DNA of 63,675 nucleotides, the filler included, from Globobulimina sp. (lineage: Eukaryota): the NCBI GenBank assembly GCA_003354225.1. It is 53 parts of 53 records of this genome, joined end to end, with 100 filler letters (N's around TTAATTAATTAA, not from the genome) between each part and the next. Parts side by side here need not be neighbours in the genome. Positions count along the whole stretch, not along the records: positions 2,409 to 3,512 come from PIVH01023419.1; 52 more parts are not named here. One strand, written 5' to 3'. A model generated the notes under the pieces. It was not told the origin of the DNA, made no database searches, and saw only the letters and a list, made by a program, of their open reading frames with translations. The first letter of the stretch is position 1. The number at the start of each line of letters is the position of its first letter. This document shows positions 1-63,675 of the stretch, piece after piece. A program made the translations under genes and the position numbers.

Positions 1-502
1 TACGGAAATGGTAAGTTGTCCTTTAGGCGAAATAAGCGTTGATATGAGGGACGAAAATCGTGTCCCCATTCAACGACACAGTGCGATTCGTCAATGCCGA
101 TACATGAAATACCAAATTTGTTAACATAAAGATTTGCCACTTCCTGTCGATATTACAACTAATGAGTCATTGCCATTTATTGTATGTACGATGGTTTCTA
201 ATTGATTTGCGCGAAATGAATTATGTGAAAAGTATTCTTGCAATATCGAGAAACACTCGCTTTCGATTGGTGAAGAGTGGGATAATGCCATTAGCTGACT
301 TGATAGTTACAAAATAGTTTTGGAAATGTTCGGAAATTAAATGGACACTGACTTGTCAGTTACGTTTAACGATCATTATGGGTCGCGATCAACACAACTA
401 AATTCTGTGGGTCTGAACGCAACGACGTTCGGCAGAAGTTACTTATCCGTTTACACTCCGTTTTAATTTTAATATCAGACAGATATTTTCAACCATATCT
501 AA

Positions 503-1104
503 ATGAAAACAGCATCAAAGACAGTAACGCAATCAACAAATGATGAAGAATCTGAAAATATTTCAAGTTTCTATTTATCTCAATCAACATGTACAACGAG
601 TAATGATTATGATTTGATTGATCTTAAATTAGCCGGCAATGATGACCAAAATCGTCAAATAAATAGGAAATTAGTCAAATTTGCTGGTGATCCATTAAAT
701 AATAATAGCACTATTTCTGTTAATAACAGCAATATAAAACACAATGTAACTAAATTAAGATTAAATATAAACAATCAATCTTCAAAATCATTTAAGAAAC
801 AGGCAGCCGATTCGGAATATAATATTGATCCGATTCGGAATCATTCCATCAAATCCCTGAAACAAAATGTTAATATAAATGTTTCGCTGATAAAGCAATG
901 TCCGAATATGGTGTATGGGAAATGTCGCTGTAAACACATATTAACACAAAACAAAGTAGCACAAAAAATATGGTCTGGGTGCTATCGAATTAATATTTTA
1001 AATATAAACTACAAATATGATAACAGAGAAATTGATATTGCATACTTTGACGGTTTATATGGTAAATTATCGGAGTATTTTCAATTTGAAGTTGGTTCCA
1101 ATCG
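503..1104 (+). CDS. Hypothetical Asn/Ser-rich protein, 3'-partial
   Basis: ATG-started ORF of ~200 codons running to contig end; no motif recognised. Confidence 0.4.
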
Positions 1105-1204
1105 NNNNNNNNNNNNNNNNNNNNNNNNNNNNNNNNNNNNNNNNNNNNTTAATTAATTAANNNNNNNNNNNNNNNNNNNNNNNNNNNNNNNNNNNNNNNN
1201 NNNN
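1105..1204. other. Artificial contig-joining spacer (N44 + TTAATTAATTAA + N44); first of 52 identical spacers recurring every ~1203 bp up to 62474-62573
   Basis: Identical 100-nt block with stops in all six frames between fragments of 1104/1103/1102 bp sorted by length. Confidence 0.99.
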
Positions 1205-2308
1205 GCTAAAAATAAAGAAATAGCAGCCTTAAAACAAGAGTTAATGTCATACAAAAATCAACAAGATATTATAACATATATTCGGCAAAATGTTGTGCAT
1301 AAAAACGATAAGAATGAGGAAAAAGAGCAACAAAATGAGTTTGAAATGTTGCAAAAACAAATCCAAACACAAATAAAACAAATTGGAAATGAATTACAAA
1401 ATATCCAACAATGTCTGGCCGTGGAGTCGCAAATTTGTATCGATGCCATTGAAAGCACGCAAGATAACATTAATATTTCTCAAATCCAATCGGAAATTGA
1501 GAATACAACACAATTCTCGTCGTTAGGAACCAGTATTTATCAAATAAAGGCGCAGCTGAATGATATATTCATTTTGATGCAGGATAACAATAACGAGCAA
1601 CATCAAAATATCGACGCAAATGAAGAGAACAAATGCGAATCCATCGATAGTGAGGATTCAGAAACGCGAAAATATTTAAGATTGAAAGAAAAAATCGATA
1701 ACGAAATGGATGAGATTGAACATGAACGACAACAGAAAAAACTGCTTGAACAGGAATTTAAAGAAGAGAAAGATTATCAAATTGAAGCGCAACAAACGCA
1801 GCAATTCATCGACAAACCACAGGAAAATGAAGAAAATTTAAAATTGTTTTTATTATTATTTGAACCGGAAATCAATAAACTTTGCTGCAAAATGGATAAT
1901 TTATTGCGATCGAACTGCACTGAAAATGATAAAATTTGTTTGCAAATCGCATCAAACCATAAATTGCTGTTAAGTGAGTCGAAGAATTTAAATCAATTTG
2001 ATATGAATAATAAAATAAGAATCAATGATTTATGGCATAAAATATCAAATATAATTAAAAAAGAATTAGAGCATCACCGGACACTCATTGCCTTGGAGAT
2101 ATCGCAGAATATCAAATATATTGCACACAACAATAATAATAATGGCTTCAGTGACCGCCAGGACGAAGCCATAAAATCTTACATTGCCAAAGTGGACGCA
2201 GCCAATACGAGTAAAATGGGCAAAAAATGGAAGGAATTGGAAGAAAAAATGACTAAATATCAACAGGATGCAAATGTGTTTTGGTCCACCAAAATGGAGA
2301 CAAATATT
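1205..2308 (+). CDS. Coiled-coil protein fragment (internal)
   Basis: Frame open across whole contig, E/Q/K/N-rich heptad-like composition. Confidence 0.6.
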
Positions 2309-2408
2309 NNNNNNNNNNNNNNNNNNNNNNNNNNNNNNNNNNNNNNNNNNNNTTAATTAATTAANNNNNNNNNNNNNNNNNNNNNNNNNNNNNNNNNNNN
2401 NNNNNNNN

Positions 2409-3263
2409 TTGAACGAATGGCCCCATTTATATTCAATCGAAACTAACACGGTCTTAACACCCAAAGGCAACTCATTAAATGGCAATGCATCCGCCGCCTT
2501 TTCTGCATTATACACCGTCTCCATTCTTATATATTACAACATGTTCAACCAAAAAACATTAAATTACCTTTCCGGACTTTTATAAATCCGACTTATTAAG
2601 TACGCAGAAACACGACTAATTTACAAATTTAACATAATAAAAGTGCAGAAAGATAATATTGTAATATTTATTATATACATATATAATGCCTATAATTAAC
2701 TCCTGAGTGTATTTATCGATTAAAGCAATGGTTAAATTATACGCTTCAGCCACATCGATACTGAATGGCGTTGTGCAAACCGCCTCCGCTGCGACAGATA
2801 ATTGTAAACCAATATAATTATTAAATTTATCTAAAGTATCTGTTGAAGCACCGAGGGCTGTTAAGGTTGCGATATCTTCTTTTCCCAAATCTATACCGCC
2901 GCCAATTCGAACACCTCTCAATGTGCCATCATCCAAAGGCTGGCCGCACTTGTTTGATGTCTCCGATTTGTATAAGATTACGTGACCACAACTTGCGAAA
3001 CTTTCCCAACAAAATATAAAATTACGATCGATGGTCGAATCATTGGTACTGACTGAACCATCAACTAAACCGGTTTTGAATAAAATATTTCTATTTTCAA
3101 CACAATAATCTTCAATATCTAAATATGGAAATAAGTGATTTAAATTTGGCTTACAAGTTGATGGCATATCCCAAGAATTTGAACAAGCTTCGGTTCCATC
3201 ATAACATCCAGCTGTAAATACTGATGATGTGCGTAGTATCAAACAAACGACTAAAGCAAGCAT
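2409..3263 (-). CDS. Secreted pesticin C-terminal-like (T4-lysozyme-fold muramidase) domain protein, intron-containing, 3'-partial
   Basis: Signal-like MLALVVCLILRTSSVFTAG; motifs IDRNFIFCWES, GVRIGGGIDLG, LTALGASTDTLDKFNNYIGL, PFSIDVAEA; after splicing (GT at 2700, AG at 2526, optional 48-nt exon 2568-2615) continues METVYNAEKAADALPFNELPLGVKTVLVSIEYKWG. Confidence 0.7.
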
Positions 3264-3654
3264 TGTTGAGTTAGTATTAACGAGGAGTTTAAGAGATAAC
3301 CCCTCCACAAGACTGACAAGAGATATTTACACAAAACGTTGTAGACGACATAAATGGCGGCTGCATTAAGTTGTACATATGAGGTGATTGCATCACAGAA
3401 GTTCAATTACATTATGGCAAGTATTTGCAACCACGTGATTACAACCAATACTGTCAACACACAGAGTGCTTTAGAAATCAATCAATTCCAATAATATATA
3501 AAACGACCTCATNNNNNNNNNNNNNNNNNNNNNNNNNNNNNNNNNNNNNNNNNNNNTTAATTAATTAANNNNNNNNNNNNNNNNNNNNNNNNNNNNNNNN
3601 NNNNNNNNNNNNCGTTTAATTCTCATACCCTCTGATATTATAAGCATTATATTT

Positions 3655-4090
3655 ATGTATTTCCATCTTATATTTCATTTCGATGTCATTCCTAAAATTG
3701 CACACTGTGCAACAAGCAATGTATTGGATGTAATAGCGAGTGAACCGAATGAGCCACCAACGCTTGTTATTGCTATAGATTCTGAATGTATTTATGTTGG
3801 TTTTGCTGGAGATGACGTGCCAAAATTAGCAGTTCCAAATATTATTTCCATTGTGAATGACGAAAATATATTGATCGGACATGAATTAAATAGCAATAAA
3901 TTCAATTTGAGCGCTGCAATCCGGCCGGTACAGTTTGGCGAAATCAAAGATTAATATTGAGCAAATACGTAGCAATTGATATGCCCGGTATTATTTTGAC
4001 AGAACTTGTGCCATTTTTATATACGACAGAAATTACAAAGTTTGCGTTTGAAGAGCTGAAATGTTCGAAATTTTATTTAAACATAACAAG
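3655..4090 (+). pseudogene. Degenerate actin/actin-related protein N-terminal fragment
   Basis: TLVIAIDSECIYVGFAGDDVPKLAVPNII and RPVQFGEIKD resemble actin LVxDNGSGxxKAGFAGDDAP and YPIEHGIVT; stop at 3952-3954, then VILTELVP..KFAFEELK remnants. Confidence 0.6.
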
Positions 4091-4154
4091 GCGTCTTCTA
4101 ATTTGTTCTTTTAATTTCGTTTGAAAGTATTATGGTTTGCGGCAAATGGAAATT

Positions 4155-4250
4155 GCTGGTTGGAGGGGGTTGGGTTGGTGGTGCGGTGCATGTGGGCGTG
4201 GTAGGCGTGGGCGTGGTGGGTGTGTCTGGCTGGCTGGCTGTCTGGCTTTT
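4155..4250. repeat. GT-rich low-complexity tract (GGTT/GTGGGC/GGCT units)
   Basis: ggttggagggggttgggttggtggtg...gtgggcgtggtaggcgtgggcgtggtggg...ctggctggctggctg. Confidence 0.6.
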
Positions 4251-4896
4251 AGTTGTGATGAGACAATCTTATCCCTCACAGAATTTAATCGGTGATTCGC
4301 TCGCTGTCAGAATCTCAGATGTTTAATAATTAATTATAATGCGACCAAATTGAAATTGATACGCAGTTTCAAAATATTGATGAAATATGGATAAATCCAC
4401 AATTTTCTCCGCATAATTCGATCGTGGTGGATTCCCTTGAGATTGAATCTTGCTTTTTTTACTACTTTTTGTATATCCATGTTGTGAATGTAATAATATT
4501 GATTGCATAAATTAATAATTGATAGACATATGTTATTATCACAAATAGCAGATACCAATAGTTAATATTGTTTGTAGATACCAAATGTAAACATTTGTAC
4601 AGACAAAACCTTCAAATTCACTAACACCTTTTTCGTACACTTTGAATTAATGCCGCATGGCTTTTCATTATAAAATGGTTTTTTGGTGCAAATATTACGG
4701 ATACGTGTTTTGGTTCNNNNNNNNNNNNNNNNNNNNNNNNNNNNNNNNNNNNNNNNNNNNTTAATTAATTAANNNNNNNNNNNNNNNNNNNNNNNNNNNN
4801 NNNNNNNNNNNNNNNNGCTGAATATGCATGTAGCCTAACTTTATTGTTTTCTTTAAGTGAAAAAAATCTTTTTTTGTTAGGTAAATTTAAAACTTT

Positions 4897-5920
4897 TTAT
4901 TTCATGAAATGTTTGGCATCCACAAAAATAATCGGATAATTACTATCCCCTCCTTCGTACTCAACCAATTCAACCTCATTAATGCCGCTTTCTTTCTTTA
5001 ACTCCGCAGCCATAATATCCGTTTTTTTGAGCAACGTTCCAGACTCATTAAGCTGCGGAACAGTATCAACTAAATGCAACGTTTTCTTTCCTGTGCGTTT
5101 TGTGATCACTTCATCCCATTCAACACTCCAATCACTATTCAATGAGAATGGAATTCGAACATCAAATTTATGCTTTTTAGTTTCCTCATAATTCTTTCTC
5201 AAATACATTGTAAAATGAGGGATAACAATCCGCCAAACCGACTCGAATACCGCTCCAAATATGTTCTCTTTACGGATATCCAAGCCTGAAATGTAAAAAC
5301 CTGCCTGGAATTTAATAAGCGACGCACTTTGATCTGGTTCCTGGTCCTCCTCATCGCCATATTTGATGGTCGTATCCTTGTCATTTGCGCGTTGTTTCAA
5401 TTCAAACAATAATTGTTTGCGTATTCTTAACAAGATAGATCTCTGAGTGCCGGATATATTGATACATCGCATACCATTCTCATCAACGTAGTTATTGATG
5501 ATTTGTAATATATATTTTGCACTCTTCACCGTATCGAAAGTAGGCGTACTGGATTCTAAATATTTGTTGTAGATGGAAACCACAATTAAAAAATCTAACT
5601 GTTCCGCTGCATATCTGTCGGCAACAAATTTATGAAATTCAAAGAGCATTTTTTTAGCTGAGTTAGAATCACAACCTATGACTTCATGCAAAGCCATATC
5701 ATAATTCTGATCGAATAATCTTGTGCCTAAATAAATATCTAATATACTGACACGAATATCTTTATTGCGGAAACACACCCTTTTTAACACAATCTCCCAT
5801 AAAAATAAAGACGTACAGAAATTAAAGGTCACAATCACTACAACGCCTAATAACTGCACACCAAAATGGCGAAATGAAGCTGCTGTGCCATGTCCATGAA
5901 TTAAGCCGGGTGTACCATAC
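4897..5920 (-). CDS. 5'-partial membrane protein: Amt-like last TM helix fused to an RGS domain
   Basis: Frame open from contig edge: YGTPGLIHGHG..FGVQLLGVVVIVTFNFCTSLFLWEIVLKRV..IRVS..DIYLG (Amt TM11 region), then FHKFVADRYAAEQLDFL..Y..AKYILQIINNYVDENGMRCINISGTQR (RGS signature); stop at 4897-4899. Confidence 0.65.
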
Positions 5921-6508
5921 NNNNNNNNNNNNNNNNNNNNNNNNNNNNNNNNNNNNNNNNNNNNTTAATTAATTAANNNNNNNNNNNNNNNNNNNNNNNN
6001 NNNNNNNNNNNNNNNNNNNNTATATATATATATTTGAGAGATAAAGTAATACGCAAATTCGCAAAAATAATTTTAATTATCTTAACTAGGGATCATCCAA
6101 TCAGTGGATCCAAATGATTTGAAAATATGTTTATTAAATGATTGTATTGAACCATTGCGCGTTGGGGATTTGGTTGTGATGAAATCTGGAACTGATTTAG
6201 GAACAGCATCTGGAGAAAAAAGAATGCCTCCATGGGGTTTCTCTGAACAAACCATTTAAAATTGTAACTCAATTTTGACATATATCCATCGTGTGATTCT
6301 TATCATCCATCAAACGGAAAATTTCAATTAACATTAAATACATTGTCGATTTATGTTGAATTTTCTGTAATTTTCCTCTATTTATTTTGGAGTTCTGTAG
6401 TTGCTTATTATGGTGTTAATGTTCTTACATTTGCAATAGTCATTGTCATTAAATTTAATAAGTGCAAGGATAAAGTTTTAAAAACAGAGTAACAGATCAG
6501 ATGCATGA

Positions 6509-7124
6509 TCAAACAGCTTGTAATTGTTGAAGTTTATCGTTTTTGTTATGTTTGGTTAATGGTTTGGAAATTAATGAATTAATAAGTTCAATTTGTACGT
6601 CTGAATCTTTTTTATATTGATTTTTAAGTAAATCCATTGCAAATTGCGGCAGTGGGACAATTGGATGAATATATAATTTTTTTATAAATAAAACCTTTTC
6701 AGAATGATGAGATAAATGCATTAATTGTTCAATTTCAGTATATTCGTAAACAGCAACAGTCCAACTCATTGTAATATTTTTAACAAATGATATCGCTCTA
6801 TGTTGTATCCAATCGATTTTCCATACTTCATTTGCATCCAAACTCATATTAAAATATTCAATCCAATCACAAAATGAATTTGCCCATGATTGAGAATCAA
6901 TGATTGAAGAACCCCATTCTTGCCATGAACTCATTGATGTCCACGAACTCCACGTTGACTGTGACTCATTTTCATTACAATTCTTCTTCTCTTCTTCTTG
7001 CTTTTGCTTTTCGTATTCCTTTTGATCAAATCCTGGTAATAATGGTAACAATGTCACATCAAATTTAATAACTTCACACAAATTGCCATTAGTATTTCCT
7101 TCAAATTCAGCACTGTTTGATTTA
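6509..7124 (-). CDS. Hypothetical protein, 5'-partial
   Basis: ~200-codon frame, Trp/Ser-rich centre, no recognised domain. Confidence 0.45.
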
Positions 7125-7224
7125 NNNNNNNNNNNNNNNNNNNNNNNNNNNNNNNNNNNNNNNNNNNNTTAATTAATTAANNNNNNNNNNNNNNNNNNNN
7201 NNNNNNNNNNNNNNNNNNNNNNNN

Positions 7225-8328
7225 AAAGATGCAGACTGGATGCAGTATTTTACATCATGGAGTCAATGGCATTATGATATTGCCGGTCCGGATAAGAATG
7301 ATGCCGTTAATTACAATGCATGGTTTATTCCCGCACCGTACCATGAGGCGATAGATGTGACTGATAAATATGTGGACAAATCATTTTATATCGACATCGA
7401 AGGCGATTATCCCACCAAATATTTGATCTCACCCAAATGTGACAGATGTGATGTCCATGATGCATATCACCAGCAATATAGTGATAAAACAGTGTATGAT
7501 TTATGTGATTTGCCGTTTGTTGACATTTTCTGAGCATATTCTTTTTTTTGTAAAGCTATAACATGAACCCAGCAGCATACGGACTGTTTTACGGCGTTCG
7601 AAGACCCGCATGCGATTTTGATTGGTATCTCTACTTTTTTATATATATAAATTGCAAATAAAATATCTTATTTTCCATGCAGGGATACGCTCGAATGTAA
7701 GACTTGTAAATGGAACCAAGACGGATTTATGAGTGGATATCCGAGGCCGTATGACTTAGCGTTGGAGGATACAGCTCAAAATGACCGAAACTTACCCAAT
7801 TTGATGATTGGTGTTTGTTTAACTGAGGTTCGTTCTGCATATCAACGTGCCACAGATGGCTTTTTCGAGTTTGTTGGATATGGCCCATTTAATTATAAAC
7901 CCTCTCTTGGTACTAACGGCAGGTTTTGTCAGTGCGCACAAATAAAATCTCCTGAAGTGCAGCATGTTGCTGTGTCGCAGCAAGAATACGATGCGAAATT
8001 GACACGGTTAGCAGTGCAAAAAAGTGAAGCGGAGAAATTATATCAATTAAAAGAGTTAAATAAAGGATCAAAATCGGATAATAATGTATATTATTTGTAC
8101 CAATCTGACTTTGAAATCGGTACATACCGCATTAGAGAGTCTGGCACCTACATTGTTATGGAAAATATCACAATCGATTTCAATGCGCCTCCCGCTCACT
8201 TGCAGAAAGAGGATGATTTCTCGCCAAACTCACCCGATTATGACTGGTGGTGGCCACCGAGAGATAGCGCACAAGAACAATATCCGGGAGCGGGTTATAA
8301 GGCGCGTGAACAATATATGTGGGGCTAT
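7225..8328 (+). CDS. Hypothetical protein fragment with two introns (7494-7555 and ~7625-7682)
   Basis: Splicing joins the 7240 and 7729 ORFs in frame (..KTV|YNMNPAAYGLFYGVRRPACDFDW|DTLECKTCKWNQDGFMSG..); later YLYQSDFEIGTYRIRESGTYIVMENI motif. Confidence 0.6.
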
Positions 8329-8428
8329 NNNNNNNNNNNNNNNNNNNNNNNNNNNNNNNNNNNNNNNNNNNNTTAATTAATTAANNNNNNNNNNNNNNNN
8401 NNNNNNNNNNNNNNNNNNNNNNNNNNNN

Positions 8429-9086
8429 TTGCTAGTTTATACTTTATCTCAGCATCTGTTTGAATAGTATTCCACAAAATATGTTCCTTTCTATCCTTTA
8501 TTTGAAGTGATAATATATTCCCATTTAATATCAACGAAATGTTATCATTTGTGCCAAATTTAATTTCATTAGAATCAATCCATGGAATCAATGATGTTTC
8601 CTTTGGTAAGACATTATGTCCACATCTTTCTCGATGAAACGTTCCCCAATTTCCAAATGCATAATAAATGCCACTCTCATTGTAAACAAAATCTTTATTA
8701 TTATTCCGACACTGATCACTCGATACAATCCCTATACAAAGTGATGGTGATTCAACATTACATTTATTAATTTTCAATTTCCATTTTATCTGCGAATGTG
8801 CATTTATTTGCATGTTACGTTGCGTATAAGTCGTATTCTCAAAATTTGTCTTTGCTTTGGATTGTTTTGTGATTGTCATTCTATTTTGAGACATTGTAAT
8901 TCCGTGTCCAAGTTTATCAAAATATTCCTTCTCAAAATAGTATAATAATATCATATAAGAAATCATATCAGGAACACTAATTTGCGAGCACTTCTTTTCT
9001 ATTTGTTTCATATAACCAAATATTAAAGACTTGATTTTATTATTTGCATTTTTGGCATCTTTGAAACGGACACTGGCAGTTGACAT
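8429..9086 (-). CDS. SPRY/B30.2-like domain protein with N-terminal LIFGY...VPDMISYMILLYY module, 3'-partial
   Basis: IKWKLKI..LCIGI..YYAFGNWG..FGTNDNISLILNG..L..IKYKLA pattern typical of SPRY-like beta-sandwich. Confidence 0.55.
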
Positions 9087-9201
9087 TATCCTCGTTGAAT
9101 CCTTGCATAAAATTAAAGTAAGTTGTAAAGTTTTTTATGTATGTTCCGAACTGATCATGTGATCAATAAACAAGAGCACTAAACACCAAAGCCGAACAAA
9201 C

Positions 9202-9532
9202 ATGTCTCTGCGATACAACATGATTATATACCTAATTATATTAATATCGCAGGTAAATCCATTGCTATTAAAACAGCTAAATTGTGTAACCAATATCCAT
9301 AACACTGGTGATTGTATAATTAACTGTAGCACACAAAATTGTACACATAAATTAATTGATGCTAAAAAGTATAAATCATTATCAATTTTATGCATTGACA
9401 ATCCAAATGACTCCACATGCGAAGGCACAGAAATATTATGTCCAATTAATGGTATTTGTAACTTAAATTGTGAACTACAAAATGGATGCATTAATATGCA
9501 TATTTATGCAGATGGACATTACTCACAATTCC
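9202..9532 (+). CDS. Cys-rich secreted/surface protein, 3'-partial
   Basis: Hydrophobic N-terminus; repeated CxIxC..C..IxC motifs, similar to 58968-59390. Confidence 0.55.
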
Positions 9533-9632
9533 NNNNNNNNNNNNNNNNNNNNNNNNNNNNNNNNNNNNNNNNNNNNTTAATTAATTAANNNNNNNNNNNN
9601 NNNNNNNNNNNNNNNNNNNNNNNNNNNNNNNN

Positions 9633-10736
9633 TGTAACAATGGGAGTTCGTCCGGATCCGCCTGCCATATGTACCTAGGGAATGAGAGCAAATCCGCCAG
9701 CTATTATTCATTGAGTAATGATGAGATCTCCACCATTTATAGCAATAACACGGCCACACTATATTTAGGCGATAGGTTTGCGTATTCAAGCGATGTTTCG
9801 TCCATTTTTATCTATGGTTTGGATTTGCAAGCATCCGTTTTGTCAAATCTATATATTTTATCATTATGCACAAATAACAGTGAAATTATTTTCAATAATA
9901 ATGAAAACATATTTAATTCAATGAATGTTAATTTCTATTCAAATGGAAATATTTTATTATTCGCAGCAGCATCGGTACATTTAAATGGTACACCTGCAAA
10001 TTCTTTATTATTGCAAACAAATTATAATTGTAATAATATAAATAATACGCTAGAGATCTGTAGGAATTGTTTTATATCAACCTCTGGTGGCTCAAATGTA
10101 AGATATTATGGAGGCGACCTGTCATTTTTAGGAAATGCCTCATATATTAATGCCTCGCAATCAATAATCACAGTGTCCGAAAGATGCTCAACAAGTTATT
10201 CAATGTTGGTTGGCGGCCTAAATGACAGAACAGCTGCAAATAATACATATGCTATGACATTATTAAACAGTGAGTTGTCTTCATTATATTCATCATCGAT
10301 TACATTTGATTCTTATTCTGGTTCAATTTATGTTGCTGGCTTTGAGCAATCAATTGATATGAATGGCATTGCAGGCGGTGACATTACAATATGTGCACAA
10401 ACAGTAAATTCAAGCAATCAATATATTACATTTGATGAGTCTGCAACATTATTTTCGTCCAATCAACATCTATCAATTATTGCTAATCGTGGAATTAATA
10501 TCAATCAAAATATCTCAACCTCGAATGCTTCCGTAACATTTGAATTTTTACAAAATAATATTATTATTCAACCAAATGTAAACGTATTGATTGAGGGCAA
10601 CATTGATTTTATAACAGCAGCCTCACCCAATCACAAAGCAATAAATATTGTCTCATTGCCAGTAAGCATAGCCGCATTATCTTTGAATTCAAATTTAACC
10701 ATTTCAACATCAATAATTGCAAATAGATCAACATCA
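9633..10736 (+). CDS. Large Ser/Asn/Ile-rich probable beta-helical surface protein, internal fragment
   Basis: Frame open through contig; alternating beta-strand-like pattern, few charged residues. Confidence 0.5.
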
Positions 10737-10836
10737 NNNNNNNNNNNNNNNNNNNNNNNNNNNNNNNNNNNNNNNNNNNNTTAATTAATTAANNNNNNNN
10801 NNNNNNNNNNNNNNNNNNNNNNNNNNNNNNNNNNNN

Positions 10837-11148
10837 TTTCAAATTTAAATTAATTCGAGAATATATTAGAGCTGTTGTTCCACCTGAAATAATCTTTTTT
10901 CCATTGAAATGCGCAGATTTTATATCAATCTGAAAGAATGATCCGCAGCCACCGGAAGTATCATAAACAGAAAGTTCAATTGGTTCTAGTGCCGATTCCA
11001 ATTTGCGTCTAATTTTAGATTCAAATGATTCATTGTCTGTGCAAAAATATTTAGACCTATATCTCATTGCATATAATGAGGGATCCGTTCCATTCAATCG
11101 ATTAACATGAAAAATTCCATTCAAAAGTCTTTTTCTGATTATATTCAT
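10837..11148 (-). CDS. BolA family protein (BolA3-like, mitochondrial presequence)
   Basis: ESKIRRKLESALEPIELSVYDTSGGCGSFFQIDIKSAHFNGK; 3' end diverges or is truncated. Confidence 0.8.
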
Positions 11149-11343
11149 AGCCGTTCAAAAGTTGCAATGCTTACTGAAAAATTTAAAGTGCAAAAACTTT
11201 CAACTGTAAAAGATGAAAAAAAAAAGTTATTAAATTAAAAAGTACAATTCAACAATTAAAATGAAATTTGTTTCAGTTTAGAGACAAAAAGTATAAATAT
11301 ACAATGATAGTTAGTGCCAAATACATGCATTGGTTTTAGATGT

Positions 11344-11739
11344 TTATACTTCAACATCTGTACTGATCATTGGGATCTCTTTGTCATCTTTTTCTTGTTT
11401 TTTGTTTGATTTTTTACCTTTATATTTTTTTCTGGTTAAACAACAACCGCATACGCTCAATATTTGAGCAATTGTGATAGTGATTGATATACCAAACGAT
11501 AATAATCGCCACCAATTAAATCCACATTTAGCCATAGAAAGAACTGAAAAAAATGGCCCAACAAAAAGCATCGATCCAAATAAATCATACCACATATATT
11601 TCTCTGCACACTCTCCTAATTCACATTCTTTCCATGAGCCTTCATTTTGACACTCCACATACAATCTTAATCCAAACAATCCAACCGATGCAATTGCATA
11701 ATAAATTAAACTACAACAATAACCAAATATTTTGCACAT
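11344..11739 (-). CDS. Small Cys-rich multi-TM protein
   Basis: Complete 131-aa ORF with three hydrophobic segments and basic tail. Confidence 0.55.
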   Translation of the reverse strand: MCKIFGYCCSLIYYAIASVGLFGLRLYVECQNEGSWKECELGECAEKYMWYDLFGSMLFVGPFFSVLSMAKCGFNWWRLLSFGISITITIAQILSVCGCCLTRKKYKGKKSNKKQEKDDKEIPMISTDVEV

Positions 11740-11848
11740 TATTTCTTAAATTCGCTTCAACGTTCAAGCTATTCTGTTGTTATGATATCCTGGCACTTGG
11801 CTAAAACTAAAAGTTTTTTCGGACTAAAAAAAACACATTAATTTGATC

Positions 11849-11940
11849 ATGGCACAGCAGGCAAACAATGAAATCAGAAAAGCACAGCAACTTTCTCAAC
11901 AACAAGCGTCACAGCAACAAGGCATGCAACAGAAAGTAAA
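11849..11940 (+). CDS. Gln-rich N-terminus of a gene, 3'-partial
   Basis: ATG at 11849: MAQQANNEIRKAQQLSQQQASQQQGMQQKV. Confidence 0.35.
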
Positions 11941-12570
11941 NNNNNNNNNNNNNNNNNNNNNNNNNNNNNNNNNNNNNNNNNNNNTTAATTAATTAANNNN
12001 NNNNNNNNNNNNNNNNNNNNNNNNNNNNNNNNNNNNNNNNAGTCAGTCAAAAAGATAAACACAAGGACAAACAAGGGCACATACAGAAATATAGTTTAAA
12101 TAATAGGGCAAATTACAGAATACATTTCAGAATAAATATATAGAATGAATTGGATATCAAAATCTTAATCGTCCAGTCGCAATCACAAACGCCACGATTG
12201 ATTGCAATACCATTTTACGATGACACCAACGCATATCTATTGGCGGAAACAGCAAGGTTTTCAAATCAATGGTCCAATTACATGCAGTATAATACGGCGA
12301 GATCTTAGTTATAAATGCTCTGCGTTTCTCTAAGTATATAGGACACCATAAAATGAAATGTTCAACATCATCAACAACACCACAAATACAACGGCCTCCA
12401 TTATTTGGTACACAACAAATGGAATTACATCGAAAATACTGTATGTGCCCTTTGTTTCGACGTCGTTGCGCATTATAATAAGATCGATGTTGTTGAATAT
12501 TTCTGGATAAACAGTAAAAGTTGTTCTATTAACTGCAACACCATTAGATTTCTCATTAAAGTTTTTTAGG

Positions 12571-13144
12571 ATGATGAATATTATTATAGATATGCCAAGT
12601 AAGCGTGTTAAGTTAGATAAAAACATATTTTACAAAAAATATTTCGCTGATAATTATATGCGGTTGAGCGATGTTGGTGAAAAATTATTTAAACGAACAA
12701 TCGGGCCATTAGTGTCATATTTAGATTTATCAAAAGATAAAACTATATTTGCGCAACCAAACATTAATGAAATCCCAGTTAATGTATTTAAAAGTAAAGA
12801 AGATATTGTTGTGTTAAAAGAACAATTGAAAGAATTACGTGTAAAATCAAAACAAATAAACAAAAAATGCAGTGTAAGCAATTTAAATAAAAAAATCAAA
12901 GATACTATGCCAGCAGATATGGGGCTCGAAGATAAAATATTTTTAATCAAAGAAGAGTTTCCAGAAATTGAAGAAGCAGATTTAGAAATACTATTTAATC
13001 ATCAGCAATTAAAAGATAATTGCGAGTTGATAACAGATAAAAGCTCAAAGCGCAATTGTAAGAAAGATATTAGATCCGAAATAAGAAAAGCTACACGCCG
13101 CCTTAGAGAAACACATAAACAATCGGGTAAGACTTGCAAATCAA
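12571..13144 (+). CDS. Hypothetical Lys-rich protein, 3'-partial
   Basis: ~190-codon frame, no motif recognised. Confidence 0.4.
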
Positions 13145-13244
13145 NNNNNNNNNNNNNNNNNNNNNNNNNNNNNNNNNNNNNNNNNNNNTTAATTAATTAA
13201 NNNNNNNNNNNNNNNNNNNNNNNNNNNNNNNNNNNNNNNNNNNN

Positions 13245-14063
13245 CTATTCTTATGCCGCAACGCATGAAAATGCGGTGCTTTGTTCAACCAATGCCAGAA
13301 ATAATGGGGTAGCCACAACGGCCTCTTCCCAGGCAATTGCCGCCGAATATCCTTCCGAATCTTCCTCGCTTTGGCCCGCAATATATTCTTTTGAGCCTGT
13401 TTCAGCACTTCGCGCGTCTTCAACTTTGCGATTCTTTTTTTTCGTATATTTGCCTGTCGCAATTTATTCGCTCGCTCAATTTTGCGAATCATCATCGGTC
13501 CCAATGGTTTGCCGTTAATTAAATCCAATTTCCGCGCTGGTTTTTTGTAGATGTGTTTCTTGGGTTTATCTGCTTTCTTTTCTTGCTTTTTAATGTGTCG
13601 TTGAACTCGTTTATTCGCAGAGATTTTTTGTTTAATCACTGCCAGTTTTTTCTTTTCAGCATGTTTGACGGTGCGCAATTTCTGCTTTTCTGTGGTTGGG
13701 TTTTTATTCATTTTACCATATTCCAGTGGTGTATAATGTGCTTTTTTGTGTGGTTTAAGCTGTGGTTTCCGCGCTGCTTTGTGGATAAATGTGTATTTTA
13801 TGGATAAAAATCAATTTGAAATGGAAAAAACCTGTTTGCGGAGCACCAGAAACGTATCCTTTTTCGCGCTCTCGTTTGAGTACTTTGTCTAAGTCGCTCT
13901 TTCCAGTGCTCATAACCTCGTTCATTTTGGCCACATTCTTTGCAAATTTCCGCGTTTCTTTATTTAAACCATACACTCTCTCCGCTGGATTATAATATCC
14001 TTTGTCCCGTTCTCTATCCCTCACAATGTCTGGTTTCCCCTTCAAAGCGGTATATTTACCCAT
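13245..14063 (-). CDS. Highly basic (K/R-rich) protein with one intron (13777-13831), 3'-partial
   Basis: GT..AG intron joins ORFs 13755-14180 and 13193-13711 in frame (..GAPQT|AARKPQLKPHKKAHYTPLEYGKMNKNP..); start uncertain. Confidence 0.55.
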
Positions 14064-14229
14064 TTTACCTACATTTTGCGCGGATTTCTTAGATAATTTC
14101 GTATTTAAGTAAGTCAAGCAAGCGCACCTTCCTGCTCCACAACGTCCACGAAGACCAGCCGGTGCTTTTCGGGTACTCACGGCTTGCTCGGGGCCCGCCG
14201 AAGATGTTTCAGGTTGCTGTAGGCAGGCG

Positions 14230-14348
14230 CCCTTCCAGCTCAGTCCCAGCCAACTCAGGTTTGCTAATCCACTGAAGGCACCTGGTTCGATGTTCGATAC
14301 CTGGTTGGAGCCCAGAGAGAGCCCCTTCAGATTCGTCAGTCCGTTGAA
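14230..14348 (-). CDS. Leucine-rich-repeat fragment in a GC-rich, probably foreign segment
   Basis: FNGLTNLKGLSLGSNQVSNIEPGAFSGLANLSWLGL matches typical LRR consensus; DNA much GC-richer than rest of contig. Confidence 0.65.
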
Positions 14349-14595
14349 NNNNNNNNNNNNNNNNNNNNNNNNNNNNNNNNNNNNNNNNNNNNTTAATTAA
14401 TTAANNNNNNNNNNNNNNNNNNNNNNNNNNNNNNNNNNNNNNNNNNNNATATTCAACAACCGGGTGGCAAATATTCAGAAGATCTATCCATATGTACCGG
14501 ATGCGTTAAATTATATCCTTCTGCACTTTTCAAATGGTGCCAATCTGTATTATGAAAATACTGAACAGTTGCTTGAAGATATTGGAGAAGTACAA

Positions 14596-14893
14596 ATCAA
14601 TGCATGAAGCATCAAATCAATATTTTGGGAAAGCAGCACAATTTACAGGAGAAGGCGGATCTATTCCATTCATGGGTCAATTACAGAAAAAATTTCCAAA
14701 ATCGCAATTTGTAATTACTGGCATACTTGGACCGAATTCAAATGCGCATGGACCAAATGAATTTTTACATATCGATTTCACCAAAAAGGTGATGGCCTGT
14801 GTGGCACATATTTTGTATGATATTGGACAAAGGAGTTTAAATGAAGGGGATGAGAATGATGAGACGGAGATTGAAGAAAAACAAGATAAGTAA
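14596..14893 (+). CDS. M20/M25/M40 metallopeptidase C-terminus, 5'-truncated
   Basis: GEGGSIPFMGQLQKKFPKSQFVITGILGPNSNAHGPNEFLHI. Confidence 0.85.
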
Positions 14894-15137
14894 TGCTCAT
14901 GACGCTCACTGCTTCATTTTTCTAACTTGTATTGATTCTGGGACTCTTGTTAGTGAATTAGATATAGTCACCTATATATCATCAAATTTCGCAGAAACAT
15001 TTGCTTTTTTTCCGGAATTAACTTGTGATATATCACAACAACAAGAAGGGTCAGACTGAGATTATCTATCTGAATAACAAAAAAAAACAAATAAAATTAT
15101 CAAGAACTATATTAAAAATTACAATATCATTTAATGT

Positions 15138-15552
15138 TTATTTGTAAGCAATAGCAGGATTTTGCATTTGTTGCATTTGTCTCTGTCTCTCTTCTTGTAT
15201 CCGATGGAATCCCTCCAACACAGTGACTGCACCAATAACATCAAGCGTAGCAGCCATTTCATCATCAAATTCATTGATAGTCGCCATTAACAAACACGCA
15301 TTATATTGTATAACATCGTGTGGCGCTTTCATTAATCGCATAATTCCTTGCAATCTTTTGAGTGTTAATGACTTTTTAATAAATAATTTCAAATGTCCTC
15401 TTTCATTCTTCCCACCCATATTACACGAATATATTATTAATTGTCGTAAAACCAACGGCGTGTTTGCCAATACTTGCAAATCATTATATTTTAACCAATC
15501 AAAAAATTCATTAAAATATTTCTTAACATTCAGAAACAGAAACATATAATTC
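15138..15552 (-). CDS. ARM/HEAT-repeat-like protein C-terminus
   Basis: LQGIMRLMKAPHDVIQYNACLLMATI..IGAVTVLE. Confidence 0.5.
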
Positions 15553-16390
15553 NNNNNNNNNNNNNNNNNNNNNNNNNNNNNNNNNNNNNNNNNNNNTTAA
15601 TTAATTAANNNNNNNNNNNNNNNNNNNNNNNNNNNNNNNNNNNNNNNNNNNNTTTACGTTGATGGTGATAAACACATTAATCAGTGTATATTATAATCAA
15701 AATCACTCTTTCATATTATCATTCATGCATTTATTCAATTGGTCTGTGCACGAAAAAAAAAAAAATATTTCCTCAAAACACTTTTGGAACGCAAGATCAC
15801 ACAAGGAGGACGCGATTTAAAAAACTAAAATTAAAATAAATTTAAAAATTTTAAACACTGGGCAAGTGGACGAATCTGACCCCTACATCCACCAGCATAA
15901 TATTTTTGCACTGATACTGCTACGATTACGGTCACTGATACTGTAAGAGGCTGGATTATTAGAGGGGTGGTACATGGAGTAAAATACAATAAGCTAAAGC
16001 TCAGTCAAAAAACTTCGAAATTTCGTGGCGTTTGCTGGATAAGCCGTCCCGATCGGCCCAGCCATCCTTTGAAAGTGTAACTGGGACAAGCGGTCCATCC
16101 TACAGTCGTTCCAGCCATCTCACTCCGTACCACCCGTCCCAAGCTGTCCTAGCCATTCCAGCCAGCCCGAAATCCTGCTAAGCTTCGTAGCATTTTTATG
16201 TAAGTTTTTATCGGGTCGGACAGTTTAGTCGATAAAAATACTTCCTACGGTTTTCACACCTCCCTTATTCGATTTTGATATCAATTTTAACATCCGACCC
16301 CAATACGGCCTAAAACGTACAGTCCATAATCGTGAAAATGAATATTTACGAAAGCAATAAAGTCGCCAAAATACCCACAAAAAGGACAAA

Positions 16391-16756
16391 TTGGCTGAGT
16401 TGGAAAACCAAAATCGCTTAGCTCGCGAAAATAACGATTTAAGACGTCAAATTGCAGAACAGCCAAATATTGCAGCACTTCCGGTACATGCACATATTGG
16501 TCCCCCTGCAGTTCAACCACCCCCCAAGCGACTAGCTCCTTTCGTTTATCCAAAATCGACATCGAAAAATTTGACGGTAATATATTAAAATGGAGGGAAT
16601 TTTATGACAGTTATGATGCTGCTATTGGATCTAATCCAAACCTTTAGGGAATTGAAAAATTTACTCATTTACGTGCAAAATTAAAAAGTACTGCTCAAGA
16701 AGCGATTGCAGGTATACCAATTTCGAATGAAAATTATACAATCGCTATACAAACTT
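16391..16756 (+). mobile_element. BEL/Pao LTR-retrotransposon gag (DUF1759-like) relic
   Basis: Frame from 16543: RLSKIDIEKFDGNILKWREFYDSYDAAIGSNPNL*GIEKFTHLRAKLKSTAQEAIAGIPISNENYTIAIQT; internal TAG at 16645-16647 and frameshift against upstream coiled-coil ORF. Confidence 0.8.
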
Positions 16757-16856
16757 NNNNNNNNNNNNNNNNNNNNNNNNNNNNNNNNNNNNNNNNNNNN
16801 TTAATTAATTAANNNNNNNNNNNNNNNNNNNNNNNNNNNNNNNNNNNNNNNNNNNN

Positions 16857-17361
16857 TTTCTGTTTTTGTTTGTATACCAAATTGATTAAAAGAATTTGAT
16901 CCGACAGCATATAATTTATTCTGATTTGAAATACAAAATGAGTGTCTTGATCCGTTTGGTGCAGCAAATATATTTTTTATTTTCATATCTTTTATTTGAT
17001 GCCATTTATTAATATTATTATAATGCCCAACACCTAATACACCAAATCTATTATAACCACAGCATTCATAGGTTCCATCATCAAATAAAATATATGCTGC
17101 ATCATCACAAGTAACAATATTTTTTATGTTTTTTTTAAATGTTTTTATTTTTGTGATTTTTTGAATATCTTCATTTGCTCCGTTTCCTTGTTGTCCCAAT
17201 TCGTTGTCACCAATAGAATATAATTCCAATATTTTATATATTATATAATGGAATGCATGAATGACACTAATAATATCTCTATGGATGTATTGAAACCTGG
17301 ATTTTCTAACGTATCCACTTACTAATAATTGAGACATTCTTTTCCTGACAGCATGGTTCAT
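16857..17361 (-). CDS. RCC1-repeat protein, N-terminal part
   Basis: LYSIGDNELGQQGNG, ECCGYNRFGVLGVG, HSFCISNQNKLYAVGSNSFNQFG. Confidence 0.8.
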
Positions 17362-18060
17362 TTTTGGTTGGATTTACAACAGACAAAAAAGATTGATTTA
17401 AGCTGTTTTTAATATCTGGGATTAGTAAAATTAACATAAACAAAGTGGTCAACTAATATTAGTGAATTACCCATTTATTTTGGTCTCTTAATCTTGTCTT
17501 TAATCCTCTCAAATTAACCAAAAATATTGTATAAATATGATGCATATAACAAAAACGAACTTATGCTGAAATTAACAATTATTATTTGAAAACTACAAAT
17601 GAGGCAGCTTACAAATTGAAAGACAAGCAATATTTACCATTTCTATGTGATAAAGAAAAACAACACGATATAAATAACAAGAAAATATGCAATATCATGC
17701 AGAATAAACAACGAATAAATAGTTATATCGATGAAATTGATGATACAGTCAACATCTCAGATAATGCAAATTTAAATTCAATACGCAATTTAAGAGAAGC
17801 ATACAATCAAAATATAAAAAAGCAATCGAATGAGGCATATTGGCAACGATGGATTTCAAGAAAAAGCGGTTTTGGCCAGTTCTCACCTACTCAAAAACGG
17901 AAAAAACTCAACGCAAACCCTCGGAAGTTTTGCCGCAGTGGAACTTTATTTTGAAATGTANNNNNNNNNNNNNNNNNNNNNNNNNNNNNNNNNNNNNNNN
18001 NNNNTTAATTAATTAANNNNNNNNNNNNNNNNNNNNNNNNNNNNNNNNNNNNNNNNNNNN

Positions 18061-19164
18061 AATATCTTTGGAAATGAGGATCGAATGAGATCATAATATT
18101 TTTTATCAACATAACCATTGGCAAATATTGGCTCAATAAATTCATTTAATAATATATCCAGGCCATCAACATAAGTTTCTTCTGTACTCACAATCTCCGC
18201 TTGTATATATTTCCTCATTCTCGCTCGTTTCTCAATGACAGGATCGATATCAACTATTTTGCAGATATATGCATCCAATTTGTCTCTTATTTGATTTATG
18301 TTATTTGGGTTTATAACACAATCCATTGTTTTTATAATTTCTTCTCGTTGATATCCGAACATTTCCAGCTGTGCAATAATATCCTCATTCAAACTACTTA
18401 GTACTCCTTTGTTTATTTGTTCGTCGCCTTCAAAATCCTCTTCAATTTCAATATCATTGTCACTCGCTAACACTGCCATATTTGCCAGCTCATCGTCAAT
18501 TTGATAATCTTCTTCTTCTTCTTCTTCTTGTTCTTGTTGTTCGTGTTGTAGTTGTTCTTTTTCTTCTGCCACACATTCCATTTTGAATTCGATTCTGTCA
18601 TTTTGTTTATTTATATCGACATTGTCCACAGTCAATGACCTGATTCTAAAATTATTGAAACTTTTTGTTGAAATTGATAAATTTGTTTTCCTTCGTGATA
18701 TTGTTGGTTTTCTTGTTGTTCCGATACTTGTTTGTCTCAATTTATGTGTTAATGAGATACCATATCCACCAAAATCACCATCACTTTCTTCGCTTTCTGA
18801 GTCATGCATTTCCATTTCCATTTGAATTATACTGTTTATTATTATTTTAACCCAATCATTTCGATCTGATTCTGTTCTTGCTTTAAATGTGCGTGTTTTT
18901 GCAATAGTTTCATTGACTAAATAGAATTTTCCTTTTACGTTGTTATGTTTCTCTAAACGATATTTATCCAGTGATAAATCAAATATTTCAGTGGGCGGTT
19001 CATTTGTTTGCTCAAATTTGTCTGTTTTATAACATAATAGTTTGTCTCCTTTTAATTGCATAAACCGTTTGCGATAATTTTTAACGTGTTTCGATTTTTT
19101 TAGTATCCAGCCTTCTTTTAATACTCTCTCATTTCTCTGTTTTGTAGAATTTGGGATTTGGCTT
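18061..19164 (-). CDS. PH domain + acidic linker + UBA-like + start of DH (RhoGEF) domain, partial
   Basis: MQLKGDKLLCYK..RTFKARTESDRNDWVKII (PH); IAQLEMFGYQREEI (UBA-like); RKYIQAEIVSTEETYVDGLDILLNEFIEP (DH). Confidence 0.75.
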
Positions 19165-19952
19165 NNNNNNNNNNNNNNNNNNNNNNNNNNNNNNNNNNNN
19201 NNNNNNNNTTAATTAATTAANNNNNNNNNNNNNNNNNNNNNNNNNNNNNNNNNNNNNNNNNNNNATAATTTCAACAATTTAACATTACCAGTATTAAATA
19301 ATCAACACTCAGTTTCAATTGCTCAACAACAAATTTTTCCACTTCAATCAATTAATTCAACATTACCACCTCCTATAAATAATTCAACATTACCAATAAA
19401 GTCGGCACTATAAAATTCTATCTTTTTCAGAAACGGACCGATGCCGCCCTGTAATACAATACCTTAACATCTGTTGCTATGATTGATAAACATAAATTAG
19501 TTAAGCTATACAGAGTCATTACAGACACAAAATAATTATATAATAATAAATATACATCGTACATTCAGAATGATTCAGATAACATTGACAAGTCAGCCCC
19601 TTATTATGTATTATCTGTGTTAGCATTGGCATCGTTATTACCAATTTTATGCAGTCCACGTATGTACAAAAATATGTTCGGGTAAAGCATCATTTTTTAA
19701 ATGCCAGCTGCTCTTTGAAATAGATCTAAAATCAATGGCAATTATGACCGAAATTATGCAATGAGGCTATTATTAGCGGCAATGTTTCATTTTTAGGCCG
19801 TATTTGATGGCAGCCTCAGCCCTCTACTTTGCATTCAATTCAATTCAATGTGCTTTATTCAACGAACACAAATACTAAAAATATTTTAAACAGGAAAAGA
19901 AAAGACTGCCATTACCATTATCTTTTGCGTTTTTATTGGTTTATTATTTGCG

Positions 19953-20368
19953 GTGATTGCTGATAAAACGTGTAATAATGAAACGGATGCGGTTATTAAT
20001 CAAAAATCCAACTTCATATTCAACCAAATCCTGCCCGATTCCCGACGGAATACCATCCGCTTCGTCGACGTCTCTCCATATTACGATCCCTCGCAAGTGC
20101 CGGAGCCCTCCGACTATGCCGAGCCTGACGATGAAGAACCTTCCCTCGAAAACGCAGCCAACATCCTCAACATCATCGCGTCCGAACCCTCCATATCCGT
20201 GCAAGAAATCGCCACAATGAAACTAAAGCACATCAAGAAAATGGCCGAAAAGGAAACCGAGGCCGACATCAAAGACTGCGTCGTCACTGTGCCTCAATTC
20301 TGGTCTTATAAGGAACGCCAAGCACTGTTAGACTCCGCGCAAATGGCTGGCTTGAACGTATTGAGCCT
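19953..20368 (+). CDS. Hsp70-superfamily fragment, HYOU1/Grp170-like
   Basis: SVQEIATMKLKHIKKMAEKETEADIKDCVVTVPQFWSYKERQALLDSAQMAGLNVLS. Confidence 0.75.
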
Positions 20369-20816
20369 NNNNNNNNNNNNNNNNNNNNNNNNNNNNNNNN
20401 NNNNNNNNNNNNTTAATTAATTAANNNNNNNNNNNNNNNNNNNNNNNNNNNNNNNNNNNNNNNNNNNNTCAGCGCTATTATTGGGAGAGTTGGTGAGTGC
20501 TATGGCCATTGATGATGCCTGCACTACACCGTTGTTATTAGCGCCATCATCGAGGGCTTGAATACGTGCATCTGCCAAGGATGAGGCCGGCGGTGCGAAG
20601 TTATAATGAAATACTGCTATGACCGCCGCCGAAATGGTATCAACAAGTTGCACATTATCGGATACAACGCAAAAATAAATAAGTATCTGCGCGGCCGCGC
20701 GTTCGTAGCCCAATTGACAAAATAGCCCGCCGTGCGTATTAAATAGAAATAGAAATTCGATGATTTTGGCGGCAAATTCAAATTTTAATAAAATATTATT
20801 CTGCGCCGCAGTCAGA

Positions 20817-21509
20817 TCAGATGCAATGCCATGATTCGGATGTATTTGGTACCGGTGTGTTGTTTGCGGATGTGTTGTTTGCGGATGTACTGGTAACGGA
20901 CATGGCGGTTACGGATGAGAGTCGGGCACCGGTTACATTGGTGCTATCATTGGCAGCGTCAACCATAGCCACATCAGTTGTGGGCGCATATTCATTCACA
21001 AGTACATAGCAGCCGGTCGCTGTGTGTGTAACCAGCACATCAAAGCGGATCTGTATGGCTTTTCTCAGAGCCAATGCCAAGTTAGCAATGCCAGCGCCAA
21101 TGGTATGCACAATGGCACCGGGCGCAATGGTAGCGAACGTCACCTGTGGGTGGGATGGTATGATTACATCTCTACCTTCCTTAATAATAGATATAAGGTG
21201 CTCCAAATATAGGTCCAACATGGCTTCAAATTCCATCTGATTGGATTGCTTTGGGCCATAATAAGTAGTAATCATACCAAGGGCGACAGTACGATCAAAG
21301 TCACCAAAAACTGCAGCCTGTCCACCAGAATATCTACGAGGAGTGCCATGATGTCGGGCAAAGTCAATATCATTATCACCAAAGAGAAATATCGGTTGTC
21401 GATCCATCTCCGCAGCCAATGTCAATTGTTTTTTTGTGATGTATTGTGTTTGCAAAAACACAGTGCCATGTGCTTTGTTATGATTATCATTGTGTGAATT
21501 AGTGTTCAT
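20817..21509 (-). CDS. Intronless protein resembling a phage/virus-associated FGDN..GGQA family
   Basis: IFLFGDN..YSGGQAAV..ALGMITT..DVIIP..HTIGAGIANL; GC-richer than host genes. Confidence 0.5.
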   Translation of the reverse strand: MNTNSHNDNHNKAHGTVFLQTQYITKKQLTLAAEMDRQPIFLFGDNDIDFARHHGTPRRYSGGQAAVFGDFDRTVALGMITTYYGPKQSNQMEFEAMLDLYLEHLISIIKEGRDVIIPSHPQVTFATIAPGAIVHTIGAGIANLALALRKAIQIRFDVLVTHTATGCYVLVNEYAPTTDVAMVDAANDSTNVTGARLSSVTAMSVTSTSANNTSANNTPVPNTSESWHCI

Positions 21510-21672
21510 GTTTTGATTGTTATTAATTATATGCGAGTCTTGCCTTGACAGTTGCTACAAACACACACTTATNNNNNNNNNNNNNNNNNNNNNNNNNNNN
21601 NNNNNNNNNNNNNNNNTTAATTAATTAANNNNNNNNNNNNNNNNNNNNNNNNNNNNNNNNNNNNNNNNNNNN

Positions 21673-22689
21673 ATTGTGCGCTTGGCTGGATTTTGGTTTT
21701 GGTGGCGTCGTCATGGCTTCTTGAAGGGATTTAGCCTGTTCATATGGATCAGTTATATTGGTTTTATTTTTATAATTTAAAAGGGGAATATTATTAGTAT
21801 TTATATCATTTGATTTATTGTTTGATATGGTACGCCAGAATCTGCGGCCATAATCTTTACATGTTTGTATATATTTATTTATTTTATCATTATAAATGGA
21901 TTTGGCTGTTGTGATAGCTTTATATTTTTTCGATTGCAGCTTATTTAAAACTTTTTTGAGTCGTTTGTATTTTGGAAAGATGTGGAAATCCGTATCTTTC
22001 CGCTTCGCGTTCTTTTTTATTCTTTGTATTCTGCGTCTTAGTCTTTTGCATTTTTTCTTTAATTTTTTTATTTTGTTATTCCACCATGGTTTGTGTCCAC
22101 GGTAATAATTTTTATAACCAATTGTTTGTTCTGCTGTGTATAATACGAGATATGTTAGTTGTTCTGTGTATAGATTTGGATCTGGATCAAAAATTGAATC
22201 TTTTATATTAGTTTCAAGCGTTTCTGTGTATTTGCTCCATTTTTTCTGGTCCGAAAGGTTCCAGGTTTTCTTCGTCTCGCTAAAACCAAAAACATTTTCT
22301 ACTTCAAAGGTCGTGGCAATGGGGACGTGGTCTGAGCAAGTCGGATCATATAATGAATGGAGTATACTCCACTTTGTATGAGTGAGGGAATCGGAAATTA
22401 ATGTGAGATCAATTGAGGATTTGGTTTGATATGATTTATGTATATGTGTATAGGATGGATTGGTTACATTTAATATTTGCATTCCAAGGAAGTTGAGTCC
22501 ATCAACAAAGTCGTTGGATTCAGCAGTTGATCGGTTACTGCCCCAAATAGCGTTTGGGATATTAAAGTCGCCAGCAATTATGTTTTTATCTACATTTAAT
22601 GGATAATTAAATAATTGGTCAATATTTGGATTCCTTGGACAGTTATACAGGGAATGGATACAGTAGTGTTCCGGATAAGAGGTACGCAT
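21673..22689 (-). mobile_element. Non-LTR retrotransposon (LINE) ORF2 fragment: apurinic-type endonuclease domain and linker
   Basis: SLYNCP, IIAGDFN..WGS, SSIDLTL, SDHVPI, then KPWWN..FWRTI typical of the region preceding LINE RT. Confidence 0.9.
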
Positions 22690-22885
22690 ATTAGTACTAA
22701 AATATATATTTTATCTAATCATATATTTTGTAAATGGTGGAGCTGTCAAGGGCTAATATATATTTTAGTACTAATANNNNNNNNNNNNNNNNNNNNNNNN
22801 NNNNNNNNNNNNNNNNNNNNTTAATTAATTAANNNNNNNNNNNNNNNNNNNNNNNNNNNNNNNNNNNNNNNNNNNNGATGTTTGA

Positions 22886-23483
22886 TTATCGTTTTTTCAT
22901 TGTCCCTCTACCTCCTCTGTGACTATGAGATGTCCCACCTCTCCCTCGTGAAAGCATACCACCTCTACCACTATGACCACCTCTGCCTCTTCCAAATATT
23001 CTCCCTCTTCCCCTGCCTCTGCCTCTTCGTCTACCTCTGCCTCTTCCTCTGCCCATTCTACCTCTCGATGCTTTAACTCGCGCATTCTTTAAATCAGCAT
23101 CTTCCTCTTTCACCAAAGACATTACTTCCTCCGGAATGCGCAAATATTTTATCGTATTTCCTCGAATATAGCACTCGGGCATTCGCCAAAATTTATCTCC
23201 TTCCTATGTACATTAATTCACATTTCATTCATTGTCCAAACTTCAAATATCTTATCTTAACTCTCGATGTACAAACAACTTCACGCAAATTCAAATTCAT
23301 CCAAGAATCACAATTTACCAAATGTCCATTGTATGTATCTCCATTTTTTAGTTCTACCATCATCGGATGTCCTTGCGCTGAACGCAATAATGATAAAGGA
23401 AGCTATTTAATCGTCAAAACACACAAATACAATTATAATATCCCATAGAAACTGTTTTTAGGTTTCAAGAAACGTACCACCAT
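22886..23483 (-). CDS. LSM4: U6 snRNA-associated Sm-like protein LSm4, complete, introns 23403-23477 and 23204-23261
   Basis: [73 protein letters not shown] plus RG-rich tail. Confidence 0.95.
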
Positions 23484-23558
23484 ATCCAAAAAACGAGGCT
23501 ATTGTTTGCTTGCTTGATATTTTAATGATATTTTTCTAGTTAGTACTCAACTAAAATC

Positions 23559-23980
23559 ATGGCAACTAAACTTCATCCACAACGCCTTGAAAAAATACTA
23601 AGAACAACACACTTATCATATGCCACCATCCATAGGATTCATACCGTGGCTGAACCGTGGGCCTGGGAGCACGAAGTACCTGCTAAAATGCGACAAACTT
23701 CTAAGAAACACTCCGTTGGCTTGGATGGTTTTGCTGGAAATTGGAAAAAGCATTGGAAAACATTTGATAACAAAATAAAACGAAATGAAAATTTCCGCAA
23801 AGACATAGCAGAAAAGAAAGAAAACAGCACAGCCTTAGAAAATCTACGCTTATTAGATGGTACTACACAAACTCGATCAAAATCAAATCTGCGCAAAGCC
23901 AGAAAATCCAAACTCAAAGAATCCAAACCAGATAATATCACTTGCAACGAAGCAACAGAATATTTAAAAGTGTTGGAAAG
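23559..23980 (+). CDS. Hypothetical basic protein, 3'-partial, head-to-head with LSm4
   Basis: ATG 75 bp from LSm4 start; 140-codon open frame. Confidence 0.5.
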
Positions 23981-25061
23981 NNNNNNNNNNNNNNNNNNNN
24001 NNNNNNNNNNNNNNNNNNNNNNNNTTAATTAATTAANNNNNNNNNNNNNNNNNNNNNNNNNNNNNNNNNNNNNNNNNNNNACATCCTGGACACTGCATCC
24101 CCAATCCTGCATCCCCAACCGATTTTTAGTGAAAACTTGTCATTTCCAAAAATGCAGCTCACCAGGTGTTCAGAATGACTCATGCTGCTGGCATACCGAG
24201 AATGAATCGATTGGTGGTGATATTCATGGTGATATTCGCCTTTCACATCATTACATCTCGATTATGGAATTATAAACTATAATTAAATATAAAAATCAAT
24301 AATTCCCCAAAAATAGAGAAAATAATTATAAAATACGACATCGATATAGAAATAGAATCGTTCAGCTACCATATGTAAGTACACTAAAGTAACAAGAACT
24401 AGTAAACCTGAATCTGTGAATTCAAACTGAGCTCTTAGTATGTTGTTTTGTTTGTCATGTGTTTAACAGAAATTTATTGACCATACGAAATCTCATGGAC
24501 AATAAATGCGAACAATGATATCAATACGAAATACCATGTACCACTTATCCTATAGGTACCAGTATTTGAGCATTATGTCTGGTCCTCCATATCATAGCGA
24601 GTACCATGGATGGTAAAAGTACCAGGTTTTACTTACAGTACTTGAGTAACTAACAAGTAGTCAAATGTATAGAAATGAATTCATATAAACTACAACTTAC
24701 AATGATAACATATTTTTTATTTTGGATAATATATATATATATATATAGATAATTCTGGATCATTCCTGTATATCTTATCAGAAACACGATTGTATATATT
24801 TCTGTTTCTATTACATATACTGTGTACAGTGGAGTTTCTGATAAATATACAGTCATTTCTCGCTACAAGATATGATCTTATAGACAAATTCTTACCAATT
24901 TTTCCTTGAGTTTCCTAGTCATTGATCTTATAAACAACACTGATCTTATAGTGAATAACCTTATAGAGAGAAATGACTGTACATATACGATCGAACCTAG
25001 GAGGGGACAGGCCCCAAAAACCCAAGAGGAATTTTTTTCTTTTTTCAGTGAAAATGATAAT

Positions 25062-25183
25062 AATCCATGAAAATGAGAAAAATCCATGAAAAATGAGAAA
25101 AATGAGAAAATCTATGAAAAATGAGAAAAATCCATGAAAAATGAAAAATCCATGAAAATGAGAAAAATCCAGGAAAAATGAAA
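25062..25183. repeat. Degenerate ~20-bp tandem minisatellite (TCCATGAAAAATGAGAAAAA)
   Basis: About six imperfect copies running into contig end. Confidence 0.8.
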
Positions 25184-25283
25184 NNNNNNNNNNNNNNNNN
25201 NNNNNNNNNNNNNNNNNNNNNNNNNNNTTAATTAATTAANNNNNNNNNNNNNNNNNNNNNNNNNNNNNNNNNNNNNNNNNNNN

Positions 25284-26386
25284 CATTATATGATACCAAA
25301 TTTTGTCACAGACCCTCCGTATCCATCCTATTTGCATGCTGACATCAAATATATTCTGCAAAACAATACCAATCCTTTCAGACACAGCGCGCTTTCAAAT
25401 GGTTCATATCAAGCATACAAACCATCCCTTATCGCTACTGACAGACATATCGAGTCTCCATTAACCTTTACATTACAAAATAATCCGTCTACAGAATCTA
25501 TATTATACAGCTATAACAACCCAAATACAGCTGTAAGATCTTGTGGGTTTACTCCTGCAATGAGTTGGAACTCTGCACTCAATATATATTTTGCTGCGGA
25601 TTGGTATCCAGACGATACAGTGGATATATCCTCGATAGCTGTAACTTTGATTCATTCTCATAATATATGCGTTTCTTCAAATTATTGGGCTCCATTGGAT
25701 GGTATATATGTTTGGGTACTTTTCAACGCTGATATGAATACACCGGTGTATTTTTGTCAAGGTTGTAATGGCGATGCAGGAGTATACGTTTTTGGATGGC
25801 GTTCTAATGATGGCACTGCATTTTGGGTAATTGGAGATGATTATGCTGTGTCCGCTGGATGGAGCCTATGCACACTTGATTCTGTGGCAAATGCTATCGA
25901 TTACATATTTGATCTCAAGGACTGTAATGCGTGGCAGTATGCAGATTCAAGGACCGACTCAGCGTGGAAAACGGATTCAAATGTAAATGTGCTGAAATGT
26001 GTGACCCCATCACCAACTTTATGTATGTACTTTATATAGCAACGATATATTATATTGTATTCATGAACAGTTACCAGCAAAACGCCAACATTGTTCCCAA
26101 CTGGAACACCAACAGAAACTCAAACTAAATCACCATCTAATAATCCCACAGAGTTTCCATCTGTTAATCCGACAGAATTTCCATCTGTTAATCCAACATT
26201 TTTCCCAACTGAAATACCAACAGCAACTCCCACTAAATCACCATCTAACAATCCCACAGAATTCCCGTCAAAAAATCCAACGTTTACTACTACGACAACA
26301 TCCATTCCAACAGAAATTCCATCATCGCCACCGTCGATATCTATATCCATGAACCCAACCACATCACCGTCTGATGCGGCAACCAT
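25284..26386 (+). CDS. Extracellular protein with Cys/Trp-rich domain followed by Pro/Thr (PT, mucin-like) repeats; intron near 26023-26070
   Basis: ORFs 25290-26039 and 26091-end; repeats PTEFPSVN/PTKSPSNN. Confidence 0.65.
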
Positions 26387-27689
26387 NNNNNNNNNNNNNN
26401 NNNNNNNNNNNNNNNNNNNNNNNNNNNNNNTTAATTAATTAANNNNNNNNNNNNNNNNNNNNNNNNNNNNNNNNNNNNNNNNNNNNACGGAACAGATGAC
26501 AACAATGAGTGCTATTACTGCTATTGCTTTCCGAATGTATTTATTTAAGTATTTGATATAATCATCAGTGCAAACAGTATTGAAATGATCTTCAAATTCT
26601 TGCTGGGAAATATCGTTCCATTTGTAATCATCACGTGTAACTGTAGGCATGTTGGATGCTTAAATTTGTTTTTTTGAGTTTAATTCAATGTGCTAATAGA
26701 TTAAGATATGAGTAAATGATGTCGGGAGCTAATTTTAGGTTTGTTGTATAAAGTTTGTTTCATAATTGCGTATAAATTGTTCTTCATAATTGATATATGG
26801 TCATAATTGGTGTCATGTATTTTTCATTCAGCTTTTAACCGTTTGTGTTGATTAGACGTGGAATTATTTGCTTGTGCATGTGATTTATTTCATCACATAT
26901 TGTGTCAACATGGCTTCGCGTACTGACCAGTGTACAGATTCAAATGGAATCAAAATATTTAAACTTGCCAAGGGGTTGAAGAAATTTTCAGCTAGTGTTT
27001 TATTTTGTTCCTGCTTCTGTGAGAAAACCCTTTTGAGCATGTCACTAGCTTTCCATATTATGTTTATTAACAGCTGAATATCCATCAGGAAACGAGGCTA
27101 CAGTAGAATTAATTATTTGCAATGGATGAAACAGAATTAAATAATGAATGGTAATTTCATCCACAATATACAACCACATTAACTTTACAAATTGATAGTG
27201 ATACGTTATTTAACCGATACAGCATTGATTGTATCATTCAGTCAAAACAATGCAAAATATATTACATCAGTCATTCAAATTGGTGCAGCAGGTATAAACA
27301 ATGATACCCCAAATACAAACACATGATTTAATATACCCCAAATACAAACACAAATACAACTGAAATTATTATGCAATCAACACAATAGTCATATTAACTT
27401 AATAACATCAGTTTCACGTTTTATCGCAATAAGTTTGTTTCCAGTAAATGCGATATTTTCAGGAACTTGAGAACTGTTACCCGTTTTAGTCAGGTAAATG
27501 CTATATAAATGCATGGTAAATGCTTTTAATTTTAATAAATGGATATAAACACTATGTAAATGTGATATAAATGCACTTTTTGAGGTAAANNNNNNNNNNN
27601 NNNNNNNNNNNNNNNNNNNNNNNNNNNNNNNNNTTAATTAATTAANNNNNNNNNNNNNNNNNNNNNNNNNNNNNNNNNNNNNNNNNNNN

Positions 27690-28515
27690 GTACAGAATTG
27701 CCACCGGCAGAGCTTTAGAATCGTTAACTGGCAAAATAATGCATTGGAGCCAGTTAAACAAAGCCACAAAAGCCTTAGCTTACAGATCGTTGGCCTACAT
27801 TCATAAAAATATTAGAAATGGCAGATTATCGAAATCAGATTGCATAATATTGCCAATATCAGTAATAAATGACTTGCGTTTCTGGCTAAAATGGATTGAA
27901 AATATTAAAATTGTGTCAATGTATACAATTTTAAACAATCCATCAATTAATGTATTTGCAGCAACCGATGCCTGTGAAATTGGAGCAGGTTATGTCATGA
28001 ATTCGTTATTTGCAAAATATAAATTCAATAAAAATGATTTAAATCTTTCCATAAATCAAAAGGAGGCTCATTGCGTCCTTACACTTATTGAGTCACATAA
28101 ACATTTTTTAACTGGTAAATCATTAAAATTATATATTGATAATGCTTCTTGTTATTATTCGATGGTTCGAAAATGGTCGGCATCCTATAATATGATGATA
28201 TTTGTATTCGAATTGTGTTTATTAATGATAAAATATAAGATTTATGTTCATTTTGTATGGTTACCATCGGCCTTTAATTTCTTACCAGACCGTTTATCCC
28301 GTAATAAAATGGCTGAATTTGATGAGTTATGCAATACATTCAATCTTAAATTAGCTGAAACAAAACCTGACTATTTTGGTAGATATCAATTTGCAAATAA
28401 CCCCCAAATGAATTATGAAAATGATATGAATGAATATGCGAATTTCATTAAATGGTTAAAACAGCCTTTAAATATCAGAGCAATATCGCCTTATAAATGT
28501 TATATGAAAATATAA
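27690..28515 (+). mobile_element. DIRS/Ngaro-type (tyrosine-recombinase retrotransposon) Pol: RT connection and RNase H domain
   Basis: LESLTGKIMHW..DLRFWL..ATDACEIGAG..INQKEAHCVL..LYIDN..WLPSAFNFLPDRLSR (D-E-D-D RNase H residues). Confidence 0.85.
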
Positions 28516-28892
28516 TAAATATTAATAGTCAGCATTCCCTAAAATGCCTTTTTTCGTTTTCGTATAATTAAAATTATCAGTTTTGAGTCATTAAACTCTT
28601 TTAAATTGCTCATTTAACATTAATTTTATTATAAATTGTTAAATCCACTGATAATCACTTGAAATTTGTAATAATTTGCTATTTTCATCGGTTACTTTCA
28701 TTATAATTCAATTTTTTATTTATTCTCTTTTTTAAATTGTTATATTGATTAAATTGTTAAATACTTACTTTAAATTGAATCATTATTATATGNNNNNNNN
28801 NNNNNNNNNNNNNNNNNNNNNNNNNNNNNNNNNNNNTTAATTAATTAANNNNNNNNNNNNNNNNNNNNNNNNNNNNNNNNNNNNNNNNNNNN

Positions 28893-29995
28893 ATAAGCAA
28901 AACACCGTCAATAATAATATACCAAATGCTCGTGATAATGATGCGAAAAACCTAAATATCAGTCTCATGCGCGGGAATTGTCGCGATATTCTCAATAAGC
29001 GAATACCGCACAGTAAAGTTATATAATTATCTTCTTCTGCAATTGGACCAATATAAACGGAAATAAATATAGTCGTTACCACTAACAACAAATCGCAGAC
29101 TAGAAAAGTGCGATGAAAAAAAGCTTTAATACCATATGCATATATTTTCAATCCCATTTCAGCGATAAATACACAACAAACAATGGACAACAAATACGAC
29201 AATGGTGAAATATCAGGCATATAATACCAATTTAGTGATAAAATAAGCATTGTATGTACCCATACAATCCAATCAATAATATTATCACAAATCGGCGATG
29301 TGAATATAAACAACAGAAAGATCCGCAACTTATACATTGATGATCTACATCGATTCATCAATGTCCTCTGATTTGAATATAAATCCATGACTTCATCCAA
29401 CGTACTTTGCAAAGTCATCAATCGGTGAGCTGTTGTTGCAGTGGGAGCCACTTTGAAACGCACCTCTAAGAACTCCGGCAATTTAAACCATTCATGCAAT
29501 GTTAAGCCGTGTCTCCGATTCGATAAAATGTGTTCAGTTTCCGCTGGAGACTTATTTGCGATGAGCTCTTCATCCAATTTCAAGGTTGTATATAAAACCT
29601 GGCAATGTTGTGGCGATAAATCGGGCCGCAATATTCGCATTAACTCAATCCACGAACAGAACGATACAGTGATGCAGTCTGCACTGTTTCTGTTTGTTTT
29701 TGACAAATGAGTGGTCAGCACATCCCAGGCTTGGTGCAGCGCTTCGGTTTGTAGCTTCTGAACGGTTGCGAATTGCAGCTCTGTCTGACTATGATAAGCC
29801 TGGTATATCACTGCCAAAATAGTGGGCAGTAAGATAACAATAATGATAATGACATAGATTGCAAAGTATATGACTGTGTACGGTGAATATGCATAGCCCG
29901 CCATCATAACATCGGGGAAATTGGCAGTGGTTAAAGTCACCATTAATGAGAATAACGCGGTTTGTTTGTCACCAAAGAATTCCGGGTTTATTTCG
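28893..29995 (-). CDS. Two-pore calcium channel (TPC), internal fragment
   Basis: Pore 1 VTLTTANFPDVMMAGY, S6, EF-like linker, then domain II S1-S4 with IRLLRISR. Confidence 0.85.
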
Positions 29996-30095
29996 NNNNN
30001 NNNNNNNNNNNNNNNNNNNNNNNNNNNNNNNNNNNNNNNTTAATTAATTAANNNNNNNNNNNNNNNNNNNNNNNNNNNNNNNNNNNNNNNNNNNN

Positions 30096-30350
30096 TATAT
30101 TTTTCAAATTTGTAGAGAAATAAGGATTGAAATTATAGACGTTTTTTTGAATTAAGCCACCAATCACAGTACTTGGTGTTGACACGTTTTGATGCCAATT
30201 CATTGCATCTGTGTCGTATGATGTTGTTGATATTGTGGATCCAGCAACATTGTTGATCTTGGATGAAGATTGGAGCTGCCAAGTCTTTAATTCTACACTA
30301 GATGTAACAATAACTATTACCTGCAATAAATACAGTGATGACACGAGCAT
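30096..30350 (-). CDS. Secreted protein N-terminus (possibly GH2 glycosidase-like), 3'-partial
   Basis: Signal-like N-terminus; WQLQSS..GSTIST..WHQNVSTPSTVIGGLIQ..FNPYFSTNL. Confidence 0.45.
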
Positions 30351-30482
30351 TTTGCTTCTCCGAGATATTCACTCAACTGCCAAACTTGCAAAAACAGAAA
30401 CAAGATCCTCGAGCTTTATTTGCGACTTTGCAAACAAATTGAAACAATATATAACCAGTTATAATAACAACAGCAACATAAT

Positions 30483-31198
30483 ATGGGTTGTGGCCCATCA
30501 TCATCGGACCCAACAATAAAAGAGGACAAACAGTGGAACCTATCTTTAGCCCAAGATGCGGCCTCAGATCGCCAATTAAAGAAATTATTGCTGCTGGGCC
30601 CAGGCAACAGCGGCAAATCTACTTTTTTCAAACAATTATTAAAAATCCATGGCGAAGGTTTCAATGACCCTATATTTGCCTCGGCGGACGTAACGCGTGC
30701 CATCTACGACAGCATCATCGGTCAAATGAAAGCCATCATCCTTCAATGTGAGGAATTTGAATACGAATTAGGTTCAAATGAGCAGAAATGTGCAGATTTT
30801 ATCTTAGATTTGCCGCGCGATGTAGAAATCAATGAGTCGACGGCCTATTACATAAAGGCATTGTGGAGCGACCAAATGATATTAGATTCATTCGAACATC
30901 GTACCAATTTAGGCATTGTCGATTCATGTCCGCATTTCTTTAATTCCATTGACAGAATATCAGAAAATACATATAAGCCAAGTGAGGAGGACATATTATT
31001 AGTGCGTACACCGACGACTGGTGTGATTTCCTCTAAATTCAACATAAACAATCATCAATTTATGATATTCGATGTGGGCGGACAGCGCTCGGAGCGCAAT
31101 AAATGGATTCATTGTTTTGACAGTGTGACAGCCGTATTGTTTGTGGCTTCATTGTCTTGTTACGATCAGGCCTTATTTGAGTTGGATTATGTGAATGC
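30483..31198 (+). CDS. Heterotrimeric G protein alpha subunit, 3'-partial
   Basis: MGC N-terminus, KLLLLGPGNSGKST, DILLVRTPTTG, FDVGGQRSERNKWIHCFDSVTAVLFVASLS. Confidence 0.95.
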
Positions 31199-31298
31199 NN
31201 NNNNNNNNNNNNNNNNNNNNNNNNNNNNNNNNNNNNNNNNNNTTAATTAATTAANNNNNNNNNNNNNNNNNNNNNNNNNNNNNNNNNNNNNNNNNNNN

Positions 31299-31682
31299 TT
31301 AGTGAATCCAGAGGCGGAAATATGGCTGATTTGGGGAGATGGGAGCAGTGGATATAGCATTGCGGAAATTGATACATTTCGTAGATTTGGGATTGGCGTT
31401 ATTTGTGTTATTGGGAACGACGCGTGTTGGTCACAAATAGAAAGAGATCAAATACCGAAATTAGGGGATAATACGGCATGCATGTTATCATATTGTGATT
31501 ATCATACAATAGCAAAAGGATTCGGTGGGAATGGTGAAGTTATTTGGGATAAGAAACAATTGGAAGGCGATGATAATGCCTTTTTAAGAGCAAAGCAATA
31601 TGTTAAAAAGCATAATGCTGCATATGTTATAAATGCACATATTGGTACATCTGATTTTAGAGAAGGCTCAATATCTATTTAG
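31299..31682 (+). CDS. TPP-dependent enzyme C-terminus, acetolactate-synthase-like (ILVBL type)
   Basis: WGDGSSGYSIAEIDTF..VIGNDACWSQIERDQ..TSDFREGSISI. Confidence 0.85.
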   Translation, partial: LVNPEAEIWLIWGDGSSGYSIAEIDTFRRFGIGVICVIGNDACWSQIERDQIPKLGDNTACMLSYCDYHTIAKGFGGNGEVIWDKKQLEGDDNAFLRAKQYVKKHNAAYVINAHIGTSDFREGSISI

Positions 31683-31838
31683 TAGACTTAGCTGTAAATT
31701 GCTAGTTTATAATTATTTACAATAACTTCCTATTTTCTTAATCGCATAAAAATAGAATGTAATCGGTGTTGTTGTATACCAAATCTGTTAAAAAATAGAT
31801 TTTCTGATAAAGCAACAAAAGCTAACACAGCTCGAAAA

Positions 31839-32401
31839 ATGAAGCATGTCCCAACGAAGACGCGTGTCGGTCATGGATTATTCAACAAAGCATCATTCCA
31901 TTTCAAAGCAAAGCAATGGAGGCTGGCAGTGGGTGCTTATCATAAATTGTTCAAATCGCAACCACAATATTTAACTATTTGTATGAATGAGTATTGGACG
32001 GCCATTGCGAACTGCATCCATGTGTTAACCAAACCGTATGCAACGATGGAAAAGAAAATGTGTCATCACCATCTAAATGACAGATGTTGTTCCATGATGG
32101 ATGCGACCGTTAACCCAATATATTTTCGAAAAAACCATAAATCAAAATATAAACTGATTAAAAAATATTACAAGGCACGAGTCAATTTCATACAACAACT
32201 AAAGAAATATAATATAAATAATTATGATGGTCATAGTGGGAGAGCTATCAGTGAATATCTATCGTTTTTAAAAGTATTCAGCAATAATTATCGGTTAATG
32301 TTTAAATATATGTGCAAAATGCAAATTTGCCACAATGGTCAACTCTTCAATATCTTGCATTATATTTACGATTTATATTTTTTGATCAGGACAGGACAGT
32401 T
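31839..32401 (+). CDS. Hypothetical (TPR-like) protein, 3'-partial
   Basis: FNKASFHFKAKQWRLAVGAYHK helix pattern. Confidence 0.4.
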
Positions 32402-32660
32402 NNNNNNNNNNNNNNNNNNNNNNNNNNNNNNNNNNNNNNNNNNNNTTAATTAATTAANNNNNNNNNNNNNNNNNNNNNNNNNNNNNNNNNNNNNNNNNNN
32501 NTTTTGCTGTGAATGTGTTTCTAAAAACCACGTTTTTCACGTCAAAACAGTGAAGTTATGCCTATGTCCATGAAGAAATGTCCAGGATCTATAAGGGAAT
32601 GTTGGTAAATTACGTAATGAAAATTTTACCCTAGGGGACTAACTTTGTTTTAATCTGCAG

Positions 32661-33604
32661 TTAAATGTTTCCAGTTATTATTCGTGTTTCATTAAAGCCA
32701 GGATACATTTCAAGTATTTCTTCATCTTTATCAAAATAATTTGAATTAAATAATAAGGGTTTCTTAATATATTGTGGCGGATTGGCATCACGAACATGTA
32801 AACATTGATTATTGCCATTGTATCCCCATAAATAATATTTATTATCCACTGTTTTAATAATATTATGATGCCCACCACATTTAATATCAATAATTGTTTC
32901 CTTTTTTAATGTTTCATTTCGTTGTGGTAAATATACAGTTTCATCTGAACCATTTCCGCATTGATACTCTCCATTCCCTCCAAAACAATGTATCTTATTT
33001 ATTTATTAAAATATATTTGTAAAAATAAATAAACACAAAAAGAACAAAACTTTATTATTTAATGATAATAATATATTATGATAATAACCACAACATATTT
33101 TACCAATTTTAATATTGTTTTGAATAAAATATTGTATTCTTGTTGGCAAATATCTATTATTACCATCTCCATGACCTAAACTACCATAATAACCATATCC
33201 CCACGACCAAACACCATAATTATCATCAATTGCTAAGGTATGAAAACCTCCACAATATATATCCTTAAATTTCATTTTTGTTTGAATTTCTTGAATATTT
33301 GGTGATGATTTAATATCTTTTCCTAATCCTAAACACCCAAAACCATCATAATCATTGCCAGCAACATATATTTTAGCATTTGTACTTAAAAATGTTGTAT
33401 ATCGCCATGTTGTGGCTATTTTTTGAATCGATAATGTTGTATTAATTGGTGTCCATTTATTATTACTTTTTGTATTTGTTTTTATACCAAATTGATTATA
33501 ATTATTCCCTCCGACAGCATATAATTTATTCTCATTTGTAATACAAAATGAGTGTGTTGATCCGTTTGGTGCTGCAAATATATTTTTAATTTTCATAGAT
33601 TTTA
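32661..33604 (-). CDS. RCC1-repeat protein, C-terminal part, intron 32994-33050
   Basis: CGGFHTLAIDDNYGVWSWGYGYYGSLGHG; spliced continuation IHCFGGNGEYQCGNG..CGGHHNII..YLWGYNGNNQC. Confidence 0.85.
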
Positions 33605-33704
33605 NNNNNNNNNNNNNNNNNNNNNNNNNNNNNNNNNNNNNNNNNNNNTTAATTAATTAANNNNNNNNNNNNNNNNNNNNNNNNNNNNNNNNNNNNNNNN
33701 NNNN

Positions 33705-34562
33705 CACAGCAAAATTATGATGCATTTTTAGATCAATTGGAGTGGAGAGTAAAAAATACAAATCAATACACTGGAAAAAGCGAAGAAGAAATAAAAAAAG
33801 AACAGAAGTTACAAAAACGAAAGAATATGAGAGCGAGATTGAAAACGGAACAATCAGTAATTTCTGAGGAGGAAACAAATAAAATGAATAAAATAATTAC
33901 TAAATTAGGGATAACAGTGAATCGTAAGCAACCTAAGATTAATATTGTAGTGGGTGGATATAAAAAACACATCGATGTGTATCAAGATATTTTGCGTCAT
34001 GTCAAAATGAGTAAAAATGAGAGGGAAACGGGTTTAAATGCATTGCAACATAAACATTTACAAGCTATTAAAGTTAAAATAATGCCCGGACCAATTTGTA
34101 AAAAAGACTTGATGTTGGCAGCGATTAAAGAGAAAATGGATGAATTACGAAATAATTTGAATGCAAACAATGAAACTGTTTCTCATGAAAACGTTAAGCA
34201 AAACACAAAAGCAATTAAGCAATCGGTGATATCAAAAAATGATAAAAAGGAAGATATGTTATGGAGATGCGATGTCTGTACATTTATGAATAAGCATTTG
34301 GCAAATATTTGTGAAATATGTGGCACGCTGCAAACTGGTTTACCAACAGTTACTGTCTATTTTTTGTATTTTTTCCTGACACACCGACCAACACTCAATC
34401 TTTATGTCACAGATAACCGATGAACAGTTAGCAAAACAATTGCAAGTTTCGTTAAATTATGATGACAATGCACCGGAAACTACAAGAAAACGGAAATTAA
34501 ATTATGGTGACACAGGTGCTCAGCCGCCAAATAAAAAACAAAAAATAAAAGTAATGCAATAA
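33705..34562 (+). CDS. Protein with RanBP2/NZF zinc finger and UIM-like DEQLAKQLQ motif, intron ~34349-34412, 5'-partial
   Basis: WRCDVCTFMNKHLANICEICG; spliced tail ITDEQLAKQLQ..RKRK..PPNKKQKIKVMQ*. Confidence 0.65.
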
Positions 34563-34907
34563 TGTCAGAGGTTGAGAGATTTCAAAAGTTGTAATTTGAT
34601 AAATTAATAGATTAAGAAGCTCAGAGGTTGTTTCATGCGGAACATCGTAATATTTCAACTTCTGACCCTCTCAGTCTATCAACGTACGGCATATGAAACC
34701 TACCAACCTCTCAATGTGATTACTAATTTTTAGTGAATGATTCGATTTTTTAGTTTTTATTTTATTATATATACTCAGTATTTTATTTTTTATTTTTTTT
34801 TAATTGCNNNNNNNNNNNNNNNNNNNNNNNNNNNNNNNNNNNNNNNNNNNNTTAATTAATTAANNNNNNNNNNNNNNNNNNNNNNNNNNNNNNNNNNNNN
34901 NNNNNNN

Positions 34908-35809
34908 TGATTCTTCCAAAAATAAACTATATGCCATACAATTCTGCAACGTACCGACGCTAACACATTTCGTTCAATCTATGGAATGTTAGAAAAACCA
35001 GTGGTTTACGGTGAATTAAAGAAAATACAAAAAGGCAGGTGTGAAAAACGAACACGACACCGATTTCCCGTTAATTGAGCCAACATTTTACCCAACACAT
35101 CATTCCATGATAATAGCTTCATCATTTCCTTTAGTTGTCAAGATTGGTCATCATCGCTCTGGTTATGGCAAAATAAAATGTGATAAAAAAAAAGATTTAA
35201 CTATGTGAAAAGCATTGTAGCCATTCACAATGATTATTGTACAGTGGAGGAATTTATTGATTATGATTTCGAAATAAGAATACAAAAAATAGGTCCAGAT
35301 CGATGAATTGGAAAGGAAATGTGGGCAATGCTTCAGTTAATGAAGATGTTGAATGTACGAAAGAGTTTAAATTATGGATCGATTATGCTAGCAAAATATT
35401 TGGTGGTTTGGACATTTGTGCATTGGATTTGGTGCATTGTTCGCAAACGGATAGATATAAAATATTAGAATTAAATGGCACGGCTATTGGCTTAGTGCGG
35501 CGGCATGCAAATGAAGATATGAATATGATGCGGGATATGGTTGTTAGGGAAATGAGTAAAATATATTCAAATAATATTGTTCGTGGTAATGTTGGTGAGG
35601 AACAGAAAAGTGATGACAATGACAATGAGAATGAGGAGGATGAGGAAGAAAAGGCACAAGTTGATGGTAAGGATGATGACAACGATAATGTGGATCATGA
35701 GGAGGAGGATGAAGCTTTGTTGCAAGCAATTGCTAAAATACGGCAATTAGAGAAACATAATGATGAATTAAAAGGGAATCAAAAGACGAAAGACTGTTTG
35801 ATAATGTGA
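34908..35809 (+). pseudogene. Synapsin-like ATP-grasp protein with C-terminal CaaX, frameshifted
   Basis: SIYGMLEKPVVYGEL, DFPLIEPTFYPTHHSM, FPLVVKIGHHRSGYGKIK, EEFIDYDFEIRIQKIG, NWKGNVG, IFGGLDICALD..ILELNG spread over several frames; ends KDCLIM*. Confidence 0.75.
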
Positions 35810-36110
35810 TATCTACAATTCTACAAAACACATGCCATGTATATCTGTGCCAGCTTAATGAGCTTATACTAATTTTGAGAGCTGTGAAAACCTCGAAAGG
35901 AGACCGAACAGCTATTCCAGACTATAACCAGTGTGGATGGGTCGGTCACCAATTTCAACCCGCTCTTACTGCACAAAAACAAAAATAAATACTCGATTGA
36001 CGAGGACAGCNNNNNNNNNNNNNNNNNNNNNNNNNNNNNNNNNNNNNNNNNNNNTTAATTAATTAANNNNNNNNNNNNNNNNNNNNNNNNNNNNNNNNNN
36101 NNNNNNNNNN

Positions 36111-37213
36111 GGATAAATAAAAATAAAAAAATTACCAAAAGATATCAAAGATTTATTAAATTTAATATGAAAAATATTGATGAAGAAAATAAAGAAAATC
36201 AACAAAAAATGTACTCCGTTGGATATGGTTTTGATTATGAACGAGTTTGTCCGTTACATTCCTCATTAAAAGATGAATTATTAAACAATAAGATATCCCG
36301 CATAACATCGGATCAATTTATCATTGAATATCAAAAAGCTCTCCACCATCATCAATCTGAATATAATAGAAAAGAAATCAGCATGTCATTGGACTGTATG
36401 TTAGCATCAATGCTGTATTGTAATTATGATGATTTACAAAGAGAATTCTCAAAAACATACAGGAAAATGTATGAACATGAATCGTACGAAGAAATTATTA
36501 AAAGACATTCTAACTATTATTGGTTTGGGAAGTTCTTAAAAAACGCTGTTGATGAAAATGGGGTTGACATTCAGTCTGGCGATATTCACAGTTTTTATCA
36601 TGGAATCGGGGGACAATTAGAGTTTCCAAGTAACACTTTTTTTCAGTTTAGCTCTCCAACTTCAACCTCCTCATCGTTTGTAGTTGCGGTTAATTTCACC
36701 AATCATAACAATGGAATGGTTGTCGAAATTTGTGATGATTATTATAACCAATCTGCTAAATGTTTATCTGTAGCGTGGCTCTCTGATTATGGCAATGAGT
36801 CTGAATATCTTTTTATTGGCGGAAGCATCGGATTGTCACTCTGGGATCGAATATAAACATATTTTGAAAGCATTAAGAATTATCGATGGTGACAATGACG
36901 AATATACCATAAATGACGAATTAAACAGTTTTAAATTGGTATCACATGTTTTATTGTGTTTGAAGAAGTTGTCATTGTGTTGGCAAAGTTGGCATATTAC
37001 AAATTGGTATCACAAATTGGCGAAATAATCATTACGCTGCAAATATGGTAAATAGATATTTTGAAAATAAAGAACGGATCAATATAAATTGGAATAGATT
37101 AAGTTTTTTATCCGAATGGTTTTTTGATTCATTTTATTATTCAAAATATGAATGGATTAAACTTAAGGAGTTAAATATATTATTCCCAAACATTCAAAAC
37201 ATTGGCGTTCAAG
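36111..37213 (+). CDS. ADP-ribosyltransferase-like fold protein, 3' part frameshifted (possible pseudogene)
   Basis: SMLYCNY..FSKTYR, FYHG, PTSTSSSFVVAVNF, WLSDYGNESEYLF in the order of R-S-E type ART motifs. Confidence 0.5.
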
Positions 37214-37863
37214 NNNNNNNNNNNNNNNNNNNNNNNNNNNNNNNNNNNNNNNNNNNNTTAATTAATTAANNNNNNNNNNNNNNNNNNNNNNNNNNNNNNN
37301 NNNNNNNNNNNNNACAGATCAAAAACTACAGAGACCACGGAATAGTACTCGGTCCAAAACAGAATGTTTACGTAACATCGCACTTCAAAACGAATAAAAA
37401 TACGTTGTCTCCACATTCTGACACAGTGGCATCAGTTATGCAAATATCGTATGAACAGTTTAGAATCAATAACCGAGACAATGAGCAGAAATCCGGTTTA
37501 TACGCAAATGTTAATGACAATGCGGTGAATGATGCAGTATGGAATAATAACAGAATAAGTCCAAATGTTGGCAATATTTGCAATATCATTGATTGTGAAA
37601 TGCAACACTCAGATACGATTCCGCCAAATCAATTGGATATTAATGTGTATTCAGATTCGGAGCTGAAACATATTAAATTATATCATCAAAAATGTTACGC
37701 ATTATATTATTTGTTTTTGTTTGTTTGTTTTTTTTTGGGTGCCTTGCTGTGAGGCGATCGATGTCCTTTTCCTTTCCCTGTTGACCAATTTGGTTTGTCG
37801 GGGTCCTTTGGACAGGAAAGTATTATATTTAACATTTTATAGATTTAATATTGATATATACAG

Positions 37864-38189
37864 TGTTTTGGATACTTACATCGTGGGATAAACAGGACAA
37901 TAATAAACAAAAAGGGAATATAAATTTGGTAAATGATGATGCTGAAAATGATGACAATAAACGTGCAGAAATTGAGTTAAATGAAAATGTGGATGTGGAT
38001 GCAGTGCGGTTATGGTTGACAAATGAAGTTAAATTGCCACAGTATATTGATGTATTTATCAAAGAAGGATATGACTCAATAATAACAATTAGGGAAACAT
38101 TGGATGATAATGACTTGTTAGAAATGGGAATACCAAAAAAAGGACATAGGAAAAAAATAATGTTTTTCATCAAAAAAATGAAAAAATAA
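37864..38189 (+). CDS. C-terminal exon with SAM domain
   Basis: VRLWLTNEVKLPQYIDVFIKEGYD..LDDNDLLEMGIPKKGHRKKIM. Confidence 0.85.
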
Positions 38190-38582
38190 ACAATCGATAT
38201 CCTTTCTTTAACAGATTGTTGTGACAATCCAAAATTCAGTCCTGTCTGAGGTCAGAGAATTGCATTTCTTGATTGCTACTGGTTCAAATATGGACAATTT
38301 CTAAGAGATTTTCATTCTGTGGGTCAGCAACATGTTGAACATGTTGTGAATTTTGTTCAACATGTAATCATTTTAAGAGTTTCTATTGTAACTTTAGAGA
38401 TACAACATGTTGAACANNNNNNNNNNNNNNNNNNNNNNNNNNNNNNNNNNNNNNNNNNNNTTAATTAATTAANNNNNNNNNNNNNNNNNNNNNNNNNNNN
38501 NNNNNNNNNNNNNNNNAAATACCAATATTTTAAATCATTCAATATGGATAATGGAAGGATAAAATTATGGTTCTTGGGGTAT

Positions 38583-39375
38583 TTACCAGAACGAATATTG
38601 GAATGAATGAATTGCAGCAATTAAATTCCAACACAACGCTTTGGTTTGTTGTTTTAACTGGGCCCAATGCATTATAGTACCACAGAGGGATTCAAGGGCT
38701 GCGCCAGTGATAACTCTATATTGCAGAGTATATAGGATCAATTGTTTGAAGTTGATATTTGTTTGGAGGGATACCGACCATTTTATTTTGTAAATCAAAA
38801 AAGACCACATATAACACTGCAGATTGACAAGCATGGATATAACCAGATTCTTTCAATGATACTTGAACGTTTAGTTCAGCCATAAGTGTATCAAAACGTT
38901 TCTCCATTTCAATGCAGTCGGCTTCTTTGACTGCACCTAATACAAAGTCATCAATATGAACTAGGGATTTATTTTTCCATTCATGATTAAAGACTTTATT
39001 ATCTAAAATCCATATTAAAATTTGTGCAAAATATTGCGAGTTGGCTGGTGCTGACGCAACACCATAGGGCTGTTTTCTATCACGCCATAATAATCCAAAC
39101 AGGGAATAACAGATATAATCGCTGTCTTCCTCACAAAGTCCGATTTGACGGAAGAAGTCCGAGAGGTCACGGATAGCAAAAAAATTGCAATCAATCAGGG
39201 TTTTTATATATTGCTTTAAATTTGGGAGAGATGGTATTTTGCATTTAATTGGGCGAATCAATTCGTTAATGGAGGAAGTTGATTTGGTTTTGAACGAACC
39301 ATTTCGTATGACACGGAATTTGGTGTATTTGCCCTGTCCGTCTTTGGCACATTTTTTGCGGAACAGAAGTGTGGC
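38583..39375 (-). mobile_element. DIRS/Ngaro-type reverse transcriptase, frameshifted near 38755
   Basis: KFRVIRNGS..SIN, DLSDFFRQIGL, QPYGVASAP, LVHIDDFV; second frame YRVITGAALESLCGTIMHWAQL. Confidence 0.85.
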
Positions 39376-39719
39376 TCTTTTGCTATGTTTTATGGAACAA
39401 TCATTGCGGAAATGTCAACGTGAGATGTAGTGAGTTTATGGAACAGTTTTTAGAAGTGCGGAAACGCAAAGCGGAAAATATATACAGCTCCGCAAAATGA
39501 TTTTTCGAGTTAGCTTTAATAAAATAATTAAATAAAACAATCGCAAACAAAAAACAAACACTCTTGCTTTGCTCTTTCTGTTGGCGTGGTTGTGCTTGTA
39601 GCTGCTGCTTTTCATCATTNNNNNNNNNNNNNNNNNNNNNNNNNNNNNNNNNNNNNNNNNNNNTTAATTAATTAANNNNNNNNNNNNNNNNNNNNNNNNN
39701 NNNNNNNNNNNNNNNNNNN

Positions 39720-40654
39720 ATTATTTGGTAAAATGTTCCAGACAACATAGGCAGAGTTACATTAAAAGAGTTGTTGGTAAAGAGAATGTCTTCTTTTCCC
39801 CTTCATCTCGAAACGCATTAAAGAATAAATATGTCGCATTATCGAATAACGATGATATTGAATTAGAAATGAATGGAACGTTACCATTTAAGATTGCTGG
39901 TGAAGCACCGAAATGTAAAAAATTACAATTTATCAATGACCAGATTAATACGAATGATTGGACTGCCGAGGATTTTCGCGTATTACGAACCGATTTATTT
40001 ATTAATTCCACATTCCGTAAAGCAATCGATGCTTGTCTCGCTAATAAACATAAATTAATCGCAGACGACAGAAACGACCTATTTAATCGCATTTATTTAC
40101 GATTCCAACGACCTTGGCAAGCACGCGCCAAAGAATTAATTGAAACGAGATTATCACAATCCGATATTAAAGACGATGATGATGATATTAATATGTTACA
40201 ATATTATGATGAGGCACGAAAATTCATCTTTATTCGAGGCATTAATGGTAAAGAAGGTAAATCATTTTTAATTAAACATTTAGGTATTAATTATTCTGCC
40301 ATCACCATATCTCCAATGGCTACTATTAATGATATCAAACATATATATAATTACGAAAAAATAGTATTTGTCGATATCCCCAAAAGTATTCGACCAAGCT
40401 CAATATCGAGACAGTTTTGTGGTTTAATTGAACAATTCTTAAATGGTATTTTTGTATCCGGCAAATATAATTCAACCATCAAGACATTTACTCCTCCACT
40501 AATCGTTTGGCTATCAAATTATTACCCAAGTCGTGATAAATTCTCACCAGATAGATATATGGTGTTTGATATTGTCCAGCAAGGAACACAAGATAATGGT
40601 CAAGGTTTAGAATTAGTAGAGAAAACAAGAGAATTTCGTAATAACGAATTATAA
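39720..40654 (+). CDS. rep: CRESS-DNA virus-like replication initiator (Rep) with SF3 helicase, 5'-partial
   Basis: RPWQ, Walker A GINGKEGKS, Walker B VFVDIP, IEQFLNG..SGKY, motif C WLSNYYP, Arg finger SPDRY; no introns. Confidence 0.8.
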
Positions 40655-40922
40655 ATAATAACGAAGCCATTGTAACAAATATTTAAATATTTAAATTGAA
40701 AAACACTTTTCACTAACTCTTCACTAACTCTCGTCTCTCGTCTCTCTCTCCTTTTCAATGGAATTATTTTTCGCCCGAATAAGTGATGACACAATAATTG
40801 TCGGTATTTGTTCCCCAATTACNNNNNNNNNNNNNNNNNNNNNNNNNNNNNNNNNNNNNNNNNNNNTTAATTAATTAANNNNNNNNNNNNNNNNNNNNNN
40901 NNNNNNNNNNNNNNNNNNNNNN

Positions 40923-41885
40923 CGGAGAACCTAGACATTGGGAAACTGACAGAACGGTCGTCAAATCGGAGCGGATATATCGGTCTTTAGCAGCATCAGA
41001 TTTCCAGCGACCACGGGCTTTAAGGAGATGAGCAGGAACACCATGATTGGCAGCTGAAGTAGCTCCACCAGACCGGAAACTGTGGGTACCATAATCGGAT
41101 GGATCGGTGCCAATAGACTGTAAACCAGACTGAAGCAGTTCACGAGCACGGCCATAACTCAGGGCTCGATTGATTAGACGTTCACCTGTCGAATCGTGAC
41201 GAATAACGCGGAAAAGAGGCAATGTAGAGTCAGAGGTATACAATGAGCCAAGGTCCATATACTGACGGAGGGCTTGGTAGGGACACAAATCGTCTAATGT
41301 TTTAGCCAAATATACTTTCTGTCCAGCCCCAAATTGGTCTGTTTTACTGCGGGGAATAGATAGAACCAAATATTTATCATGGAATTGAACGTCAGCCACA
41401 CGAAGAGCACTAAGGTCCGCAAAACGCAGAAATCCAAAAAAGGAAACTAAGCAATATGCGATAAAACGAACGTTTGTTAAAGTAGGTGAGGAAAAATACT
41501 GCACCAGTTTACGCAAAAGATCAGACGAAATAGCTTGCTTCTGTCGGATGGGATGCCCAACTCGACGTTGTGCTTGAATGACAGCTTTACATACAAAATG
41601 TGTTGTAGGGTCCGGAAGGCCACAGACCTTATGGGCCCAACCAATGGACGAAAGGTAAACTTGCAAGGTAGATGGCATAAGGCCTTTTGAACGGCACTGT
41701 TCCAGAAAAAGTGCAATAGAGACGGAATCGGCTGGAATTACTGCATAGCCAAATGACTCCGCCCAGTGAAGCCACCGAAGAAAATTCGTGCAATAAGTAT
41801 GTACTGTATTGGGTGCATGAGATGCCATAACGGTGCTGATCAAATGGTGCGTTTCGGGACGATCCCGCCAAATACCATATTGCAT
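40923..41885 (-). mobile_element. Tyrosine recombinase of a DIRS-order retrotransposon
   Basis: SAM-like N-terminal domain, FFGFLRFAD (R), PRSKTDQ (K), GTHSFRSGGAT (HxxR), GRWKS, DRYI (Y). Confidence 0.9.
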
Positions 41886-42125
41886 GAGAACTGAAATAAC
41901 AAAGGGTGGGTGGGCGGGATCTGATTATGGCTGATTTAGATAAACGACAAAAAGAATGAAATAGCCAAGAACGAACGAACGGCCGGATTTCGTCTACCAA
42001 AACGCCGTGAATGAATAGGCTTCTCNNNNNNNNNNNNNNNNNNNNNNNNNNNNNNNNNNNNNNNNNNNNTTAATTAATTAANNNNNNNNNNNNNNNNNNN
42101 NNNNNNNNNNNNNNNNNNNNNNNNN

Positions 42126-42547
42126 ATATGTGCAATGATGATTGGGTGGGACTGTCTGAGTTTTTTCAGAATAAAATTGTGAATATGAGTGAAGCTGAAA
42201 TAAGCAATCATGGCAAAATAAAGAAATGTTTGTCTGATCATAATATTGATGGAGGACATGTGTATTATGAAAATAATGTAACTAATGTACGTGTGCGTGG
42301 ACTAGATATTTGTTCAAAATATTCAATTACGCAAATTGGTGTTGATGAGATCAATGAGCGGATGAAGCGATATGTCTTTCATAGACAGAATGAGATCTAT
42401 AATGAACATGGAGTTAAATTAATTTATTATGATCAGGTGAAGCTGTTTAGTGGACACTGTGATAAAACCTATGATGGCAGACATTATACGAAATTGTTGC
42501 CTGTTGAAACTGTGGCGGTATTTAATATCATCCAGAAATGGTGTTGA
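42126..42547 (+). CDS. Hypothetical protein C-terminus (possible SGNH-like DGxHY)
   Basis: Ends CDKTYDGRHY..VFNIIQKWC*. Confidence 0.4.
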
Positions 42548-42671
42548 TTTCTCAATGGAATTACAAATATGTTGTTTTGATATCATATTTAATTATAATT
42601 ACTAGTATTTAAAATAAAGTTCACCATCTAAATATCTTCTTGCTTTTTGAACTAAATAAACTAATCTGATA

Positions 42672-43228
42672 ATGGCTTTTTTATCCACGTATCTTTCCCT
42701 CAAAACGGATGACTCCGCATTAGGAAGATATTGGATTGCAAATGAAACGATACCAACTGGCACATTGTTGGTAAAAGAATTACCCATTGTATCAATAACA
42801 AATTGTCAGATTACAAACAATGAAATCATAGATCCCATCAATAATAAAAATCATTCATTCTGTTGGAGCTGTTGTTCATTATTTGCATCAAATGTATCAA
42901 ATGCATCCAATCATTATTGCAGCAATGAATGCAAATCAGTTAAATTAGTTTTATTGTTTATAGTATAAATTTATCCCTTACACTTTGTTTTATTTGTTAA
43001 GGAATCAGCTAAAATTATGGATATTGTGTTAAATCCATCACTTTCATTCAATAAATCCATTCAAAATGATTCAACATTACGATTAACGCTATTTATGATT
43101 CTTAAAACTATCCATACTGATGATGATAATGAAAATAAAAAAGAACCAAACCAATTATTATTCACTCAATTCACTAAAACACCGTCTAAATTCTATCAAA
43201 TATTCACAAATAAAAACGTTATCAAAAA
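42672..43228 (+). CDS. SET and MYND domain (SMYD-like) protein N-terminus, intron 42939-43001
   Basis: DSALGRYWIANETIPTGTLLVKELP, FCWSCC..YCSNECK. Confidence 0.7.
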
Positions 43229-43972
43229 NNNNNNNNNNNNNNNNNNNNNNNNNNNNNNNNNNNNNNNNNNNNTTAATTAATTAANNNNNNNNNNNNNNNN
43301 NNNNNNNNNNNNNNNNNNNNNNNNNNNNCAGTCTGCATATCTGATACCAAATCATTTTATTATTCTTGAATTCAAATTTGTAATATTACTACATCCGACC
43401 ACAAATTATTCTTTGATTCTTTAGACCCCTTTGTTAGAAACATTTGGCAATGATTCATTGACAGATGTCTGATTGTTGACAGTTTTTGGCGATGAATCAT
43501 TGACGAACTTCCGTTTCTTCGTAACGATGGAGTCTTCTTTGGATTTCTTGGAGTCTTCCACAATCTTTGTTGTGTTGAAGCTTTGTTGTGTTGACGCTTT
43601 GTTGTGCTGAATCTTTGTTGCGCTGAATGTCAAAATCACACTAACCACAATAGTGAGGTTTCTTCTTGCTTGACAAATATTTCTTCCCCCGCAGGGTGGG
43701 TTACTCCACAGTTGTGATTCTGAAATTCGAAAAAATAAAATTAGAATTCCACACACACAAAGATTTATGGCACATTGCTCCAAATAGTCACTTCACTGCT
43801 CCAAATAATTTGCATAACAGATACGCTAACCAAGGCTTGTAGTGATTCATTGGTCCCCCTTTCATCAATCAGTTAATCCTTTCTTTCACACTATGAGAGT
43901 TGGATGTTAAGTACATATTCAATTAGTAACATATTAGTCGGTATACTGTAAAACGGCATGACGCAAAACATA

Positions 43973-44431
43973 TTAATGTAAACTTGAAGTTTGACCACTT
44001 TCCATTCGGTAAATAGTGGACCATAATTGTCGACGGGTACAACTTTTGGCGTATTGCTTTAGTGTTGCGTCAGTAAATCCGCAATCTTGCCAAAATTTCT
44101 TTTCAACTAAATTATCGTCAGTTTCTGTCAAAAGAGTCGTAGCCGCTTGCAAAATTTTTCGCATTCGTTCCGTTTCACCTTGAATATTACATAAGGGGGA
44201 ATTTTCGAAAATTTTCACAAAAACAGTACCAAACCAAAAAGTTTCAATTTCTTTTCGAATTTCGTTTTCTTGTTGTACTGGCATTTTTGCAGTCGTTTTA
44301 TATTTATATCGCTGACCAGTTAACCAACAAAAACTACGGTACTGCTTTCGGCTCATTTCACTTATCGGCAAACGTCGAAACGATTTTGCTTTTGGTCCTT
44401 TCACTTGCAAAACTTCAACTTTCAAAACATT
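43973..44431 (-). CDS. Hypothetical protein
   Basis: 150-codon frame, no motif recognised. Confidence 0.35.
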   Translation of the reverse strand, partial: NVLKVEVLQVKGPKAKSFRRLPISEMSRKQYRSFCWLTGQRYKYKTTAKMPVQQENEIRKEIETFWFGTVFVKIFENSPLCNIQGETERMRKILQAATTLLTETDDNLVEKKFWQDCGFTDATLKQYAKSCTRRQLWSTIYRMESGQTSSLH

Positions 44432-44531
44432 NNNNNNNNNNNNNNNNNNNNNNNNNNNNNNNNNNNNNNNNNNNNTTAATTAATTAANNNNNNNNNNNNN
44501 NNNNNNNNNNNNNNNNNNNNNNNNNNNNNNN

Positions 44532-45634
44532 ATTGTTAACAACAATAATACAATACATTCAATCATCATATAAGTCAACTTAATGCCACTAAATATTTGT
44601 TTGTTGGAATTTAATTTATTGATTGACTCTGACGATTCACGTTGGATTAATATACATTGATCACTGTCGATCTTAAACGATACCAATATTGCAACAAATG
44701 CAATAAGTAAAGAACAAAACGTCCATACAATATACACAAAAAAAGATATAAGTACAATACATAATATATTCGGATTAGTTGCATCCGATTGATCCAAATC
44801 TTCATATGTTTTAATGCTGACATTTTCACCAAAGTGATGACCAAAAGTAATAAAAAATTCTTTTAAAAATAGCTCATTTTTTTCAATATTATCATCTGTG
44901 TTTTTACGTTCCAGCCCATTGATTGTTTGAATAATAGTTTTATCTCTTAACGAATTCACTGATTTAATAAGCAAATAAGAAAATATTAAAATTAATACAA
45001 ATGTAATTAACCACACAAGTGACGCGTCTCTGATATCATTTGGGGTAAAATACGTATCTTTTGTACACTCGATATCATCTAAAATGGAAATATCATCCCA
45101 ATATAGAAACGAATGAAACATTAAAATAACTTGAAAGGAAATAATTGTACAAAATTCCGTAATTTTTGGTTTAATAAAGGTAAGTAATGTTATTGGTGAT
45201 TGCATTAAAATATATGGATGTAATTGCATATCTTCGTCGTCTCTAACTCGATCATCATGTAATTCATGTTTAGCTACAATATAAACTACGATACGTATAG
45301 GAATTAGCAATGCTAATATATCAATTAAAAATAAAGCAGAAAATTCAATTTTGGCAGAACCGTTGAATCGAAAACAATTCTCATTAAACTCCAATATCGT
45401 GGTTGCGGACATAATCATTGTAACCACAGTTAATAAGATCCATATTAATATAAAACAAATACCACAACAAAATGGAAATGCAGTATTTGGATCGCTTATA
45501 TTTGAAATAAAAAATATGTCAACGTCAATATCTGTCGATTTATCACCAGCTTCAATTGTGTACTCCAATGCTATTCTACGGCCATAAGAATATATCCACA
45601 TTACAAATAATGTTATAATTATTGTTATCACCAT
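44532..45634 (-). CDS. Multi-pass membrane protein fragment
   Basis: Frame open across contig with about seven hydrophobic segments. Confidence 0.6.
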
Positions 45635-45797
45635 NNNNNNNNNNNNNNNNNNNNNNNNNNNNNNNNNNNNNNNNNNNNTTAATTAATTAANNNNNNNNNN
45701 NNNNNNNNNNNNNNNNNNNNNNNNNNNNNNNNNNGATTTTGATGGAAGTTAAACAAAACAAAGAGTAAGGTTTGGTTTTAAAATGCAAGTCTTCATA

Positions 45798-46837
45798 TCA
45801 TATATATAATGCCTGTATTTTATAGTTATCAGCAACAATTATTCTGCCTGTAATGGAATCATATCTGACACTACAAAGGCCCAGAGGCAGTCCATTGGGC
45901 AGTACACTATGTAAGAAGGCGTCGTGTGTTATATTCCATTCATGCGTTGTATGCAAGAAATGATTGGGATACTTTGCATTCACTTTACTAAACCAACAAT
46001 CTTTCTCATTCTCATTCTCATTCCGCTTGCAATTGACATTATTTTTATTTTTTTCAATGCGAAAGAATTTCTTATTGGATGTAATTATATATATTCCACC
46101 ATGCAACTTATCCACATCAAAGGCGGTGACAAATACAGTGGCTTTCACCTCATACTCATATTTATTATGTTTCTCTTTTAATTTCAACAACATATACAAA
46201 TCAATAATCTCGCATCGATTTTCTTTTTTGATTCTTTCCAGCCGCAATTCATTCATTTTATTTTGCAACAAAGTCAATGTCTGTTCATATTCGTCATTTT
46301 CGACATCATCCATTGCTTTGTGCGATATACATTTCATTTTAGCATTTAATGCTTGTAATTCCCGCGTAATTTGGACAAACATAAAAGGTATCTTTACTAA
46401 AATGGGTTGGTTCCAAATATTTAATTCATTCTCGTTGTTTGCAATCGAATTACAAATTAGCCACAATTCCTTTTTATAAGACACGATATTATACAAAGTA
46501 GAGCAGCTTCGGATATTCAGATGTTTGGCAGAAATGTCACAAAAATTCAATAAGCTCAATAAATACGATGAGTCAAAATAAAAATGATTGAAATCATATC
46601 GTAAATAATCCATACTGTCATAGCTCGTATAATATAAAATTCTGTCTTCAATGCAAACAGTCTCATCATCCATTATTACATAGCACACACTCTCCAAATT
46701 ACTGTTCATCAAACATAATAATTCTCTGCCATCCGACGAAAATGTCAAATCTGTTATTTTGCACTTTTTGTCTGCCGAAATGGTGGCAATGGTTTTAAAT
46801 TTCTGAGTGTTGATTGAACATTTTTCTTGAAATTGAT
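45798..46837 (-). CDS. Hypothetical protein (beta-propeller-like ends, central coiled coil), 5'-partial
   Basis: ITDLTFSSDGRELL..; ..VRYDSITGRIIVADNYKIQAL*. Confidence 0.5.
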
Positions 46838-46937
46838 NNNNNNNNNNNNNNNNNNNNNNNNNNNNNNNNNNNNNNNNNNNNTTAATTAATTAANNNNNNN
46901 NNNNNNNNNNNNNNNNNNNNNNNNNNNNNNNNNNNNN

Positions 46938-47570
46938 CACAGTGAGTGCTGAATGCCGTGACTTAATCAGCCGGTTATTACGGACAAATGTCGCGGATCG
47001 GATGACTGCCGAAGAAGCCTTGGAACATTCATGGATTCATACGAATAATACGCAGGCTTTGAGTAGGAATGGAAGTGAGATTATAATGAATCCGACAATC
47101 ATTCATAGTTTGCAGTCATATACAAAACATTGTAAATCTGTCAAAGACTTCTTTGATGTGGCTAACAAAAATAGAGATGGCAAAGTAAGTGCAAATGAGT
47201 TGTATGAGGCATTGAAAAGTATGGATAAATGCGTTAGTTTGGCAGAGGCAAAATGTATATTATGTTCATTGGATGGCAACAATGACGGATATGTGGATTG
47301 TAATGAATTGCTGTCATCGAGAATTAACAGAAAGTTGCAATCCAAAGAAGAAAGGTTATATAAGCAAAGTATTCAAAGCATTGGATTTAGATAATTCGGC
47401 TAAAATATCTGCGAATGAGCTAAAAGCCGCAATCGAGTCAATCAATGAGAAACATTCAAAAGTTAAAATCCAAGAATGTATGCAATTAATTGGCGATGCA
47501 TGATCTTAATAATGACGGCGAGATTGACTTTGAAGAATTTATCACTATGTTCCACAATACAAAATTTTAA
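46938..47570 (+). pseudogene. Calcium-dependent protein kinase (CDPK-like) C-terminus with four EF-hands, two frameshifts
   Basis: SAECRDLISRLL..RMTAEEALEHSWI; EF loops NKNRDGKVSANEL, DGNNDGYVDCNEL, DLDNSAKISANEL, DLNNDGEIDFEEF in three different frames. Confidence 0.75.
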
Positions 47571-47637
47571 TTAATGTGTCTGCCCCTTATTTAATTTAAA
47601 AAATTATTGATTTTTCTCAACAACTACAAGCAACTGA

Positions 47638-48040
47638 ATGTCGTCGTGTGTGCACCAAACATCAAATGAAGGTGAAAAGGCATTTAATTTCGATGGTTGG
47701 GTGGATGAGAATGGTTTAAATGATATTAAACATATATTTATTAAACATCAGATGGTAAATCCTGAAACATTATCAACGCAATCAGCATCATTTAAAGATT
47801 TTATGTCCGATCCTCAATTAATTGTAAATCATCCACTATTAATATCTGTGGCTATTTCTGCAATGCAAAAATTAACTCCTTCAATTATCAGAGTGCGAAT
47901 CGCCGAGAATGAGCAAAAAGTGCATGATAAAATGGAAGAAAACCTTGAATCATTGCATAAAATGGAAGTAAATGTAAATGTGTTAAATAAAGAATATCCG
48001 CAAAGCGTGGACCGAATAAATAGTGATAAAATGAGACAGA
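47638..48040 (+). CDS. Hypothetical protein with SAM-like N-terminus and coiled coil, 3'-partial
   Basis: FDGWVDENGLNDIKHIFIKHQM. Confidence 0.45.
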
Positions 48041-48227
48041 NNNNNNNNNNNNNNNNNNNNNNNNNNNNNNNNNNNNNNNNNNNNTTAATTAATTAANNNN
48101 NNNNNNNNNNNNNNNNNNNNNNNNNNNNNNNNNNNNNNNNATTGGATTTAAAAGCAACAGATATAAATAGGAACAATCTTAATTGGGTCTAAATAGGCTG
48201 ACTGGAATGAAATAGGTACAGCTGATG

Positions 48228-48823
48228 CTATATGGTATTCCATTCCAGTTCCCGTGGTTTGATCCGTTTCTTCTTACAAATCAATGATTTTTTCTGTGTA
48301 TCGATCCGCATACACTTTCTCATATCGTGTGCGTCCTCACCATCACTACCATAATATTTCTCGACAGTTCTATAAATGCAATAACCCAATTTTTGATAAA
48401 ATCCAATGGCGACAGAATTGCTGGCACGGACAAATAAATCAACAAACCATGCTTTATGTATGTTATTTGTAATATGTTCCAAATCATTCATTAAAATGGT
48501 GGCTAAACCTATTCTGCGATATTGTGGTGATACAGTCACAGCACTTACATGTCCATGCCATGACTCATTCTCTCCTTCAGCTTTTCCAATAACTGCATAT
48601 AAACATAACATATATACGTATACAGTGCAAGGATATGGACACAAATAACTAAACTATATCCCATTACATCGCCATTCGCTGATCTTGCAATTCTAAAGTA
48701 TTCGGGCCATCGCGCCATGTATAACATATAAAAACTCATTGAATAAGTCTCTGTCAATGGATCTAAATTCACTCTGTTGATGGACAATAAATCCAATAAA
48801 TGAAAATCTCGTAAAGTTGTCAT
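48228..48823 (-). CDS. NAA20: N-alpha-acetyltransferase 20 (NatB catalytic subunit), complete, intron 48593-48654
   Basis: MTTLRDF..VNLDPLTETY..FYMLYMARWPEY..MGY|IIGKAEG..WHGHVSAVTVSPQYRRIGLA..FVDLFVRASN. Confidence 0.95.
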
Positions 48824-50672
48824 GGTTTTTTAAAGTATTAAGTGTTCTTAGACGATTTTATTACAGGGATGAAATCTTCTTTGAACTATACTCAGTAGGT
48901 CCTTTCATTTCGATCTCCCACTTCGTATTTATTTATGTCGTGGTCCATAAGATAAATATATATATGAGTTCACGAATAGAATACAAAATAATATGAGAAA
49001 TAAATAAATATTGAAAAATAATTACAATACACACATTGGCAAAACGCAAATTATAAACAGAAATCAACGATTCTAGATACATCGCATTATCTGTATTCTG
49101 TATTGGACTCGTTTTGCAATCAGGCAATAATCAGACTCATTTTCCCTTTTTTGGACAATTCATTATCCAGTGATCGCCTTCTTTTTTGCATAATAAACAA
49201 AAATATTGATCTGGCACAGAATCAAATTTTATATTATATATTTNNNNNNNNNNNNNNNNNNNNNNNNNNNNNNNNNNNNNNNNNNNNTTAATTAATTAAN
49301 NNNNNNNNNNNNNNNNNNNNNNNNNNNNNNNNNNNNNNNNNNNACGATATGTTTGGTAATAAATTCCATTTTTTATTATGAGTTGTCTTGCAATATAATG
49401 TCTTGTGATAATACTATGCTTAATATTCATTACTGGTTTTTGTTTTGTTATTGTATTATCAACAAACAAAACCTACAAACAAAAACTCTTTTCCACCATC
49501 GATGACAATTCCAAGCAAAGCAAAGCAAGTCTCTCATGCACGTATATCCAAACAAAGTATGTTAGTACTTTTCAAACTTTTGCATGATTGATTGCAATAA
49601 CATTATAATTATAATTATTGTATTGAAATTTCCTGCATTTTCTAATCATTTGTGTTTATTTATACAGTCAACGAATTGCATGGATTTCCACAAAAAGGTT
49701 TGTATTTTATGCGATATGGCCCTGTTTTAAAGATGAGAAACTTCACAGACTTGTACTGAATCTCATTAATACACTGGTTTTATTTTCGTATTATTGAGAA
49801 TTGATTGATGATCCTTTGCATGCCATGCACCCCTCTGACTACACTCCCATTCACATCACATCACATCACATAAACACAATAGTTTTATCCGGCTCAGCTT
49901 ATAATTTTGTTTGTCTCTATACAGATTGAATGGAATCGAATCGATGAAATAAATCGTTTCTAACTATTCTGAATTTTCATAACGTTTGAAAACCTCAAAT
50001 ATCCCTTTTTAATTTATCTTATGCTTTTTATTGGAAACTGTATAATTAATAAAATTAATAATATTTCGAATTTCTGAGTAATCATCGAATATTTTGTTGT
50101 GGCGAATATTATGAAGAGATGATGCGAAGAATGGATAAGTAATAAACTATGTTAATGTATGTTACTTTAATAAATGTAAATTCTTTGTTTTTTATTGATG
50201 ACAAAAACGAATCAACGATGCAAATCTGATAATTTATAATAACTGATATTAATCCGTGCTTTTCTGAAAATTTAAATTTAATATTAAATGTTTTATTGAT
50301 GACATTTTTTTCTCTTTCGATCGATGCAAAAAAATAAGTAATGTTTTTCTTTTGTTTTTTGAACAGCAGATTGGAAATGGTTTATTTCTCAGGGATTGTG
50401 ACTGGCGCTTTTTGCGAAGAATTATAAAGTTGAAAACATAGAAATANNNNNNNNNNNNNNNNNNNNNNNNNNNNNNNNNNNNNNNNNNNNTTAATTAATT
50501 AANNNNNNNNNNNNNNNNNNNNNNNNNNNNNNNNNNNNNNNNNNNNAGCATTGCATTGCGAAAAACAACGTTTTCAAATCGGTTTCAAGATCAAATAAAC
50601 AAAAAACAATAAACTTATCATGACAAAAAAGTGAATCTTGTATTCATTCAAATTTAAGCCAGATATATACAT

Positions 50673-51649
50673 TTATTCGATGTCAATTTCTTTGAAAAAC
50701 ATAAATACCAAATAATAACAACACGAAGTAATAGGGAACCATGCCGATAGCACCCATGTAATGACCAACATATCAAAAGTAAGGTCTCCAATATTATTAT
50801 TTGTTTCATTGTACAACAAAAAAGTCATTCCGCCATAAGCAATTATTAAGTACAATACCGTAACAACCAAATTCCAAATAAATAAATCAAAATCACTTTT
50901 AGATAAACATAGAAACAGTAAAATGCCAACTGGTATCAACGGCAATGTTAAAAAACATATCAAAAAAAAAACACCTCCAATTACATATTGCCATACATTA
51001 AAATCACTAGAATAACCACATATTGATGTAATAAACATATTTCTAACATATTCATCATCTGCATCATGTCCAGGCACCTGAAGAAATACAAACAGTATTT
51101 TAGGGATATTGAAACATAATAAACATCGAACTAACGCAGCTAAATCGATATTTGTATACCAATAATACTCAAATAACACCGGGAAAAAGTGAGTGATTTC
51201 TAACAAAATAACGGGTACAACAAATATTATATACAACACTAATAATCCACAACCATGCAAGATTTGCTGCGACATCGAATCTTACCCTCGATCATTAAAC
51301 ACAGATTTAGTAATTGTTGTAAATGGGGAGCTGCATAACGAAAATAACGAAAAGCCTAAAGCGATATAATTAGATAATTCAAGCTCTTTATGTTCCAAAG
51401 CAAACGATATTGTAATAATGTACTGAGGAAACGATGAAAACACAACACCGATAATACCACAAATTGGTAACGCTTCAATTAACGGCAATATATTTAATAC
51501 GGGAATAACTAATAAAAATTTAGTACAGGGATTCGCTCGTATATTTGACCAGCCTTCGTCGCATATTAATGTCCACGATGCAATATAATATAAAGTGAAT
51601 GTTAATGCTGAAAAACAGACGGAGATAACGAAAAATTTATAATCTTGAG
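50673..51649 (-). CDS. Multi-pass membrane protein (XK-like?) with an in-frame TAA at 51282-51284
   Basis: Hydrophobic frame from contig edge, SSFPQYII motif, one stop then 200 more hydrophobic codons in the same frame. Confidence 0.45.
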
Positions 51650-52055
51650 NNNNNNNNNNNNNNNNNNNNNNNNNNNNNNNNNNNNNNNNNNNNTTAATTA
51701 ATTAANNNNNNNNNNNNNNNNNNNNNNNNNNNNNNNNNNNNNNNNNNNNGTATCCCGACCTCTGTTTCATCGCTCAGATCTTCCATATCTGCTGTGAATG
51801 TTTATATGCCAATCCATTACGAAAACACACCTCAGCGATTGATGCAAGAGCAATAACAGGAAGGAAGACATGCATTTGGATAAATTACAACGTTAGCGTT
51901 GGACTCAAATTACACCAACTTTTTTTTACAAGTAACTGAATATATCGAGATCTGTTTTGTAATGTGAACGGATCACTGGCTATCAAAACAAACGATGCCA
52001 TACTGAAAAAATGAAACAGCAACAGATGCAATGGTGCTGTCCATGAGTTTCAGTC

Positions 52056-52808
52056 ATGTATACGTATATGTTACGTAATATTGATAATATTGAAACCACA
52101 CCAATTAACATGTTACCTTTTTTAGCTTTAGGTGCACAAATAACAAAATACAACAGAAACTACAAACAGATTAGTGATTTGCGTGTAAATGACAATGGTA
52201 ACGTTGCTATCCAAGGCATAATATCAGACATTAGAAATGGTGTATACAATTTAAGTTTTGTTATTACTGACCAACACTGTGATTCGATTGATGTAGAAAT
52301 GTCAAAAAACGATTACGACGAAATATTTCCTTGGTATTTAGCTAACCATCTTATTATTGATATAATTAATCCAAAAATTACGAAAGGTCAGCGATGGATT
52401 ACGAAATCTGATCATCCATGTAAATTACATGTTACTTTAAATACATTGGTGTGTTTAAAACGTGATTTACATAAAAACGTAAATATTAGAAACCGTAATT
52501 TTTTATGCATCGATAGAATATTCGAAATGGTAAAATATTCGAAACCGTTAGACTGCCATTCATGTAACGCACCATCATTCACACCATTCTATACGAACCC
52601 TATATCTCGTATTTACCAATTTCGAGATTTCAAAATTATTGGTTTACGCGGACTCAAGAATTGGAATTCCATTGATAAATTAAATTTCCAACGTATACGG
52701 AGAATGCGGAAATTATATCAAAATATTAAGGAAACAAAATTAGTAAAAACAATCGATATTGCGAATGATTTGGTTAATTTGATTTGCGAATTTACAATTG
52801 TCGATTAA
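52056..52808 (+). CDS. OB-fold protein (RPA/MEIOB-like first OB fold)
   Basis: ISDLRVN..VAIQGIIS..LSFVITDQ..IDV..IIDIINPKI..PCKLHV. Confidence 0.45.
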   Translation: MYTYMLRNIDNIETTPINMLPFLALGAQITKYNRNYKQISDLRVNDNGNVAIQGIISDIRNGVYNLSFVITDQHCDSIDVEMSKNDYDEIFPWYLANHLIIDIINPKITKGQRWITKSDHPCKLHVTLNTLVCLKRDLHKNVNIRNRNFLCIDRIFEMVKYSKPLDCHSCNAPSFTPFYTNPISRIYQFRDFKIIGLRGLKNWNSIDKLNFQRIRRMRKLYQNIKETKLVKTIDIANDLVNLICEFTIVD

Positions 52809-52952
52809 AGTATTGGTAATTTACCAATTTACAATTCAAAGGGGAAAATTGTNNNNNNNNNNNNNNNNNNNNNNNNNNNNNNNNNNNNNNNNNNNNTTAA
52901 TTAATTAANNNNNNNNNNNNNNNNNNNNNNNNNNNNNNNNNNNNNNNNNNNN

Positions 52953-54055
52953 GTGCTGTTAACGGCTGGCAACGACCGCAAGTTCAAAACGTGGAAGATC
53001 GGGAAGTGCCAAAACCGCAAATCTGGGCTGAAGAACACGTGGGAAAGTACGGTGGAGTGCAAATCGAGTGATATGGTGTTAAAACCGCGGGCCATTGCTT
53101 ACAATAAGAATAAAGGGCTGGTTTTTTGCGGCACGAAGACGAACCAAATCGTGGCGTTTGAGATGAAGACAGAAACGACTTCGGTCATCGTGGACGGCCA
53201 TGATGGTCAGATCTGGGCTTTGTGCTGTTCGCCGAAGAGCAGGTTATTTGCGACCGGCGGGTATGACAATGCTGTCAAGATCTGGAATGCGAACAGTTTC
53301 AAATGTATCGCGACTTATGAGTTTCAGAAAGGAGACTATCAGTTTTGCTGTGGCCATTGGTCGAGCAATGGGGACATATTAGTGTTTGGTACGGAAGATT
53401 CGAACATTGCAGTATTTGTGTGGAGGAAAAAGAGGCTCAAATGTGTGGAAGTGATCAATATTCCAGCAAAGAATAAGAATGCGGAGATTGAGGCCGTGTC
53501 CTATTTGCGGTTCAATGACGATTCAAGTTTGTTGGGTGCAGCCCATATGGATAGTAATTTGTATTTATTTTCAGTGACTGAACATTACTCGAACTCCCCT
53601 CAATTGTCTCAGTGGCCGTCAGCTTTGCTTCATTCTGCAGCTCCAACGCATATTCAGTTTACTACGAATAGTAAAATTGTAAAGACGTTGACGAGAGATT
53701 ATGAGATAGCGCATTGGACACTGAACAGGAAAGCAGAGAAAGGAAAGTTTTTGGCAGTGGAGCCTGATCCGGATAAGACAAAATGGGCAGATGATCCATT
53801 GATTGCTGGCTGGGATACGCAGGGTTTGTATCAGCGTGAATGGGATGGCACAGATTTGAATGATGCAACATTGACTTCGGATAAAAAATTAATTGCATCG
53901 GGCGATGATTATGGCTGTGTGCGGTTGCATAATTATCCTGCGATTGATCCGTCCGCTTGTCTGGAATATGGTGGTCACGCGGAATTTGTGGTTGGTGTGG
54001 AATTTTTAAGTGATAATTCTCAATTAATCACTTGTGGTGGTAATGATATGGCAAT
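52953..54055 (+). CDS. Echinoderm microtubule-associated protein-like (EML) WD40 protein, C-terminal fragment
   Basis: DGHDGQIWAL, GWDTQGLY..DGTDLN..IASGDDYGCVRLHNYP..YGGHAEFVVGVEF..LITCGGND. Confidence 0.85.
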
Positions 54056-54339
54056 NNNNNNNNNNNNNNNNNNNNNNNNNNNNNNNNNNNNNNNNNNNNT
54101 TAATTAATTAANNNNNNNNNNNNNNNNNNNNNNNNNNNNNNNNNNNNNNNNNNNNTGTGCGAATTTTAAAAACGAAGTGTTTCTAACACGTCCTCTCAAG
54201 TATTTGAAAATGACGGAGCCTGAAAATGACGGAGCCTCTATACAGTATATTACAAAGATGGTGATCTCTAAAAAACAGTAAAACACGATCGTTAAAATCA
54301 TTTGTTCAAAAACACCACGCTTTATATTGCAGTATAAAA

Positions 54340-55100
54340 TTATACCTTTTGTTTCTTTGTTGGTGGTTCAGTTCCAATTTGTTTGCCACCATCTACTTTC
54401 TCATTAATACCAATGTTATTTAAGTTTAAAAATGCTCTCAATTGAGTACAAAATGCTTGTAATGGAAAGCCAACCACATTGAAATAACATCCATCAATTT
54501 TAGTAATAAATTGTCCACCAATTGCTTGCATTCCATAACCACCGGCTTTATCAAATGATTCCTTTGTTTCTATATAACTATCAATCATTGATGCCGTTAC
54601 ATCCGCAAATGTCACCTTTGTACTTTGCACAAACGTATGAATATCTTTATTCTTATTAATCAGCGCCACTCCCGATGTCACAATATGTGTATTGCCGGAT
54701 AGAGCCGATAGCATTGCTTTTGCATCGTTTTCATCCTTCGGTTTTTCCAATATTCCATTCTCAAACACAACAATTGTATCCGCACCAATCACTAAATCTG
54801 GTTTATTTTCCTCCGATTTCTTACATTCCAATTCATAAACTTGTAATGCTTTTAATTTTGCATTCTCCTTCACATATTCCGATGGAGTGTACTTTGATTT
54901 ATCTAAATTCTCTGGAAATGTTGATGGGATTACCTCAAATTTTAGATTCTAAAGCAATGCATTTTGAATTATATTTATAAAATAATTGAATTATACATAA
55001 CTCAACTTACGATTTGAGTTAATAATCCTTTCCGACGCGGCGAGCCTGATGCTAGGATAATACGCAATGAATTGAGATATTTTAGTTTATCAATGATCAT
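54340..55100 (-). CDS. Maf-family nucleoside triphosphate pyrophosphatase, complete, intron 54949-55010
   Basis: IILASGSPRRK, VIGADTIV..ILEKP, LSGNTH, DKAGGYGMQ, GCYFNVVGFP. Confidence 0.9.
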
Positions 55101-55166
55101 TATTTGAATTATTGCACGCGAATAATTAAAGGGAAACACTCTGTGAGTTCAACTAGTCAGCAAATC

Positions 55167-55258
55167 ATGGCAGCTTTGTTTAGAAGAAAAGCGATACAAA
55201 GAAACATTTCAAATGTGTTATTTAGGAACAATATAATTAATACTAATAGAGGTTTTAG
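55167..55258 (+). CDS. Gene start with mitochondrial-presequence-like N-terminus, 3'-partial
   Basis: MAALFRRKAIQRNISNVLFRNNIINTNRGF. Confidence 0.4.
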
Positions 55259-55423
55259 NNNNNNNNNNNNNNNNNNNNNNNNNNNNNNNNNNNNNNNNNN
55301 NNTTAATTAATTAANNNNNNNNNNNNNNNNNNNNNNNNNNNNNNNNNNNNNNNNNNNNTGACTTAAATGCATTCCTTCCATTCATGGATGACTAGCTCAC
55401 TTCAAGAAAATCTTAATATCAGG

Positions 55424-55537
55424 GTTCTCACCTCATAGACGACAGTGCAATGATAGATTTTCCAAGATTCTAGCATATGAAAGAAGAGACAAATCTATGC
55501 AATAAAGGTAAAAACTTGTCGTCTATGAGGTGAGAAC
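55424..55537. mobile_element. MITE-like element / perfect 21-bp inverted repeat with 72-bp spacer
   Basis: GTTCTCACCTCATAGACGACA (55424-55444) and TGTCGTCTATGAGGTGAGAAC (55517-55537). Confidence 0.6.
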
Positions 55538-56153
55538 TAGTCATCATTCATGACAAAAAAATAACTGTTATTTAAAAAACGTACGTTTAAACTATCATCT
55601 GTCAGCTGTATCTCATCGCACTTTATTGCAGAGTCACATTACCATTTGCGTTTTGCCATTTTGCTTTTTATTATTACAAAAAAAGCTTCTTCAAAACAAA
55701 AATAAAACTCAATGAATTGAAAACATGTTCAGGAAAAAAAAAATACAGAAAAATTCACAAAAAAAAACGAGTGTCTGTCATTGCAATTAATTTAATTTAT
55801 ATTCAGTTGGTAAGTGATCAACAATTATATAGTACATCTGGCTCAATATGCAAATATCATAGAAATATAAAACAAAAATCAAACAAAAAAATCTCACTTA
55901 CAACATTATTAAAAGTGTTTGGAACAGAAAAAAAAAAGAATATTTGAACAAATAAGAACAACAAAGCAACACTGCAACACACCATATTCAATGAAAAAAA
56001 CAGAGGGTCAATCATAGGAAAGCGGGGAAAAAAAAATTAAACAACAAAAAAAAAATCATCACAAAATAAAAAGATCGATGGCCGAGAGATCGCAATTTGT
56101 TTATCCCAATAAACTGCCATTTCTGCTGTGTGTCATTTTGTTTTTATATGTTT

Positions 56154-56461
56154 TTATGTAAAGTATGAGTTTTGGATTAATACTGATCTTCGAGGGGAGT
56201 TGTAATTAATTGGTCTGATAAAACATAGACAAAAATGAGTATAGACGTCAACACAAACAACATTATATTCGGAAACATACTTATTGTCTTTGGTAGATTC
56301 GTCAATAAGTAATCGTACAATTTCCCTAAATCTGGGCATTTGCTGCAACGTATTTAGAATCATCGTCAACCGCATGATCTCCATCGCACATTTCGAGGCC
56401 AAGTCCACTTTGGACTGCACGGCTTCATCCAACTGGATCTCGATCCTCTCGTTCTTCTCCC
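56154..56461 (-). CDS. Hypothetical coiled-coil protein exon
   Basis: Frame open from contig edge, LDEAVQSKVDLASKCAMEIMRL. Confidence 0.35.
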
Positions 56462-56561
56462 NNNNNNNNNNNNNNNNNNNNNNNNNNNNNNNNNNNNNNN
56501 NNNNNTTAATTAATTAANNNNNNNNNNNNNNNNNNNNNNNNNNNNNNNNNNNNNNNNNNNN

Positions 56562-57664
56562 GCATCATTGTATATTGGTGATTGACCCCATTAAGGACCG
56601 GCAATGGCAGTCGCGTAACAATGAGATTATCAGTTCGATTATCACGGATGCGGTGCATCGACGGGATCAGATCCAATGGAACCATCAACGAAGCGGTTTG
56701 AATGAGAATAGCAAATCTGAAGCGGTTAAGATGTTGAAACCATTGGTGTTGAAGAAGATTATTGACTCATTTAAGATGGATCAATGTTTGGTGTTTTGTC
56801 GTACCCGTTTGGACTGCGACAATTTGACCTCGTTTTTGACCAAAATTGGTGGCGGCCGCAAGTTTTACGGCGCGACGTCGTCGGGGAAAGAGAACCCGTA
56901 TTCTTGCATTGCGTTACATAGTGGCATCGCGCAGCATAATCGCGCGGATAATTTGCAGTTGTTTAAGAATGGCGATGTGCGCTTTTTGATATGTACAGAT
57001 GTGGCCGCTCGCGGCATTGATATCAAATCGTTGCCGTTTGTGATAAATTTTACGATGCCGGCTGAGGACGAGGACTATATCCATAGAGTGGGGCGAGTTG
57101 GTCGTGCGGATGAGCCCGGCATTGCGATCTCGATGATATCGTCACAAAAAGAGAAGGTTTGGTATCATTCGAATTGCCCGGATCGAGGCAAGAATTGTAC
57201 GGATACTCGGTTGGTGAAACAAGGCGGTTGTTGTATATGGTACGATGAGGTTAAGATATTTGAAAAAGTGGAGAAGCGGTTGGGCGGGAATCCAATACCC
57301 ATTTTGGATCAGGACAAGCATTTAAATTCGAGTCATAAGATTGAAGGCTTTATAAAGACCATACAGGCCAAGGATCCGTTGATGGTTTCGTCGGAAAAGA
57401 AATTGACAAAATTGATACCGACCATTGCGGAGTTGAATAGATTGGAAGTGATTGCGCAAAATCAATATTTACATATTCCGATTCAGTTTGAAGGGATATT
57501 TAATCGAAGCGGTGCTGAACATAAATATGATGAAAGTGATGTTGGCAGTGCTTATAAAAAGAAAAGACATCGAGGGGGCAAAAAGAGAAAAAGAAGTGTT
57601 AGGAAAAAAAAGAAAACTGTCTCTGGCAGTGCTGGTCCAACTAAAGGAAGAACAAAGTTAACAA
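56562..57664 (+). CDS. DDX1: DEAD-box RNA helicase DDX1, C-terminal half
   Basis: SEAVKMLKP..MDQCLVFCRTRLDCDNL, FLICTDVAARGIDI, YIHRVGRVGRAD, KVWYHSNC..GGCCIWYDE. Confidence 0.93.
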
Positions 57665-58215
57665 NNNNNNNNNNNNNNNNNNNNNNNNNNNNNNNNNNNN
57701 NNNNNNNNTTAATTAATTAANNNNNNNNNNNNNNNNNNNNNNNNNNNNNNNNNNNNNNNNNNNNTTTGAGCCATCCCCTTACTGTTTCTGTGGTATTTGA
57801 TCCATTCGGAATACACTTTTAAAATAAATAATAATCTTTCTGCACTGCCTTTTTTCTTCGTTCTTTCGTCTGTCTCAGCAAATAATAGTCTGTTTTCTTC
57901 GATATATGCATCAATATTTAATATCTTGAAAATACTATCTTTGCAATCATCCATTTTAACCAATTGCAACGGATGCCTCAGCCGCTGAGGCTCAGTCAGA
58001 TTAAAAAAAAAACTGAAAAACCAGTCACTTGAAGGCAATGGAGACAATCAAGAACCTCGGGGTGGCGCGGCGCTTCGCGCCTAAGAGTATTGAGTTTATG
58101 GACGTTGCCAAATGTTTATGCGGATTGTTCTATGCGACGTACAAACTTTTTTTTGAAGTGATCCAGTCGAATAAAAAAACTCTAAAACCATCACCGGCGC
58201 ACCACGCATCAAATC

Positions 58216-58867
58216 ATGAACAGACTCTCTCATCTTTGCAACCAACTCAACCCCAAACAAGATGATTCAAAAATCCGTCCAACTCACGTCTCGTCATACC
58301 TATCCCCCGCCGATGATGATATTGTAGTGGTCTCCGCCATCCGCACAGCAATCGGTATACTATAATATCCCCACACAAAATGACACAATCTCACATTCCC
58401 CAAAAGGTAAAGCAAAACGAGGCTCCTTCAAAGACACCGACGCTATCTCCTTATTAAAACCATGCATCGAATACGTAATCCGAGACTTACCTTCGCCGTC
58501 CTTAGTGGACGACATCTGTGTCGGCACAGTATTAGCTCCGGGCGCGTTACGTGCGACAGAATGCCGCATGGCATCATTCTTAGCCGGCATTCCGCAAACC
58601 ACTGCCATCCATACCGTAAACCGACAGTGTTCCTCGGGATTGCAAGCAATTGCAGACATTTCCGCTGCCATCAAAGCTGGATATATCAACATTGGTATAT
58701 AGCATACATCCGATCCGCGCACTTTTATATACACATAATCCTCACACACAACATACACACTGTACTCTGTAAGGCATCGCCGCTGGACTCGAGTCTATGT
58801 CCTCCAACGCCATGGGAGGCAAAGGCAGTAAGTTTCACATTTCGGATGAAGTTAAAATGAATATGGA
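58216..58867 (+). CDS. ACAA1: Peroxisomal 3-ketoacyl-CoA thiolase with PTS2, introns 58355-58406 and 58695-58773, 3'-partial
   Basis: MNRLSHLCNQL (RLx5QL), DDIVVVSAIRTAI|GKAKRGSFKDT, VNRQCSSGLQA, GIAAGLESMS. Confidence 0.9.
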
Positions 58868-58967
58868 NNNNNNNNNNNNNNNNNNNNNNNNNNNNNNNNN
58901 NNNNNNNNNNNTTAATTAATTAANNNNNNNNNNNNNNNNNNNNNNNNNNNNNNNNNNNNNNNNNNNN

Positions 58968-59390
58968 TGAATTACAAATAACATTACATGCGTGTTTATG
59001 TGATGTGGGACAATTAATGACTGCGGATGGCATACTATTTGAATTCATACCATTTATCACACACTCACCATTTGCTGGGCAATTTACTGTTGAAAATAAA
59101 CACGAATAAGATCCATTACAGGTAATAGCACATGGAACATCTCTATCACATATTATCTTTGTTTTAAAGCATGAGAAATCTTCACTGCAATTAAATGAAC
59201 ATTGTCCATCTGACCCAGAACATTTAATTGTTTGCTCTCTGCAATTATTGGTACCACATTCAATCAATTCAGATGACGTAATGGAGACTGTAATAAAATA
59301 AATACAAGAAACATAGACATGCGTATTGCGAATGTACAAAGCATACGTTTACATACAAAATAAAGCTATAATTACAAATCGATGATCCAT
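58968..59390 (-). CDS. Cys-rich secreted/surface protein, intron ~59290-59356, 3'-partial
   Basis: MDHRFVIIALF|FSITSSELIECG..CSFNCSEDFSCFKTKIIC..CAITCNGSYSC. Confidence 0.6.
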
Positions 59391-59491
59391 CTCAGGTATA
59401 AACTGACTGTGTGATCTTCTTTTAAAAAGTGCGTTTATGTTAAATTAAAGCAAAATTAATCTGCTAAGATTAAAAACAACTTTTAAAAGTC

Positions 59492-60069
59492 TCAAAACAC
59501 AACTCCTCGTTGAATCAATTCGACCCAATATCCATCCGGATCCAAAGCAAACGCAATCCCTCTCATTTCCCCTTCATTCGGTAATTTCTTAAAAACAATT
59601 CCATCACTTTGCAACACTGCACATATTTTCTCCAAATCATCCACCAAAAACCCAGTATGTCCAAATCCTTTTGCTTCATCATTCCCATTATGATATGTAA
59701 AACTGTCATCCTTCTCAGTCCCCCAATTATGGGTCAGTTCTAAATATGGATGGAATGACTCTTTCATATATTTCCATTTTTCTTCCATTGTTTCATTGTT
59801 CAAATCAATATCATTGGTACCAACATGCGATGATAAAAAATAAACACTGAACTCCCCTCCTTCCACATGAGCCTCACACACTTGTTTCATTCCTAATTTA
59901 TTGCAGTAAAAATCTAATGCTTTGTTTGGATCTTTAACTCTGATCATAGTTTGAGATAAATTATATTCAATGACATCAGTGAATGATTTATTTTCTTTTC
60001 TATCACAAATTTCAACCCAATATCCATTTGGATCCAACGCAAACGACAACCCATTCATTATTCCCTCAT
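59492..60069 (-). CDS. GLO1: Lactoylglutathione lyase (glyoxalase I, two-domain form), C-terminal half
   Basis: FALDPNGYWVEI, QTMIRVKDPNKALDFY, LELTHNWGTE, YHNGN..GFGHTG, FALDPDGYWVEL. Confidence 0.95.
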
Positions 60070-60458
60070 NNNNNNNNNNNNNNNNNNNNNNNNNNNNNNN
60101 NNNNNNNNNNNNNTTAATTAATTAANNNNNNNNNNNNNNNNNNNNNNNNNNNNNNNNNNNNNNNNNNNNTAATGTATTTTTTTGTTTTTTTTTTTTGTGT
60201 GTTGGTTTATCAATAAATTGATGAAACCGCGACTAATTCCCTATGTTATTTGATTAATAGACGTGGTATTCGATTTAATTTTGAAATAAGTTGTTTTAAT
60301 TAAAAAAAAAATTAAATAAACGCAATGCGTAGCGATTATCCAAAGTTGAAAAAATGTTGAAAAAAACTTTACAGATTTTTGAAATCACATCTCAGAGAAA
60401 CTACCGTTCGTTATAACATTGGAAACTATTATAATTTTAAATATATAAATACAGCTTT

Positions 60459-61271
60459 CTAGTAAACAGGAATTACAACAGATCCGTACAAAATCAAAAG
60501 AAAAAATCTGTGTCTATTTGTCAATTGGCTTACAAACCCAACAAATGGTTTTGATATTGAATAATTATATAATTTTGCTTGTACCAAAATCATGAGAATG
60601 TAAAATAATAATTCCACAACAACAGAAACGCTAAAATATAATATAATTGTATTAAATGATATTCCTTTTGCAGCTGCACCGTCTTCTTTATACAATGGTG
60701 CATTAACAATGATATCAACAAAGAAAAACAATCCACTGCAAACTGAACATCCAAGCTTTACAACAATATCCATTGCCAATCGATTTCTCCATTCATTATA
60801 TGAACAATTATCAATCACATAATCCATACACGACAATGGAATCGAATTATATGTCAAATATGTTGAGAGTTTGAAATATTTCGGTGTTAATCTTATAAAA
60901 ACAGCACAAAACTCCCAACTTAAATGCGTAAATAGTGTCAATATAAAAATAGAAACATTTGGTACGTCAAATATCGTATAATATCTATAAATCATCCAAT
61001 AGGTCAAATTCCAGTAGAACTCAATGAACCATTCAATTGAAAATAAACAATTATTGGCTGAATTTATTGATCTCCATCCATCACATCGCAATGCTATCCA
61101 TTTCATTATAAATTTAAATATTACGGTGTATATAGCCATTGACCAATAAATAAATTCAAAATCCCTTTCAATGGGATTGCCATTGATATGACCAAAAAAA
61201 AAAGATATTATAAAAGAACAACTGAACATAAATAACAATATAAATGGATATAATATTTTCTTTTTGCTGTC
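60459..61271 (-). CDS. Multi-pass membrane protein C-terminus
   Basis: Open frame with six to seven aromatic-rich hydrophobic segments. Confidence 0.55.
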   Translation of the reverse strand, partial: DSKKKILYPFILLFMFSCSFIISFFFGHINGNPIERDFEFIYWSMAIYTVIFKFIMKWIALRCDGWRSINSANNCLFSIEWFIEFYWNLTYWMIYRYYTIFDVPNVSIFILTLFTHLSWEFCAVFIRLTPKYFKLSTYLTYNSIPLSCMDYVIDNCSYNEWRNRLAMDIVVKLGCSVCSGLFFFVDIIVNAPLYKEDGAAAKGISFNTIILYFSVSVVVELLFYILMILVQAKLYNYSISKPFVGFVSQLTNRHRFFLLILYGSVVIPVY

Positions 61272-61528
61272 NNNNNNNNNNNNNNNNNNNNNNNNNNNNN
61301 NNNNNNNNNNNNNNNTTAATTAATTAANNNNNNNNNNNNNNNNNNNNNNNNNNNNNNNNNNNNNNNNNNNNTTTTATGATTCTCGCATATTAAGGAACGG
61401 TGAACCGTGTTGTTGTGTTGTTATGTGTTCATTGTCGTGAACTAATAAATCTGTTTAATTGATTCCAATATCTTTCTCATGATATTAGCTTTGCATACTT
61501 TTGTTACATTATTGTTGTTTTAAGTAAC

Positions 61529-62473
61529 TTGGTCAAAGTATGTATGGCAAATAACACACAAAGTAACATTGTAATAAAACAAATAATAGATCAATTAATG
61601 CAACATCGAAGTGCGAAATCTGACGGTATTTTGATTGAAAAGAAAGCCGTCATAGAAATGGCATTGAATGAATTTGTACAGTGGTTATTGGATGGATTTG
61701 GTAATTTATTTTATATCATTAAATTTTTATTCATTTCGCATTGGAAAGTTCATATTATTTATGGTACGACGATTAATTTAGCATTGAAAGCATTTATTAA
61801 GAAAAAATCGAATTTTATGATTCTGTGGAATACGGTGACAGAGAGAGTATTAGATACATTACTAAAATCTTCAGAGAGTGATCCGGATCGCATGCCAGTG
61901 ATTAAATATATTTTGGCAAATTTTAAGAAAATGCGAGTGTTTATTAATGGGACAATAATTCCGATGATTAATGATACGGAAATGAGTAATGATGCATTTT
62001 GGATTAAGGTGGCTGTCGGATTTGAAGTCAATAAATTTGTAGCGAGTGAGAATGAGCCAAAATTGGCATGGAATTCTGCAAATTTTATGCATGAATGGAA
62101 GCAAATGTGCAAATCCGATGATAAACCGGCAATTGTAATGAATGCATTGCCTGAAGTTTGTTTAGGTGACATCGATGAAGTAGCATTAAACGAAAAAAGC
62201 AAAGTGAAAAAGAAAGAATTTGCGTGTTTTACATGCGGAAAACCGCATTTTCAGCGAAATTGCCCTACGCAATTAAAGAAGAAACTTGCTGAAGAAAGAA
62301 AAAGGAACAGAAGAGATTGGGAGAAAGGAAATCAATATGAATATGGAAATCGAACGAAAAGAAGAAGATTGAATGGGAAACAACATAGTCGTTATCCGTA
62401 TGAGTCGCAACGTGGAGATGCAGAAATGAGTGATAATGGGCATAGAAATCGAGAGAATGAGAGGAAAGAGAAT
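61529..62473 (+). CDS. Gag-like protein with CCHC zinc knuckle (possible retroelement ORF1), 3'-partial
   Basis: CFTCGKPHFQRNC (Cx2Cx3Hx4C variant) followed by basic region; intronless. Confidence 0.45.
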
Positions 62474-62573
62474 NNNNNNNNNNNNNNNNNNNNNNNNNNN
62501 NNNNNNNNNNNNNNNNNTTAATTAATTAANNNNNNNNNNNNNNNNNNNNNNNNNNNNNNNNNNNNNNNNNNNN

Positions 62574-63675
62574 TTTAAATGTTCCGGGGAGACAGCCACT
62601 GTTCTTTCACATTTATTATGTCATAAAACATCGCAGAAAGAGACATTCAATGCAATTAATTCGTGGTTGAATGGCCAAAATAATTTATATTTATGTCGAT
62701 TGGGAATGGAATCATTAACTTCGGCACTTATTACAAGTGTTGGTATCGCAGAGGAATTGCTATCAAATTCGTTTTCAAATTTAATTACAAGAGATTTTAT
62801 TTCAAATGTTATGTCGTTGATAAATAGCAAAGATTTGAATGTATCACTATCCGCGTTGAAAAATATAAAGTTTCTTGTTTTAGCACGGATTAAGACTGCC
62901 ATTCAGAATGAGATTATTGATAAATTGTTGTTGATTTTATTAAATCGAACCAAATCATCGGCGGACTATATCGAAAAAATATCGTTTGGTCCGATTACGA
63001 AATTAATTGACAAATCGGCGTGTGTTCGGTCCTTAGCATTTGAGATCATTGCAGATATTATTGAGTACAACAATAATTTTATAAATTTGAATGGCAATTT
63101 CTTGAATTTGTGCATCGAGCAATTAATTGATGCCATACAATCGAATGACAGTAACGTAGTAAATTATGCATGTCAGTCCTTTCAAATATTAATAAAATCT
63201 GGATTTGTACAATGCGAACATATCACAAAAGCGTTAATACAATGCATTACCAAAGAAATTGAAGGCTGTAAAAAAGGTACAAATGAGAATAGAAATAATA
63301 GCAACAATAATTGTAATAAGTTAGATTCGAATAAAAAAGAGAAATTGGGCCATTTGTTGCATTTTTATGGTGTAATACGGAAATCAATCTCAAATATATT
63401 ATCATTGAATTATATAAATACAACATGGAATTCAATCTCGTCGCTGATAAATCAAATTGAACAAAATCCATCATTTTTAATTCGAACGCCTTCGATGATT
63501 TATAATGAAAATATGGATATTGGCCAACCATTGTTGTTATCGCCTTCATTGCGCTCACATTCTATTTCTTCGCTACAACGACAAAATTCATTACAATATT
63601 TAGAACCCTTCAATAATATCCATGTTGTTTATAATCACGCAAACAATGCGAATGACAATGATACGGTTGATTTTT
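62574..63675 (+). CDS. Divergent CAND1/TIP120-like HEAT-repeat protein, C-terminal fragment (absent from ORF track because frame has no stop)
   Basis: Stop-free frame through the contig; DYIEKISFGPITKLIDKSACVRSLAFEII resembles CAND1 [29 protein letters not shown]. Confidence 0.6.

What the first reader, a model, noticed from the sequence alone, without database searches (positions are those of the whole stretch)
2409..3263. Intron-containing, secreted pesticin-type muramidase in a microbial eukaryote
Seen: signal peptide, Cys-rich N-terminal region, then IDRNFIFCWES..GVRIGGGIDLGKEDIATLTALGASTDTLDKFNNYIGLQ..PFSIDVAEA, and after GT-AG splicing ..YNAEKAADALPFNELPLGVKTVLVSIEYKWG. Known: the pesticin C-terminal domain (bacteriocin and T6SS effector, T4-lysozyme fold) has the pattern IDFxFIxxxEG..SGVTIxxGxDLG..LP..QTVIxSVxFQYG with catalytic Glu, Thr and Asp. 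Here Glu and Asp are kept but the Thr position is Arg, with a Cys-containing insertion. Inference: a domesticated bacterial toxin domain used for digesting or recognising bacterial prey; introns argue against contamination. The Thr-to-Arg change may mean altered chemistry or a binding-only role.
Basis: partly seen in the sequence, partly recalled or inferred. Interest (0 to 1): 0.72.

Follow-up and report, generated by a model that had tools for sequence, protein, structure and literature searches.

The report
Foraminiferal lysozyme-adhesin with remodelled active site
A single-celled marine eukaryote carries a spliced gene that joins a bacterial-type cell-wall-cutting domain to an adhesion domain, and in this lineage a residue that the bacterial enzyme needs for cutting has been replaced, so the protein may hold on to bacteria rather than lyse them.

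Summary
The gene is real, but only its 5' third lies in the window, on a 1,104-base contig between artificial linkers. Exon 1 matches Pfam Pesticin (E 1e-10) and its model matches the pesticin fold (Z 11.3). One intron, 2700-2526, is supported by spliced contigs in three RNA-like runs, a paralogue and profile scores; the two-intron model is not.

Other contigs and relatives give the full protein: signal peptide, Cys-rich cap, pesticin domain, VWA/MIDAS domain, beta domain and usually a membrane anchor. It nests among Bolivina and Nonionella proteins (100/98), so it is an inherited foraminiferal family, with relatives in a hemichordate, not a fresh capture.

Glu and Asp are kept. Thr201 is Arg here and Arg or Lys across a four-member subclade, against Thr in 44 of 44 prokaryote/phage domains; Pro187 and Gln301 are lost too. 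Best reading: a surface lysozyme-adhesin whose subclade binds peptidoglycan but cuts it poorly (untested). This copy may join a frameshifted 3' contig. No paper on the family turned up in ten searches, and this scan had not noted it before.

The parts
2701..3263 (-). Exon 1 (187 codons plus 2 bases): signal peptide, Cys-rich cap, N-terminal lobe of the pesticin-type lysozyme domain
   Evidence: structure model
3207..3263 (-). Predicted signal peptide, about residues 1-19; ATG at 3263 is matched in the paralogue and in P0001
   Evidence: hydropathy; alignment; cleavage site inferred, no predictor run
3039..3206 (-). Cys-rich N-terminal cap (residues 20-75), shared with Bolivina and Nonionella homologues; no Pfam match
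3003..3005 (-). Glu87, equivalent of pesticin Glu178 (general acid), kept
2976..2978 (-). Ile96 at the pesticin Pro187 position (GYVP motif of homologues reads GHVI)
2907..2909 (-). Arg119 at the pesticin Thr201 position; Lys in the paralogue and in most laid RNA-like contigs
   Evidence: aligns with Ala of the T201A chain 4arm
2889..2891 (-). Asp125, equivalent of pesticin Asp207, kept
2526..2700 (-). Single 175-nt GT..AG intron, phase 2, GC 23% against 37% in exon 1
2409..2525 (-). Start of exon 2, cut by the contig end; part of a 119-nt stretch (2409-2527) identical in C1096 and at the start of C23970
2426..2428 (-). Lys at the pesticin Gln301 position (Lys or Arg in all foraminiferal-clade rows that cover it)
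3082..3195 (.). Stretch present as an inverted 99% copy at the end of contig C23970, joined at a short microhomology
2309..2408 (.). Artificial 100-base linker; sequence to its left belongs to another contig
3513..3612 (.). Artificial 100-base linker; sequence to its right belongs to another contig

Best explanation
The locus is the 5' part of one copy of a small foraminiferal multigene family. The full product is exported by its signal peptide and carries a disulfide-rich cap, a pesticin-type (T4-lysozyme-like) domain, a VWA domain with a metal-binding MIDAS motif, a beta-sandwich domain and, in at least one copy, a C-terminal transmembrane helix with a short tail. Shown: domain order, splicing, family position, residue changes. 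Inferred: it is displayed on the cell surface or pseudopods, or in food vacuoles. The ancestral Thr-type members cut bacterial peptidoglycan while the VWA domain grips a partner or the substrate. In the subclade holding this gene, Thr201 has become Arg/Lys and other cleft residues have changed, so the domain most likely binds the anionic wall polymer but hydrolyses it weakly or not at all, acting as a capture or recognition receptor for bacteria.
For: Domain order: C23970 starts with the same 119 nt and continues into the rest of the pesticin domain and a VWA domain; C11211 carries VWA with DESGS..T..LTDG, the beta domain and a 19-residue hydrophobic segment (KD 3.1) followed by 30 residues. 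Pesticin plus VWA occur in one chain in 8 of the 20 homologues scanned. Pesticin mutants E178A, T201A and D207A are inactive, and P187A and Q301A keep 10% (PMC3390615 section 34); this gene keeps Glu and Asp and has lost Thr, Pro and Gln. Thr is in 44 of 44 prokaryote/phage rows but 14 of 26 eukaryote-type rows, and Arg/Lys marks a four-row subclade (98/89) inside a nine-row clade with the named foraminiferal proteins (100/98). In runs X1-X3 the laid contigs covering the codon read Lys or Arg, and these account for the depth there, so Arg is not a sequencing error. The VWA-side exon is under purifying selection between two copies (dN/dS 0.41, p 0.008).
Against: No activity or binding was measured. 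Glu and Asp are both kept in every row of the subclade, as expected of an enzyme. In T4 lysozyme, changing the equivalent Thr to His gave an active enzyme with a new mechanism, though Thr to Glu was inactive (PMC5606550 passages). Exon 1 of the two genomic copies has dN/dS 0.65, not distinguishable from neutral (p 0.08), which fits decay as well as diversification. Which 3' contig belongs to this 5' half is unresolved, and one 3' path is broken. Anchors vary: P0023 and P0027 have none. The prokaryote set came mostly from one query (P0021), so 44 of 44 overstates independence.
Confidence: 0.5

Rival explanations
1. The Arg/Lys subclade is still an active glycosidase with changed chemistry or substrate, for example a transglycosylase-like reaction or another beta-1,4-GlcNAc polymer, using Glu87 and Asp125.
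For: Glu and Asp are kept in all four subclade rows. The Thr position controls mechanism in T4 lysozyme: T26H switches inverting to retaining and adds transglycosylation. Lys occurs at this column in two further, separate rows, P0013 and P0020. Spliced contigs exist in three RNA-like runs.
Against: T201A abolishes pesticin activity. Arg and Lys are long and are poor nucleophiles (general chemistry, recalled). Pro187 and Gln301 are lost as well.
Confidence: 0.25
2. The window's copy is the 5' half of a decaying pseudogene: it runs into C23970 and C9690, which are frameshifted and carry an early stop, while the working copies are C1096-like 5' halves joined to C11211 or C32970.
For: C23970 has one extra base in a T run and an in-frame TGA, and C9690 lacks one base, each against C11211. 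C23970 ends in an inverted copy of window 3082-3195 at 99% identity, against 80% to C1096; amplification chimeras usually join nearby DNA (recalled), which hints that the two lie in cis. Exon 1 dN/dS is 0.65.
Against: Exon 1 is open for 187 codons with intact splice sites. Contigs about 97% identical over 2704-3083 that keep the Arg codon occur in X1 and X2, with a similar one in X3 (records 5, 9, 21). The 119-nt overlap with C23970 is shared equally by C1096. The lesions were not checked against reads. The residue change is shared with other copies, so this rival concerns this copy, not the subclade.
Confidence: 0.3
3. The sequence is bacterial or phage contamination, or a very recent gene transfer into this organism.
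For: Pesticin domains are best known from bacteria and phages. The assembly is fragmented.
Against: A spliced intron; a paralogue on a contig with other eukaryote-like membrane-protein ORFs; closest named relatives are Bolivina and Nonionella proteins at 41-45%; nested clade 100/98.
Confidence: 0.02

Closest known systems
Pesticin activity domain of Yersinia (PF16754; PDB 4aqn/4epf) and pesticin-like T6SS effectors such as VgrG3cp
   Same: Profile match above cut-off; same fold (Foldseek E 2e-4; Z 11.3, rmsd 2.7 over 104 residues); Glu178 and Asp207 equivalents kept.
   Different: No receptor-binding, translocation or VgrG domain; has a signal peptide, Cys-rich cap, intron, VWA and anchor. Thr201 is Arg, Pro187 Ile, Gln301 Lys. 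Glu-to-Thr spacing is 32 residues against 23.
Foraminiferal and other eukaryotic pesticin-domain proteins in databases (Bolivina P0002/P0005/P0023, Nonionella P0004, Saccoglossus XP_002740238.1 and XP_077870017.1)
   Same: 41-45% identity to the foraminiferal ones over exon 1, with the same cap and the same pesticin-VWA-beta order. All are unnamed or 'uncharacterized'.
   Different: P0002, P0003 and P0027 keep Thr and the GYVP motif; P0004 and P0005 have Ile and Leu. The hemichordate proteins are tandem repeats of 3-4 pesticin domains without VWA.
Bivalve co-opted phage lysozymes (BCPL; PMC5303276)
   Same: A phage- or bacterial-type lysozyme adopted by a eukaryote, with intron gain, duplication and gene fusion.
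   Different: BCPL are described as T4-lysozyme-like with shown bacteriolysis; the paper's text has no mention of pesticin. Here the domain is pesticin-type, fused to VWA, and its activity is untested.
VWA/MIDAS surface adhesins (integrin I domains, collagen VI, MIC2, anthrax toxin receptors)
   Same: The VWA domain of homologue P0002 matches these by sequence and fold; the MIDAS motif is intact in C11211; type I membrane topology in some copies.
   Different: None of the listed matches carries a lysozyme-fold domain; the VWA part lies outside the window.

Membership tests
Pesticin C-terminal domain (PF16754) | Profile score above the curated cut-off | tested here: met
   42.3 bits against 25.8 for exon 1 alone; exon 2 continues the model
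Pesticin C-terminal domain (PF16754) | Pesticin-type lysozyme fold | tested here: met
   Foldseek E 2.1e-4 to 4epf; VIA-align Z 11.3, next hit 4.1; exon 1 only; full-length homologue P0002 aligns to 4aqn over 192 columns
Active pesticin-type muramidase | Glu178 | tested here: met
   Glu87
Active pesticin-type muramidase | Asp207 | tested here: met
   Asp125
Active pesticin-type muramidase | Thr201 | tested here: not met
   Arg119; the column aligns with Ala in the T201A chain
Active pesticin-type muramidase | Pro187 and Gln301 (strictly conserved in PMC3390615) | tested here: not met
   Ile96 and Lys
Active pesticin-type muramidase | Cleavage of the MurNAc-GlcNAc bond | not testable with these tools
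   needs an assay
Pesticin bacteriocin / T6SS effector | Translocation and receptor domain, or VgrG carrier | tested here: not met
   N-terminus is a signal peptide and a 55-residue cap with no Pfam hit
GH24 / T4 lysozyme proper (incl. bivalve BCPL) | Close structural or profile match to T4-type lysozyme | tested here: inconclusive
   Only Z 2-4 matches with a half-domain model; no Phage_lysozyme Pfam hit; BCPL sequences were not placed in the tree
Eukaryotic pesticin-VWA family (foraminiferal clade) | Phylogenetic nesting with named foraminiferal members | tested here: met
   nine-row clade 100/98
Eukaryotic pesticin-VWA family (foraminiferal clade) | VWA domain with MIDAS in the same chain | tested here: inconclusive
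   Met for the family in this genome; for this copy the link rests on a 119-nt overlap shared by two 5' halves

The most novel reading that the evidence does not exclude
Pesticin-VWA proteins are an old, undescribed eukaryotic family of surface lysozyme-adhesins present in Rhizaria and, from one origin, in animals (one eukaryotic clade is not rejected, p-AU 0.46). A foraminiferal subclade has turned the enzyme into a peptidoglycan receptor by replacing the catalytic Thr with a basic residue, giving these protists a way to hold or sort bacteria without lysing them.
Probability: 0.25. Interest if true: 0.8.

Novelty: new variant of a known kind. Interest (0 to 1): 0.56.

Why it matters
Eukaryotes are known to adopt bacterial and phage wall-cutting enzymes, but I found no paper on a pesticin-type domain in eukaryotes or on its fusion to a VWA adhesion domain. 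The family gives a concrete candidate for how foraminifera catch, digest or tolerate bacteria. It also offers a natural set of variants at an essential catalytic position (Thr, Arg, Lys, Ile, Leu, Asn) for testing how this lysozyme fold works and how an enzyme becomes a receptor.

Tried and rejected
Two-intron model (2700-2616 plus 2567-2526): open in frame but adds 16 residues, scores lower, and no joint supports it. Neighbourhood analysis inside the window: meaningless, because flanking DNA comes from other contigs; a profile scan of the window found no second copy. Word-seeded protein searches were weak: 0 of 980 candidates among longer proteins, 1 of 86 at near length, 2 of 1030 with P0002. 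Metagenome scan with P0002: 0 of 55 candidates confirmed. Viral scan with P0017: 0 of 114. No run is on record as RNA ('no RNA holder listed'); X1-X3 are RNA by guess, and contig depths were not used to rank expression. ESM Atlas hits were all under 0.9, so leads only: pesticin clusters for the N-terminal part, unnamed or PPC-like eukaryotic clusters for the beta domain. Donor search: the backbone of the tree is open and the test of one eukaryotic clade is neutral. No Thr-type 5' half was found in this fragmented assembly; this does not show absence. Literature; no listed title or abstract start describes a eukaryotic pesticin family; one search was uninformative (none of the 30 listed papers held the word). 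Earlier notes of this scan: none by the five-word query or by sequence; two prokaryotic notes by 'pesticin' that do not bear on this.

Full report
Setting. The window is 53 contigs of 1,102-1,104 bases joined by 100-base linkers. The finding fills one of them, window 2409-3512, which is the whole of contig C23419 in a 70 Mb, 48,370-contig assembly. Flanking window sequence is therefore not genomic context, and the gene is cut at 2409.

On the minus strand an ATG at 3263 opens 187 codons with a hydrophobic start and nine Cys. Residues 115-185 match Pfam Pesticin positions 31-101 at E 9.7e-11, and the downstream piece matches positions 110-137 at E 6e-4. An AlphaFold model of exon 1 (13-row alignment, mean pLDDT 77) finds pesticin first by Foldseek (E 2.1e-4) and by an exhaustive structural search (Z 11.3, rmsd 2.7 over 104 residues, next hit Z 4.1). 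The spliced protein itself was not folded; the full-length homologue P0002 was, and it matches both VWA domains and pesticin.

Splicing. Four runs were laid. X1, X2 and X3 (RNA by guess; two samples, two studies) have no depth over 2557-2667 and join 2525 to 2704 with three letters between, which is an exact skip of 2526-2700 with one silent difference. Two further joints (to 2706 and 2707, with five and six letters between) give the same skip. X4 covers the intron, holds pieces identical to the window, and shows one other joint (2527 to 2692) with unknown letters between. The laid contigs are mostly related copies rather than this exact allele: 12 of 76, 11 of 98, 0 of 12 and 8 of 13 are 99% alike or more.

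The rest of the gene. C23419 and C1096 end in the same 119 bases, with which C23970 begins. C23970 completes the pesticin domain and enters a VWA domain. C11211, C32970 and C9690 are further 3' parts. C11211 is open through a VWA domain with DESGS, Thr and LTDG, a beta domain and a hydrophobic segment followed by 30 residues. C23970 has an extra base and an early TGA, and C9690 lacks a base, so one copy in the assembly is broken, unless these are assembly errors. C23970 ends in an inverted 99% copy of window 3082-3195, joined at a short microhomology. I read this as an amplification chimera, which from recalled knowledge tends to join nearby DNA; it hints, without proving, that the window's 5' half belongs to the broken path.

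Relatives. A full HMMER scan gave 21 hits at E 0.001 or better. The named ones are Bolivina argentea (P0002, P0005, P0009/P0023), Nonionella stella (P0004) and Saccoglossus kowalevskii (P0006, P0008); ten more that were looked up carry no name. Of 20 homologues scanned, 19 have a Pesticin hit and 8 have Pesticin plus VWA. C-terminal anchors vary from none to several helices.

Tree. Of 87 extracted domains, 17 were dropped as short or redundant. Among the 70 kept, the window gene lies in a nine-row clade with the named foraminiferal proteins (100/98), and within it in a four-row subclade with C1096, P0001 and P0007 (98/89). The organism is therefore most likely a foraminifer and the gene inherited. 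The label 'eukaryote-type' for unnamed rows, and 'prokaryote/phage' for P0017 and P0021, is my inference from architecture and similarity. One clade of all 26 eukaryote-type rows is neither found nor rejected (p-AU 0.46), several branches are long, and no donor is resolved.

Active site. In pesticin, E178A, T201A and D207A are inactive and P187A and Q301A keep a tenth of the activity (PMC3390615; passages and all of section 34 read, supplements not read); the paper aligns Thr201 with T4 lysozyme Thr26. The equivalent of Asp207 is also essential in VgrG3cp (PMC9927483, passages). The window's Arg119 aligns with the Ala of the T201A structure and Asp125 with Asp207; Glu87 aligns with Glu178 through the family profile. 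At the Thr column, 44 of 44 prokaryote/phage rows have Thr; these were gathered mostly with one query and include near-copies. Of 26 eukaryote-type rows, 14 have Thr, 4 Lys, 2 Arg, 2 Asn and one each Gln, Met, Leu, Ile. The four-row subclade has Arg or Lys and has also lost Pro187 and the Ser before the GVT motif; three of the four have lost the Tyr, and the alignment of the fourth, P0007, is poor there. The Gln301 column is Lys or Arg in the foraminiferal rows that cover it. In X1-X3 the contigs over the codon read Lys, or Arg in low-depth contigs close to the window, and together they account for the depth there.

Selection. Exon 1 of the two genomic copies gives dN/dS 0.65 over 183 codons, not separable from neutral (p 0.08); a VWA-side exon of two other copies gives 0.41 over 168 codons (p 0.008). 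This fits either diversification or relaxation of the lysozyme half.

Mechanism. Shown: architecture of the family, splicing, nesting and residue changes. Inferred: export and surface display, a bacterial-wall ligand, and loss or weakening of hydrolysis in the Arg/Lys subclade, leaving a basic cleft that binds peptidoglycan while the VWA domain adheres. I give this 0.5. An enzyme with altered chemistry (0.25) has a precedent: T4 lysozyme T26H is active with a new mechanism, while T26E is inactive (PMC5606550, passages). That this copy is a pseudogene (0.3) is compatible with either reading of the subclade.

Comparison and novelty. It is a member of the PF16754 domain family by score and fold, but fails the Thr, Pro and Gln tests for an active pesticin-type muramidase and is not a bacteriocin. 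It works like the bivalve co-opted phage lysozymes in being an adopted wall enzyme with introns, duplications and fusions (PMC5303276, passages). Ten literature searches (seen as listings with abstract starts) showed no description of eukaryotic pesticin domains or a pesticin-VWA fusion; 'pesticin' with 'foraminifera' gave 0 papers. The library lacks most subscription papers, and supplementary gene tables were not searched. Members sit in public databases as uncharacterised proteins. I rate it a new variant of a known kind, interest 0.56.

Noticed in passing
L005 (G000:C23970) 445-480, 919-921, 969-1084; L062 (G000:C9690) 1-64: A broken 3' path of the family: two single-base frameshifts and an early TGA against C11211, plus an inverted junction into a 99% copy of window 3082-3195.
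   Followed up: partly
P0006 and P0008 (Saccoglossus kowalevskii): Tandem arrays of 4 and 3 pesticin domains; all four P0006 domains lack the Thr and three lack the Glu, while P0008 keeps the triad and adds WSC domains. A second case of apparent catalytic loss.
   Followed up: partly
P0004, P0005 (Nonionella, Bolivina): Pesticin-VWA ectodomain fused to three or four transmembrane segments and a long cytoplasmic region, with Ile or Leu at the Thr position; receptor-like.
   Followed up: partly
P0002 residues 450-605; L007 downstream of the VWA domain: Conserved beta-sandwich domain with no Pfam hit; weak Atlas leads to PPC-like eukaryotic clusters.
   Followed up: partly
L003 2407-3603: A 398-residue multi-pass membrane ORF, GPCR-like by eye, ends about 80 bases upstream of the paralogue's start; no Pfam hit.
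   Followed up: no
window 39722-40654 (+): ORF with a Walker A-like GKEGKS and downstream motifs that recall a superfamily 3 helicase of small circular-DNA replicons (recalled resemblance); no Pfam hit at 0.001.
   Followed up: partly
window 40923-41924 (-), 38719-39414 (-), 27691-28512 (+), 21673-22710 (-): Mobile-element pieces on separate contigs: tyrosine recombinase, reverse transcriptase, RNase H (DIRS-like by inference; all below curated cut-offs) and a LINE-type endonuclease.
   Followed up: partly
L025/L026 (G001:C1 about 4072285-4072724): A bacterial pesticin-domain gene split into two reading frames with an internal stop.
   Followed up: no
window 20817-21554 (-): A 245-residue ORF on a contig of 44% GC, above the usual 27-39%; no Pfam hit.
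   Followed up: no
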